From sequence record PQ349265.1: a stretch of DNA of 64,000 bases; one strand, 5' to 3'. The notes under the pieces are model-generated. The model had not been told where the DNA came from. It was given only the letters and a program-made list of their open reading frames with translations, and ran no database searches. This document shows positions 1-64,000 of the stretch, in pieces. The stretch is from Escherichia phage CJY920. How positions within the stretch are numbered: position 1 is the stretch's first letter; each line of letters opens with the position of its first letter. Made by a program: the position numbers and the translations under genes.

Positions 1-1
1 T

Positions 2-970
2 GGATTAACAATGGTGTCATCTTACATGCGTCAATATCCTGATGCAGTATGTTTGTTTTATGATAGTGAATTTGGTATTACTCCTGCTTATTTGCGGTCT
101 ATGGGAGTCGATCCAGAACGAGTAATTCATACTCCGGTTCAATCACTTGAGCAATTACGTATTGACATGGTTAATCAATTGGATGCAATTGAACGCGGCG
201 AAAAGGTAGTCGTTTTTATCGATTCACTTGGTAACTTAGCTTCTAAGAAAGAAACTGAAGATGCTTTAAATGAAAAAGTTGTTAGTGATATGACTAGAGC
301 TAAAACAATGAAAAGCTTATTTCGTATCGTAACTCCCTATTTTAGTACTAAAAATATTCCATGTATTGCTATTAACCATACATACGAAACACAAGAAATG
401 TTTAGTAAAACCGTTATGGGAGGCGGGACTGGACCGATGTATTCGGCTGATACGGTATTCATTATCGGTAAGCGCCAGATTAAAGATGGTTCTGATCTTC
501 AGGGGTATCAATTTGTTCTAAATGTAGAAAAATCTCGTACCGTCAAAGAAAAAAGTAAATTCTTTATTGATGTTAAATTTGACGGTGGCATCGATCCTTA
601 TTCTGGATTGTTAGATATGGCTCTTGAATTAGGATTTGTAGTAAAACCTAAAAACGGTTGGTATGCTCGTGAATTTCTTGACGAAGAAACCGGCGAGATG
701 ATTCGCGAAGAAAAATCTTGGCGTGCAAAAGATACCAATTGCACTACATTCTGGGGTCCTTTATTTAAGCATCAACCATTCCGAGATGCTATTAAACGTG
801 CTTATCAGTTAGGTGCTATTGATAGTAATGAAATTGTTGAAGCTGAAGTTGATGAATTGATTAACTCAAAGGTTGAAAAATTTAAATCTCCAGAAAGTAA
901 AAGTAAATCAGCAGCTGATTTAGAAACTGACCTAGATCAGTTAAGTGATATGGAAGAATTTAATGAATAA
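2..970 (+). CDS. uvsX: UvsX recombinase (RecA-like), C-terminal ~322 aa; 5' end lies upstream of the window
   Basis: Open frame runs to window edge; translation matches T4 UvsX C-terminal region from memory; followed by genes 40 and 41 as in T4. Confidence 0.9.
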   Translation, partial: GLTMVSSYMRQYPDAVCLFYDSEFGITPAYLRSMGVDPERVIHTPVQSLEQLRIDMVNQLDAIERGEKVVVFIDSLGNLASKKETEDALNEKVVSDMTRAKTMKSLFRIVTPYFSTKNIPCIAINHTYETQEMFSKTVMGGGTGPMYSADTVFIIGKRQIKDGSDLQGYQFVLNVEKSRTVKEKSKFFIDVKFDGGIDPYSGLLDMALELGFVVKPKNGWYAREFLDEETGEMIREEKSWRAKDTNCTTFWGPLFKHQPFRDAIKRAYQLGAIDSNEIVEAEVDELINSKVEKFKSPESKSKSAADLETDLDQLSDMEEFNE

Positions 971-1307
971 AGATGATTTAGATTTAGATCTAGAAATTAT
1001 CGATGAATCCCCCTCTTCGGAGGGGGAAGAAGAAAGAAAAGAACGTCTTTTTAATGAATCTCTTAAGATAATTAAATCTGCCATGGAAAATGTTATCCAG
1101 GAGATTGTCATTAAACTAGAAGATGGTTCTACACATATAGTGTATGTAACTAAACTGGATTGGGTTGATGGAAAGGTTGTAATGGACTTTGCTGTTCTTG
1201 ACCAAGAAAGAAAAGCTGAGTTAGCTCCTCATGTAGAAAAATGTATTACAATGCAACTACAAGATGCATTTAATAAAAGGTCAAAGAAAAAATTTAAATT
1301 CTTTTAA
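963..1307 (+). CDS. 40: gp40 head/prohead assembly protein (114 aa)
   Basis: Position between uvsX and 41; length matches T4 gp40; ATG at 963 overlaps uvsX stop. Confidence 0.6.
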   Translation: MNKDDLDLDLEIIDESPSSEGEEERKERLFNESLKIIKSAMENVIQEIVIKLEDGSTHIVYVTKLDWVDGKVVMDFAVLDQERKAELAPHVEKCITMQLQDAFNKRSKKKFKFF

Positions 1308-1316
1308 GGAGTAAGT

Positions 1317-2744
1317 GTGGTAGAAATTATTCTTTCTCATCTCATATTTGATCAAGCTTATTTTTCAAAAGTTTGGCCATATATGGATTCAGAATATTTT
1401 GAAAGTGGTCCAGCTAAAAATACATTCAAATTAATTAAATCTCATGTTAATGAGTACCATAGCGTTCCATCTATTAATGCGTTAAATGTTGCATTAGAAA
1501 ATAGTTCATTTACTGAAACAGAATATTCTGGTGTAAAAACACTTATTTCAAAACTAACCGATTCTCCGGAAGACCACAGCTGGTTAGTAAAAGAAACAGA
1601 AAAATATGTTCAGCAAAGGGCGATGTTTAACGCCACATCTAAAATAATTGAAATTCAAACCAATGCTGAGCTTCCTCCAGAAAAACGAAATAAGAAAATG
1701 CCGGATGTAGGTGCTATTCCTGACATTATGCGCCAAGCATTATCAATTTCATTTGATAGCTACGTTGGCCATGATTGGATGGATGACTATGAAGCACGTT
1801 GGCTATCTTATATGAATAAAGCTCGTAAGGTTCCATTTAAACTCAAAATTCTAAATAAAATTACTAAAGGCGGAGCTGAAACTGGAACACTGAATGTTTT
1901 AATGGCTGGTGTTAACGTCGGTAAGTCATTAGGTCTGTGTTCATTGGCAGCAGATTATTTGCAGCTCGGACATAATGTTCTTTACATTTCCATGGAAATG
2001 GCAGAAGAAGTCTGTGCTAAACGTATTGATGCTAATATGCTTGACGTTTCTCTTGATGACATTGATGATGGGCATATTTCTTACGCTGAGTATAAAGGAA
2101 AAATGGAAAAATGGCGTGAGAAATCTACTCTTGGCCGTTTAATCGTTAAACAGTATCCTACTGGTGGAGCAGACGCTAATACATTTCGATCGCTTTTAAA
2201 CGAATTAAAGCTCAAGAAGAATTTTGTTCCAACAATCATTATTGTCGACTATCTAGGTATTTGTAAATCTTGTCGCATCAGAGTTTACTCAGAAAATAGT
2301 TACACAACTGTTAAAGCTATCGCAGAGGAATTGCGTGCTCTTGCTGTTGAAACCGAAACTGTTCTTTGGACTGCAGCACAGGTTGGTAAGCAAGCTTGGG
2401 ATTCTTCTGATGTTAACATGAGCGATATTGCAGAATCTGCCGGTCTTCCAGCAACAGCCGATTTTATGCTTGCGGTCATTGAAACTGAGGAGTTAGCAGC
2501 TGCTGAACAACAACTTATTAAGCAAATCAAATCACGATATGGTGATAAGAATAAATGGAATAAGTTTTTGATGGGTGTTCAAAAAGGAAATCAGAAATGG
2601 GTAGAAATTGAACAAGATTCTACTCCAACTGAAGTTAACGAAGTAGCAGGTTCGCAACAGATACAAGCTGAGCAGAATCGCTATCAAAGAAATGAATCTA
2701 CTCGAGCCCAGTTAGATGCTTTAGCAAATGAATTAAAATTTTAG
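1317..2744 (+). CDS. 41: gp41 replicative DNA helicase (DnaB family), 475 aa
   Basis: Walker A 'GVNVGKS', DnaB-like motifs, GTG start, length 475 aa as T4 gp41. Confidence 0.93.
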   Translation: MVEIILSHLIFDQAYFSKVWPYMDSEYFESGPAKNTFKLIKSHVNEYHSVPSINALNVALENSSFTETEYSGVKTLISKLTDSPEDHSWLVKETEKYVQQRAMFNATSKIIEIQTNAELPPEKRNKKMPDVGAIPDIMRQALSISFDSYVGHDWMDDYEARWLSYMNKARKVPFKLKILNKITKGGAETGTLNVLMAGVNVGKSLGLCSLAADYLQLGHNVLYISMEMAEEVCAKRIDANMLDVSLDDIDDGHISYAEYKGKMEKWREKSTLGRLIVKQYPTGGADANTFRSLLNELKLKKNFVPTIIIVDYLGICKSCRIRVYSENSYTTVKAIAEELRALAVETETVLWTAAQVGKQAWDSSDVNMSDIAESAGLPATADFMLAVIETEELAAAEQQLIKQIKSRYGDKNKWNKFLMGVQKGNQKWVEIEQDSTPTEVNEVAGSQQIQAEQNRYQRNESTRAQLDALANELKF

Positions 2745-2773
2745 TTTACAAGCTGACAGGACTATGGTATAGT
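2744..2773 (+). promoter_or_regulatory. early promoter (GTTTAC -35, TATAGT-like -10)
   Basis: gtttacaagctgacaggactatggtatagt; T4 early-promoter consensus. Confidence 0.5.
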
Positions 2774-2802
2774 AGTCTTGTTGGTTAAATGAGGAGATTG
2801 TT

Positions 2803-2985
2803 ATGGAATTGGTAAAGGTAGTTTTTATGGGGTGGTTTAAGAATGAAAGCATGTTTACTAAAGAAATCACAATGATGAAAGACGACGTTCAATGGGCTAC
2901 TACTCAATATGCTGAAGTTAATAAAGCATTAGTTAAAGCTTTCATTGATGACAAGAAAGTATGCGAAGTGGATTGCCGAGGATAA
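2803..2985 (+). CDS. dmd: 60-aa protein at the position of T4 gene 61.5 (Dmd-like)
   Basis: Synteny (immediately downstream of 41) and length 60 aa; sequence identity to Dmd not verifiable here. Confidence 0.4.
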   Translation: MELVKVVFMGWFKNESMFTKEITMMKDDVQWATTQYAEVNKALVKAFIDDKKVCEVDCRG

Positions 2986-2986
2986 T

Positions 2987-3229
2987 ATGCATATTGTTTT
3001 ATTTAAACCTACTCCGTATAATGTCAGGAAAAATACTCAATTCAAAGCACTTATTGCAGATACGTGGGAATTGGTGTTAGATATTCCAGCAGAAGAAAGT
3101 CCTCCATTTGGTCGAGTGGAATTTATTAAGTTTGCTGTGCGCCCTACGAAGCGACAGATTCGCCAATGCAAAAGATACTTTCGTAAAATAGTCAAGTTAG
3201 AGAAACAGTTATTGATGCTAGTAAAATAG
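2987..3229 (+). CDS. hypothetical protein (61.4 position)
   Basis: ORF with ATG directly after previous stop; basic C-terminus. Confidence 0.4.
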   Translation: MHIVLFKPTPYNVRKNTQFKALIADTWELVLDIPAEESPPFGRVEFIKFAVRPTKRQIRQCKRYFRKIVKLEKQLLMLVK

Positions 3230-3231
3230 TA

Positions 3232-3262
3232 GTTTACAAGCTGATAGAGTTGTGTTATAGTA
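3232..3262 (+). promoter_or_regulatory. early promoter
   Basis: gtttacaagctgatagagttgtgttatagt. Confidence 0.45.
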
Positions 3263-3292
3263 ATTCTATCAGCTAATCGCGGAGAAAAGAAA

Positions 3293-3547
3293 ATGATGCT
3301 AGTTAATAGAGAATATCAGTTTAAATCAGAAGAAGATTTGGAAAAATTCGCAAGTGGTTGTGAACTGAATAGACGCACAGCTAAAGTCATAGGATTAAAA
3401 CCCTTTACAGTTCTAGATTGTGAAGTTTCTAAATTCCGCAGAGGGTGTTCTATTAGCGGTCATGCTCTGGTTGATGGGAACACATTTTTCTTTGTTTTTA
3501 GCGTCAGAGAACTTTTATTGATTAACGAACTTGAGGAAATAAAATAG
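3293..3547 (+). CDS. hypothetical protein
   Basis: 84-aa ORF between promoter and next promoter. Confidence 0.4.
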   Translation: MMLVNREYQFKSEEDLEKFASGCELNRRTAKVIGLKPFTVLDCEVSKFRRGCSISGHALVDGNTFFFVFSVRELLLINELEEIK

Positions 3548-3578
3548 TTTACTTTTGTTAGAAATTGAGATACTATAT
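3547..3578 (+). promoter_or_regulatory. early promoter
   Basis: gtttacttttgttagaaattgagatactatataa. Confidence 0.45.
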
Positions 3579-3604
3579 AAACATAAACTACTGAGGAGAT
3601 TATC

Positions 3605-3898
3605 ATGAAAAAATTTGTTTTTGCTGCAATTTTTGCTTTAGCTTCTTGCGCTGCTCAGCCTGCTATGGCAGGTTATGATAAAGATTTGTGCGAATGGTCT
3701 ATGACTGCAGATCAGACTGAGGTTGAAACTCAGATTGAAGCAGATATTATGAATATCGTTGAGCGTGATCGCCCTGAAATGAAAGCTGAAGTACAAAAAC
3801 AGCTTAAGTCTGGTGGTGTAATGCAGTATAATTATGTTCTGTATTGCGATAAAAACTTCAATAATAAAAATATCATCGCTGAAGTGGTAGGTGAATAA
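3605..3898 (+). CDS. sp: Spackle-like periplasmic protein, 97 aa, with signal peptide
   Basis: N-terminal signal peptide MKKFVFAAIFALASCAAQPAMA; length and position as T4 sp (61.3). Confidence 0.55.
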   Translation: MKKFVFAAIFALASCAAQPAMAGYDKDLCEWSMTADQTEVETQIEADIMNIVERDRPEMKAEVQKQLKSGGVMQYNYVLYCDKNFNNKNIIAEVVGE

Positions 3899-4524
3899 TG
3901 CTTTATCAAATGCACAAGTGCAAAGACACGTACAAATATAAAGGTGCCCAGTGTTATATCATTAATCGTGAAAACGCAGGTCCAGGTCATTCGCATCAAT
4001 CAAGATTTGTATTTGTTAAAAATAATGAAATTATAGCAGTTGCTAATTACGTGCTTGTGACTAGTGATGTTAATCCGGTGCCTTTTACATATTATAATCT
4101 AATGGACTTGGCGTACGATTATAATTGGTTTAATCGTGACACTTTGGCTCATATCGAAGGCGTAGGATTTGACATCTCTTACTCTAGTTACTCGTTGTGT
4201 CCTATGAGCCGAGCTCATAAAGAGCCTGAATATTTTTCATTTCGGCGGCGCGTAGACTTTAAACGCAGCACAGAGTATATTGGTGGAATCTTTGTTAAAG
4301 ATAATCGAATTACTCGCATTATTTATCCTTTGGGTTGTGGTCAAAAAGATATTGATGTTGATTTAGACTTTACTGAAAACATCATTAATCATATTGCTTC
4401 TGTGTATTTTGATATTGATCACAAAATTGTAATATGCGGATATGAATTACCATCGGAAAAACAGTTTAAAGTAAAAGTTTCTATTGATGACCAAATTTTT
4501 AATGCTTTTATGAATAGAGGTTAA
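3898..4524 (+). CDS. hypothetical protein, 208 aa (61.2 position)
   Basis: ORF with overlapping stop/start to sp. Confidence 0.5.
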   Translation: MLYQMHKCKDTYKYKGAQCYIINRENAGPGHSHQSRFVFVKNNEIIAVANYVLVTSDVNPVPFTYYNLMDLAYDYNWFNRDTLAHIEGVGFDISYSSYSLCPMSRAHKEPEYFSFRRRVDFKRSTEYIGGIFVKDNRITRIIYPLGCGQKDIDVDLDFTENIINHIASVYFDIDHKIVICGYELPSEKQFKVKVSIDDQIFNAFMNRG

Positions 4525-4525
4525 T

Positions 4526-4690
4526 ATGAAAACATATAAAGAATTTATTAAAGAAGATATGGTAGCTGGAGATTCAGGTGGTAATCCTGAAAATATCTCT
4601 ACTGGAACAACGTCAGGCGCTGTAGTAAATAAAGGTCCTGAACAGATTCCTAAAAAGAAAAAAGAGGAATCTAAAGAAAAAGAAGAGTAA
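4526..4690 (+). CDS. small K/E-rich protein, 54 aa (61.1 position)
   Basis: ATG 2 nt after previous stop; not in supplied ORF table (<60 aa). Confidence 0.3.
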   Translation: MKTYKEFIKEDMVAGDSGGNPENISTGTTSGAVVNKGPEQIPKKKKEESKEKEE

Positions 4691-4692
4691 AA

Positions 4693-5721
4693 ATGTCATC
4701 AATACCTTGGATTGATAATGAGTTTGCATATCGTGCGCTAGCTCATTTACCTAAATTCGCACAAGTAAATAATAGTTCAACTTTTAAATTACGGTTTAGA
4801 TGTCCTGTTTGTGGAGATTCAAAAACCGACCAAAATAAAGCCCGTGGATGGTATTATGGTGATAATAATGAAGGAAATATTCATTGTTATAACTGTAACT
4901 ATCATGCACCAATCGGAATATATTTAAAGGAGTTTGAACCTGATTTATATCGTGAGTATATCTTTGAAATAAGAAAAGAAAAAGGTAAAAGTCGTCCAGT
5001 AGAAAAACCTAAAGAACTTCCTAAACAACCCGAGAAGAAAATAATTAAATCTCTTCCGTCATGCATTAGATTAGATAAACTGACGGAAGACCATCCAATT
5101 ATAAAATACGTAAAAGCTCGTTGTATTCCAAAGGATAAATGGAAATATCTTTGGTTTACAACCGAATGGCCTAAATTAGTTAATAGTATAGCACCAGGAA
5201 CATATAAAAAGGAAATACCTGAGCCTCGTCTTGTTATTCCAATTTATAATGCTAATGGAAAAGCTGAGTCTTTTCAAGGACGTGCATTAAAGAAAGATGC
5301 TCCTCAAAAATATATCACCATCAAAGCTTATCCTGAGGCAACAAAAATCTATGGAGTCGAACGGGTTAAAGATGGCGATGTATATGTTCTAGAAGGACCT
5401 ATAGATTCACTTTTTATTGAAAATGGTATAGCTATTACAGGTGGTCAATTAGACCTAGAAATTGTTCCATTTAAAGATAGACGCGTGTGGGTTTTAGATA
5501 ATGAACCTCGTCACCCTGACACTATTAAACGAATGACTAAATTAGTTGATGCAGGAGAAAGGGTTATGTTTTGGGACAAATCTCCCTGGAAATCAAAAGA
5601 TGTCAATGATATGATTAGAAAGGAAGGTGCAACCCCTGAACAAATTATGGAATATATGAAAAATAATATTGCCCAAGGGCTGATGGCTAAAATGCGGCTA
5701 TCTAAATATGCTAAGATTTAA
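4693..5721 (+). CDS. 61: gp61 DNA primase, 342 aa
   Basis: N-terminal Zn-ribbon CPVCGDS...CYNC, Toprim-like core; length as T4 gp61. Confidence 0.93.
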   Translation: MSSIPWIDNEFAYRALAHLPKFAQVNNSSTFKLRFRCPVCGDSKTDQNKARGWYYGDNNEGNIHCYNCNYHAPIGIYLKEFEPDLYREYIFEIRKEKGKSRPVEKPKELPKQPEKKIIKSLPSCIRLDKLTEDHPIIKYVKARCIPKDKWKYLWFTTEWPKLVNSIAPGTYKKEIPEPRLVIPIYNANGKAESFQGRALKKDAPQKYITIKAYPEATKIYGVERVKDGDVYVLEGPIDSLFIENGIAITGGQLDLEIVPFKDRRVWVLDNEPRHPDTIKRMTKLVDAGERVMFWDKSPWKSKDVNDMIRKEGATPEQIMEYMKNNIAQGLMAKMRLSKYAKI

Positions 5722-5918
5722 ATTAACCCAACCAAAGCAAATGTTAAATCTACGAATGTATCAAGAGTAATTACTGGAATACTAACGCCATGAGCAATAG
5801 CAACTGGCGATAAAACAAAATTCCAAAGTAAAATTCCTATCATAGCAGAAATAGTAAAAGCTATACGTTTTTTATTACCTTTGATGGCATTAACAAGTGC
5901 CATTAATTTTTGTACCAT
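5718..5918 (-). CDS. small hydrophobic (membrane) protein, 66 aa, on the opposite strand
   Basis: Strong SD (GGAGGA) 6-8 nt upstream of ATG on - strand; TM-like hydrophobic segments. Confidence 0.35.
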   Translation of the reverse strand: MVQKLMALVNAIKGNKKRIAFTISAMIGILLWNFVLSPVAIAHGVSIPVITLDTFVDLTFALVGLI

Positions 5919-5967
5919 GCGTCGTCCTCCTCTAAATTAAATATTTATCGCAAATTTTACAAAATTT

Positions 5968-5999
5968 GTTTACTTTCTCAGCTTGCTGTGGTATTATAA
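5968..5999 (+). promoter_or_regulatory. early promoter
   Basis: gtttactttctcagcttgctgtggtattataa. Confidence 0.5.
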
Positions 6000-6022
6000 A
6001 ATAAACTGCTGAGGATAATATA

Positions 6023-7362
<1,340 letters not shown>

Positions 7363-7423
7363 TTGCTTTATATTTAAATGATACAATTAATCTACTAATC
7401 CATGAATTGAAAGGAAAAATAAC

Positions 7424-7939
7424 ATGCCACATTTCAACGAATGTAGTCATCTGATCGAAGGCGCTGATAAAGCTCAAAATGAATACTGGGATATTCTCGG
7501 TGATGAAAAAGACCCGCTGCAGGTTATGCTTGATATGCAGAAATCTTTACAGGTTCGTTTAGCAAATGACCGCGAATACTGCTATCATCCAGATAAATTA
7601 GAAACTGCCGGTGATGTTGTTTCTTGGATGCGTGAACAAAAAGACTGCATTGACGATGAATTCCGCGAACTTCTGACTTCTCTTGGTGAAATGTCACGTG
7701 GTGAAAAAGATGCATCGGCAGTTTGGAAAAAATGGAAAGCACGTTATATTGAAGCGCAAGAAAAACGCATTGATGAAATGTCCCCAGAAGATCAGCTCGA
7801 AATTAAATTTGAGCTTGTGGATATATTTCATTTCGTATTAAATATGTTTGCTGGCCTTGGAATGAATGCGGAAGAAATCTTTAAACTTTATTATCTGAAA
7901 AACAAACATAATTTTGAACGTCAAGATAATGGATATTAA
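7424..7939 (+). CDS. 56: gp56 dCTPase/dUTPase (dCTP pyrophosphatase), 171 aa
   Basis: MazG-like NTP pyrophosphatase fold; matches T4 gp56 length/sequence from memory. Confidence 0.9.
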   Translation: MPHFNECSHLIEGADKAQNEYWDILGDEKDPLQVMLDMQKSLQVRLANDREYCYHPDKLETAGDVVSWMREQKDCIDDEFRELLTSLGEMSRGEKDASAVWKKWKARYIEAQEKRIDEMSPEDQLEIKFELVDIFHFVLNMFAGLGMNAEEIFKLYYLKNKHNFERQDNGY

Positions 7940-8765
7940 TTTCAAATCTGCTCTTAAAGAAAAGTTCCCGCAATGGGAACTTTTAGATGAGTACTTAAAA
8001 ATTATAGATAAGTATAAGTTAAACACTCACATTAAATCTAAAACAGAAGCCCATCATATACTTCCTAAATGCGCATTTCCTGAGTATAGTGATTTTAAAA
8101 TATATCCTTGGAATAGAGTATATCTCCCAATATATCAACACATATATGTTCACTATCTCTTATGTTCAACTGGAAGATTTGGATTGCTGAATGCATTCCA
8201 GAGAATGACCTCAGTAAATAGCTCGCAATTTAAGAAGCTTTCTGACTTAGAGAAAGACTTTACTATTAAGTTATGGGCTGATAAACGTGAGCAATGGATA
8301 AACCAAGATACTCTTCGCAAAAGAAAATCTTTCATGTATTCCAACTTTGATTTTTGGTATAATGACTGGATTTCAAGGGATATGCCTCGTTACCGAAGAT
8401 ATTGGGGAATTTTAGTTGAAGAAAATAATCCAGAAATTTTAGGTACTCACAAAAATTGCCTAATAGCTGTAGTAAAAGATTTTTGCATAAGGTATTCAAA
8501 GGAAAATAATTTATCTATAGAAGAAGTTTTAAATATTCAAAAATTAAAACAATCATCCGAAAAAGCTTTAAAAGCTAAAGGAAAAACTTTAAGCAAAACT
8601 GCACGCAGAAATCAACTTAAATGGAATTATGAAAAAGAGCTTAGAGAATTATGGATTAATAACAACAAACCTAAATATGTCAATTTTAGAAAGTTAGCAG
8701 TTAGTCTAGGTTATCCCGATGAAAACTATATAAATATGATAAAGAGGTTTGAAAATGGTTTATAA
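7929..8765 (+). CDS. freestanding HNH-type homing endonuclease (Mob-like)
   Basis: Motif EAHHILPK ... N ... HIYVHY; overlaps gene 56 stop; occupies the 56-soc intergenic hotspot. Confidence 0.65.
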   Translation: MDINFKSALKEKFPQWELLDEYLKIIDKYKLNTHIKSKTEAHHILPKCAFPEYSDFKIYPWNRVYLPIYQHIYVHYLLCSTGRFGLLNAFQRMTSVNSSQFKKLSDLEKDFTIKLWADKREQWINQDTLRKRKSFMYSNFDFWYNDWISRDMPRYRRYWGILVEENNPEILGTHKNCLIAVVKDFCIRYSKENNLSIEEVLNIQKLKQSSEKALKAKGKTLSKTARRNQLKWNYEKELRELWINNNKPKYVNFRKLAVSLGYPDENYINMIKRFENGL

Positions 8766-8768
8766 ATA
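8761..8768 (+). promoter_or_regulatory. late promoter TATAAATA (soc)
   Basis: Exact TATAAATA ~30 nt upstream of soc ATG. Confidence 0.5.
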
Positions 8769-8799
8769 CACTTGTAATTAAACAATAAAGGAGTTTATT

Positions 8800-9036
8800 A
8801 TGGGTGGTTTCGTTAACATCAAGACCTTTACTCATCCAGCGGGTGAAGGCAAAGAAGTTAAAGGTATGGAAGTTTCTGTTCCATTTGAAATCTATTCTAA
8901 CGAGCATCGTATTGCAGATTCTCATTATCAGACCTTTCCTTCTGAAAAGGCGGCATATTCTACTGTAGTTTCTGATGCAGCTGACTGGAAAACTAAGAAT
9001 GCTGCAATGTTTACGCCTACACAAATAGGTGGTTAA
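8800..9036 (+). CDS. soc: Soc small outer capsid protein
   Basis: Translation (VNIKTF...HYQTFPSEKAAYSTV) matches T4 Soc from memory. Confidence 0.85.
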   Translation: MGGFVNIKTFTHPAGEGKEVKGMEVSVPFEIYSNEHRIADSHYQTFPSEKAAYSTVVSDAADWKTKNAAMFTPTQIGG

Positions 9037-9043
9037 TAATTCA

Positions 9044-9068
9044 AGGACTCCCGAAGGAGTCCTTTTTT
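9044..9068 (+). terminator. rho-independent terminator
   Basis: aggactcccgaaggagtcct hairpin followed by TTTTTT. Confidence 0.7.
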
Positions 9069-9078
9069 CATTTTACTG

Positions 9079-9109
9079 GTTTACTTTCCAAAATGAGTAT
9101 GGTATAATA
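9079..9109 (+). promoter_or_regulatory. early promoter
   Basis: gtttactttccaaaatgagtatggtataat. Confidence 0.5.
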
Positions 9110-9134
9110 GAATTATCTTATAGAGGAGAGCGCT

Positions 9135-9341
9135 ATGTTAAATCGTTGGATTAAACCAAATGAAGATTTAGATATTATCATTTCACGACATGTAATGAAG
9201 AAATATGAACTACAGCCATGGTCTACAGAAGTTGTTGTGCATTCATTTATGATGTACGCAGATGGTTCTGTCGAATTTAACGCAGAGATTCGATATGATT
9301 ATGGTGAGAAGCAAGTTGAATTCAAGAGAGGCTTTTTGTAA
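9135..9341 (+). CDS. hypothetical protein
   Basis: 68-aa ORF downstream of early promoter. Confidence 0.4.
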   Translation: MLNRWIKPNEDLDIIISRHVMKKYELQPWSTEVVVHSFMMYADGSVEFNAEIRYDYGEKQVEFKRGFL

Positions 9342-9679
9342 TGTTTATCTTTAATTGGTTTAAAAATTTCTTTACGGATTTTTTCTCTACAACTCCTGGA
9401 GAAGGTGTAGTTCCTATTTCAAACGACTACCTTCCTTTAACTGTAGTTGAATATGTTTATATGGGAGATGGAACAGTAGAAGCAGTTACTATGACTTATG
9501 AAGAAGCCCAGGAATATTATAAAAATCCTTGGCGTTGGTCAACACCTACATCATCTAATGCGCAGAATACACAGTCTAGTTCTGATTCATATGACACTAA
9601 TGTTCCTGTTCATGTATGGGCGGGCGATTCATGTGGAAGTTCTTGTGATTCTAGTTGTTCATCTACATCTTGTGATTGA
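9341..9679 (+). CDS. hypothetical protein with Cys/Ser-rich C-terminal tail
   Basis: C-terminus [18 protein letters not shown]; stop/start overlap with neighbours. Confidence 0.45.
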
Positions 9680-9687
9680 GGAAAATT

Positions 9688-10173
9688 ATGGAAGCGATTT
9701 TGTTTGAAATGTATATTAGCAGTAATAGTATGTCGTTTGCTAAAGATGTTCCAATTACAGTAGCAGTAATGATTGATAAGGGTTATTGTGACCCAATGTA
9801 TCTCGTAGAAAATTTCGTTTCAATGCCAGTTCCAGAAGATGCTGAAATAAAACTTAAAAAGATTGGTATTATTGAAACTGTACCAAATATTCCGTTTAGA
9901 GCAATTGAAGCATTTACTAAATCCGAATACATTAATGTTAGCGCAGAACAATATAATGATAAGCCTTTATCTTTTTATTCGTACGATTCAGTATATAACT
10001 GGAAAATAGATAAAGGAAATAAATTTATAATTGCAAGTGAAGATGCTTTATCATACTTTATTTCTTCTGTATGGAATAGTTTACATCCAAATTTGCTAAA
10101 AATTCATGAATTTGATGATGCTCCTACTGTTGTTTTAGGTAAAACAAATGAAAGTTCTGAAGAAAATGCTTAA
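9688..10173 (+). CDS. hypothetical protein
   Basis: ATG with GAGGAAAA SD; 162 aa. Confidence 0.45.
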
Positions 10174-10351
10174 ATGGTTCAATAGACCAAACTCAATGTA
10201 CATTGATGACGGTTGGGTTGAACAGGCAAATAAAGAAATGCAGAACGAATCAGAAGAATGGATGAAATCAATGATTAGTGCTGAGAAAGAAAAGAAATTA
10301 GAACGCTCAGCGCTTAAATTGATGAGAGACATCTACGGGGATAAATCATGA
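10166..10351 (+). CDS. hypothetical protein
   Basis: ORF in table frame 10148..10351; start assigned to internal ATG. Confidence 0.3.
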
Positions 10352-10512
10352 ACAGAGATATGACGTTAGAAGAGGCCAAGGCTAAAGCAAATGAAGCATT
10401 GGATTTGCTTCTTAAAATTGGCAGTAAAATGATGGAAGAAAATGAGAAATATATCCAGGAAAACAAAATTCCTGACGGCCCATTAGTAGGCAAGAGGAAA
10501 TCGCATGATTGA
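10348..10512 (+). CDS. hypothetical protein, 54 aa
   Basis: ATG overlapping previous stop (ATGA); not in ORF table. Confidence 0.3.
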
Positions 10513-10974
10513 AGTAGCAAAACATTATTCAATAGAATTTATGTCTAAAGAAGGTAAATCAGTAAATACACTTGATAAAAAGTGCTCATTAATTATTCCT
10601 TTAGCAGAAAATCCGGTATTTTAATTAAAGATATAAAAGAAAGAAAATATCCAGAAAATGTTATTCTAATTATAAAGCATACTGAAGATATTTTGCAGAA
10701 TACTGATTCACCATTTTCTTCTTCTGAAGATTTAACTATTAAAGGCTATAAAAGAGCTCATGAATATGGTCTTTTTGACCTGTTTGAAGACGATAAAGTT
10801 AAATTAGCGAGTCAACCTTTTAAAAGTAAAACATTCATTATTGAAGATATTAAAGATATAAATGCATTCGTTAAGATGGTCTGGGCTCATTTTGATGTTG
10901 GACTACGCTGGAGAATGTCCGAAGAAGAAAGAAAGATTATTGAAGCTAATCGTCAATTTGGTTTTTATCGCTAG
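10505..10974 (+). CDS. hypothetical protein apparently interrupted by a -1 frameshift near 10577-10582
   Basis: 39-codon ATG-initiated ORF (10505..10624) overlaps a 130-codon ORF lacking ATG/SD (10582..10974). Confidence 0.35.
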
Positions 10975-10982
10975 GAATTAAT

Positions 10983-11165
10983 ATGGATTTATTTGAGATG
11001 TTAGAAGATAATCATTCTACGAATATCCAGAATGATTCTAGTGATTATAAGAAAGAGTACCGTATAGTATTACAGAATTATGGAATTGAAGCCCCAGATG
11101 CTCTTCTAGAAGAACTAGCTTCATACCATCTTGACCCTCCGCCCTGGGCTCCCTGGGCAAAATAA
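10983..11165 (+). CDS. hypothetical protein, 60 aa
   Basis: ORF from table. Confidence 0.4.
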   Translation: MDLFEMLEDNHSTNIQNDSSDYKKEYRIVLQNYGIEAPDALLEELASYHLDPPPWAPWAK

Positions 11166-11176
11166 TTCAAAAAGTT

Positions 11177-11208
11177 GTTTACTTTTTCCTTTCTAACGAT
11201 GATATGAT
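11177..11208 (+). promoter_or_regulatory. early promoter
   Basis: gtttactttttcctttctaacgatgatatgat. Confidence 0.45.
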
Positions 11209-11234
11209 AGCTTCTGAAGTATATGGAGGCTATC

Positions 11235-11859
11235 ATGATTATTAATCCTGCAGATGTTGAACAGTTATCTATAAAAGCTGAAAGTGTCGATTTTCAATAT
11301 GATATGTATAAAAAGGTCTGTGAAAAATTTACTGACTTTGAACAGTTCAGTTCTTTGGCAATGTATGGAAGCCAAAAAGAATGAAGCTCTTCATCGGCAG
11401 TTGAATAAAATCATTAAAAAGCATTTAACTGAATCACCTTATCAGTTATATCGTGGTATATCAAAATCGACAAAAGAGCTCATTAAAGATTTACAAGTTG
11501 GAGAAGTGTTTTCAACGAACAGGGTAGATTCATTTACTACTAGTTTGCACACAGCGTGCGGTTTTTCTTATGTTGAGTATTTCACTGAAATAATATTTCG
11601 CTTAAAAACTGACAAAGCTTTTAATTATTCTGACCATATCAGCGATATTATACTTTCTTCTCCTAACACTGAGTTTAAGTATACATATGAAGATACTGAT
11701 GGATTAGATTCAGAACGTACTGATAACTTAATGATGATTGTGCGTGAACAAGAATGGATGATTCCAATTGGAAAGTATAAAATAACTTCTATTTCAAAAG
11801 AAAAATTACACGATTCATTTGGAACATTTAAAGTGTATGATATTGAGGTAGTTGAATGA
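11235..11859 (+). CDS. modB: ModB ADP-ribosyltransferase, reading frame interrupted by +1 frameshift near 11350-11357
   Basis: R (LYRG), S-x-S and E-x-E (EQEWMIP) ART motifs; N-terminal 41 codons are in a different frame and resemble ModA N-terminus. Confidence 0.6.
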
Positions 11860-12458
11860 AATATTCAGCAATGCAATTAAAAGATTTTAAAATCAAATCA
11901 ATGGATGCATCGGTGCGTGCTTCTATTCGTGAAGAATTACTTTCTGAAGGATTTAATTTATCCGAAATTGAACTTTTAATTCATTGTATTACTAATAAGC
12001 CAGACGATCATTCTTGGTTAAATGAAATAATCAAATCTCGTTTGGTTCCAAACGATAAACCTCTTTGGAGAGGTGTTCCAGTTGAGACTAAGCAAGTGTT
12101 AAATCAAGGAATTGATATTATTACATTTGATAAAGTAGTATCAGCTTCATATGATAAAAATATAGCTCTACATTTTGCTTCTGGATTAGAATACAATACA
12201 CAAGTTATTTTTGAATTCAAAGCTCCTATGGTATTTAATTTTCAGGAGTATGCTATAAAAGCTCTACGTTGTAAAGAATACAGTCCGAGTTTTAAGTTTC
12301 CAGATAGTCATCGCTATCGTAATATGGAATTAGTTTCAGATGAACAAGAAGTAATGATACCAGCTGGAAGTGTATTTAGAATTGCAGATAGATATGAGTA
12401 TAAAAAGTATTCAACATACACTATCTATACTCTTGATTTTGAAGGATTTAATCTATAA
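11856..12458 (+). CDS. modA: ModA ADP-ribosyltransferase, 200 aa
   Basis: ART motifs LWRG, SAS, EQEVMIP; paralog of adjacent modB; length as T4 ModA. Confidence 0.75.
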   Translation: MKYSAMQLKDFKIKSMDASVRASIREELLSEGFNLSEIELLIHCITNKPDDHSWLNEIIKSRLVPNDKPLWRGVPVETKQVLNQGIDIITFDKVVSASYDKNIALHFASGLEYNTQVIFEFKAPMVFNFQEYAIKALRCKEYSPSFKFPDSHRYRNMELVSDEQEVMIPAGSVFRIADRYEYKKYSTYTIYTLDFEGFNL

Positions 12459-12514
12459 TGGAAGGACTTAGATTCATTATACCATGAAAGTTTTAAAGCA
12501 TTTTTCATAAAGTT

Positions 12515-12546
12515 GTTTACAAGCTGAAGTAAAAATGTTATAGTAT
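12515..12546 (+). promoter_or_regulatory. early promoter
   Basis: gtttacaagctgaagtaaaaatgttatagtat. Confidence 0.45.
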
Positions 12547-12573
12547 AAGTAGTTAACCGTCCGTGAGAAAAAT

Positions 12574-13320
12574 ATGAAACTGTCTAAAAATCAAATTCGT
12601 AAAATTACACGTCGTCTAGAGCATACTCAGGCATCTGCCAAAAGACGTTCTAAAGATTTTAACTTAGACTTCAATTACATTAAGAACATTTTAGATCAGA
12701 AAGTTTGCGCTTACTCAGGAGAACCTTTTGATAATCGTATTGAAGGAGAGAAATTATCGTTAGAACGTTTTGATAATAACGTTGGATATATTAAAGGGAA
12801 TGTTATTGCAGTAAAGAAAAAGTATAATACATTTCGTTCTGATTATACTTTAGAAGAGTTGATTGAAAAGCGTGATTTATTTGCTTTGCGTATTGGTCGT
12901 TCATCTGCGAAAAAAGTTCATAAACTAAATTTAGATGAAAAGAAATGGGCTAAAATCAAAAAGACTTATAATCAAATTAAAGCTATACAGAAAAAACGTG
13001 AAAACCGAATTGAGCACATTTCTCAGCTTTCTAAGTCAAAACAAACATCTGACATTAAGCTAACGATTATAGCGCTTAAAGCTCGTATCGATGGTTCTCG
13101 TATAGCAGAAGGCGCTGAAGTTGTTAAATTGAACGTTCTTCTTAAAGGCTCGGATTGGAAAACTGTGAAAAAGTTGTCAGAAGCAGAAATGCAATATGAT
13201 ATGTGTGATAAAATTATTCAAGGTGTAGAGCGGTATCAAAACTTGTCTTTTATTGATAAACTTAAACTGAAAAGAGGATACCCGCTAAATTGTTCAATTT
13301 TTAAACTTATCCGAGGATAA
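12574..13320 (+). CDS. hypothetical basic protein, 248 aa (position of T4 srd)
   Basis: Synteny between modA and dda.1/dda; identity to Srd not verifiable. Confidence 0.45.
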   Translation: MKLSKNQIRKITRRLEHTQASAKRRSKDFNLDFNYIKNILDQKVCAYSGEPFDNRIEGEKLSLERFDNNVGYIKGNVIAVKKKYNTFRSDYTLEELIEKRDLFALRIGRSSAKKVHKLNLDEKKWAKIKKTYNQIKAIQKKRENRIEHISQLSKSKQTSDIKLTIIALKARIDGSRIAEGAEVVKLNVLLKGSDWKTVKKLSEAEMQYDMCDKIIQGVERYQNLSFIDKLKLKRGYPLNCSIFKLIRG

Positions 13321-13321
13321 T

Positions 13322-13633
13322 ATGTTTTATGTATATGCGATAGTGTATAGAGATAAAGATGGATTTGCGGTGCCTGTTCCTCTTGATGAACATCGCCCTG
13401 CTGTATTTTTTGAAAGGGAGATTGCTGATAAAGTATTTACTGCTCTTAAAGAGCAATATCAACTAGCTTTAGGTATGGGAATTCCGAGATTAGTTGAGAC
13501 TCCACGCAAGTTTTGGTTTAATAAAATAGAAGTTAAACATGTTAAGCCTGATGTAGACACACAAAGATTATATCGGCGAATTTTAGATACTGGGCGTATT
13601 GTTAGTATACCAATTGCAGGGAATTTACGATGA
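13322..13633 (+). CDS. hypothetical protein (dda.1 position)
   Basis: 103-aa ORF, stop overlaps dda start. Confidence 0.45.
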   Translation: MFYVYAIVYRDKDGFAVPVPLDEHRPAVFFEREIADKVFTALKEQYQLALGMGIPRLVETPRKFWFNKIEVKHVKPDVDTQRLYRRILDTGRIVSIPIAGNLR

Positions 13634-14949
13634 CATTTGATGATTTGACCGAAGGCCAGAAAAATGCCTTTAACATTGTTATGAGGGCTATTAAAGAAAA
13701 GAAACATCATGTAACTATTAATGGACCTGCCGGTACCGGTAAGACTACTCTTACTAAGTTCATCATTGAAGCCTTAATATCTACGGGCGAAACTGGCATT
13801 ATTTTAGCAGCTCCTACACATGCAGCTAAAAAGATTCTTTCAAAACTGTCAGGGAAAGAAGCGAGTACTATTCACAGTATTCTTAAAATTAACCCAGTAA
13901 CATACGAAGAAAACGTTCTTTTTGAGCAAAAAGAAGTACCGGATTTGGCTAAATGCAGAGTATTAATCTGCGACGAAGTGTCAATGTATGATAGAAAGCT
14001 ATTCAAAATTCTGCTTTCAACTATCCCGCCGTGGTGTACTATAATTGGAATAGGTGATAATAAGCAAATTAGACCCGTTGACCCAGGAGAAAACACTGCT
14101 TATATCAGTCCGTTCTTTACGCATAAAGATTTTTATCAGTGTGAACTCACTGAAGTTAAACGCAGTAATGCTCCTATTATTGATGTAGCTACTGATGTTC
14201 GTAACGGTAAGTGGATTTATGATAAAGTTGTTGACGGGCATGGAGTACGTGGATTTACTGGTGATACCGCTTTACGCGATTTTATGGTAAATTATTTTTC
14301 AATCGTCAAATCGCTAGATGATTTGTTTGAAAATCGTGTAATGGCATTTACGAATAAATCTGTTGATAAGTTAAATAGCATTATTCGTAAAAAGATTTTT
14401 GAAACTGATAAAGATTTTATCGTTGGTGAAATTATTGTAATGCAGGAACCATTAATTAAAACATATAAAATTGATGGAAAGCCTGTGTCAGAAATTATTT
14501 TTAATAACGGACAATTAGTTCGTATTATAGAAGCAGAGTATACATCAACATTTGTTAAAGCTCGTGGCGTTCCTGGAGAATATCTAATTCGTCATTGGAA
14601 TTTAACAGTAGAAACTTACGGCGATGATGAATATTATCGTGAAAAGATTAAAATAATTTCATCTGATGAAGAGCTGTATAAGTTTAACTTATTTTTAGGT
14701 AAAACTGCAGAAACTTATAAAAATTGGAATAAAGGCGGAAAAGCTCCATGGAGTGATTTTTGGGATGCTAAATCACAATTTAGTAAAGTGAAAGCACTTC
14801 CTGCATCAACATTCCATAAAGCTCAGGGCATGTCTGTAGATCGTGCTTTCATTTATACACCTTGCATTCATTATGCAGATGCTGAACTAGCTCAGCAGCT
14901 TCTTTATGTTGGTGTAACACGTGGTCGTTATGATGTGTTTTACGTATGA
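13630..14949 (+). CDS. dda: Dda SF1B DNA helicase, 439 aa
   Basis: Walker A GPAGTGKT, SF1 motifs, length as T4 Dda. Confidence 0.93.
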   Translation: MTFDDLTEGQKNAFNIVMRAIKEKKHHVTINGPAGTGKTTLTKFIIEALISTGETGIILAAPTHAAKKILSKLSGKEASTIHSILKINPVTYEENVLFEQKEVPDLAKCRVLICDEVSMYDRKLFKILLSTIPPWCTIIGIGDNKQIRPVDPGENTAYISPFFTHKDFYQCELTEVKRSNAPIIDVATDVRNGKWIYDKVVDGHGVRGFTGDTALRDFMVNYFSIVKSLDDLFENRVMAFTNKSVDKLNSIIRKKIFETDKDFIVGEIIVMQEPLIKTYKIDGKPVSEIIFNNGQLVRIIEAEYTSTFVKARGVPGEYLIRHWNLTVETYGDDEYYREKIKIISSDEELYKFNLFLGKTAETYKNWNKGGKAPWSDFWDAKSQFSKVKALPASTFHKAQGMSVDRAFIYTPCIHYADAELAQQLLYVGVTRGRYDVFYV

Positions 14950-14970
14950 TTAAATTCGAGGAAGCTATTC

Positions 14971-15216
14971 GTGGAAATAACTAAAGATCAGTTTTATCTG
15001 CTCCAAGATAAAGTGAGCGAAATTTATGAAATAGCTTATAGTAAAAATCGCAAAAACGTGAAAATTGAATCGGGAAAGTTAATGCTTCAATTGGAAGAAA
15101 TTGAACGAGATTTGATTGCGTTAGAATTCTTTTGCGGTGAAGTGAAAACTGTTACAATCAGTGATTATGTTTTAGGTGAAATTAGCCATCTTTATAAGGC
15201 GGTTATTAATGATTGA
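14971..15216 (+). CDS. hypothetical protein
   Basis: 81-aa ORF; paralogous to next ORF. Confidence 0.4.
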   Translation: MEITKDQFYLLQDKVSEIYEIAYSKNRKNVKIESGKLMLQLEEIERDLIALEFFCGEVKTVTISDYVLGEISHLYKAVIND

Positions 15217-15451
15217 ATTAAGTTTGCACCAGTTTAAATCTCTTATGGCAAGTGTTAAAGCTGTCATTCAAGAAAATCCAGGACCTGATAATGTTACTAT
15301 TCGCGAAAAAGCTTTAAAGATAGTATACAGTCTTGAAGAGATACAAAAAGATATTGAATCTATGGCAAAATTTATTGATGAGCCCATTAATAAAGTTTAT
15401 ATCCAAGATTATACTGTAGGTCAAATTCGCGATTTAGCGAGGAAAATTTAA
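15209..15451 (+). CDS. hypothetical protein (paralog of 14971..15216)
   Basis: Shared motif LEEI(E/Q)(R/K)D...DY(V/T)(L/V)G(E/Q)I. Confidence 0.4.
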   Translation: MIELSLHQFKSLMASVKAVIQENPGPDNVTIREKALKIVYSLEEIQKDIESMAKFIDEPINKVYIQDYTVGQIRDLARKI

Positions 15452-16134
15452 TGTTTGATTTTATTATAGATTTTGAAACAATGGGAAGCGGTGAAAAGGC
15501 AGCTGTTATTGATTTGGCTGTTATTGCCTTTGACCCTAATCCAGAAGTAGTTGAAACATTTGATGAATTAGTTTCGCGCGGCATTAAAATCAAATTTGAT
15601 TTAAAAAGCCAAAAAGGACACCGTCTTTTTACTAAAAGCACTATCGAATGGTGGAAAAATCAGTCTCCTGAAGCTCGAAAAAATATTGCACCATCAGATG
15701 AAGATGTAAGCACCATCGATGGTATTGCAAAATTTAATGATTACATCAATGCGCATAATATCGATCCTTGGAAATCTCAGGGCTGGTGCCGTGGAATGTC
15801 GTTTGATTTTCCAATTTTAGTCGATCTCATTCGCGATATTCAACGTCTTAATGGCGTTTCTGAGAATGAACTTGACACGTTTAAGTTAGAACCATGTAAA
15901 TTCTGGAATCAGCGTGATATTCGTACCAGAATTGAAGCACTTCTGCTTGTTCGTGATATGACCACATGTCCTCTTCCAAAGGGAACTTTAGATGGGTTCG
16001 TTGCACATGATTCTATTCATGACTGTGCGAAAGACATCCTGATGATGAAGTATGCTTTGCGATATGCTATGGGTCTTGAAGATGCTCCGTCAGAGGAAGA
16101 GTGCGATCCTCTGTCTCTTCCAACAAAACGATAA
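15451..16134 (+). CDS. dexA: DexA exonuclease A (DnaQ/DEDD-like), 227 aa
   Basis: N-terminal DFET exonuclease motif; length as T4 DexA. Confidence 0.85.
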   Translation: MFDFIIDFETMGSGEKAAVIDLAVIAFDPNPEVVETFDELVSRGIKIKFDLKSQKGHRLFTKSTIEWWKNQSPEARKNIAPSDEDVSTIDGIAKFNDYINAHNIDPWKSQGWCRGMSFDFPILVDLIRDIQRLNGVSENELDTFKLEPCKFWNQRDIRTRIEALLLVRDMTTCPLPKGTLDGFVAHDSIHDCAKDILMMKYALRYAMGLEDAPSEEECDPLSLPTKR

Positions 16135-16140
16135 AAAGTT

Positions 16141-16172
16141 GTTTACTTCCTCGGTTAGTTGTGGTATTATAA
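16141..16172 (+). promoter_or_regulatory. early promoter
   Basis: gtttacttcctcggttagttgtggtattataa. Confidence 0.5.
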
Positions 16173-16197
16173 CACCATAGCTACTGAGGATAATAAA

Positions 16198-16698
16198 ATG
16201 AAAATTTATCGTGTTGAATCATCTTTTAGTATTCTTAATTATGAAGATGCTATAACAATACGTCGAAATCTTTGTGTTCAAATAACGCCGTACAGGAGTA
16301 TAATAGATTCATGGAGCGAAGAGTGGCTATTACACGTAGGTTATGACAGACCTAATTTTATGCATCATAGCGATAATAATAAAAGAATTCCTTTACCACA
16401 CGAAGATAAACTATTAGTTAAAAACGCTAATATAGTAATTAATACTAAGTTCAAGAAAGATTATGTTGGAGTAGAATATCATATTCCAGGATGGTTTATA
16501 GCTCTTTATCATTTTGCTTTCGCTAGTGAATATGATATGATGAGATGGTTCACACGAGAAGAGCGGGAAGAATTATCTTCCAAAGGATTTTATCTCGCTG
16601 TATACGAAGTTCCTGAAGATGAAGTTATCATTGGCGGGCACCAAGTAATGTTCCGCAAATCGCATGCTGAACTCATAAATTTTATTGAAATGAGATAA
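16198..16698 (+). CDS. hypothetical protein, 166 aa
   Basis: ATG with SD GAGGA downstream of promoter. Confidence 0.5.
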   Translation: MKIYRVESSFSILNYEDAITIRRNLCVQITPYRSIIDSWSEEWLLHVGYDRPNFMHHSDNNKRIPLPHEDKLLVKNANIVINTKFKKDYVGVEYHIPGWFIALYHFAFASEYDMMRWFTREEREELSSKGFYLAVYEVPEDEVIIGGHQVMFRKSHAELINFIEMR

Positions 16699-16700
16699 TT

Positions 16701-17243
16701 ATGAAATTTAATTATAATCCTGAATACACACCAAATCCGGTAGCTAAACTGATTGATTTTGATGTTGTAAGCACTTATGTATGCCCTGTTAAACCACTGG
16801 AAATTAAGGAACCTACTATGACTACCGCTATTGAAATCGGCAAAACCTACAAACTGGTTGAACCTGAAATTAAAACTAATGCCTTGATTTCCGGCCATAA
16901 AACTCTGACTGTTGTTTTTGGCGAAGGCGAATTTACTGTTGAAGACTTTGAAAAAAGTAAATGGTTTACTAAATCTTATATTGTGCACGGTCGTCGTTTA
17001 GACAATAACAAAATAGAGAAAATCCTGGTTTATGAAGCAGAGTTCATCCTGTTCCAAGAAGTTGAAGAACAAGACCCTACAGACCTTCTAACTCGTGCGG
17101 TAGCTATCAAGACTCCATTTATTTCAGTCTGTGGTTGGGTAACAGACCAGTGGATTGAAGATGGTGTTGAACTTCTGAACGTTGTTCATGCAGGTGATTT
17201 TAGTGTAGTACCTCGTAGTGCGGTGGTAGCTATTTTGAATTAA
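16701..17243 (+). CDS. hypothetical protein, paralog of MotB C-terminal domain
   Basis: C-terminal CGWVTDQWIEDGVELLNVV shared with next gene. Confidence 0.5.
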   Translation: MKFNYNPEYTPNPVAKLIDFDVVSTYVCPVKPLEIKEPTMTTAIEIGKTYKLVEPEIKTNALISGHKTLTVVFGEGEFTVEDFEKSKWFTKSYIVHGRRLDNNKIEKILVYEAEFILFQEVEEQDPTDLLTRAVAIKTPFISVCGWVTDQWIEDGVELLNVVHAGDFSVVPRSAVVAILN

Positions 17244-17245
17244 TA

Positions 17246-17275
17246 GTTTACAAACTCTTGGGACCAGAGTATAAT
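17246..17275 (+). promoter_or_regulatory. early promoter
   Basis: gtttacaaactcttgggaccagagtataat. Confidence 0.5.
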
Positions 17276-17319
17276 GGTCCTGTGGAGTATAAAATCTTTT
17301 TAACAAGTGAGAGATAACT

Positions 17320-17808
17320 ATGATTATTAATATTGGTGAAATTGCTCGTGTATCTGATAAATCCCGTTCTAAAGCAGCAGGAAAATTGGTTGAAATTGTA
17401 AGCATTCAGCTTAAACATGGCGTTAAAGATGAAGATTCTGAAGTAAAAGTGCGTATCATTCCTAAAGATGGAAAGTCTAAACCTCAGTTTGGCTATGTTC
17501 GTGCGAAATTTCTTGAATCTGCGTTTTTGAAAGCTGTTCCTGCTAAAGGAATTGAGACGATTGATACTTCGCATGTAGGTGTAGACTTTAAGTGGAAACT
17601 CGGTCAATCTATTAAGTTCATTGCTCCTTGCGAATTTAAATTCATTCCAGATGATGGAAAGGCTGTTTATACTCGTGCTATGTGTGGATACATTACCGAT
17701 CAATGGGTAGAAGATGGTGTTAAGTTGTACAACGTGGTATTTTTAGGAACATACAAAGTCATTCCTGAAAGTTGGATTAAACACTATAGAAATGCGCTCT
17801 ATGCATAA
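17320..17808 (+). CDS. motB: MotB-like protein, 162 aa
   Basis: Length and position as T4 MotB; sequence not verifiable. Confidence 0.5.
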   Translation: MIINIGEIARVSDKSRSKAAGKLVEIVSIQLKHGVKDEDSEVKVRIIPKDGKSKPQFGYVRAKFLESAFLKAVPAKGIETIDTSHVGVDFKWKLGQSIKFIAPCEFKFIPDDGKAVYTRAMCGYITDQWVEDGVKLYNVVFLGTYKVIPESWIKHYRNALYA

Positions 17809-17906
17809 AGTTTAAAATTTTTTTCATAAAACTATATACATCAGTAGTTGATTATGGTACTATATCAATATCAACTACTGATACAGAAAACAATTTGGAG
17901 AATAAA

Positions 17907-18176
17907 ATGGAAAACTTAATTATCATCGAACAATCTTTCAACGATTATGGTATGGCTTACGGTTATCGTGCGATAATGGAAGATTCTCGTGGATGTGTTA
18001 TCGATATTGCTGAATGTAAAGATTTACTGCAGCTTTTGAAGATTGTTCGTAAAAATTGGGATTGTGAAAACATTAAAGTTCGTGTTGTAACGGAAGAAGA
18101 AACTGTTTTTCATGATGTAAAATTTGCCAAAGGTGCTGCTACTCTTCTGAAACGCATCGCTCCACTGTTCAATTAA
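17907..18176 (+). CDS. hypothetical protein
   Basis: ATG with GGAGAA SD. Confidence 0.4.
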   Translation: MENLIIIEQSFNDYGMAYGYRAIMEDSRGCVIDIAECKDLLQLLKIVRKNWDCENIKVRVVTEEETVFHDVKFAKGAATLLKRIAPLFN

Positions 18177-18189
18177 TGAGGAAATTGTA

Positions 18190-18405
18190 ATGAAACGTAA
18201 AACTGTTCAGAAATGCACTAATGACGAATTTGAAGATGTATTATTCGATCCAGATTTGGTAGTGGTTCAAAAGGAACACACCATTAAGTTTACTCACTTG
18301 ACTTCGGTTTATGTTTATGAAAAGGTTGGTGATAAACAGCCAATTTACGGCGTATTTCGTGAAATTACTGAAGATGGCACAACTTACTGGAAGGAAATTT
18401 ATTAA
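18190..18405 (+). CDS. hypothetical protein, 71 aa
   Basis: ORF from table. Confidence 0.4.
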
Positions 18406-18824
18406 TGGCTATTAGATTTGAAGTTAATAAATGGTATCAATTTAAAAATAAACAAGCTCAAGAAAATTTTATTAAAGACCATATTAATAACGGAATTTAT
18501 GCGCGCCGTTTAGGTATGTATCCTTTTAAAATTTTAGATGTGGACGCTCTTGGGCGTCCTATTAAAATTTTGTCATCTACTGGAAATTTAGTACTATCTC
18601 CTGATAAAGATGTTTTGGATGAAGACTTTATTTGGCTTTCAAAAAGTGAAGCTGGGTTCTTTGATGAAGTTGAAAATCCATACCAGGCAGCTGAAGAACA
18701 AGAGCAGGAAGAGCAAGAACAAATAGAAGATTTCACAGAATTCCCGGTAATGAAAGTTACTATTGAAAATAATGAACAGGCATGGTCCTTGTATCAGATG
18801 TTGAAAGCACACTTTAAGGAATAA
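18405..18824 (+). CDS. hypothetical protein with acidic [10 protein letters not shown]-terminal stretch
   Basis: 139-aa ORF. Confidence 0.45.
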
Positions 18825-18826
18825 TT

Positions 18827-19003
18827 ATGCCAATGTATGATTATAAATGCCAATCCGAAGATTGCGGGCATGAATATGAAAAAATTAAAAAGATTTCTGA
18901 ACGAGAAAATGATGTTTGCCCTAAATGTCATCGTTTGTCTACTCGTCGGCCTTCTGCTCCTAAGCATGTGAATGGTGGATTTTACGACTTACTTAAAGAG
19001 TGA
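18827..19003 (+). CDS. small zinc-ribbon protein (CxxC...CxxC, FmdB-like), 58 aa
   Basis: YKCQSEDCGHEYE...CPKCH motif; not in ORF table (<60 aa). Confidence 0.45.
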   Translation: MPMYDYKCQSEDCGHEYEKIKKISERENDVCPKCHRLSTRRPSAPKHVNGGFYDLLKE

Positions 19004-19377
19004 TTATGTTTAAAATCGGTAAGAAATATCGTGTTCGCGAAGGTGAAGAAAAGAAATATCTACTTTCTTCTATTTATAGGAATGGTTCTATTAATGCCGT
19101 AATATCTACAAGTGAATTTATCGTTGAAGATATGAAAGGTAATAATGTTACAATGATTAGTACATCATCTGGAAATGATGGAAAAATTCTTCACAGTTTT
19201 CAGAGTAATGTTCTAATTTATGATGAAGAATTTGACTTCTTCGAAGAAGTTACAGAAGATTTTGATTTTGAATGCACTATCACTATGAAATCTGGTGACC
19301 CTCTTTCTTTTACAGTTAAAGATGAAAGAAGTCGCTTGAGAATTATTAGTCTCCTTCAAGCCATTAAATTTGAGTGA
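19000..19377 (+). CDS. hypothetical protein, 125 aa
   Basis: ORF from table. Confidence 0.45.
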   Translation: MIMFKIGKKYRVREGEEKKYLLSSIYRNGSINAVISTSEFIVEDMKGNNVTMISTSSGNDGKILHSFQSNVLIYDEEFDFFEEVTEDFDFECTITMKSGDPLSFTVKDERSRLRIISLLQAIKFE

Positions 19378-19381
19378 AATT

Positions 19382-19644
19382 ATGAAATATGTTAATCGTT
19401 CTATCGCGGCATTAGTATTAGCAGTATATCTTTAGTAGGATGTACTGATGCTGATAATGCAACCAAAGTTTTGTCTTCAAGCGGGTTTACTAATATTGAA
19501 ATCACTGGATACAATTGGTTTGGTTGCTCTGAAAATGATTTCCAACACACTGGATTTCGTGCTATTGGACCTACCGGGCAGAAAGTAGAAGGAACAGTAT
19601 GTTCTGGGCTGTTCTTTAAGGATTCAACTATTCGTTTTAAATAA
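19382..19644 (+). pseudogene. lipoprotein gene interrupted by a frameshift (signal peptide in one frame, lipobox and mature part in -1 frame)
   Basis: MKYVNRSIAALVLAVYL* (19382..19435) then -1 frame ...ISLVGCTDADNATKV... to 19644. Confidence 0.5.
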
Positions 19645-19668
19645 AAGGCCTTCGGGCCTTTAGCTTTA
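19645..19668 (+). terminator. rho-independent terminator-like hairpin
   Basis: aaggccttcgggcctt (UUCG loop) followed by T-rich tract. Confidence 0.5.
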
Positions 19669-19710
19669 TGATTACCGGAGTATAATATTCCCGAAACCAA
19701 ACGAGGATAA

Positions 19711-21264
19711 GTGATGATTAAGAATGAAATTAAAATTCTGAGCGATATTGAACATATCAAAAAGCGTAGCGGCATGTATATTGGCTCTTCTGCTAATGAA
19801 ATGCATGAGCGCTTTCTGTTTGGTAAATGGGAAAGTGTTCAGTATGTACCTGGTCTTGTTAAGCTTATTGATGAAATTATCGATAACTCAGTAGATGAAG
19901 GTATTCGTACTAAGTTTAAATTCGCAAATAAAATTAGTGTTACTATTAAAAACAATCAAGTAACAGTTGAAGATAACGGTCGCGGTATTCCACAGGCGAT
20001 GGTTAAAACACCTACTGGTGAAGAAATTCCTGGTCCTGTTGCTGCATGGACTATTCCAAAAGCAGGTGGTAACTTTGGTGATGATAAAGAACGCGTCACT
20101 GGCGGTATGAATGGTGTTGGTTCTAGTTTGACAAACATTTTTTCTGTGATGTTTGTCGGTGAAACTGGTGATGGTCAAAATAATATTGTAGTTCGTTGTT
20201 CAAATGGCATGGAAAATAAATCATGGGAAACTATTCCAGGAAAATGGAAAGGAACTCGTGTTACTTTCATTCCTGATTTTATGTCATTTGAAACTAATGA
20301 GCTGTCCCAAGTTTATCTTGACATTACACTAGATCGTCTCCAGACACTTGCAGTAGTTTATCCTGATATTCAATTTACCTTTAATGGTAAAAAGGTTCAG
20401 GGCAATTTTAAGAAATATGCACGCCAATATGATGAGCATGCTATCGTTCAAGAACAAGAAAATTGCTCTATTGCGGTTGGTCGTTCACCGGATGGTTTTC
20501 GTCAATTAACTTATGTGAATAACATTCACACTAAGAATGGTGGCCATCACATTGACTGTGTTATGGATGATATTTGTGAAGACCTTATTCCACAAATCAA
20601 ACGTAAGTTCAAAATTGATGTGACTAAAGCACGCGTTAAAGAATGTTTGACTATCGTTATGTTTGTCCGTGATATGAAAAACATGCGATTTGATTCTCAA
20701 ACTAAAGAGCGTTTGACTTCTCCATTTGGTGAAATCCGTAGTCATATTCAACTTGATGCTAAAAAGATTTCACGTGCTATTCTAAATAATGAAGCAATTC
20801 TAATGCCGATTATTGAAGCTGCTTTGGCTCGTAAATTGGCGGCAGAAAAAGCAGCAGAAACTAAAGCAGCTAAAAAGGCTTCTAAAGCTAAGGTTCATAA
20901 ACATATTAAAGCGAATCTTTGTGGTAAAGATGCTGATACTACTCTTTTCTTGACTGAGGGTGATTCGGCTATCGGATATCTTATTGATGTTCGTGATAAA
21001 GAACTTCACGGTGGTTATCCATTACGTGGTAAAGTTCTCAACAGTTGGGGTATGTCATATGCTGACATACTTAAAAACAAAGAACTGTTTGATATTTGCG
21101 CAATCACTGGATTAGTTCTCGGTGAAAAGGCGTTTGAAGAAAAAGAAGATGGCGAGTGGTTTACTTTCGAACTAAATGGCGATACAATTATCGTAAATGA
21201 AAATGATGAAGTACAGATTAATGGTAAATGGATAACAGTAGGTGAATTACGAAAAAATCTATAA
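19711..21264 (+). CDS. 39: gp39 DNA topoisomerase II large subunit (GyrB-like ATPase)
   Basis: GHKL ATPase motifs (EIIDNSVDE, GLHG-like), Toprim; ends without the C-terminal part encoded by gene 60. Confidence 0.93.
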   Translation: MMIKNEIKILSDIEHIKKRSGMYIGSSANEMHERFLFGKWESVQYVPGLVKLIDEIIDNSVDEGIRTKFKFANKISVTIKNNQVTVEDNGRGIPQAMVKTPTGEEIPGPVAAWTIPKAGGNFGDDKERVTGGMNGVGSSLTNIFSVMFVGETGDGQNNIVVRCSNGMENKSWETIPGKWKGTRVTFIPDFMSFETNELSQVYLDITLDRLQTLAVVYPDIQFTFNGKKVQGNFKKYARQYDEHAIVQEQENCSIAVGRSPDGFRQLTYVNNIHTKNGGHHIDCVMDDICEDLIPQIKRKFKIDVTKARVKECLTIVMFVRDMKNMRFDSQTKERLTSPFGEIRSHIQLDAKKISRAILNNEAILMPIIEAALARKLAAEKAAETKAAKKASKAKVHKHIKANLCGKDADTTLFLTEGDSAIGYLIDVRDKELHGGYPLRGKVLNSWGMSYADILKNKELFDICAITGLVLGEKAFEEKEDGEWFTFELNGDTIIVNENDEVQINGKWITVGELRKNL

Positions 21265-22060
21265 TGACTTAATAGTGCGGGGTAAAACCCGCGTTTCTAA
21301 ATTTAAGGGTGAAATTCATCATATCCTTCCAAGATCAATGGGAGGTTCTGATGATAAAGAAAATTTGGTGAAACTGACTTTTCGTGAACATTTTTTAGCA
21401 CATTTTCTACTATATAAAATTCATCGTAATCGTGAAATGGCATATGCGATGAATAGAATGTTAAACACTGAAAAATATTTACGTTCTAGTAAATTATATG
21501 AAATTGCTAGAATTTACCATCAAAGAGCAGTATCTGAATGGTCAAAAAACTTTATGAAAGATAAAGTTTTAATGAGAAGTATTAAATCGGGTAAATGCGC
21601 CTTATTAATTAAAGGATCATTTAACCCAAAGGAATGGTGCGGTGTTAATAAAGGTGTTAAGCTTCCTGGAATTAAAGGCATGACATGCTTTAAAAATGAA
21701 AAAGGCGAAGTTTTTCGTCTTCATGTTAATGATCCACGCATTAAAGCTGAAAAATTAGTTGGTATTGGAAATACTGTTGCTGCTACTGCAAAAGCAGCTG
21801 AACTTGAAAAAGCGAAACCATGGTATAATAAATCAGCGACAAATCCAGAGGCTGTAAAATTAATACCAAATTTATATGAATGGTACGTCACGAAATATGA
21901 CCCCGATCATTATAAACGAACGGGAGTTGCTAAATGGAAATCAGTTAATAATATAACTGTGAATTCAAAATTATTCGGCCGAGCATTTAATGAATTTAAA
22001 CGCGGTTGGATTCCTGATGAAAAGTTCTATGAGGTGTATAATGAAATTTGTAAAAATTGA
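21242..22060 (+). CDS. mobA: HNH homing endonuclease (MobA-like) inserted between genes 39 and 60
   Basis: HNH motif EIHHILPRSMGGSDDKENLVKLTFREHFLAH; overlaps 39 stop and 60 start. Confidence 0.7.
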   Translation: MNYEKIYNDLIVRGKTRVSKFKGEIHHILPRSMGGSDDKENLVKLTFREHFLAHFLLYKIHRNREMAYAMNRMLNTEKYLRSSKLYEIARIYHQRAVSEWSKNFMKDKVLMRSIKSGKCALLIKGSFNPKEWCGVNKGVKLPGIKGMTCFKNEKGEVFRLHVNDPRIKAEKLVGIGNTVAATAKAAELEKAKPWYNKSATNPEAVKLIPNLYEWYVTKYDPDHYKRTGVAKWKSVNNITVNSKLFGRAFNEFKRGWIPDEKFYEVYNEICKN

Positions 22061-22573
22061 TTCTTCTAGCGTTGATATGAAAAAATATAAATTGCAGAAC
22101 AATGTTCGTCGTTCTATTAAATCCTCTTCAATGAACTATGCGAATGTCGCTATTATGACAGACGCAGATCACGATGGATAGCCTTCGGGCTATCTATAGA
22201 AATACCTCATAATTAAGAGATTATTGGATTAGGTTCTATTTATCCTTCTCTGCTTGGATTTTTTAGTAATTGGCCAGAACTGTTTGAGCAAGGACGAATT
22301 CGCTTTGTCAAAACTCCTGTAATCATCGCTCAGGTTGGTAAAAAACAAGAATGGTTTTATACAGTCGCTGAATATGAGAGTGCTAAAGATGCTCTACCTA
22401 AACATAGTATTCGATACATCAAGGGATTGGGCTCACTTCAGCGGGATGAATATAAAGAAATGATTCAAAACCCTGTGTACGACGTAGTTAAACTTCCTGA
22501 AAATTGGAAAGAACTATTTGAAATGCTCATGGGTAACGACCCTGAACTCCGTAAAGATTGGATGCTAGGATAA
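22041..22573 (+). CDS. 60: gp60 topoisomerase II subunit, translated across a 50-nt bypass (codons 1-46 = 22041..22178, resumes 22229..22573; 160 aa)
   Basis: ANVAIMTDADHDG then UAG; downstream frame LGSIYPSLLGFFSNWPELF... continues the protein; identical layout to T4 gene 60. Confidence 0.9.
22179..22228 (+). other. gene 60 translational bypass (hop) coding gap, 50 nt
   Basis: Take-off GGA 22176-22178, UAG stop, hairpin ggatagccttcgggctatc, landing GGA 22226-22228. Confidence 0.9.
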
Positions 22574-23370
22574 TGAATTATCGTAAAATTTATGATAAAC
22601 TTATCGCTGCGGCTAAAAACCGCAGCACTATTCCTAATTATACTGAAACTCACCATATTTTGCCTAAATCTATGGGCGGGAGTAATGCTAAATCAAATCT
22701 AGTTAAAATGACCCCTAGAGAGCATTTTATCGCCCATTTATTGCTTTATAAAATTCATAAGAACCGTTCTATGCTTATGGCTATTAGAGCTTTTTACATG
22801 GGAGCTAGAAATTCTAGAGATTATGATTGGCTTAAACAAGAATTCTCTAAAGAGCACTCTAGATTTATGAAAGAATGGATTGCTAAAAATGGCAACCCAT
22901 TTAAAGGTAAAAAACATACTAAAGCAACAAGAGAATTAATGTCACATATTGCTTCACAACGTATAGGCGAATTAAATCCATTTTATGGTAAAACTCATAC
23001 GCAAGAAGCAATAGATAAAATAATACAGGCTAACAAGTTATCTTGGGAGAATGGGCGAAAAGCACCTGTAAAAACAAAAGAACACCAGGATAAAATAACT
23101 AAATCAAGAATGGAAACATTTAAAACAAAAGGATTTAAACCATACACTCCTAGGTCAGAAGAAACTAAAGCTAAGACTAGAGAGTTGTATAAATCTAAAT
23201 ATGAAAGAAGGCCTATAAGAATCACAAGTGTAAAAACAGGCGAAACTATTGATTTTAACTATCTTTATGAATTAAGGGAGTATTTAGATATAGGGTCTTC
23301 TAATATATTGAAAGCATTAAATAATCCTAACAGAACCTGCAAAGGTTATAAAATGTGTTGGATGTCCTAA
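22573..23370 (+). CDS. second HNH homing endonuclease with NUMOD3-like repeats, 265 aa
   Basis: ETHHILPKSMGGSNAKSNLVKMTPREHFIAH; repeats NPFKGKKHTKATRELMS / NPFYGKTHTQEAIDKI; ATG overlaps gene 60 stop. Confidence 0.7.
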   Translation: MNYRKIYDKLIAAAKNRSTIPNYTETHHILPKSMGGSNAKSNLVKMTPREHFIAHLLLYKIHKNRSMLMAIRAFYMGARNSRDYDWLKQEFSKEHSRFMKEWIAKNGNPFKGKKHTKATRELMSHIASQRIGELNPFYGKTHTQEAIDKIIQANKLSWENGRKAPVKTKEHQDKITKSRMETFKTKGFKPYTPRSEETKAKTRELYKSKYERRPIRITSVKTGETIDFNYLYELREYLDIGSSNILKALNNPNRTCKGYKMCWMS

Positions 23371-23397
23371 GCTCCTTCGGGAGCTTCATTTTAATTT
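23370..23397 (+). terminator. rho-independent terminator-like hairpin
   Basis: agctccttcgggagctt + cattttaatttt. Confidence 0.5.
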
Positions 23398-23486
23398 TAA
23401 TAAGGCTTAATTATGAAAGTTATGTTTATCCCATCTCGTGCAGTCCCATTTAATCCTGACCTTCGCAAAGAATGGATGAGCCAATA

Positions 23487-23516
23487 GTTTACTTTACCAC
23501 AAGGATGTGGTATAAT
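23487..23516 (+). promoter_or_regulatory. early promoter
   Basis: gtttactttaccacaaggatgtggtataat. Confidence 0.55.
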
Positions 23517-23541
23517 TAATTGGGCAAATGAGGATATTGAA

Positions 23542-23745
23542 ATGAAATCATATAAAGTAAATTTAGAACTTTTTGATAAAGCAGTTCATCGAGAATATAG
23601 AATCATTCAACGCTTTTTCGATATGGGAGAAGCCGAAGAATTTAAAAACCGCTTTAAAGATATTAGAGATAAAATTCAATCCGACACCGCAACTAAAGAC
23701 GAACTACTAGAAGTTGCTGAAGTTATTAAGCGTAATATGAATTAA
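23542..23745 (+). CDS. hypothetical protein (rIIA.1 position), 67 aa
   Basis: ORF directly upstream of rIIA. Confidence 0.5.
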
Positions 23746-23755
23746 TGAGGAAATT

Positions 23756-25933
23756 ATGATTATCACCACTGAAAAAGAAACAATTCTTGGTAATGGTTCT
23801 AAATCAAAAGCATTTAGCATCACAGCATCTCCTAAAGTATTTAAAATTCTGTCATCTGATTTGTATACAAACAAGATTCGCGCAGTAGTTCGTGAATTGA
23901 TTACCAACATGATTGATGCCCATGCTCTTAATGGAAATCCTGAAAAATTTATCATTCAAGTTCCTGGACGTTTAGATCCACGATTTGTTTGCCGAGATTT
24001 TGGTCCGGGTATGAGCGATTTTGATATTCAAGGTGATGATAATTCTCCTGGGTTGTATAATTCATACTTTAGTTCATCTAAGGCTGAATCTAACGATTTC
24101 ATTGGTGGATTTGGTTTAGGTTCTAAATCTCCGTTTAGTTATACTGATACATTTAGTATTACTTCATATCATAAAGGCGAAATTCGTGGTTATGTAGCTT
24201 ACATGGATGGTGATGGTCCACAGATTAAACCTACATTCGTAAAAGAAATGGGTCCAAATGATAAAACTGGTATTGAAATCGTAGTTCCAGTTGAAGAAAA
24301 AGATTTTAGAAACTTTGCTTATGAAGTTTCTTATATCATGCGACCATTCAAAGATTTGGCTATCATTAATGGTCTTGACCGTGAAATTGATTATTTTCCG
24401 GATTTTGATGACTACTACGGCGTAAATCCAGAAAGATACTGGCCAGATCGTGGTGGATTGTATGCTATCTATGGTGGTATTGTTTATCCTATTGATGGTG
24501 TTATTAGAGACCGTAACTGGTTAAGCATTCGCAATGAAGTGAATTACATTAAGTTTCCAATGGGTTCACTTGATATTGCTCCATCACGTGAGGCTCTTTC
24601 ACTAGATGATCGTACTCGTAAAAATATTATTGAGCGTGTTAAAGAGCTTAGTGAGAAAGCATTTAATGAAGATGTAAAACGATTTAAAGAATCTACATCT
24701 CCTCGTCATACATACCGTGAATTGATGAAGATGGGATATTCTGCTCGAGATTATATGATTAGTAATTCGGTCAAATTCACGACTAAAAATCTGTCATATA
24801 AGAAGATGCAAAGCATGTTTGAACCTGACAGTAAGTTATGCAATGCAGGGGTTGTGTATGAAGTAAATCTTGACCCTCGACTGAAGCGCATTAAGCAAAG
24901 CCATGAAACTTCAGCCGTTGCGTCAAGCTATCGTCTGTTTGGTATTAATACGACAAAAATTAATATTGTTATTGATAATACTAAAAATCGTGTTAATATT
25001 GTCCGTGGATTAGCACGTGCATTAGATGATAGCGAATTTAATAACACCTTAAATATTCATCACAATGAGCGTCTTCTGTTTATTAATCCGGAAGTAGAAT
25101 CACAGATTGATTTACTCCCTGATATTATGGCAATGTTTGAAAGTGATGAAGTTAACATTCATTATTTGTCAGAAATTGAAGCTTTAGTTAAAAGTTATAT
25201 TCCAAAGGCAGTAAAAAGTACAGCTCCTCGTCCTAAAACTGCCACTGCATTTAAGTTTGAAATTAAAGACGGGCGTTGGGAAAAAGAGGAATTGTTTACG
25301 CTCACATCAGAAGCAGATGAAATTACTGGTTATGTAGCATACATGCATCGTTCTGATATTTTCTCTATAGATGGTACTACATCGCTTTGTCATCCATCTA
25401 CGAATATTTTGATTCGTATGGCTAATCTTATTGGCATTAATGAATTTTATGTTATTCGTCCGCTTTTGCAGAAAAAGGTAAAAGAACTTGGTCAGTGCCA
25501 ATGTATTTTTGAAACTTTGCGTGATTTATATGTAGATGCTTTTGATGATGTAGATTATGATAAGTATGTAGGTTATTCAAGTTCAGCTAAACGATATATT
25601 GATAAAATTATCAAGTATCCTGAGTTAGATTTTATGATGAAGTACTTCAGTGTAGATGAAGTTTCTGAAGAATATACACGACTCGCTAATATGGTTAGTT
25701 CATTACAGGGTGTATATTTCAACGGTGGAAAAGATACCATCGGTCATGACATCTGGACAGTAACTAATCTTTTTGATGTATTATCAAATAATGCTTCAAA
25801 AAACAGTGATAAAATGGTTGCTGAGTTTACCAAGAAATTCCGTATTGTTTCCGACTTCATCGGTTATCGCAATTCTTTAAGTGATGATGAAGTTTCCCAA
25901 ATCGCTAAAACTATGAAGGCCCTTGCGGCCTAA
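23756..25933 (+). CDS. rIIA: RIIA protein, 725 aa
   Basis: Length 725 aa, N-terminal GHKL-like region; followed by rIIB. Confidence 0.9.
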
Positions 25934-25944
25934 TAAGGAAAATT

Positions 25945-26883
25945 ATGTACAATATTAAATGCCTGACCAAAAACGAACAAGCTGAAATTGTCAAACTGTA
26001 TTCAAGTGGTAATTACACTCAGCAGGAATTAGCTTATTGGAAGGATGTATCGGTTGACACAATCCGTCGTGTTTTGAAAAATGCTGAAGAAGCTAAACGC
26101 CCTAAAGTTACTATTAGCGGTGATATTACAGTTAAAGTTAATAGCGATGCAGTTATTGCTCCAGCTGCTAAATCTGACATTATTTGGAATGCATCTAAAA
26201 AATTCATTTCAATTACTGTTGACGGTGTAACTTATAACGCAACTCCTAATACTCATTCAAACTTCCAGGAAATTCTTAATCTGCTTGTAGCGGATAAGTT
26301 GGAAGAAGCGGCACAAAAAATTAATGTTCGTCGCGCTGTTGAAAAATATATTTCCGGTGATGTTCGAATTGAAGGTGGAAGCTTGTTCTATCAAAACATT
26401 GAATTGCGGTCTGGTTTAGTTGATCGTATTCTCGATTCGATGGAAAAAGGCGAAAACTTTGAATTTTATTTTCCGTTCCTGGAAAATCTGTTGGAAAACC
26501 CAAGCCAAAAAGCAGTATCTCGACTCTTTGATTTCTTGGTAGCAAACGATATTGAAATTACAGAAGACGGCTACTTCTATGCTTGGAAAGTAGTTCGTAG
26601 CAATTACTTTGACTGTCATTCAAATACTTTTGATAACAGCCCTGGTAAAGTAGTTAAAATGCCACGTACTCGTGTGAATGACGATGATACACAAACTTGT
26701 TCTCGTGGTCTGCATGTGTGTTCTAAATCTTATATTCGTCACTTTGGCAGTTCAACCAGTCGAGTTGTAAAAGTTAAAGTGCATCCGCGTGATGTAGTAT
26801 CAATTCCGATTGATTACAACGATGCTAAAATGCGTACCTGCCAATACGAAGTAGTTGAAGACGTTACTGAACAATTTAAATAA
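25945..26883 (+). CDS. rIIB: RIIB protein, 312 aa
   Basis: Length 312 aa and position after rIIA. Confidence 0.9.
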   Translation: MYNIKCLTKNEQAEIVKLYSSGNYTQQELAYWKDVSVDTIRRVLKNAEEAKRPKVTISGDITVKVNSDAVIAPAAKSDIIWNASKKFISITVDGVTYNATPNTHSNFQEILNLLVADKLEEAAQKINVRRAVEKYISGDVRIEGGSLFYQNIELRSGLVDRILDSMEKGENFEFYFPFLENLLENPSQKAVSRLFDFLVANDIEITEDGYFYAWKVVRSNYFDCHSNTFDNSPGKVVKMPRTRVNDDDTQTCSRGLHVCSKSYIRHFGSSTSRVVKVKVHPRDVVSIPIDYNDAKMRTCQYEVVEDVTEQFK

Positions 26884-26912
26884 GGGCTTCGGCCCCTTAA
26901 CTAAGGAAAATT

Positions 26913-27107
26913 ATGTTAGGTTATCAAGCACGAGTAAAAGAAGAATACGATCAATTAATGCTCAAAATTAATGCATTGAGCAAATTTTTAGAAAGTGAAA
27001 AGTTTTCAACGGTTAATGCAGTTGAGCAAGAACTGTTGCTTTCGCAGTTTATTTCAATGAAATCTTATGCAGATTGTTTAGAGAAAAGAATTGCACAATT
27101 CAAATAA
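26913..27107 (+). CDS. hypothetical protein, 64 aa
   Basis: ORF from table. Confidence 0.4.
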   Translation: MLGYQARVKEEYDQLMLKINALSKFLESEKFSTVNAVEQELLLSQFISMKSYADCLEKRIAQFK

Positions 27108-27112
27108 AATAA

Positions 27113-27134
27113 AGGGCTTCGGCCCTTTTGTTTT
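27113..27134 (+). terminator. rho-independent terminator
   Basis: agggcttcggccct + tttgtttt. Confidence 0.6.
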
Positions 27135-27193
27135 AAGGGAAGTTATGATTTATTATATGAATATCAGTAATTCCGACGTGAAAGGAAAGTTTA

Positions 27194-27751
27194 ATGCAGA
27201 AAACAAATCCGGGTTTACAGAGACTATTTCAGATTCCAACATTTATCCTATCGAACGGTGACTTGACTAGTGAAATGAAGGTCAAAATTGCTGATACAGC
27301 AAGATACTCTTTAAAACAAAATCCTAATCAGGATAAAGCAGAAGTCATCGAAAGATGCCGTATCGCTGTGTATGCAGAGTTTTTTGTAGCAGATTGGCTG
27401 AGCGGGTATGTTAACAAAGGCCAAGAGGATGTTAATGACCCGTATACATACGCATGGGATGTATTGGCGCATCCAAGATATTGCGGGCTTCGTGTAGAAG
27501 TTAAGACACATCAAACTGACTCACGTTGGATTTCGGTAACAACCGGATGCAGCGGAGAGTATCCATATGGTTCTGGAATAAATCTAGGGCCCATTCTAAA
27601 TCATCAAGTCGCTGACTGTATAATTATATTCAACACTAAAGAAATTCATCCAGGTGTCATCCAGTACACTCCGAAGTTCATCGGTGACAGAGAAGACCTT
27701 CGTAAGGTTGTAAGAAAAAGCAACTACAACGGATGGTATCTTTCCATTTAA
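27194..27751 (+). CDS. denB: DenB endonuclease IV, 185 aa
   Basis: Length and position (after rIIB) as T4 denB. Confidence 0.7.
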   Translation: MQKTNPGLQRLFQIPTFILSNGDLTSEMKVKIADTARYSLKQNPNQDKAEVIERCRIAVYAEFFVADWLSGYVNKGQEDVNDPYTYAWDVLAHPRYCGLRVEVKTHQTDSRWISVTTGCSGEYPYGSGINLGPILNHQVADCIIIFNTKEIHPGVIQYTPKFIGDREDLRKVVRKSNYNGWYLSI

Positions 27752-27767
27752 AAATTTTCACAAAACG

Positions 27768-27800
27768 GTTTACATACCACAAGGACTGTGGTACTATACA
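27768..27800 (+). promoter_or_regulatory. early promoter
   Basis: gtttacataccacaaggactgtggtactatac. Confidence 0.55.
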
Positions 27801-27824
27801 ACTATCAGCTACGGAGGAGTAAAA

Positions 27825-28013
27825 ATGAAATTTAAATTTTATTACGCTAAACATAAAATTACCGGTGAATTTATTGCATTTACGACTTCAACTACAGGTG
27901 AAGGAGATATTTTTACTGCAGTATTTTTATCAAAATGGGAATCAGATCAACCTTACTTATCATCGCGTGAAGATCTCCAACGATTAGTTAATGGAGAATA
28001 TAATGATTCATGA
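27825..28013 (+). CDS. hypothetical protein, 62 aa
   Basis: SD GGAGGAG upstream. Confidence 0.45.
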   Translation: MKFKFYYAKHKITGEFIAFTTSTTGEGDIFTAVFLSKWESDQPYLSSREDLQRLVNGEYNDS

Positions 28014-28273
28014 TCATATTTAGTCCATGATTGTGTTAAAAAGGCAATAAAACAAAAACACCTGGAAATCGTTGAGATTGAACTATGAGTTCACTGTGGT
28101 GGTGTTTCGTTTGGTTAATTAGTATTCCAGTAATTTGTTTAACATTTACTTTTGTGATGAGGTTATTATGAAAATTTTGAATTCTGTACTTATTGCTTGT
28201 GCGTGGTGGGTTGTGCAAGTTTCAGCGGTAGTAGTTGGTATTCACATTTATTACGAATATTTTTAAAAAAGTT

Positions 28274-28305
28274 GTTTACAAGACTGTTCCTCTGTGGTAT
28301 TATTA
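28274..28305 (+). promoter_or_regulatory. early promoter
   Basis: gtttacaagactgttcctctgtggtattatta. Confidence 0.5.
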
Positions 28306-28331
28306 CCCTATCAACTACGGAGGAACAGAAA

Positions 28332-28445
28332 ATGAAAAAGATTGTTAAAGCTATATGGAATGTAGTTATAATACTAGTAGTTTTGAGTATATTCCCAATC
28401 GTTTTAATGATTGATGTATTAAACGCTTACTTTGGATTTATGTGA
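28332..28445 (+). CDS. small membrane peptide, 37 aa
   Basis: SD GGAGG; single TM helix. Confidence 0.4.
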   Translation: MKKIVKAIWNVVIILVVLSIFPIVLMIDVLNAYFGFM

Positions 28446-28452
28446 GGAAAAT

Positions 28453-28650
28453 ATGAAGCGTAAACGCAGTGCTTTTACATTTATGGAATGGTTTTTCGAT
28501 AATATTTTTCCAGCTTTATTCATTTTCATGCTGATTTTCGCCTTGGGTTCAGTTGTGGTTGGAATCTATTTGATGGCGGTTGTCGGAATGGACATTCATC
28601 AAAATGGCTTAAAATCCGTAGTTGAAACAATTTGGAATGGTGTAAAATGA
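28453..28650 (+). CDS. small membrane protein, 65 aa
   Basis: SD GAGG; hydrophobic TM segment. Confidence 0.45.
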   Translation: MKRKRSAFTFMEWFFDNIFPALFIFMLIFALGSVVVGIYLMAVVGMDIHQNGLKSVVETIWNGVK

Positions 28651-28765
28651 TGAATTTACTAAACATTTGGTTTTATATTCTTATGTTTTACATTGGTGCA
28701 AATTTCCCATATTGGATGGGATGGTCAACAACTGCATTTGGATTTTATACTCCCTGAGGTGAATT

Positions 28766-28981
28766 ATGAAAATTTTTAAAGATGTAAAAGTTGGTGAAAT
28801 TTTCTGTTTAGATAATGGTGATCAGTTAATTCGTATTTCACCTCTTAAGAGCACTAGCGAGAAAATGACAGTTAACGCTACTTTAGCAAATAACAGTAAT
28901 GAACGTTTCTGTATTGAAAATGATACTGAAACTTATACCGTAGAAGAGTTCTGGGAATTGAGCGTCGACTGCGACGATTAA
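28766..28981 (+). CDS. hypothetical protein, 71 aa
   Basis: SD GAGGTG upstream. Confidence 0.45.
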
Positions 28982-29042
28982 TTTAACAGGCCGTGTGTAT
29001 TCATGCGGCCTTGGAGTAGAAAATAATTTAGAGGAAATCAAT

Positions 29043-29486
29043 ATGAAATACATGACTGTTACTGATCTGAATAATGCAGGCGCTACTGTTATTGGTACAA
29101 TCAAGGGCGGTGAATGGGTTTTTGGAACTCCGCATAAAGATATTTTATCTAAACCTGGATTTTACTTTTTAGTAAGTGAATTCGATGGTTCATGCGTATC
29201 TGCACGATTTTATGTAGGTAATCAGCGTTCTAAGCAAGGGTTCAGTGCAGTTCTAAGTCATATTCGCCAGCGTCGATCTCAGCTTGCGCGTACTATTGCA
29301 AATAACAATGTTCCATACACGGTATTTTATCTACCTGCTTCTAAGATGAAACCTCTGACGACGGGATTTGGAAAAGGACAGTTAGCTTTAGCGTTTACTC
29401 GTAATCATCATTCTGAGTATCAAACACTTGAAGAAATGAACCGTATGTTGGCTGATAATTTTAAATTCGTTTTGCAGGCATATTAA
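29043..29486 (+). CDS. ndd: Ndd nucleoid disruption protein
   Basis: Translation [18 protein letters not shown]... matches T4 Ndd from memory; followed by stp. Confidence 0.7.
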
Positions 29487-29566
29487 TGAGTAATTTCCAC
29501 AACGAACACGTGATGCAGTTCTATCGTAATAATCTTAAAACTAAAGGCGTCTTCGGACGCCAGTGA
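29486..29566 (+). CDS. stp: Stp peptide, 26 aa
   Basis: [26 protein letters not shown] matches T4 Stp from memory. Confidence 0.8.
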
Positions 29567-29573
29567 GGAAAAT

Positions 29574-29729
29574 ATGAATATCGCAAAATTATTAGGAGTT
29601 ATTTCATTTATTTGTTGGATAGTAGCATGTGTTTTAACTATCTGTATTGATGTTAGCAATGTGTTTTCGCAAGCTTTAGCTCAGGGTATGTGTGCATATT
29701 TAACATTTGTGTTGTTATCTAATGATTAA
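29574..29729 (+). CDS. ac: Ac membrane peptide, 51 aa (acriflavine-resistance locus)
   Basis: Hydrophobic 51-aa ORF between stp and 52. Confidence 0.55.
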   Translation: MNIAKLLGVISFICWIVACVLTICIDVSNVFSQALAQGMCAYLTFVLLSND

Positions 29730-29862
29730 GAAAATCTTGGGCTATTCATTAGCCCTTGCTATTTTATTGATAGCATTATATTACGGAATAATGTTCGGAT
29801 TAATTCAAGTCGTGCTTTTCATTTCTGATGTTATTATGGCACTACATTCACTAGTATGGTAA
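29722..29862 (+). CDS. small membrane protein, 47 aa (52.1 position)
   Basis: Hydrophobic ORF overlapping ac stop. Confidence 0.4.
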   Translation: MIKKILGYSLALAILLIALYYGIMFGLIQVVLFISDVIMALHSLVW

Positions 29863-29866
29863 ATTT

Positions 29867-31195
29867 ATGCAACTGAATAATCGTGATTTAAAAAGTATCA
29901 TTGATAATGAAGCATTGGCTTATGCTATGTACACGGTTGAAAATCGTGCCATTCCAAATATGATTGACGGATTTAAGCCAGTTCAACGATTTGTTATTGC
30001 TCGAGCTCTTGATTTGGCACGAGGAAATAAAGATAAGTTTCACAAACTAGCTTCTATCGCAGGTGGTGTAGCGGACCTTGGATATCATCATGGTGAAAAC
30101 TCTGCGCAAGACGCAGGTGCTTTGATGGCTAACACTTGGAATAATAACTTTCCTCTGTTAGACGGTCAAGGAAACTTTGGTTCTCGTACTGTCCAAAAGG
30201 CAGCAGCAAGTCGTTATATTTTTGCTCGTGTAAGTAAAAATTTCTATAGCGTATATAAAGATACTGAATATGCTCCGGTACATCAAGATAAAGAACACAT
30301 TCCGCCTGCTTTCTATTTGCCTATTATTCCTACTGTTCTTCTTAATGGCGTTTCCGGTATTGCAACTGGTTATGCAACTTACATTCTTCCTCATAGTGTT
30401 TCTTCTGTTAAGAAAGCTGTATTACAAGCTCTTCAAGGAAAGAAAGTAACTAAACCGAAGGTAGAATTCCCAGAATTTCGCGGTGAAGTCGTTGAAATTG
30501 ACGGTCAATATGAAATTCGTGGAACGTACAAGTTTACTTCACGAACTCAAATGAATATCACTGAGATTCCGTATAAGTATGATCGTGAAACTTACGTGAG
30601 TAAAATCTTAGACCCGCTTGAAGATAAAGGCTTCATTACATGGGATGATGCTTGCGGTGAGCATGGTTTTGGCTTTAAAGTTAAATTCCGCAAAGAATAT
30701 TCTTTGAGCGATAACGAAGAAGAACGCCATGCAAAAATCATGAAAGACTTCGGGTTGATTGAGCGTCGTTCCCAAAATATTACAGTCATCAACGAGAAAG
30801 GAAAGTTACAAGTTTACGATAACGTAGTTGATTTAATCAAAGACTTCGTTGAAGTTCGTAAAACTTATGTCCAAAAGCGAATTGATAACAAAATCAAAGA
30901 AACTGAATCAGCATTTCGTTTAGCCTTTGCCAAGGCACATTTCATTAAGAAAGTAATTTCAGGTGAAATTGTTGTGCAGGGTAAAACTCGCAAAGAACTG
31001 ACCGAAGAACTTTCTAAAATTGAGATGTATTCTTCTTATGTTGATAAACTAGTCGGAATGAATATTTTTCATATGACTTCTGATGAAGCAAAGAAACTTG
31101 CTGAAGAAGCTAAAGCTAAGAAAGAAGAAAACGAATATTGGAAAACTACTGATGTAGTTACAGAATACACCAAAGATTTAGAGGAAATCAAATGA
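29867..31195 (+). CDS. 52: gp52 DNA topoisomerase II medium subunit (GyrA-like), 442 aa
   Basis: GyrA-like breakage-reunion domain; length as T4 gp52. Confidence 0.93.
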   Translation: MQLNNRDLKSIIDNEALAYAMYTVENRAIPNMIDGFKPVQRFVIARALDLARGNKDKFHKLASIAGGVADLGYHHGENSAQDAGALMANTWNNNFPLLDGQGNFGSRTVQKAAASRYIFARVSKNFYSVYKDTEYAPVHQDKEHIPPAFYLPIIPTVLLNGVSGIATGYATYILPHSVSSVKKAVLQALQGKKVTKPKVEFPEFRGEVVEIDGQYEIRGTYKFTSRTQMNITEIPYKYDRETYVSKILDPLEDKGFITWDDACGEHGFGFKVKFRKEYSLSDNEEERHAKIMKDFGLIERRSQNITVINEKGKLQVYDNVVDLIKDFVEVRKTYVQKRIDNKIKETESAFRLAFAKAHFIKKVISGEIVVQGKTRKELTEELSKIEMYSSYVDKLVGMNIFHMTSDEAKKLAEEAKAKKEENEYWKTTDVVTEYTKDLEEIK

Positions 31196-31341
31196 GTCCA
31201 TTCATTGGTATTACAAGTGCGGCGTTAGTATCTGGTAGCATTTTACTGGCGGGTTTAGGCGTTGTTCCAGCCGTAGCAGGAGGTCTTCTTGCGTTCGGCA
31301 TTCAACGTGTTATCATGACAGTTATCACAGTCATGCAGTAA
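31192..31341 (+). CDS. small membrane protein, 49 aa
   Basis: Hydrophobic ORF overlapping gene 52 stop. Confidence 0.4.
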   Translation: MSPFIGITSAALVSGSILLAGLGVVPAVAGGLLAFGIQRVIMTVITVMQ

Positions 31342-31346
31342 TTTTA

Positions 31347-31376
31347 GGGAGAGCCGAGGCTCTCCCTTTTTTATTT
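31347..31376 (+). terminator. rho-independent terminator
   Basis: gggagagccgaggctctccc + ttttttattt. Confidence 0.75.
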
Positions 31377-31397
31377 CAAAAATTTTTTCACAAAACG

Positions 31398-31440
31398 GTT
31401 TACAACCAAAGCATACTGTGGTACTATACAACTATCAAAT
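31398..31440 (+). promoter_or_regulatory. early promoter (motA)
   Basis: gtttacaaccaaagcatactgtggtactatac. Confidence 0.55.
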
Positions 31441-31468
31441 ACTGATACAGAATTACGGAGATTAGAAA

Positions 31469-32104
31469 ATGTCTAAAGTAACTTACATCATCAAAGCTTC
31501 TAACGATGTTCTGAATGAAAAAACTGCTGCGATTTTAATTACCATTGCTAAGAAAGATTTCATTACAGCTGCAGAAGTTCGTGAGGTGCATCCAGATTTA
31601 GGTAATGCAGTAGTTAATAGTAATATTGGGGTATTGATTAAAAAAGGCCTAGTGGAGAAATCCGGTGATGGATTAATCATTACAGGTGAAGCTCAGGATA
31701 TTATTTCAAATGCGGCAACTTTATACGCACAGGAAAACGCTCCTGAACTGCTGAAAAAACGAGCAACTCGTAAAGCTCGCGAAATTACTTCTGATATGGA
31801 AGAAGATAAAGACTTCATGTTAAAACTTTTAGATGAAAATGGATTTGTTCTTAAAAAGGTTGAAACTTATCGTAGTAACTATCTCGCTATTTTAGAAAAA
31901 CGCACTCACGGAATTCGCAATTTTGAAATTAACAACAATGGAAATATGCGAATTTTTGGATACAAAATGATGGAACATCATATTCAGAAATTTACTGATA
32001 TCGGAATGTCATGTAAAATCGCTAAAAACGGTAATGTGTATCTTGACATTAAACGCTCAGCAGAAAACATTGAAGCTGTAATTACTATAGCATCTGAACT
32101 GTGA
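31469..32104 (+). CDS. motA: MotA middle-transcription activator, 211 aa
   Basis: Translation matches T4 MotA from memory; length 211 aa. Confidence 0.9.
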   Translation: MSKVTYIIKASNDVLNEKTAAILITIAKKDFITAAEVREVHPDLGNAVVNSNIGVLIKKGLVEKSGDGLIITGEAQDIISNAATLYAQENAPELLKKRATRKAREITSDMEEDKDFMLKLLDENGFVLKKVETYRSNYLAILEKRTHGIRNFEINNNGNMRIFGYKMMEHHIQKFTDIGMSCKIAKNGNVYLDIKRSAENIEAVITIASEL

Positions 32105-32113
32105 GGAATAATA

Positions 32114-32443
32114 ATGAACAAGTTAGAAATTGTTAATGAACTTCGTCGTTGTGCAGAACCTACTCAAGAGGGATGGGACATCTGGTACCATGGGGCTTAT
32201 CTTGGAACTATCGTAAAGATTAAGACCGGTAAATACATGATTATTCGTGAAAGTAAAGATGCTCCAGTAGGTATTCGCAATAATTTTATGGCAGCGATAA
32301 GTTCATTTACGGATGCAGCTTACGAAATTTACCTTGCTGATTATAAAGAATTCCAGGAATCTCAACCAGTTATTCGCTCAATTGGTGTTAACAAAGCTCA
32401 ACAGAAAACTTTGTGGCAGCGTATTAAAGGATGGTTTAAATGA
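32114..32443 (+). CDS. hypothetical protein
   Basis: 109-aa ORF. Confidence 0.45.
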
Positions 32444-32901
32444 ATCCATTTATTAATCGTTTAAAAATGCTGAATGTTCCTTTATCTCGTGAAACTCCAG
32501 AAAGTCTTGTTCAAAAATTTAAAGCACATGGTTATAAATGCACAGAAGAAGATATTCTTGCAGAAGTTCCGGAAATTTGTTGGCAAACCGCATACTGGGA
32601 TGAAAACCAAAAGTACCAACGACGGATTGTTTGCGCAGCCAACCGTTTTAAATTAAAAGATGGACGAACTCTTGTTATTCCAGGTGCTCGTCATTATTCT
32701 AAAGATATGGCAGCAGTTTTAGATGTAGTTAAACCCCAATTAGTTACTCAGCAAGTTTGTGATGATGACCAAGGGTTTATTGACCAATATAGTAATTATT
32801 GGACACGTGAAGAAGCAATGATTATTGCAACTTACGCTGGACAAGTACGTATTGAACGCGGTGGTAGTGAAAAAGAACTTTACTCTGAGGACCTTTACTA
32901 A
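32440..32901 (+). CDS. hypothetical protein
   Basis: 153-aa ORF. Confidence 0.45.
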
Positions 32902-33197
32902 TGAATATTAAAAAGTTTCAAATTGATGGAATTATGAATCAAATCCAGGCATTGGAATATGCCAATAAAATGATGTCAACCAATTGGGGAATTTATACCA
33001 ATGAACCGGCATTTCAGTTCTGTAATATGGAATTCACTAAAAAGCTCGTAGGAAAAGATTATGTATGTCCATTTAGTTCCCCAATAAATGGAATGCTAAA
33101 GCCTGCTTTACGCGATCTTTATATTGCGATGAACGAAGAAATGATAAAAGAACTAAAACGTCAACTGAAGGTGATTCAATTTGGCCAGGGAAATTAA
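32901..33197 (+). CDS. hypothetical protein
   Basis: 98-aa ORF. Confidence 0.45.
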   Translation: MNIKKFQIDGIMNQIQALEYANKMMSTNWGIYTNEPAFQFCNMEFTKKLVGKDYVCPFSSPINGMLKPALRDLYIAMNEEMIKELKRQLKVIQFGQGN

Positions 33198-33399
33198 TTC
33201 AAAATCCGATTATTTTAATTCTCTCAATGATAAAAATAAAAATCTAATACGGCACTTTATCGTTGAGATGGGATATACTGATACACGTGATTTAAGAGAA
33301 CATATATTTGAATGTGGTGTAGCTAAAAAGTTTTCATTCACATGCAAATGTTTAAGAGAGGTAATTCAGCACTATGAACAATTTAGTCGCAAAACATAA
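33181..33399 (+). CDS. hypothetical protein
   Basis: 72-aa ORF. Confidence 0.4.
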   Translation: MAREINSKSDYFNSLNDKNKNLIRHFIVEMGYTDTRDLREHIFECGVAKKFSFTCKCLREVIQHYEQFSRKT

Positions 33400-33482
33400 T
33401 TTTAATAAAGCTTCTGTTCATAAAGATAAGAAGAAAGCGTTTAAAGAATCTAATCGCAAACAGAAACATAAGGGGAAGGTCT

Positions 33483-33761
33483 ATGATTATTGATTCTCAA
33501 TCTGTGGTTCAATACACAATCAAAATTGATATTCTAGAAAAGCTATATAAGTTTCTACCAAATTTATACCACTCAATTGTTAATGAATTAGTTGAAGAAC
33601 TACATCTCGAGAATAATGATTTCTTGGTTGGAACTTATAAAGACCTCTCAAAAGCAGGATATTTTTACGTAATTCCAGCTCCAGGAAAAAGTATTGATGA
33701 TGTATTAAAAACTATAATGATTTACGTCCATGATTACGAAATTGAAGATTATTTCGAATGA
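33483..33761 (+). CDS. arn: Arn anti-restriction protein, 92 aa
   Basis: Length/position (upstream of asiA) as T4 Arn; acidic protein. Confidence 0.6.
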   Translation: MIIDSQSVVQYTIKIDILEKLYKFLPNLYHSIVNELVEELHLENNDFLVGTYKDLSKAGYFYVIPAPGKSIDDVLKTIMIYVHDYEIEDYFE

Positions 33762-33910
33762 GTCATAATCTTGAAAAGGTAATCGAGCATAATGTAGCTC
33801 AGGAACGCGAGTCGTTCAAGGAATTCGTAGAAAAAATTTTTGAAGAAAATAACACAGACCAGTTTACAAATCAAGTGTCTGATGATATTATAATAAAGTC
33901 AACTAATTGA
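33758..33910 (+). CDS. hypothetical small protein, 50 aa
   Basis: ATG overlapping arn stop. Confidence 0.3.
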   Translation: MSHNLEKVIEHNVAQERESFKEFVEKIFEENNTDQFTNQVSDDIIIKSTN

Positions 33911-33922
33911 GTGGTATAGTTA

Positions 33923-34195
33923 ATGAATAAAAACATTGATACAGTTCGTGAAATTATTACTGTTGCGTCTATTTTGATTAAATTTTCCAGAGAAGATATT
34001 GTTGAAAATCGTGCTAATTTTATTGCATTTCTGAATGAGATTGGAGTAACGCATGAAGGTAGAAAGTTAAATCAGAATTCATTCCGTAAAATTGTTTCTG
34101 AATTAACCCAAGAAGATAAGAAAACCCTCATCGACGAATTCAACGAGGGTTTTGAGGGTGTATATCGATATCTAGAGATGTATACAAACAAATAA
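33923..34195 (+). CDS. asiA: AsiA anti-sigma70 factor, 90 aa
   Basis: Translation MNKNIDTVREIITVASILIKF... matches T4 AsiA from memory. Confidence 0.9.
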   Translation: MNKNIDTVREIITVASILIKFSREDIVENRANFIAFLNEIGVTHEGRKLNQNSFRKIVSELTQEDKKTLIDEFNEGFEGVYRYLEMYTNK

Positions 34196-34852
34196 TTATT
34201 TAGCCCTTCCTAATATTCTGGCCGCCTGAGAACATATTGATTCAAGGCGGTCATTACTTATATGATCATTTCTATACCAGTACATGGTTATTGTTCCAGC
34301 ATAGATATTATCCAAATTGAAATATGGACAACTGTACATGTAATTTATTTCGGGAGTAGGCTTTTTAGTTGGTAAAAAAGCAAATTTTGAGTCGGAATAA
34401 TAATGACGTCCATTTAAATGAACTGTATATTCATCCATAGTTTTATCAACAGGATATCCTCCAAGTGATTTTTCGCTTATTGTTGAAGGTAATTTTCCTT
34501 CATATGCTATAATATCAACAAAATAGTTTAAGTTTTTAGGGCGGAAAGAATACACCGCACTAAAGTCTGCCTCAGATGATATATGAACTATCTGGAGTTG
34601 TTCCAGGGCGACAGATTCAAAGCGTGCATTTCTTTCCTTTTCAATAATTTCACTGTATGTTTCATACTTTGATTGCTTATAGTACTCAAAGAAACTATCT
34701 CCCCTATACCAAACAATCGCCATTATAAACAAAAGAATTACGACAGCTACCCGGGAAGCAAGAACTTTCCCGGTAGCGTTATCTTTGAACAAGCGATCTA
34801 GAACACCAAACAGAATATCAGAGGGCGAAAATGATATTCTAGGTGCTGCCAT
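34196..34852 (-). CDS. t: holin T, 218 aa
   Basis: Translation matches T4 holin T from memory; N-terminal TM segment. Confidence 0.93.
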   Translation of the reverse strand: MAAPRISFSPSDILFGVLDRLFKDNATGKVLASRVAVVILLFIMAIVWYRGDSFFEYYKQSKYETYSEIIEKERNARFESVALEQLQIVHISSEADFSAVYSFRPKNLNYFVDIIAYEGKLPSTISEKSLGGYPVDKTMDEYTVHLNGRHYYSDSKFAFLPTKKPTPEINYMYSCPYFNLDNIYAGTITMYWYRNDHISNDRLESICSQAARILGRAK

Positions 34853-34869
34853 AGACCCTCCTTTTAAGA

Positions 34870-34877
34870 TATTTATA
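34870..34877 (-). promoter_or_regulatory. late promoter TATAAATA (holin t)
   Basis: + strand tatttata = TATAAATA on - strand, ~20 nt upstream of t start. Confidence 0.45.
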
Positions 34878-35424
34878 CGTAATGCTTGAATAAACGCTTA
34901 TACCAAGGCTTCTGTTCTTTTTCAGGCCATGAAGGGAATTCACCACCTAAATGCTCATGCTTTTCTAAAAGAGCAAAGAACCGCTTAAGGTTTTTATAAT
35001 AAAATTTTTCCTTTTTATTGGCGACAGAAGCTTCAATCATATTATTTAAAACTTGGAACTCTTTATATAATTCTTCAATTTTTCTATTACGAATTAAAAC
35101 TCGCTTATATGTTTCGTCTTCTTTCCAACCGTCATCAGTCCATATATCAAATTCGCCGGGCTCATCAAAAGTTATACCAACCGGGCTTCCAATGTCACTT
35201 ATAAAAATTTCTTCTTTATTAAAAGTCCATGCCCGTTTGCCGCGATGGTCTTCTTCATAAATCCAATCTTGAGTACGTTCATCAAATACAACCGCGTATC
35301 CTTCTTTAGGTTCTAAAGGTTTTTTAATTGTTGAATGAGCAGGAAGACCGAGGCCTTTAATCGGTTTGTAATTTTCTTCTTTGTAAAATTCTTTAGTGTC
35401 AAAATAATAATGATATATTTTCAT
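34873..35424 (-). CDS. 38: gp38 tail-fibre assembly/adhesin protein, 183 aa
   Basis: Position downstream of gene 37; length as T4 gp38. Confidence 0.7.
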   Translation of the reverse strand: MKIYHYYFDTKEFYKEENYKPIKGLGLPAHSTIKKPLEPKEGYAVVFDERTQDWIYEEDHRGKRAWTFNKEEIFISDIGSPVGITFDEPGEFDIWTDDGWKEDETYKRVLIRNRKIEELYKEFQVLNNMIEASVANKKEKFYYKNLKRFFALLEKHEHLGGEFPSWPEKEQKPWYKRLFKHYV

Positions 35425-35451
35425 ATTTAGAAGGGGCCGAAGCCCCTCTCC

Positions 35452-38400
35452 TTATGCTAAACGAACGATATAGTTAAAAGCAATGTTTTTAACCGTGTTT
35501 TCTGTATTACCTGTACTATTTACAGTGATAGTATGACCGTGCGAACCAATTGCTACCGTGTGGGTATGGGCACCGATACCTACAGTATGGGTATGAGCAC
35601 CTATACCTACAGTATGAGCATGGTTACCGGTGGTGTTAGTTACACCTGTCCAAGTTCTTGATGCGTGGAAATCAACGGGAGCGCCATAAGTGAAGTTGGA
35701 ACCTGTGAAGCCGTGTGAAGCCTGACTACTACCCATCACGAACGCTCCACTCGCGGTGTAGAATGAACTATTATCACTTCTGAACCAACCAAACACACCA
35801 GAGATTTCCATGTTACCTCTATCGTGAGCGTGGTTTCCAGTAGTATTGGTCGCTTTAGTACCATAATCAAATGATGAAGAGGTTTTAGTACCATAATCAA
35901 AACTTGATGTGGTTTTAGTACCCAAATCAGTATTAGATGCAGAAGCACTATGATTATGAGACTTAATACCATCAGCTTCAGCACTCAACACTGCGCGACC
36001 GCTCGGTTTACCTTTGATAGTTTGCCCACGCATATCTGGAATAACACCACTAGGATATGCAACAGCTAACTTAGGATATGCAGACTTATCAAAGGTTTGG
36101 CCTTCCATTAAAGCAAACCCGTCAGGAACTGAATCGCTCGGCCACGGAATTGGAGCACCTACCGGATAAGGTATCTGAGCATCGGAATACATCTTATACA
36201 CTTGTCCAAGTACATGGTCTGCAGGTAATTCTTCTACCGGTGATTGAGATGCACCATTAAGACCGATTACCGAAATATTGCTAGTATTTTCTGTAGCATC
36301 ATATTCAACCAATAAAGATTGGGCAAAAGAGCCCATGTATATGTATACATCATAATCATTACCAGATGTATTCACTGTAGCAATGTTTGACGGGCTGGTA
36401 CTAGTGCTAGACCACAGCGCCGCATTAATAGATTTAGGATTATTGTTACCAGTTCTAAGAACAATTTCACTTATGGATGCTTGTTCAGGAGAATTAGCAT
36501 TATAACCATTCCCGCCGATAATTTTGAAACGCGCGGTAGATGTAGATTGTGGCATTGTTACAGTAGCAAATTTGTACCAGTACCAGCCTACTACTTTATC
36601 AACACCTGACCATGTGCCAACATTAACTTTGCGGTTTAATGTGGTATTCAAGTTAGCAAAGTTTCCTGAACCACCAGTGATATTACCGTCAGTTCCTAGT
36701 TTGGTATTTCCAACTTTAAGAGGCTTAGTAATATCGACAGTATCAGAGTTTAATGCAATGCCATGGGCGTAGGTGTAATTATGCATACGAACAATGTTTC
36801 CACCATCACCAATACCTACATACCATTTTGTAACATCTGCTTTGCGTCCTTGGATGAAGTTAGAAGACTCTTGTGTTGGAGCATTTATTCTAATAGCATC
36901 GGCGGCAGTATTAACTGTTATACGCTGAGATGCTGTAGTACCTGATGTATCTACTTTAAACTTGCCCACGCCAATATCAACAACGTGTTCCATAGAAACT
37001 GCGCCGGTGCCTAACTCAATACTAAACGGGCGAAGTGGACCGATATCGCCATGTTTACCTTCACCGTAAGCAGTTGGAATAATATGAAGACTGCCTTCTG
37101 AACGTCTAAAAATGGCTCCATAATCTGCGTTCCAAATGCGAAGACCATTTACAGCATTTGTCGCGATTTCACCGGCTGCGCTGATTGTACCGTCAAATGT
37201 AGCATTTTTTACTACTGTAAAGTTTTCATTAACAATCTGGGTGCCATTTATAACCGATTCGACTTTACCCGCAGTTGTTCGTTGAATATAGCTCATCCAA
37301 CTAGTTGCGTCAGAAATTTCCATGACATTTTTACGGGTGCCTTCACTAGGATTAGTAAAGGTATTACCCCAAACTTTGATTTCCACATTATCAACTGAAC
37401 TATAACCGCTTGTATTTCCTTTGAACAACAGCGTAGAAGCATTATTACGACCATCAATATTAACCGAACCACCAATAACGTCAATATTGCCTGGAGTAAC
37501 TAACAAACCGCCATGAGTATTAATGTTTGTGGTACCTTTACCACGGAAATAGTGATGATAATTACCGCCTTGATAATATCCTAAAAGAGTCTGACCGTCA
37601 CCATACGCGTTATTATCATGATAAGTGACAACCGTCGCCAAAGCATAGTTTTCCGACGGAGGAGTGGTTAAATCGGTACCGTTTACAGAATAACCCATAA
37701 CCATTTTTCTAAGACTGGTGGTTTCTGCCGGGCCACTCAGGAAAGTTCTTGTGCCGTTGTTTACACTAAAGAAATAACCATCTTGGTGCCATTGTAAGCC
37801 GGTATCATTATCGCCAAGAGCAATTGAAGCTGTTCCTAATTCAGAATATCCTTTAGGGCCGTGTGGAAGACCTACAGAAACAGAATGACCTGCTTTCAAT
37901 CCACCAGACCAAGTAAATGACCAAAGATAGGCGTCTAATCCATCGCCGGCATACCAGGTTATTCCATCATTATCTTTAACTTCATGGAATATACCCGCAC
38001 CTACGGCATTACGCATAACACGAAGATGATTAATAGCGGTTTCGCTTTCTGCCAATGGGGTGTTATTTGCTAATGAATAGATATCATAATCGCCTGTCTT
38101 CTTCCCATTTGTAATAACTTTATCGGTCAGAATTTGTGGAGACGAAATAGATTTCCATGCTGATACTTCAGGTGAAGTAAATAGGCCACTGCCTGAAAAT
38201 GCATAAGTGCTTTCGTTACCAGCGGCGTAGTCTTGAACGCGGATATTAACTACTTGTGTAGTTAATCCATCATTAGCCGGGGCATAAATGATTCCACGTT
38301 CGCGACTATTGCCATCGAAAAAACGAACATGCGCTGTACCTGAACTTTTTGTAATAAGTTCTCCGCCTTCGGTCATAATCTGCCCGGCGGCAATAATATC

Positions 38401-38688
38401 GCGAGTTACTCGAGCAATACCAGTTAAATTAAAATTACCTGTCTGAGTGAAGGTGCCATTTAAACTATAATCACCAGTTTGATTATAGTTTCCTATATGA
38501 ATAACATTCCCGTCAATACTACCGCCCTTAGCAAAACCAAGATCAATGATATTTCCTTGGTCGTCTTTAGTAAAAAGTACGCGGTCTTTTAAGTTTATAG
38601 CCAATTCACCTTCGGCTAATACTGAAGCGGCAGGACGTGCTCCTGCAGTTTTGCTTCTTTTAAATTGTATTTGTTTTAAAGTAGCCAT
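35452..38688 (-). CDS. 37: gp37 long tail fibre distal subunit, 1078 aa
   Basis: N-terminus [21 protein letters not shown]; C-terminal His boxes [23 protein letters not shown]. Confidence 0.9.
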
Positions 38689-38696
38689 AAGTCCTC

Positions 38697-39353
38697 TTAA
38701 TAATAGCCGAAATCTTGAACAGAATCCTTAATAACAATTTGATCAAATCGTGGAACATGTGAGGGTTGAGATGCAGGATTCTGTGAAAAAAGGTTTGGCG
38801 CAGTTAAATTTCCTGTCATAGTATCTCCAGAGCGTAATACCCTAGAGTTTGCGTTTGCTGTAACAATATTTATTGCTCCATCAACATAATCTTTCCGTGT
38901 AAGGTCATAATTATTTACTGGAGATAATGAAGCTGCGCGTATTTGTGATGCTTCAATTACACCCTTTGAGCTAATATCTCCATTTCGCGTGTTAATTACT
39001 ACAGTTCTACCTGCTGTTCCTTGTGATGATTTAAAACCAATACCATGCCACGAAACAATATCCATATTTGTAGTATCATACGTGGCATTATCACCAGGAC
39101 CAGCAAAAATACCATTGTCACCTGACCCTGCACCAGGAACAGTCATTCCTTTATTAAAAATTACTTTATTTAAATACGTACCACCATTAGCTTTAGAAAC
39201 GAAATCGTTATCAGTAGCTTGTGGTTTATTATATTCTGAATATATTTTAAATGATTTATAGAGTACATCGTCACCGGCTGGATTCAATGGAAAATTTCCT
39301 TGATGCCAAATGACAGAGCCTCCAGTTGTTGAACCTACTTTTAAATCAGCCAT
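38697..39353 (-). CDS. 36: gp36 tail fibre small distal subunit
   Basis: Synteny 34-35-36-37; 218 aa. Confidence 0.85.
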
Positions 39354-39376
39354 TGTATGCCCCTTTATTTTAATAG

Positions 39377-39384
39377 TATTTATA
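39377..39384 (-). promoter_or_regulatory. late promoter TATAAATA (gene 36)
   Basis: + strand tatttata upstream of gene 36 start. Confidence 0.45.
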
Positions 39385-39390
39385 AAGAAA

Positions 39391-39412
39391 AAGGGAACCC
39401 GAAGGCTCCCTC
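39391..39412 (-). terminator. rho-independent terminator after gene 35
   Basis: - strand gggagccttcgggttccc + TTTTT. Confidence 0.6.
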
Positions 39413-39415
39413 AAT

Positions 39416-40531
39416 TTAAACTTCTCTAAATTCTTGCCCAAACACTTTACCAGTTTTAGACGATGCTTGCGTAGGAAGTACCATTATATCCGGAGGTGAA
39501 GCAGATTCACAGACATAATTAACTCGAATACCATTGACGCCAAATTCAGCAGGTTTTGAAATTCCGCCATTTCTTGATACTTCAGAAAAGCTTAAATTTC
39601 TCATGCCGCCTTGACCAGCTTGAGCAGTTCTTTGTGCATATATTGTAAATCCTACTGCGTTTTCTGGAATAACTACATAATCTTCCTTTAATTCCCATGA
39701 CCCAGCTTGTCCAGTAAACTCAGCATGTGTTGAAGAAATATATCCATTCGATTCATCATAAAAACGGATAGATATATTTGTAGTTCCAAGCGCAAGTAAA
39801 TCGGCATCAGCATATAACTGTGCTTTAAGATAAAGAACATCGCCAGGAATTAAATTATAATCAGATAATTTACTTATCGCGGATGAAGTTGGTAAACGTG
39901 CAATTTCGTTATTAGTTCCACCAACCGCTGACATAAATTGCTCAACGCTTTCATATGTTCTTTTAGGAAATCCTGTAGCTCCAACGTCTTCTAAACTATC
40001 AAATACAACATCTAAAATAGTTTGATAATCATCTGTGCTTTTTCTATTGCTTAATTTAACATGTTCTAATGCAATAGCTCTTTTAGAAGAAGTGTAAAAA
40101 GCAGCATATGATACGTCAAATCTTGACAATATAAAATCAGATGGAAAAGCAGACGTTCCTGTGGCTCTTAGCCAAGATACTACCTCAGGAGGAAAATTAA
40201 CCTTTCCACTAGTTAATATAGCAACAAGTCTATTATTCGTCAAAGAGTTCATGAAACCAACAAAAGCAGCTGATGTAGTATCATTTGAAGTCGAAAAAGC
40301 ATATGACTTACTATCAACTAATGCTCCTGTAGAAGGGTCAAAAACTCTTAAATGAAGACCTGTATTAAATGTTTGGCTTCCGATAGGATTATCCTGAAAT
40401 TTGACATATGGTCCTGCTGTAGAAAGCGGGCAAGAACCCGCTATACTTATTTTGTATCTTACTGAATTACTTTCCGATAAAAATGGCGTTTGGACATATC
40501 CTTGTCCAAACTCTGCCATAAATTTTTCCAT
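39416..40531 (-). CDS. 35: gp35 tail fibre hinge protein
   Basis: Synteny; 371 aa. Confidence 0.85.
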   Translation of the reverse strand: MEKFMAEFGQGYVQTPFLSESNSVRYKISIAGSCPLSTAGPYVKFQDNPIGSQTFNTGLHLRVFDPSTGALVDSKSYAFSTSNDTTSAAFVGFMNSLTNNRLVAILTSGKVNFPPEVVSWLRATGTSAFPSDFILSRFDVSYAAFYTSSKRAIALEHVKLSNRKSTDDYQTILDVVFDSLEDVGATGFPKRTYESVEQFMSAVGGTNNEIARLPTSSAISKLSDYNLIPGDVLYLKAQLYADADLLALGTTNISIRFYDESNGYISSTHAEFTGQAGSWELKEDYVVIPENAVGFTIYAQRTAQAGQGGMRNLSFSEVSRNGGISKPAEFGVNGIRVNYVCESASPPDIMVLPTQASSKTGKVFGQEFREV

Positions 40532-40539
40532 AATACCTC

Positions 40540-43500
40540 TTATTCAACCCATTCAAATTTAACCGTTTTATTCACTGGGTCAGGAATAATGCGAACATTA
40601 CCAATTCGTAAGAAATCACGAATAGTAAGATTCCCCATTGTAGCATTATCAGATGGTAAAGCACCAATATCAGATGGTTGAGGAGGGTTACCTCCATCAA
40701 ATACCTGAACAAAACTTGACCAGGAGTTTTTGGTTTTCTGCCATGTGCGTGTCCAGCGAGTGGTGCGCGCTTCTGGAGTCGTTGGATAAGTAATCCAATC
40801 TTGGTAAAGCGAATCAAGTGTGTTACCAAACTGAGTTAATGTACCAGGAGATTTAACTTCTTCGCCACGTTCTAAGTATGGAAGTCCAGTCACTTCATTA
40901 GTTTTTTCAACCATTTTAAAATAACCCGGGAACTGGTTATAAGTAGCTGAATCATTAATGTCAATTGACCAGAATCCTACAGTATCAGATGTTGGCGCAC
41001 GGGTGTATAGGTCAGATGTTTTAGTACCTTGAGAACGAATTCTCGAGTTAACAGTTAAACCACCTGAATTTATAGTAGCACCTTTGGCAATGATTAAGCT
41101 TTCACCAATCGTTACTTGACCAGATGCATTATTAATAGCTAAAGGACGTAATCCATTAAATCCGCCAGTCTGATCGCCCGATGCAGTAAGCATAAAATAT
41201 GTGCTTCCGCCATCATTCCTGATAAAGAATCCATAATTACCATTTATTGCTCTGAAAGCATTTGCAGACTTGCTAATGAATCCACCATTGGCTGTAACTG
41301 AACTACCGAATGTTGCAACACCATTCACATTCATCAAACCGGAAGCGTTAACATTTATTGGCATTACAGTACCATTAATGCTAAACGCTATATTACCATC
41401 TTTATTACGTTGAGAATAAAAGTGATGAGATGTTTCATCGCCAACTTCAAACACGGTAGAACGAGTCGTATCCGAGCCGCCGTAAAACTGATTTCCCCAT
41501 ACTCTGATAGTCATCGTCTGTGCTGGGTTAGTTCCAGTTTGAGGTCCTTTTTCAAAAATCAGATGAGTTTCTGTACGAGTTTCTGTTCCAGAGTTAGAAA
41601 TAGTTAATGTACTATTTGCCGAAACTGAACCACCAAACGTAGCAGTACTAGATGATACAAGAGGGGCACTCAGATTCGTTTGTTGGGTTAAGGTTAGTGA
41701 ACCATTAACCGTCTGTGCAATATCCCTACGAATGAACTGAGATGAATCTAGACCATCCAGTAAATTTGTATCAGCAGCTTTTGCTTTTAACGGCAAATAA
41801 TTTGCTAATACACGGTTTAATTCATATGGTGATACCGCATAGCTATTTTTCTCATATGATTCTAATGGCTGTGTTGAACCTACCGTATCATTACCAACGA
41901 ATGTAATTGAACCAGATGAAGTTTTAACAAAACCTCTTATCGCAGTAGTAGCTGCCCAGGTAGGTTCACTCTGCACAATCCACTTTAAATTTTTTGGAGA
42001 TACAGCAGTATTTGCTGATGTTCCAGTCACAGTTTCAGACTGAGTCGCAACTTTAATAACACCTTCTTGCGATTCGGTAGATTTAGTACCTAAAAGCTTT
42101 TTAGGAGTTATCAAAACATTATCCAATGTTCCTGCAGCAGCTTCAACTTGTGTAGCTACACGAAGTGTACCACGCTGTGTCTCATTTGCTTCAAGAATAT
42201 TAAGGGTATAATGGTCCCAGAGAGTTCCTGATTCAACTAATCCAGATAGAGCAACAACAGAAGTACGATCAGTACTATTAAATCTAGTTTTAATTTTTAA
42301 TGGTGTAGAGATACGAGTATCGTCGACGCCTGCGTCGAATTCAACTTGAGTAGCAATTTCAGCTATACCACTTAAACTTTCAGTTGCTCTACGGTCATTT
42401 AAAGTTTTAGGAGTGACTGCACGAGTATAATCAGTCCCAGCATTAGTTTCTGCTTGCGTAGCAATTTCAATTAAACCAATTCTTCCATCAGTTGATGTCT
42501 TTTTATGTAACGTTTCTGGCGTTACAACCGCATTTGCCCATCCTTCTTGACTTTTTCCAGCAATTACTTCACTTTCAACTGCTAAAATTACTGCACCTTG
42601 TTGTGTTGGAGTAGCTTTATACTGATCCAAAGCTTTAGGCGAAACAACTAAATTATTAGTGTTTTTATTATAAACATTCGTACCATTTAATTCACGGCTA
42701 GAAGCTGGAGTAGCACCTGCAGTAGATACAAAAGTTACAATACCAGATAATGATTCAGAACCTTGACGAGCTTGAAGCTTTTTAGGAGTAATGATTGTAG
42801 TATCATCAGTACCTGCATTAGTTTCCTGTTGCGTAGCAATTTCAGCAACACCTCTGCGAGTTTCTGTAGCAGTTCTTTCATTTAGCTTTTTAGGAGTGAT
42901 GATAATATCATCAGCAAAAGAGAATGTGGTGTTCTGGTTCACTTGAGCGGTAGTTGCTATTCTTGCGATACCTCTGCGAGTTTCTGTAGCAGTACGGTTA
43001 GCTAATGTTTCTGGTGTAATTGCTAATTCTTTTTGCGGAGAATTTTCTAAATCGACGTTAGCTTGAGCTTGTGTAGCTAAAGCAATTACGCCTAATCTTG
43101 CTCTAGTAGAATCATTTAAAGAATCAACTCTTTCAACTGTTGGAACGTTTTGCTGTACTACCCAGTATTTTCCGTCAGAATCTTCTATATAAGCAAGTTG
43201 TAAAACTGGAACATAATTAGTTTCACCGTTAAAAACTAATTCTTGAACAGTCACCCATTCAGCTTCAGGCGGATATTCTGAACGTTTTGGGAATTGCAGC
43301 AATTGAACTGAAGAAGCAATTTTATCTTCATCAGCAGCTTTGATTTTAACTGTTTGTCCTTTTCTCATGTAATTCATGGAAATTTTAACAGTATCACCAA
43401 CAGAAATATCAGTCGGAAGCTGAAGTTCAATTGTCTGAGCTGTTCCGTTATTCGCACCAAATACCATAACTTCTTCATTTGGACGAATATTAGAATTAGT

Positions 43501-44421
43501 TGTTATAATACGTAAACGTGCTTTACTATCCCCGTCAAACAATCTCCACAATTTCTCATTATCATCAAACATCAAGAAACCGTCAATCGTTGTACGGCCT
43601 TCAATGGAATGAGTTCCAACTTCTTGTATTGAAGTTGTTTCATCGTATGTAGTAACAATTGTATGATAAAGCGGATTTAGTTTATCTAAATCGACGAAAT
43701 TAATAATATCGCCATGATTAGCAAATCTTGGAAGTTTAACATTAATTGGTGCAGCAGAAGTAAATCTACGTACGATAAAATCGTTGGATTGTGCTTGATA
43801 AGTATTCGCTGGTGTTACAACTACAGCTTCTCTACTATAATCAGCAACATACATTTGCCACAGACGATTACTAAAAATTAAAACTATCTGTGATTTTGGA
43901 TGAGTCATTAGTACTGAACGTACCTGTTCACCTCTAAAGTTTACAATACTTTGCACTGGAGCTACAATTAAAACTTGGTTAACTCCAGGTTTTCCTCCAA
44001 TATCTTGGAGAACGATAGTATCACCATCAATTGGAGAAGACGGTAAAGTAAACGTAATGTCATTTCCAGCTGCAGTGTTAACCGAAATTGCTTCACCCGA
44101 TTTTAATTGATATGAACCAGATGAAACCGTAATCCAGTTTGCATCGGTACGTAATGCTCTCCAGCGTCCGCTATTAAAAGCTCCTGCTGGTTTTGGAATA
44201 TCATTTATAGCAGCCCAAAAGCGATTATCATAAATGATTACAAAATCTTTTAAATATCCACGAGTTGGATCATATTGTTGAACTGTGTTTTCTTGAATTA
44301 AGTAATCAACGTTAACACCGTCAGTTCCTACGGTACGATCAGCTAAAGCTACGTTGATTATTTTATCACCACCTGCGTCCAGACCATCTTCTGCTCTGAA
44401 CTTTCTTTTAATCTCGGCCAT
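40540..44421 (-). CDS. 34: gp34 long tail fibre proximal subunit, 1293 aa
   Basis: Repeat-rich 1293-aa protein; N-terminus MAEIKRKFRAEDGLDAGGDKIINV. Confidence 0.9.
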   Translation of the reverse strand: MAEIKRKFRAEDGLDAGGDKIINVALADRTVGTDGVNVDYLIQENTVQQYDPTRGYLKDFVIIYDNRFWAAINDIPKPAGAFNSGRWRALRTDANWITVSSGSYQLKSGEAISVNTAAGNDITFTLPSSPIDGDTIVLQDIGGKPGVNQVLIVAPVQSIVNFRGEQVRSVLMTHPKSQIVLIFSNRLWQMYVADYSREAVVVTPANTYQAQSNDFIVRRFTSAAPINVKLPRFANHGDIINFVDLDKLNPLYHTIVTTYDETTSIQEVGTHSIEGRTTIDGFLMFDDNEKLWRLFDGDSKARLRIITTNSNIRPNEEVMVFGANNGTAQTIELQLPTDISVGDTVKISMNYMRKGQTVKIKAADEDKIASSVQLLQFPKRSEYPPEAEWVTVQELVFNGETNYVPVLQLAYIEDSDGKYWVVQQNVPTVERVDSLNDSTRARLGVIALATQAQANVDLENSPQKELAITPETLANRTATETRRGIARIATTAQVNQNTTFSFADDIIITPKKLNERTATETRRGVAEIATQQETNAGTDDTTIITPKKLQARQGSESLSGIVTFVSTAGATPASSRELNGTNVYNKNTNNLVVSPKALDQYKATPTQQGAVILAVESEVIAGKSQEGWANAVVTPETLHKKTSTDGRIGLIEIATQAETNAGTDYTRAVTPKTLNDRRATESLSGIAEIATQVEFDAGVDDTRISTPLKIKTRFNSTDRTSVVALSGLVESGTLWDHYTLNILEANETQRGTLRVATQVEAAAGTLDNVLITPKKLLGTKSTESQEGVIKVATQSETVTGTSANTAVSPKNLKWIVQSEPTWAATTAIRGFVKTSSGSITFVGNDTVGSTQPLESYEKNSYAVSPYELNRVLANYLPLKAKAADTNLLDGLDSSQFIRRDIAQTVNGSLTLTQQTNLSAPLVSSSTATFGGSVSANSTLTISNSGTETRTETHLIFEKGPQTGTNPAQTMTIRVWGNQFYGGSDTTRSTVFEVGDETSHHFYSQRNKDGNIAFSINGTVMPINVNASGLMNVNGVATFGSSVTANGGFISKSANAFRAINGNYGFFIRNDGGSTYFMLTASGDQTGGFNGLRPLAINNASGQVTIGESLIIAKGATINSGGLTVNSRIRSQGTKTSDLYTRAPTSDTVGFWSIDINDSATYNQFPGYFKMVEKTNEVTGLPYLERGEEVKSPGTLTQFGNTLDSLYQDWITYPTTPEARTTRWTRTWQKTKNSWSSFVQVFDGGNPPQPSDIGALPSDNATMGNLTIRDFLRIGNVRIIPDPVNKTVKFEWVE

Positions 44422-44455
44422 TCTCCCGGGCTCCTATTGTGTTTTCAATAATAAG

Positions 44456-44463
44456 TATTTATA
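44456..44463 (-). promoter_or_regulatory. late promoter TATAAATA (gene 34)
   Basis: + strand tatttata ~35 nt upstream of gene 34 start. Confidence 0.5.
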
Positions 44464-44466
44464 CTT

Positions 44467-44496
44467 GTTTACTTTAAGATTTGGATGGTATATAAT
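44467..44496 (+). promoter_or_regulatory. early promoter (rnh)
   Basis: gtttactttaagatttggatggtatataat. Confidence 0.5.
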
Positions 44497-44525
44497 AGAA
44501 ATCTCACTAATTGAACGAGGTTCAT

Positions 44526-45443
44526 ATGGATTTAGAAATGATGTTGGATGAAGATTACAAAGAAGGAATTTGCTTAATTGACTTTAGTCAAATTGCGCTT
44601 TCAACTGCTTTGGTAAACTTCTCAGATAAAGAAAAAATTAATTTATCAATGGTTCGTCATTTGATATTGAACTCAATTAAGTTTAATGTCAAAAAAGCAA
44701 AAACGCTTGGATACACTAAAATTGTACTGTGTATTGATAACGCGAAATCTGGATATTGGCGTCGTGATTTTGCTTACTATTACAAGAAAAACCGTGGAAA
44801 AGCACGAGAAGAATCTACTTGGGACTGGGAAGGTTATTTTGAATCCAGCCATAAAGTTATAGATGAATTGAAAGCTTATATGCCATACATTGTTATGGAT
44901 ATTGATAAGTATGAAGCAGATGACCACATTGCTGTTCTTGTTAAAAAGTTCTCTTTAGAAGGACATAAGATTTTAATCATTTCGTCGGATGGTGACTTTA
45001 CTCAACTTCACAAATACCCAAATGTTAAGCAATGGTCACCGATGCACAAGAAATGGGTTAAAATTAAAAGCGGTTCTGCTGAAATTGACTGTATGACTAA
45101 AATCCTTAAAGGCGACAAAAAGGATAACGTTGCTTCAGTTAAAGTACGATCTGACTTTTGGTTTACCAAAGTTGAAGGTGAACGAACTCCTTCAATGAAA
45201 ACTTCAATCGTTGAAGCTATTGCTAATGACCGTGAGCAAGCTAAGGTGCTTCTCACAGAATCTGAATATAATCGTTATAAAGAAAATTTAGTTCTAATTG
45301 ATTTTGATTATATTCCTGATAATATTGCTTCAAACATTGTGAATTACTATAATTCATATAAATTACCACCGCGTGGCAAAATTTATTCATATTTTGTAAA
45401 AGCGGGTCTTTCTAAATTAACTAATAGCATTAATGAATTTTGA
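44526..45443 (+). CDS. rnh: RNase H (5'-3' exonuclease / flap endonuclease), 305 aa
   Basis: Translation MDLEMMLDEDYKEGICLIDF... matches T4 RNase H from memory. Confidence 0.9.
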   Translation: MDLEMMLDEDYKEGICLIDFSQIALSTALVNFSDKEKINLSMVRHLILNSIKFNVKKAKTLGYTKIVLCIDNAKSGYWRRDFAYYYKKNRGKAREESTWDWEGYFESSHKVIDELKAYMPYIVMDIDKYEADDHIAVLVKKFSLEGHKILIISSDGDFTQLHKYPNVKQWSPMHKKWVKIKSGSAEIDCMTKILKGDKKDNVASVKVRSDFWFTKVEGERTPSMKTSIVEAIANDREQAKVLLTESEYNRYKENLVLIDFDYIPDNIASNIVNYYNSYKLPPRGKIYSYFVKAGLSKLTNSINEF

Positions 45444-45451
45444 GGTGAATA

Positions 45452-45721
45452 ATGGCTAAAAAAGAAATGGTTGAATTTGATGAAGCTATCCATGGCGAAG
45501 ACTTGGCTAAATTTATTAAAGAAGCATCTGATCATAAACTGAAAATTTCCGGTTATAATGAACTGATTAAAGATATTCGAATTCGTGCTAAAGATGAACT
45601 TGGTGTTGATGGTAAGATGTTTAATCGTCTGTTAGCTTTGTATCATAAAGATAACCGTGATGTGTTTGAAGCTGAAACTGAAGAGGTAGTTGAACTTTAT
45701 GACACAGTTTTCTCTAAATGA
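45452..45721 (+). CDS. dsbA: DsbA dsDNA-binding late-transcription protein, 89 aa
   Basis: Position between rnh and 33; length 89 aa. Confidence 0.7.
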   Translation: MAKKEMVEFDEAIHGEDLAKFIKEASDHKLKISGYNELIKDIRIRAKDELGVDGKMFNRLLALYHKDNRDVFEAETEEVVELYDTVFSK

Positions 45722-46037
45722 TATTCGTCCGGTCGATGAGACCGGTCTTTCAGAAAAAGAACTTTCAATTAAGAAAGAAAAGGATGAAATAGCAAAGCTT
45801 CTTGACCGTCAAGAAAATGGATTTATTATTGAAAAAATGGTAGAAGAGTTTGGAATGAGTTATCTTGAAGCTACAACAGCATTCTTAGAAGAAAATTCTA
45901 TTCCTGAAACTCAATTTGCTAAATTTATTCCTTCGGGTATAATTGAAAAAATTCAGTCAGAAGCTATTGACGAAAATCTTTTACGTCCTTCTGTTGTTCG
46001 TTGTGAAAAAACTAATACATTAGATTTTCTACTATGA
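45699..46037 (+). CDS. 33: gp33 late-transcription co-activator, 112 aa
   Basis: Position upstream of 59/32; length 112 aa. Confidence 0.7.
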   Translation: MTQFSLNDIRPVDETGLSEKELSIKKEKDEIAKLLDRQENGFIIEKMVEEFGMSYLEATTAFLEENSIPETQFAKFIPSGIIEKIQSEAIDENLLRPSVVRCEKTNTLDFLL

Positions 46038-46687
46038 TTAAACTCCGCATGCCTGCTGGTGGTGAAAGATATATTGATGGTAAATCAGTTTATAAATTAT
46101 ACTTAATGATAAAACAACATATGAATGGAAAGTATGATGTAATTAAGTATAATTGGTGCATGCGGGTGTCTGATGCCGCTTATCAAAAGCGAAGGGATAA
46201 GTATTTTTTCCAGAAGTTATCAGAAAAATATAAATTAAAGGAACTTGCTTTAATTTTTATAAGTAATTTGGTTGCTAACCAGGATGCTTGGATTGGTGAC
46301 ATCTCTGACGCTGATGCACTTGTGTTTTATCGTGAATATATCGGACGCTTAAAGCAAATTAAATTTAAGTTTGAAGAAGATATTCGCAACATTTATTATT
46401 TTAGTAAAAAAGTTGAAGTTTCTGCTTTTAAAGAAATCTTTGAATATAATCCAAAAGTTCAATCAAGTTATATTTTTAAACTGCTTCAGTCGAACATAAT
46501 TTCGTTTGAGACGTTTATCTTGCTTGATTCATTTTTAAATATAATTGATAAACATGATGAACAGACTGATAATTTAGTCTGGAATAATTATTCTATAAAG
46601 TTAAAGGCTTATAGAAAAATTTTAAATATTGATTCACAGAAAGCTAAAAATGTTTTCATTGAAACTGTGAAATCTTGCAAGTATTAA
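46034..46687 (+). CDS. 59: gp59 helicase loader, 217 aa
   Basis: Position immediately upstream of gene 32; length 217 aa. Confidence 0.8.
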   Translation: MIKLRMPAGGERYIDGKSVYKLYLMIKQHMNGKYDVIKYNWCMRVSDAAYQKRRDKYFFQKLSEKYKLKELALIFISNLVANQDAWIGDISDADALVFYREYIGRLKQIKFKFEEDIRNIYYFSKKVEVSAFKEIFEYNPKVQSSYIFKLLQSNIISFETFILLDSFLNIIDKHDEQTDNLVWNNYSIKLKAYRKILNIDSQKAKNVFIETVKSCKY

Positions 46688-46712
46688 TTGCTTATTATAA
46701 ATAGATTATAAT
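46688..46712 (+). promoter_or_regulatory. candidate MotA-dependent middle promoter (TTGCTTA box + TATAAT)
   Basis: ttgctta at 46688-46694, tataat at 46707-46712. Confidence 0.4.
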
Positions 46713-46720
46713 TATCTCAC

Positions 46721-46786
46721 TGACCAGCTATGAGGTCATACATCGTCATAGCACCAACTGTTAATTAAATTAAAAAGGAAATAAAA
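46721..46786 (+). promoter_or_regulatory. gene 32 5' leader / autoregulatory translational operator
   Basis: Structured element tgaccagctatgaggtca... then A/U-rich unstructured tract before ATG. Confidence 0.5.
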
Positions 46787-47695
46787 ATGTTTAAACGTAA
46801 ATCTACTGCTGAACTCGCTGCGCAAATGGCTAAACTGGCTGGAAATAAAGGTGGTTTTTCTTCTGAAGATAAAGGCGAGTGGAAACTGAAACTCGATAAT
46901 GCGGGTAACGGTCAAGCAGTAATTCGTTTTCTTCCGTCTAAAAATGATGAACAAGCACCATTCGCACTTCTTGTAAATCACGGTTTCAAGAAAAATGGTA
47001 AATGGTATATCGAAACATGCTCATCTACCTATGGTGATTACGATTCTTGTCCAGTATGTCAGTACATCAGTAAAAATGATTTGTATAATACTGACAATAA
47101 AGAGTACGGTCTTGTTAAACGTAAAATTTCTTACTGGGCTAACATTCTTGTAGTAAAAGACCCAGCTGCTCCAGAAAATGAAGGTAAAGTATTTAAATAT
47201 CGTTTCGGTAAGAAAATCTGGGATAAAATCAATGCAATGATTGCAGTTGATGTTGAAATGGGTGAAACTCCGGTTGATGTAACTTGTCCGTGGGAAGGTG
47301 CTAACTTTGTACTGAAAGTTAAACAAGTTTCTGGTTTTAGTAACTACGACGAATCTAAATTCCTGAATCAATCTGCGATTCCAAACATTGATGATGAATC
47401 TTTCCAGAAAGAACTGTTCGAACAAATGGTTGACCTTTCTGAAATGACTTCTAAAGATAAATTCAAATCGTTTGAAGAACTGAGCACTAAGTTCAGTCAA
47501 GTTATGGGAACTGCTGCTATGGGTGGTGCCGCAGCAACTGCTGCTAAGAAAGCCGATAAAGTTGCTGATGATTTGGATGCATTCAATGTTGATGACTTCA
47601 AAACAAAAACTGAAGATGATTTTATGAGATCAAGCTCTGGCAGTTCATCTAGTGTTGATGACACGGACCTGGATGACCTTTTGAATGACCTTTAA
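46787..47695 (+). CDS. 32: gp32 single-stranded DNA-binding protein, 301 aa
   Basis: Translation matches T4 gp32 from memory incl. acidic C-terminus. Confidence 0.95.
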
Positions 47696-47717
47696 TAGAT
47701 TATATTACTAATTAATT

Positions 47718-47742
47718 GGGGACCCTAGAGGTCCCCTTTTTT
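47718..47742 (+). terminator. rho-independent terminator after gene 32
   Basis: ggggaccctagaggtcccc + tttttt. Confidence 0.75.
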
Positions 47743-47767
47743 ATTTCAAAAATTTTTTCACATAACA

Positions 47768-47800
47768 GTTTACATACAACAAGGACTATGGTACTATACA
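47768..47800 (+). promoter_or_regulatory. early promoter
   Basis: gtttacatacaacaaggactatggtactatac. Confidence 0.55.
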
Positions 47801-47840
47801 ACTATCGGCAATACTGCTGATGATTAAAGAGGAAAATAAC

Positions 47841-48068
47841 ATGGCTAAAATTGATATTGATGTTGTTGATTTTGAATATATTGAAGAAATTATTCGTAAT
47901 CGTTATCCTGAACTCCGTATTACAAGCGCACTAAATGATCCTAACTGCAATGTTTCAGTTGTTATTGAAGGTCCTTTAAATCGTCTTAAACAATTTATGG
48001 TTAATGAATATTGTGACGGTATGGATGCTGAAGATGTAGAATTTTACACTGGATTTATTGAGCAGTAA
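47841..48068 (+). CDS. hypothetical protein
   Basis: ATG with AAAGAGGAAA SD. Confidence 0.45.
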
Positions 48069-48112
48069 TTATCAAGGGGCTATCAAGCCCCTATTAAAAT
48101 GAGGAAAACGCA

Positions 48113-48490
48113 ATGTATACTGGTAGAAAGTATGAACTTGTTCCAAGACTTATTGATACATTTATTAATTATAGTCCACGTTCTAATTCATCAATAGTTA
48201 AAGCTATTCGAGATAATGGCGGATGGTTTGAAGTTAAAGAAGTTTCCGTCGCCAATGGATACAAAGCAGTAAAACACATTGAATGTGCAAATGGAAAGCA
48301 TTTTTATCTCAAAGATAGACTTTTAGAAATTTGCGAAGATGAATTTCATTGTTTTCGTGAGTATAAAGAACCGACTTCTGAAGATGAAGTCGAAGACAAG
48401 GTTTCTGGCGTAACAAAAATTCACTGCATTGTTGACGAAAACAATGTAGACGAAATCATTGAACTTTTGCGAAAAACTTTCAAAAAGTAG
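48113..48490 (+). CDS. hypothetical protein
   Basis: 125-aa ORF. Confidence 0.45.
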   Translation: MYTGRKYELVPRLIDTFINYSPRSNSSIVKAIRDNGGWFEVKEVSVANGYKAVKHIECANGKHFYLKDRLLEICEDEFHCFREYKEPTSEDEVEDKVSGVTKIHCIVDENNVDEIIELLRKTFKK

Positions 48491-48544
48491 TTTACAGAAG
48501 GGTAGTAGTGTGATACTATTACCCTATCAACTAAGGATAATAAA

Positions 48545-48787
48545 ATGAGATTACAACGTCAGAGCATTAAAGATTCAGAAGTTAGAGGTAAATGGTATTT
48601 TAATATCATCGGTAAAGACGCTGAACTTGTTGAAAAAGCTGAACATCTTTTACGTGATATGGGATGGGAAGATGAATGTGATGGATGCCCTCTTTATGAG
48701 GATGGAGAAAGCGCAGGATTCTGGATTTACCATTCTGACGTTGAACAGTTTAAAGCTGATTGGAAAATTGTGAAAAAGTCTGTTTAA
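48545..48787 (+). CDS. hypothetical protein
   Basis: 80-aa ORF. Confidence 0.45.
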   Translation: MRLQRQSIKDSEVRGKWYFNIIGKDAELVEKAEHLLRDMGWEDECDGCPLYEDGESAGFWIYHSDVEQFKADWKIVKKSV

Positions 48788-48797
48788 GGAAAATAAT

Positions 48798-50738
<1,941 letters not shown>

Positions 50739-50761
50739 TTAATTATTAATTGTGAGGATAT

Positions 50762-51007
50762 ATGATTTTACGATTTAAAGATACTTCTGGTGTCGTTCTT
50801 TTTACACTTCCTAATCCAAGTGAGTTAGAAGTTCCAGGACCAAATCAGCCTATTATCATTTATGGCAAAAAATATTATACTCATAAAATGACTCGTGAGT
50901 ATTTTGATAATAAAATTTCTACGGTTAAAACTTCTTCAGATTGTTATTATGATATTACTGTTTTAACGGAAAAACAATATGACGAATGCAGAACTTTAGC
51001 AGTATAA
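50762..51007 (+). CDS. hypothetical protein, 81 aa
   Basis: ORF from table. Confidence 0.45.
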
Positions 51008-51727
51008 ATATGATTCCCAGCAATCTAGAGCGCATCTTTTAGATATAAGTTTTCTGCTTATTCCGGTTTGACGCACAGCTTCTGCTATTGTTGGATATTC
51101 TACCCCATCTATACTTACTCTTAGATGGGGTTTCTTTTTACCTCTTTGTGAGTCAGAAATTCGTTTTCTAACTTCATTGGTATGTGTCTGTCCATAATAT
51201 GGATTATTGATGCCTTTCATATTAAGTGCAGCGTTTCTTTCTTGGAACTTTTTGCTTATTTCTATAGCACGATCTAACCCATAGTGTTCTTCTATAGTTT
51301 TACCTTTGATATCTCTAGGTCTACCATGTTTTTGCTTAAGTTCTTCTGGTGATAATTTTGAATTATTATTTTTAATTGCATTTGAAATTTTATTAAGGAT
51401 TTCTTGCTTTCTTGGGTGATGAGATAAGGTATCCCCAAATGATGCGTCTGCTATATTATACCCATTTTCCTTTGAGTCATATTCATGCATCCAATAATTT
51501 TCACGTTCAATAATGATAGATTTTTCGTATGGAAGTTCTTCTATGATTTTACATACGAAAGCATCTTTCCCATGCTTATTATAAGAACGCTGCAGCTTTA
51601 TTGAATGATGATTTCCATTATCTAAATCTTTAAAGTGTCGTTTCCATCGTTCTTCAAAATTAATTGCACTTCCTATATAGTGCTTATTAGTTTTAGTGTT
51701 TATAATAGCATATATTCCAGATTTCAT
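50996..51727 (-). CDS. freestanding GIY-YIG homing endonuclease, I-TevI-like, 243 aa, opposite strand
   Basis: N-terminus [21 protein letters not shown]...RWKRHFKDL; NUMOD3-like [17 protein letters not shown]; C-terminal HTH-like region. Confidence 0.8.
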
Positions 51728-51749
51728 TATATTCTCCTATATAAAATTA

Positions 51750-51757
51750 TATTTATA
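51750..51757 (-). promoter_or_regulatory. late promoter TATAAATA for the GIY-YIG gene
   Basis: + strand tatttata ~25 nt upstream of the - strand ATG. Confidence 0.45.
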
Positions 51758-51782
51758 TGGGGTAACTTACGACAGAGGACTT

Positions 51783-54047
51783 ATGCAATTAATTAATGTT
51801 ATCAAAAGTAGTGGTGTTTCTCAGAGCTTTGACCCGCAAAAAATTATTAAAGTTTTATCTTGGGCAGCTGAAGGAACATCTGTAGATCCTTATGAATTAT
51901 ATGAAAATATTAAATCATATCTCCGTGATGGAATGACAACTGATGACATTCAAACCATTGTAATTAAGGCTGCTGCGAATTCTATTTCAGTTGAAGAGCC
52001 TGATTATCAATACGTAGCTGCACGCTGTTTAATGTTTGCTCTTCGTAAACACGTGTACGGACAGTATGAGCCCCGTTCATTTATTGACCATATTTCTTAC
52101 TGTGTAAATGAAGGTAAATACGACCCTGAACTGTTGTCAAAATATTCAGCAGAAGAAATTACATTTTTAGAATCAAAAATTAAGCACGAACGGGATATGG
52201 AATTTACTTATTCCGGGGCGATGCAATTAAAAGAAAAATATCTCGTTAAAGATAAAACCACTGGTCAAATTTATGAAACTCCACAGTTTGCATTTATGAC
52301 TATTGGAATGGCATTGCATCAAGATGAACCTGTTGACAGATTAAAACATGTTATTCGTTTTTATGAAGCAGTATCTACTCGACAGATTTCATTGCCAACT
52401 CCTATTATGGCTGGTTGTCGTACTCCGACTCGGCAATTTAGTTCATGCGTTGTTATTGAGGCAGGTGATTCGCTGAAGTCTATCAACAAAGCTTCTGCTT
52501 CAATTGTTGAGTATATTTCTAAACGAGCCGGAATCGGCATTAACGTTGGTATGATTCGTGCCGAAGGTTCTAAGATTGGCACAGGTGAAGTACGCCATAC
52601 TGGTGTTATTCCTTTTTGGAAACATTTTCAGACTGCTGTTAAATCATGCTCACAGGGTGGAATTCGTGGCGGCGCTGCTACTGCTTATTATCCTATTTGG
52701 CATTTGGAAGTTGAAAATCTTCTCGTTTTGAAAAATAACAAAGGCGTAGAAGAAAACCGTATCCGTCATATGGATTATGGTGTCCAGCTGAATGATTTGA
52801 TGATGGAACGTTTTGGAAAGAACGATTACATTACTTTGTTTAGTCCACATGAAATGGGTGGCGAACTTTATTATTCTTATTTTAAAGACCAAGACCGTTT
52901 CCGTGAATTATACGAAGCTGCAGAAAAAGACCCTAATATTCGTAAAAAGCGCATTAAAGCCCGTGAACTGTTTGAATTGCTCATGACTGAACGCTCAGGA
53001 ACAGCAAGGATTTATGTACAGTTCATTGATAATACGAATAACTATACTCCATTTATTCGTGAAAAGGCACCTATTCGTCAGAGTAACTTGTGCTGTGAAA
53101 TTGCTATTCCAACAAATGATGTGAATGGACCTGACGCTGAAGTGGGCCTCTGCACTCTTTCTGCCTTTGTTCTTGATAACTTCGATTGGCAAGACCAAGA
53201 TAAAATTAATGAATTAGCAGAAGTCCAAGTTCGCGCTCTTGATAATCTTTTGGATTACCAAGGATATCCAGTTCCTGAAGCAGAAAAAGCTAAAAAGCGT
53301 CGAAATCTTGGTGTAGGTGTTACTAACTATGCAGCTTGGCTGGCAAGTAACTTTGCTTCTTATGAAGATGCTAACGATTTAACACATGAACTATTTGAGA
53401 GATTACAGTATGGGCTCATTAAAGCATCCATTAAGCTCGCCAAAGAAAAAGGACCTTGCGAATATTATTCAGACACTCGTTGGTCTCGAGACGAATTACC
53501 TATCGACTGGTACAATAAAAAGATTGACCAAATCGCAGCTCCAAAATACGTTTGTGACTGGTCGTCGCTGCGGGAAGACCTTAAGCTCTTTGGCATCCGT
53601 AATAGCACATTATCAGCACTTATGCCATGTGAGTCATCTTCCCAAGTTTCTAACAGTACAAACGGTATCGAGCCTCCACGTGGACCAGTCTCGGTTAAAG
53701 AATCAAAAGAGGGTTCCTTTAATCAAGTCGTGCCCAATATTGAACATAACATAGACCTCTATGATTATACATGGAAATTAGCTAAGAAAGGTAATAAACC
53801 TTATCTTACGCAGGTAGCTATTATGCTTAAATGGGTATGTCAATCAGCTTCAGCGAATACATATTATGACCCGCAGATTTTTCCAAAAGGAAAGGTTCCA
53901 ATGTCTGTAATGATTGATGACATGCTATACGGATGGTATTATGGCATTAAAAACTTCTATTATCATAATACTCGTGATGGTTCCGGTACTGATGATTACG
54001 AAATAGAAACTCCAAAAGCTGAAGATTGTTCATCCTGTAAATTATGA
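51783..54047 (+). CDS. nrdA: NrdA ribonucleotide reductase large subunit, 754 aa
   Basis: ATP-cone N-terminus, class I RNR catalytic motifs; SD GAGGA before ATG at 51783. Confidence 0.93.
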   Translation: MQLINVIKSSGVSQSFDPQKIIKVLSWAAEGTSVDPYELYENIKSYLRDGMTTDDIQTIVIKAAANSISVEEPDYQYVAARCLMFALRKHVYGQYEPRSFIDHISYCVNEGKYDPELLSKYSAEEITFLESKIKHERDMEFTYSGAMQLKEKYLVKDKTTGQIYETPQFAFMTIGMALHQDEPVDRLKHVIRFYEAVSTRQISLPTPIMAGCRTPTRQFSSCVVIEAGDSLKSINKASASIVEYISKRAGIGINVGMIRAEGSKIGTGEVRHTGVIPFWKHFQTAVKSCSQGGIRGGAATAYYPIWHLEVENLLVLKNNKGVEENRIRHMDYGVQLNDLMMERFGKNDYITLFSPHEMGGELYYSYFKDQDRFRELYEAAEKDPNIRKKRIKARELFELLMTERSGTARIYVQFIDNTNNYTPFIREKAPIRQSNLCCEIAIPTNDVNGPDAEVGLCTLSAFVLDNFDWQDQDKINELAEVQVRALDNLLDYQGYPVPEAEKAKKRRNLGVGVTNYAAWLASNFASYEDANDLTHELFERLQYGLIKASIKLAKEKGPCEYYSDTRWSRDELPIDWYNKKIDQIAAPKYVCDWSSLREDLKLFGIRNSTLSALMPCESSSQVSNSTNGIEPPRGPVSVKESKEGSFNQVVPNIEHNIDLYDYTWKLAKKGNKPYLTQVAIMLKWVCQSASANTYYDPQIFPKGKVPMSVMIDDMLYGWYYGIKNFYYHNTRDGSGTDDYEIETPKAEDCSSCKL

Positions 54048-54087
54048 TATAATTACCACAAGGATGTGGTTAACTAAGAATAACGCT

Positions 54088-55656
54088 ATGTTTGATAATA
54101 TATACAAAAACGGAAAGTTTCTTCCATTTGGAGAAGAAAAACTTAAATCTAGACTAACAGAAGAAGATAAAGCTCTTCTAACTGATGGAATAGATTTTAA
54201 GCTCAATGTGTTCCAAATTATGGAAGGCATTGACATTAACGATCTAAAATGTGCAGTTTGTGGAAATTTCATTTCTCTGAAAACAGCAAAGAAACGTGTA
54301 TTTCCAGCAACATGTAGTAAATCCTGCTCAGGGATATTTTTCGCGGATAAGAGAATTCAAAGCCGTGATACAAATTTTGGCGGAAAAGAAAAATATAAAA
54401 AATATTTGTCTGAACTTCAACACAAAAATTCTTTAGAAAAATATGGAACAACTCATCAAAAAATTTCAAGAAATAAAAATAGAAAAACTTTAATTGAACG
54501 ATATGGGGTAACGCATAATTCACAATTAGAAAGTGTGAAAGAAGCGAGAAAAGTTATAGAAAACGGTAAATCAGTTGATATTCTGAATTCTAAAAAATCT
54601 CGCGAAAAATCTAAGAAGACTAAATTAAATTGGACTGAAGAATATAAGGCATCGTTATATTCATCTATAGGAAAATCTATTAAAAATAACGGTCATATTA
54701 ATCATGATATACTAGATAAAATCAATTACAAAATTTCTATAGAAGAACTACAACAATTAGCAAATTGTTCTCGGATGACGGCTTATAGAGCTCTTTCATC
54801 CAAAGGACTAATTGACGTTCATTATACTCAAAGTTCTATAGAGCAATTCATTTTAGATCTAGGATTTGATTGCGTAGAAACTAGAAAAATTATTCCTCCG
54901 TATGAATTAGATATTTACATTCCTGAGAAAAAATTGGCTATAGAATACGATGGAATTTATTGGCATTCTAGCGGGTCAAAGGAAACAGATAAAATTAAAG
55001 AAACTTATCATTTGATGAAGACAGAGATGTGTGAAGCACAAGGAATTCAATTACTTCACATCTTCGAAAATGAATGGATTGATGATACAAAAAGAGAGAT
55101 CTGGAAATCCATTATAAAGCATAAATTAGGATTATCAGAAAGAATACCAGCCCGAAAATGCAAAGCACGGTTTGTTAATAAGGATGAGGCAAAAGAATTT
55201 ATTAATAAGAATCATCTTCAAGGATTTTGCTCAGGAGCTCATACGTATAAAGGACTTTATTACAATAATGAGTTAGTTCAAATTATTTCTATCGGTAAAT
55301 CTAGATATAGCTCAGGTGATGAACTTTTAAGGATGTGTTCAAAATTAGGGGTTTGTGTTGTAGGAGGAGCCTCAAAATTATTAAAAGGAATTAATTGTCT
55401 ATCTTATGGCAATCGAAGATGGTGCAGTACATTATCAAATGTTTATGACTCTGTCATGGAATTTAGTCATATCTCTGAGCCATGTTATTGGTACGTCGAT
55501 AAAGGAGAGGTATTTCACCGCTCAAGCTATATGAAACATAAGCTTAAAAACAAGCTTAAAAATTATGATGATACAATAACTGAAGTAGAAAATTGTTATG
55601 CAAATGGTCTTAGAAGAATCTGGGACTGTGGAAATTTAGTTTACAGGACAAAATAA
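54088..55656 (+). CDS. putative freestanding homing-type endonuclease (Zn finger + HTH + Vsr/PD-(D/E)xK-like motif), about 522-530 aa
   Basis: CAVCGN...CSKSC; HTH-like SIEELQQLANCSRMTAYRAL; KLAIEYDGIYWHS motif; start may be 54064. Confidence 0.55.
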   Translation: MFDNIYKNGKFLPFGEEKLKSRLTEEDKALLTDGIDFKLNVFQIMEGIDINDLKCAVCGNFISLKTAKKRVFPATCSKSCSGIFFADKRIQSRDTNFGGKEKYKKYLSELQHKNSLEKYGTTHQKISRNKNRKTLIERYGVTHNSQLESVKEARKVIENGKSVDILNSKKSREKSKKTKLNWTEEYKASLYSSIGKSIKNNGHINHDILDKINYKISIEELQQLANCSRMTAYRALSSKGLIDVHYTQSSIEQFILDLGFDCVETRKIIPPYELDIYIPEKKLAIEYDGIYWHSSGSKETDKIKETYHLMKTEMCEAQGIQLLHIFENEWIDDTKREIWKSIIKHKLGLSERIPARKCKARFVNKDEAKEFINKNHLQGFCSGAHTYKGLYYNNELVQIISIGKSRYSSGDELLRMCSKLGVCVVGGASKLLKGINCLSYGNRRWCSTLSNVYDSVMEFSHISEPCYWYVDKGEVFHRSSYMKHKLKNKLKNYDDTITEVENCYANGLRRIWDCGNLVYRTK

Positions 55657-57143
55657 TGAGTACAGTTTTTAATACTAAACAGGTCGATGTTTTAAAAGAA
55701 CCTATGTTTTTTGGTTCAGGTCTTGGTATTGCGCGTTATGATATTCAACGGCATCGAGTATTTGAAGAACTTATTGAACGTTCGCTCTCGTTTTTCTGGC
55801 GTCCGGAAGAAGTAAACTTGATGATGGATGCTGCACAGTTTAATAAGCTTCCTCAGTATCAACAAAATATTTTTACTAATAATCTGAAGTATCAATCATT
55901 ACTTGATAGTATTCAAGGTCGTGCGCCGTCTGCTGTACTTATGCCATTGCTTTCAGACCCAAGCCTTGATACATGGGTTGCTACATGGACTTTTAGTGAA
56001 ACTATTCACAGTCGTTCATATACTCATATCATGCGAAATCTTTATACTGATCCATCGAAGGTATTTGATGAGATTGTACTAGATGAAGCTATCATGAAAC
56101 GTGCTGAATCTATCGGTCGCTATTATGATGATGTTCTGACTAAAACCCGTGAATGGGAAAATGCTAAAGAATTTACAGAACTAGCTAAAGAATCTCCTGA
56201 TGCTGTTTTTCGTTTAAATCGAGCTATTAAACAAGAAGCCGAAGCTAAACGTGCTTTAATGAAATCTCTTTACCTCTGTTTGCATGTTATCAACGCATTG
56301 GAAGCTATTCGTTTTTATGTATCTTTCGCGTAAAATGCGCCTTTAAGCAGTAATGCTTATCGAAAACTCCTTTAATTGCTGGAAAATCCAGAAATGGAAA
56401 ACTAGCAGCCAAGGTTTTGCTTGCACCTTTAATTAGTATCATATTATAAATATGATTATACTTTTAAGAGGATGCACAATTGCAAAGCAAGGTTCAACGA
56501 CTAGTCTTCGGACGTAGGGTCAAGCGACTCGAAATGGGGAGAATCCCTCTGGGATTGTGATATAGTCTGGTCTGCATAGTAATATGTAGCAGTTCATAAG
56601 AGAACGGGTTGAGAATTAGCGAGCTCAATCGAACATAACGGTACCTTTAACTTCCATAAGAACATGGAAATCATGGAAGGTAATGCCAAGATTATGAAGT
56701 TCATTGCTCGTGATGAACAGCTTCACCTTAAGGGTACCCAATATATTATTCGTCAACTTCAATCCGGTACTGATGGTGATGAATGGGTTAAAATTGCTCA
56801 AGAGTGTGAACAAGAAGCAGTTGATATTTTCATGGAAGTTAACCGTCAAGAAAAAGACTGGGCAGTTCATTTATTTAAAGATGGTGATGTTCCTGGATTA
56901 AATACAAATAGCATGTGGAGCTTTATTGATTACTTAACTGTATCTCGTATGAAACAGTGTGGTCTTCCATGCCCAATTACCGATGCTCCGGTTAAACATC
57001 CATATCCTTGGATTCGTGAATACCTTAATTCTGATAATGTTCAATCCGCGCCACAAGAAGTAGAACTATCATCTTACCTTGTAGCACAGATTGATAATGA
57101 TGTTGATGATAAAGTTATGATGAGTTTTAAAAAATATTTTTAA
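55656..57143 (+). CDS. nrdB: NrdB ribonucleotide reductase small subunit, split: exon1 55656..56331, intron 56332..56640, exon2 56641..57143
   Basis: Junction ...FYVSFA-C-TFNFHKNMEIMEGNAK restores frame (U + GU = Cys codon). Confidence 0.9.
56332..56640 (+). ncRNA. group I self-splicing intron in nrdB, 309 nt, no internal ORF
   Basis: Core gtagggtcaagcgactcgaaa and 3' end aacataacg shared with the td intron. Confidence 0.8.
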
Positions 57144-57147
57144 GGAG

Positions 57148-57170
57148 TGGGCCGCAAGGCCCATTTTATT
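57148..57170 (+). terminator. hairpin + U-tract between nrdB stop and denA start
   Basis: tgggccgcaaggccca (GNRA loop) + ttttatt; lies between SD AAGGAG and denA ATG. Confidence 0.5.
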
Positions 57171-58758
<1,588 letters not shown>

Positions 58759-58761
58759 GCT

Positions 58762-58792
58762 GTTTACAAGTTCCTCATGTTGTGTTATAGTA
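58762..58792 (+). promoter_or_regulatory. early promoter
   Basis: gtttacaagttcctcatgttgtgttatagta. Confidence 0.45.
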
Positions 58793-58819
58793 GTCTTACT
58801 GACATAACATGAGGACTTT

Positions 58820-59326
58820 ATGATGGATTTGCAGCTTATTACTACTGAGATGGTCGTTGAAGCATACGGTGATACTACAGATGGGATTTCTGTGTTTAAA
58901 GGAAATCGTCGAGTTGGATATATCACCGATCTTAAGAAAGATTTAGCTAAGCAAGTCAAGCGGAAAACGACCATTAAAGAATATCGAAATCGTCGTCTTG
59001 AGCAAGCCCGTGATATGCTTCCTGATGCAGTTGAGGAGATGAAAGTCTTTTTAGAAAATCAGCTTGCGAAATATGATTGTGATGTGTTCATTAATCAGAC
59101 TCAACCTAATGTTCACATTAATAGTTGTAAATGTTACATCATCGTTAATCCTTTGACGGGAAAACATCGTCTTGGAATTAGTAATCCAAATCGTAGTGCA
59201 TCAGATATGGCAGAAGATGTTGAGGCATGCTTTAAAATTTCTAAATCTCCGGCTGAACATCACATTTTAATTAACGGTCTTTCTCAAGACGATATTGTAG
59301 AGGTTATTAAAACTTTATGCATGTAA
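58820..59326 (+). CDS. alc: Alc-like protein, 167-168 aa
   Basis: Position between rnlA and pseT; length as T4 Alc. Confidence 0.55.
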   Translation: MMDLQLITTEMVVEAYGDTTDGISVFKGNRRVGYITDLKKDLAKQVKRKTTIKEYRNRRLEQARDMLPDAVEEMKVFLENQLAKYDCDVFINQTQPNVHINSCKCYIIVNPLTGKHRLGISNPNRSASDMAEDVEACFKISKSPAEHHILINGLSQDDIVEVIKTLCM

Positions 59327-59670
59327 GTAATTTTACAGCTGGATTGCTATTACTTGTAATAGCATTTGGCGGAACATCTATTATTTTAAAAAATAAGGTA
59401 GAAAGATTAGAAACATCGGTTACTGAAATTACAAAAACGGCCAATGAAAACGCTTTAGCATTAAATAATTTGCGAATTCAGTATAATTATATTGATGCGA
59501 TGAATAATAAAAATCGTGAGGCAATTGCTGCTATTGAGCGTGAAAATGAAAAACTGCGCAAAGACGCAAAGAAGGCGGATGTGGTGGCTCATAAGCCAGG
59601 ATTGGTTGAAAAACAAATCAACAACTCCTTCAACAAGTTCGCAGAAGACATCCAGGACCTTTCTAAATGA
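59317..59670 (+). CDS. hypothetical membrane-anchored coiled-coil protein
   Basis: N-terminal TM segment; 117 aa. Confidence 0.45.
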   Translation: MHVSNFTAGLLLLVIAFGGTSIILKNKVERLETSVTEITKTANENALALNNLRIQYNYIDAMNNKNREAIAAIERENEKLRKDAKKADVVAHKPGLVEKQINNSFNKFAEDIQDLSK

Positions 59671-59966
59671 TTAAACTATCGGCAGTAATATTATCTATTG
59701 GTCTTCTAGTTGGTTGTTCGACAAAGCCTCTAGAAGTAAAGAAAGAAACAGTTCATCCTAATTGGCCTGTGCAAATAAAGTCATATGACGAAGCTAAACT
59801 ATCTTGGCAAGTTAAAGTTATTGATGGTAAAGCTTGGGTCGGTATGCCATTCGAAGATTCTCAGGAATTTCGTATTTGGCTTAATGATGTAAAACGATAT
59901 GTACATGACCAAAAAACTATGATATGTTATTATCGTCAAGAGCTAAAAGAGGATAAATGTAAATGA
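59667..59966 (+). CDS. putative lipoprotein, 99 aa
   Basis: Signal peptide with lipobox LLVGCS. Confidence 0.5.
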   Translation: MIKLSAVILSIGLLVGCSTKPLEVKKETVHPNWPVQIKSYDEAKLSWQVKVIDGKAWVGMPFEDSQEFRIWLNDVKRYVHDQKTMICYYRQELKEDKCK

Positions 59967-60187
59967 TTTCATGGCATCAATTTGAACATCTCAAAGGATT
60001 GATTTATGAATCTGAGATGGCTGCAATGATTTATGGACGCCAGATTCAACGATTAGAATCTTTACCTCCAACTAATGATGTTTTATTAGCTCAATCACGT
60101 GCTAATCTCAAAAATGAATATCAAAATAAGTGGGGTAAAGCATCTAAAGACCTGCATGATTATATTCAATCATTGGTTGAGAAATAA
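59963..60187 (+). CDS. hypothetical protein
   Basis: 74-aa ORF. Confidence 0.4.
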   Translation: MISWHQFEHLKGLIYESEMAAMIYGRQIQRLESLPPTNDVLLAQSRANLKNEYQNKWGKASKDLHDYIQSLVEK

Positions 60188-60190
60188 TAA

Positions 60191-61605
<1,415 letters not shown>

Positions 61606-61613
<8 letters not shown>

Positions 61614-61806
61614 CATAGAAAAGATTTATCAACTTTGCGATAAAATTGAAAAAGAAAAGAAATATCTATTTTGTTTATGGCCTATTGTTGATGGAAGAAT
61701 AGACTTAGATATTCTTGATTATGAAACAGAAGACATAGTAGATGGTTCAACTTTTGATAATGCGTTGGATGTTATTAATTGGCTTGAAGAAAATTATGTG
61801 GGGTGA
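61606..61806 (+). CDS. hypothetical protein
   Basis: 66-aa ORF. Confidence 0.4.
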
Positions 61807-62084
61807 ATATGTTTCCGACTTATTCTAAAATCGTAGAAGTAGTGTTTAGCCAAATTATCGCTAATAACATGTTTGAAAAGCTTGATAACGCAGCTGAGCT
61901 TCGAATTCATGCTCAAGTGACTCATGTATTGAACACTTTGCTTCCAGACCAGGTGGATTCTATTGCAATTACGCTGTATCCAGGTTCCGCGCATATCATT
62001 GTCGTATTCGGTCTTGATGCTGAGCTAGTCATCAAAGGCGATATTCGCTTTGAATCACAGACATCAGAATTCAAAGCAATTTAA
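61803..62084 (+). CDS. hypothetical protein
   Basis: 93-aa ORF. Confidence 0.4.
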   Translation: MNMFPTYSKIVEVVFSQIIANNMFEKLDNAAELRIHAQVTHVLNTLLPDQVDSIAITLYPGSAHIIVVFGLDAELVIKGDIRFESQTSEFKAI

Positions 62085-62086
62085 TG

Positions 62087-62118
62087 GTTTACTTTATGGT
62101 AGAGTTGTGATATTATAG
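62087..62118 (+). promoter_or_regulatory. early promoter
   Basis: gtttactttatggtagagttgtgatattatag. Confidence 0.45.
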
Positions 62119-62132
62119 CTCTACCAAAACAA

Positions 62133-62402
62133 ATGAGGAAAAACAAAATGCTAAGTGAAAAACCAATTACTGTTAAAGAATTCCAAGAAAAAGTTAAACT
62201 ATTTGCTCAGGAATTGGTAAATAAGGTTTCTGAACGATTTCCTGAAACATCGGTTCGTGTTATTACCGAGACTCCTCGTTCAGTATTAGTAATTGTGAAT
62301 CCAGGTGATGGTGACCAAATAACACATCTCAAATTGGATTTTGATGGATTAGTTGAAGCACAAAGGGTGTATGGCGACTATGATGAATTTAACTTGATAT
62401 AA
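62133..62402 (+). CDS. hypothetical protein
   Basis: 89-aa ORF (start may be 62148). Confidence 0.4.
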   Translation: MRKNKMLSEKPITVKEFQEKVKLFAQELVNKVSERFPETSVRVITETPRSVLVIVNPGDGDQITHLKLDFDGLVEAQRVYGDYDEFNLI

Positions 62403-62482
62403 TTGATAATTGTCTTGAAAATGATACTGGCGATCATAGAGCGCTTGATTCTGAAACAGCGCAGTTCATTAGAATAACTTTA

Positions 62483-62719
62483 ATGAACGATACTCTAGTG
62501 AACAGTATTCATCCTTCTGTGTATGATGCTATTATTGTGACGAAGTATCCAGTTGAGCTTCACAAAAAGATGGCTGGTGCAATTTTTATTGATAAGAAAA
62601 ACCGCTTTAAAGACGGGCAGAATATAATTAGTTCTGTTATTAAAAGTATAACTAAACTTCGTCACGAAATTTATCGTGTTGAAACTGCTAAATCTGCTTA
62701 TCTGGTGATTATGAAATGA
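62483..62719 (+). CDS. hypothetical protein
   Basis: 78-aa ORF. Confidence 0.4.
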   Translation: MNDTLVNSIHPSVYDAIIVTKYPVELHKKMAGAIFIDKKNRFKDGQNIISSVIKSITKLRHEIYRVETAKSAYLVIMK

Positions 62720-63297
62720 AAGCGAGTACAGTACTTCAAATTGCATATTTAGTATCACAAGAATCAAAATGTTGCTCCTGGAAGGTAGGAGCAGTAATTG
62801 AAAAGAATGGACGTATTATTTCTACTGGATATAACGGTTCTCCGGCAGGTGGTGTGAATTGCTGTGATTATGCTGCCGAGCAAGGTTGGTTGCTGAATAA
62901 GCCTAAACATACTATCATTCAAGGTCATAAGCCCGAATGTGTATCGTTTGGTTCAACTGATCGTTTTGTCTTGGCGAAAGAACACCGTAGCGCTCACTCT
63001 GAATGGTCGTCTAAAAATGAAATTCATGCTGAACTAAATGCGATTTTGTTTGCTGCACGAAATGGTTCTTCAATTGAAGGTGCTACTATGTATGTAACAC
63101 TTTCTCCTTGCCCAGATTGCGCAAAAGCGATAGCTCAATCTGGTATTAAAAAGCTGGTTTATTGCGAAACATACGATAAAAATAAACCTGGCTGGGATGA
63201 TATTCTGCGAAATGCAGGTATTGAAGTGTTCAATGTTCCTAAGAAAAACTTGAATAAGTTAAACTGGGAAAATATCAACGAATTCTGTGGTGAATAA
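62716..63297 (+). CDS. cd: dCMP deaminase, 193 aa
   Basis: Zinc motifs HAELNA ... PCPDCA; length as T4 Cd. Confidence 0.9.
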   Translation: MKASTVLQIAYLVSQESKCCSWKVGAVIEKNGRIISTGYNGSPAGGVNCCDYAAEQGWLLNKPKHTIIQGHKPECVSFGSTDRFVLAKEHRSAHSEWSSKNEIHAELNAILFAARNGSSIEGATMYVTLSPCPDCAKAIAQSGIKKLVYCETYDKNKPGWDDILRNAGIEVFNVPKKNLNKLNWENINEFCGE

Positions 63298-63533
63298 TGA
63301 AATTTCGTTTGGTAAAGCTCACAGCAATTAGTTCTTATTCTAACGAGAACATCTCATTTGCTGTAGAGTATAAGAAATATTTTTTCTCTAAATGGAAGCA
63401 GTATTATAAGTCAGAATGGGTTTGTATTGATAGACCATATAGTTGGAAATCTGATTTAGAAAAATGCCAAAAACTGCTTTCCACACTTAAAGAACGTGGA
63501 ACAACCCATATTAAAACCGTGATAGGTAAATAA
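63297..63533 (+). CDS. hypothetical protein
   Basis: 78-aa ORF. Confidence 0.4.
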   Translation: MKFRLVKLTAISSYSNENISFAVEYKKYFFSKWKQYYKSEWVCIDRPYSWKSDLEKCQKLLSTLKERGTTHIKTVIGK

Positions 63534-63842
63534 ATGAAACTGACAACTAAGCAGAAGCAAGCAATTCGTGAAATTTTGAAAACTAAATTGTCCATGGGTA
63601 TTTCAAACGTGGTTTTTGAAAAGTCTGATGGTACTATTCGTACTATGAAAGGCACTCGTGATGCTGACTTTATGCCAACCATGCAAACCGGTAAATTGAC
63701 TGAATCTACTCGGAAAGAATCTATTGATATGATTCCAGTATTTGATGTTGAGCTTGGTGCATGGCGAGGCTTTTCTATTGACAAATTGATTTCCGTTAAT
63801 GGTATGAAAGTTGAGCATTTGCTTCAATTTATTGGTAAATAA
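63534..63842 (+). CDS. hypothetical protein
   Basis: 102-aa ORF. Confidence 0.4.
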   Translation: MKLTTKQKQAIREILKTKLSMGISNVVFEKSDGTIRTMKGTRDADFMPTMQTGKLTESTRKESIDMIPVFDVELGAWRGFSIDKLISVNGMKVEHLLQFIGK

Positions 63843-63899
63843 ATGCTTTAAGAATTATTTGTTATTATTAACTCATCTGTTAACAAAAAGGAAAAACGA

Positions 63900-64000
63900 T
63901 GTCTGAAGTACAACAGCTACCAATTCGTGCTGTCGGTGAATATGTTATTTTAGTTTCTGAACCTGCACAAGCCGGTGATGAAGAAGTTACAGAATCAGGA
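63900..64000 (+). CDS. 31: gp31 co-chaperonin (GroES-like), N-terminal part; 3' end beyond window
   Basis: [30 protein letters not shown] matches T4 gp31 N-terminus from memory. Confidence 0.85.

Follow-up and report, generated by a model that had tools for sequence, protein, structure and literature searches.

What fills the gap between nrdA and nrdB in Escherichia phage CJY920, and is it connected with the ORF-less group I intron of the adjoining nrdB gene? In the window analyzed here (a 64,000-nt stretch, record PQ349265.1), this gap of a T4-like phage is filled by a 530-aa ORF, for which a preliminary description had proposed a free-standing endonuclease and either intronless or collaborative homing. 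We addressed the identity of the ORF, the domains of its product, its mobility, and its relationship to the intron.

Identification of the ORF as Hef

The ORF was found where it had been described, in the intergenic position between nrdA and nrdB. Sixteen nucleotides separate it from the end of nrdA (54047), and at 55656 its stop codon overlaps the nrdB ATG. The genes of the locus are as follows.

51783..54047, + strand: nrdA, RNR large subunit; borders the hef insertion on its upstream side (ORF; start as annotated for nrdA of LH2 and N2)
54064..55656, + strand: hef, predicted free-standing homing endonuclease gene, 530 aa (99.6% identity to U5 Hef; PHROG 3339; AF2 model)
55656..56331, + strand: nrdB exon 1 (Pfam Ribonuc_red_sm; spliced ORF intact)
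56332..56640, + strand: ORF-less group I intron in nrdB, 309 nt (Rfam RF00028; boundaries checked against the intronless N2 nrdB)
56641..57143, + strand: nrdB exon 2 (Pfam Ribonuc_red_sm; spliced product checked)

The window protein shared 99.6% amino acid identity over 530 aa with Hef of phage U5 (ABI48935.1; record AY262133.2, annotated “homing endonuclease”) and matched PHROG 3339, “homing endonuclease,” over residues 7–529 (E = 3e−151). No match was obtained in an NCBIfam search with the protein, and every direct Pfam match was under its gathering score. Judged by sequence, the ORF is Hef, a free-standing homing endonuclease at its usual nrdA–nrdB site, and the proposed free-standing endonuclease was thus borne out. 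The protein had gone unrecognized in the preliminary description, but the gene is already known: Hef has been named and characterized since 2005, first in the T-even phage U5. As summarized in a review (PMC2988022, for Sandegren 2005), U5 Hef replaces mobE and cleaves nrdB, which is the target of MobE as well; according to the same source, the enzyme cuts at a specific site close to its own locus, and hef is inherited at super-Mendelian frequency in mixed infections. Hef-type enzymes have been assigned to the Vsr-like EDxHD family (PMC3239194).

Two candidate start codons were present, ATG 54064 and ATG 54088 (M9). The ATG annotated for U5 hef lies 14 codons farther upstream, where the window has AAG. 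The alignment of Hef homologues begins only at residue 9, and residues 1–5 had a pLDDT of <50 in an AF2 model with a mean pLDDT of 94.9. Scanning the surroundings of hef for promoters and terminators yielded nothing exceeding shuffled expectation.

A three-part protein with a Vsr-like nuclease at its center

The regions recognized in the hef product are as follows.

54250..54327, + strand: C4 zinc-ribbon-like motif (C63, C66, C84, C88; Cys conservation and homologue matches)
54319..54813, + strand: helical repeat region, DUF7487-like, with YG..Q repeats and an HTH-like segment (homologue DUF7487 matches; AF2)
54823..55125, + strand: Vsr-like/EDxHD nuclease domain, aa ~254–354 (D283, E294, D296, H301, H316, K319, T320)
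55132..55653, + strand: Mom-like GNAT-fold domain, aa ~357–530 (H384, R423, S437, N450, R452, Y461)

The third of the three domains, the Mom-like one, had been overlooked in the preliminary description.

Conservation of Hef residues was counted in a sample of 90 homologues. The C4-type Zn-finger-like motif was present where it had been noticed, and each of its four cysteines was kept in at least 90% of the homologues, a few of which matched Zn_ribbon_8, YacG, or zf-FCS. The helical repeat region that follows was all-helical in the AF2 model, and DUF7487 matched 48 of the 90 homologues but not the window protein. For the HTH-like segment (aa ~222–246), which had also been pointed out, the model showed two short helices, whereas the matches were sub-threshold only (HTH_11, E = 0.13), so that this element stands in part. 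The zinc ribbon and the helical repeats presumably form a sequence-specific DNA-binding module that recognizes the target.

The middle domain of Hef matched the folds of I-Bth0305I (3r3p), Vsr, and DUF559, and I-Bth0305I was the best PDB match of Hef by both sequence and structure. A Vsr/DUF559-type PD-(D/E)xK nuclease had been guessed here, and the guess proved correct, with KLAIEYDGIYWHS (aa 290–302) as the catalytic core. D283 and H301 were invariant (90/90). With respect to the EDxHD signature, Hef has N or D at the x position (D296 in the window), the last D is D309 in the window protein and was present in 60 of the 90 homologues, and the first E showed no clear alignment or conservation. 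From its fold and conserved residues, the middle domain is a Vsr-like (EDxHD-type) nuclease, with the Vsr-like variant of the PD-(D/E)xK fold. HMM searches and structure prediction, which had been suggested as a check on the nuclease, differed in outcome: the fold was found, but the window protein scored 22.0 bits with MTES_1575 (gathering cut-off, 38.2) and 16.0 bits with DUF559 (cut-off, 20.6). MTES_1575 matched 57 of the 90 homologues at E < 0.01. On these scores, Hef is to be classed only as a remote member of Pfam DUF559/Vsr/MTES_1575.

A Mom-like domain at the C terminus

The closest GNAT fold to the C-terminal 175 aa of Hef was that of the Mom family (PF25680), and hhalign of this domain against Mom (PF25680) gave a Prob of 92.4%. 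The Pfam Mom HMM (PF25680) did not match the window protein; it matched 22 of the 90 homologues at E < 0.01, with scores of 30.1 bits for P0061 and 33.6 bits for P0065 (cut-off, 27.1). Searches of Hef sequences with a narrow Mu-clade Mom HMM, and those in the opposite direction, yielded only 12–20 bits, and therefore the relationship to Mom rests on the broader Pfam model, the profile–profile comparison, and the structure. In the remote alignment, the Mom residues H58, R111, S124, R151, and Y159 corresponded to H384 (88/90), R423 (89/90), S437 (90/90), R452 (90/90), and Y461 (89/90) of Hef, D149 corresponded to N450 (N in 74/90, D in 16/90), and Y59 to Leu in the window protein. These results indicate that the C-terminal 175 aa of Hef form a Mom-family GNAT domain in which most of the essential Mom residues appear to be kept. 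This tail, the sole new point on hef, may be unreported: a literature search for Hef linked to Mom, to acetyltransferase, or to Mom with Vsr and homing endonuclease found none, and Mom–REase fusions in jumbo phages have been noted only as predicted R-M systems (Iyer et al. 2021, PMC7824862). Clustering of proteins at 50% identity gave at least 8,000 clusters with this domain (E ≤ 1e−30). Among the best 150 of 18,781 matching cluster representatives, the domain was C-terminal in nearly all, and the proteins were mostly 400–700 aa long.

Hef could be read as a fused restriction-modification-like enzyme, as predicted by Iyer et al. for the jumbo-phage fusions; its Mom-like domain would modify adenines in the DNA of its own phage or in its own target site, its nuclease would attack unmodified competitor or host DNA, and “homing” would be a by-product of exclusion. 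The Mom-family assignment by structure and profile–profile comparison, the conserved counterparts of the key Mom residues, and the consistently C-terminal placement among those best 150 representatives all speak for this reading. Nevertheless, we consider it unlikely. D149 and Y59 of Mom are replaced by Asn and Leu, the window protein misses the Pfam Mom model, the Mu-clade scores are low, and the domain could instead be a scaffold for dimerization or DNA binding. Defence-system models gave no match except for a generic “HEase” model, the sole PADLOC match; therefore, a known defence system is unsupported. Furthermore, the 2005 study reportedly found that Hef cuts not only DNA lacking hef but also that of its own phage, an activity at odds with self-protection.

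Provided that the Mom-like domain is catalytically active, Hef-like enzymes would be bifunctional cut-and-modify enzymes, a proposal that we regard as doubtful, though slightly less so than the restriction-modification-like reading. If it holds, these enzymes might place a mark on their target site or on their own genome, or they might rely for recognition on a module that flips bases and binds tRNA. The question of whether the domain serves DNA modification, tRNA binding, or nuclease dimerization only concerns a very large family of phage endonucleases.

Distribution and mobility of hef

A comparison with related phages had been suggested, and it showed hef to be sporadic rather than universal among close relatives: 913 records matched the region, and 16 carried hef at ≥99% identity. 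Relative to the copies in U5, LH2, SP21535, and N2, hef had 0–2 mismatches per 100 nt, and its flanks had up to 34 mismatches per 100 nt, in mosaic blocks. The nrdA–nrdB site is occupied by mobE and nrdB.1 in T4, by an empty 43-nt spacer in PD112, and by hef with clean junctions in the window. Hef orthologues at 73%, 65%, 55%, and 50% identity were each located between nrdA and nrdB. In other words, hef behaves as a mobile element, being sporadic and near-invariant, with mosaic flanks and three alleles at one site.

The best overall explanation, which we hold to be very probably correct, is homing of hef through its three-part protein, with the nrdB intron most likely co-converted passively. 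In a mixed infection, Hef would cleave nrdB-region DNA of a hef-less phage infecting the same cell, a step reported for U5 Hef; break repair templated by the hef-carrying genome would then transfer hef, along with neighboring sequence, to the recipient.

The nrdB intron and its relationship to hef

The nrdB intron was matched by Rfam RF00028 at 56313–56589 with 71.7 bits (gathering, 50). The boundaries given in the preliminary description (56332..56640, 309 nt) were exact, since removal of this segment restores an intact 392-aa NrdB, which differs by 3 residues from the uninterrupted NrdB of N2. Its interior was also rightly called ORF-less, the longest stop-free stretch being 48 codons. One further feature lies within it.

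56445..56482, + strand: putative I-TevIII expression-signal remnant (TATAAATA, at 56445–56452, and AAGAGGA) and ACAATTG deletion junction

In an alignment with the introns of T4 and LH2, the window intron lacked the ORF exactly between two ACAATTG repeats. The alignment thus identifies the window intron as one that has lost its own endonuclease gene, I-TevIII.

Some candidate features of nrdB were considered and rejected. NrdB just after the intron was suspected to be unlike that of T4, but T4 carries the identical CTFNFHKNMEIMEGNAK. The most strongly divergent patch in exon 1 (aa ~172–203), considered as an endonuclease target, turned out to be a loop of NrdB that varies, is rich in indels, and exists in three versions in close phages, and the 5′ patch of nrdB (codons 8–44), considered as a Hef target, is mostly synonymous and not assignable to Hef.

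The intron was found in 15 of 16 hef-carrying records versus 113 of the 489 remaining close relatives (odds ratio ~50; Fisher p = 8e−9), records that are not independent of one another. However, co-occurrence is not obligate. hef adjoined an intronless nrdB in N2, whose sequence otherwise matches the window at ~98% identity, and in phiR1-RT, Acj9, and the metagenomic contigs P0003 and P0005. Conversely, PD112 carried the same ORF-less intron with neither hef nor mobE, and CE1 and BYEP01, like PD112, matched the ORF-less intron in a single piece. Four states of the nrdB intron were seen in hef-carrying phages (full I-TevIII, truncated, ORF-less, or intron absent). The intron is dispensable for Hef, which in N2 and in the orthologues at 50–73% identity is encoded beside an intronless nrdB.

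[quoted passage not shown] However, since hef occurs beside intronless nrdB, including in all of the more distant nrdA–nrdB orthologues examined, and since the ORF-less intron occurs in a phage without hef or mobE, strict collaborative homing is unsupported; the four intron states and the distance of 676 nt from the hef stop codon to the insertion site also argue against it. We judge it very unlikely. Of the two options originally offered, intronless homing was the correct one. Under homing of hef with passive co-conversion, the ORF-less intron, without I-TevIII, most likely rides in Hef-initiated co-conversion tracts; such trans homing is plausible by analogy with mobE and the T4 nrdB intron (PMC2790892). 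The association of hef with the intron could instead stem from shared ancestry.

On another reading, hef would be decaying or domesticated, its product having ceased to cleave DNA, as with the T4 version of I-TevIII. We regard this as extremely improbable: a defunct state is common among phage homing endonuclease genes, the neighboring intron has lost its own, and the upstream start codon of U5 is gone, but the ORF is full length without a frameshift, has 0–2 mismatches per 100 nt relative to five other hef copies, retains every family-invariant residue, and gave a confident model throughout.

Comparison with known systems

The locus is a textbook case rediscovered, with Hef in place of mobE at the T-even nrdA–nrdB junction. 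The practical value lies in correct annotation, as many GenBank records label hef “hypothetical protein.” Furthermore, the hef-carrying phages, whose nrdB intron may be full, truncated, ORF-less, or absent, together with the empty-site and mobE alleles, make up a natural series that can be used to gauge the reach of Hef-initiated co-conversion on a non-autonomous intron.

U5 Hef, like that of the window, occupies the nrdA–nrdB position in place of mobE. The two loci differ in the annotated start codon, and in U5 the nrdB intron is 1083 nt long with a long ORF, in contrast to the 309-nt, ORF-less intron of the window; the flanks in nrdB exon 1 and the 3′ part of nrdA diverge by up to 34 per 100 nt. 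MobE uses the same slot, but it is an HNH protein of 141 aa from a family unrelated to Hef. It mobilizes a neighboring intron that is incapable of moving alone, a role that Hef may share.

I-Bth0305I has the same nuclease fold as Hef, its catalytic Asp and His aligning with D283 and H301, and the same two-part logic of a DNA-binding N terminus followed by a nuclease. However, I-Bth0305I is intron-encoded, 266 aa long, and equipped with NUMOD repeats, whereas Hef is free-standing, twice as long, and has a zinc ribbon, DUF7487-type repeats, and, following the nuclease, an additional Mom-like domain. The Mom protein of phage Mu (PDB 8bv8) is a tRNA-dependent DNA adenine-modifying GNAT (aminoacyl-transferase) that shares its fold with this C-terminal domain, and the Hef alignment extends into Mom residues ~175–194, the site of a Mom-specific insertion. 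Hef has conserved counterparts of H58, R111, S124, R151, and Y159, but the sequence similarity is only remote, with the two substitutions at D149 and Y59, and the domain is fused behind a nuclease in Hef, whereas Mom of Mu stands alone.

Identity of the 530-aa ORF

The source phage of the window is T4-like (Tequatrovirus), and the genes around the 530-aa ORF are arranged as follows.

Gene order around hef (window coordinates)
td, split by an ORF-less group I intron
small DUF5496 ORF
GIY-YIG ORF, minus strand
51783–54047, nrdA
54064–55656, plus strand, 530-aa ORF (hef)
55656–56331, nrdB exon 1
56332–56640, nrdB intron, 309 nt
56641–57143, nrdB exon 2
denA, then rnlA

A tblastn search of GenBank phages showed that the ORF protein is present at 99.1–99.6% identity in 16 records, one of which, AY262133.2 from phage U5 (4.2 kb), names the gene hef and its product "homing endonuclease". 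The protein also aligned end to end with PHROG 3339 ("homing endonuclease"; E = 3e−151). Thus, the protein that the preliminary description did not recognize is Hef; its main interpretation is supported, and the gene has already been characterized. The annotated U5 start is an ATG, which reads AAG in the window (region 54022–54090). Two candidate starts remain: ATG 54064, from which residues are numbered here and which directly follows an AAGG with hardly any spacer, and ATG 54088 (M9). The string TTAACTAAG, just 5′ of M9, is shared with the spacer at the empty site of phage PD112.

Mobility of hef

Comparison with relatives lacking the insert showed that hef is not universal at the nrdA–nrdB site: T4 has mobE (an HNH endonuclease gene) plus nrdB.1, PD112 has only a 43-nt spacer, and hef occurs in the window, U5, LH2, SP21535, and N2. 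The hef junctions were clean; the shared sequence runs to GATATAATT, which ends 7 nt past the nrdA stop, and restarts at the nrdB ATG. The window hef had 0–2 mismatches per 100 nt to each of the other four hef+ loci, and the nrdA/nrdB flanks formed mosaic blocks with up to 34 differences per 100 nt. These three alleles at one site, the near-invariant hef, and its mosaic flanks provide evidence, at the sequence level, that hef is mobile. Hef orthologues were also found between nrdA and nrdB in metagenomic contigs P0003 (73% identity) and P0005 (55%), Yersinia phage phiR1-RT (65%), and Acinetobacter phage Acj9 (50%); because this position is shared across genera, the Hef lineage is tied to the site. 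More distant family members were found at other loci (tblastn; LIMEstone table).

The PD112 spacer that hef replaces (L004 3363–3405, 43 nt) holds a hairpin-forming inverted repeat, GACTCatggacGAGTC. T4 nrdB.1 (L005 3162–3413, between mobE and nrdB) encodes the Cys-rich motif CPHCGKK...WHYDKC and appears to be a C-terminal fragment split off from a MobE-like endonuclease.

Relationship between hef and the nrdB intron

The coordinates first given for the nrdB intron, and its description as ORF-less, proved correct, because a group I intron match was obtained at 56313–56589 (Rfam, 71.7 bits; gathering score, 50), excision of exactly 56332–56640 restored an intact 392-aa NrdB (three residue differences from the uninterrupted N2 NrdB), and the longest stop-free stretch within it was 48 codons. 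The intron is of the T4/RB3 type without the ORF of the endonuclease I-TevIII. Two ACAATTG direct repeats bracket this ORF in T4, LH2, and U5, and the alignment shows that the ORF is gone from exactly the interval between them; the late-promoter-like TATAAATA (56445–56452) and AAGAGGA that precede the ORF in those phages remain (56445–56482). From this pattern, the ORF looks to have been lost by deletion, rather than the ORF-less form being ancestral. The same form occurs with hef in SP21535 and without hef or mobE in PD112; CE1 and BYEP01 match it in the same single-piece way as PD112.

Among hef+ phages, the intron carries a long ORF in U5 (1083 nt), a truncated ORF in LH2 and others, and no ORF in the window and SP21535, and it is absent from N2. 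Furthermore, nrdB is intronless beside all four distant orthologues at the site. Hef is therefore independent of the intron, and the collaborative homing suggested in the preliminary description is not supported as a strict pair. Nevertheless, the nrdB intron was present in 15 of 16 hef+ records; of the 489 other close relatives, 113 had it (odds ratio ~50, p = 8e−9, for records that are non-independent). This association is what passive co-conversion would produce, a process already shown for mobE with the defunct T4 nrdB intron (PMC2790892); shared ancestry is also a possible source. The natural allele series around hef offers material for testing homing in trans.

In the 5′ half of the intron (56345–56400), about 10% of positions are changed relative to the T4-type intron, and some of the changes look compensatory (AAGCA..TGCTT versus AAACG..CGTTT; UCCA..UGGA versus UCCU..AGGA). 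The best database match for this half was only 96.6% (phage HY03), but RB3-type introns matched the 3′ half at 100% identity; the intron is therefore mosaic. In NrdB, residues ~172–203 (56170–56265) form a hypervariable, indel-containing loop, with three unrelated versions (window/N2/LH2/PD112, T4, and U5 types) among otherwise ~95% identical phages.

Upstream, a group I intron of 254 nt that has no ORF (50173–50426; Rfam 75.7 bits) splits td, whose spliced ORF is intact; the td intron of T4 and LH2 carries I-TevI. Between td and nrdA, the opposite strand (50996–51727, minus) encodes a 243-aa free-standing endonuclease whose domains are GIY-YIG, NUMOD3, and I-TevI DNA-binding; a late-promoter-like TATAAATA (51757–51750, minus) lies 23 nt upstream of it. 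N2, LH2, and phiR1-RT have this gene at the corresponding position, and T4 and PD112 lack it. The protein has 45% full-length identity to I-TevI and is an I-TevI paralogue located outside an ORF-less td intron.

Domain architecture of Hef

Conservation was assessed in 90 Hef homologues. The four-Cys motif noted from the sequence stood, with C63, C66, C84, and C88 each kept in at least 90% of them; for the HTH-like segment there were weak Pfam matches only. The region between these cysteines and the nuclease domain is predicted to be all-helical, and its counterpart in 48 of 90 relatives is DUF7487; other family members have DUF723, DUF4379, or CapR modules in its place, a pattern expected of a swappable DNA-recognition module, which the N-terminal region may be.

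Direct Pfam matches of the nuclease domain were sub-threshold (MTES_1575 REase, E = 1.7e−4; DUF559, E = 0.011). However, the top Foldseek match of its AF2 model (pLDDT 85) was 3r3p, with Vsr (1cw0, 1vsr) and the DUF559-like 3hrl next, and D283 and H301, which correspond to D196 and H213 of I-Bth0305I, were invariant, so the Vsr/DUF559 guess was right. D309 was kept in 60 of 90 homologues, and the first Glu of the EDxHD motif was not clearly conserved. The Vsr-like nature of the domain is already in the literature: Taylor et al. 2011 (PMC3239194) placed "bacteriophage Hef type homing endonucleases" in the Vsr-like EDxHD family.

Residues ~357–530 adopt a GNAT fold, for which Mom, the tRNA-dependent DNA adenine-modifying enzyme of phage Mu, was the top PDB match (Foldseek, 8bv8, E = 1.4e−6; next GNAT match, 4e−3). 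When the profile of this domain (29 sequences) was compared with that of a Mu Mom family alignment (39 sequences), Prob was 92.4% and E = 5.3e−7. The Pfam Mom model matched 22 of the 90 homologues, in some cases above the gathering score, and gave no match to the window protein. In the profile-profile alignment, the Mom residues reported as essential or important (PMC13219725) correspond to highly conserved Hef positions, except that D149 and Y59 differ.

Mom residues, Hef counterparts, and conservation
H58, H384, 88/90
R111, R423, 89/90
S124, S437, 90/90
R151, R452, 90/90
Y159, Y461, 89/90
D149, N450, N in 74 and D in 16 of 90
Y59, L385, differs (Leu)

Among 1.84 billion cluster representatives, the domain profile matched 18,781 proteins at E ≤ 1e−3 and 8,040 at E ≤ 1e−30; in nearly all of the best 150 of the 18,781 matches the domain was C-terminal, and most were 400–700 aa long. 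Some GenBank records label relatives "nuclease/acetyltransferase", and the literature searched contained no paper connecting a Mom-like domain with Hef; this conserved domain has received little attention. Catalytic activity seems rather unlikely, and the domain may serve DNA modification, binding of tRNA or a flipped base, or mere nuclease dimerization. For jumbo-phage proteins that join a Mom domain to a REase-fold nuclease, an R-M-like role has been predicted (Iyer et al. 2021, PMC7824862). Mom is a dimer (PMC13219725), and I-Bth0305I requires dimerization (PMC3239194).
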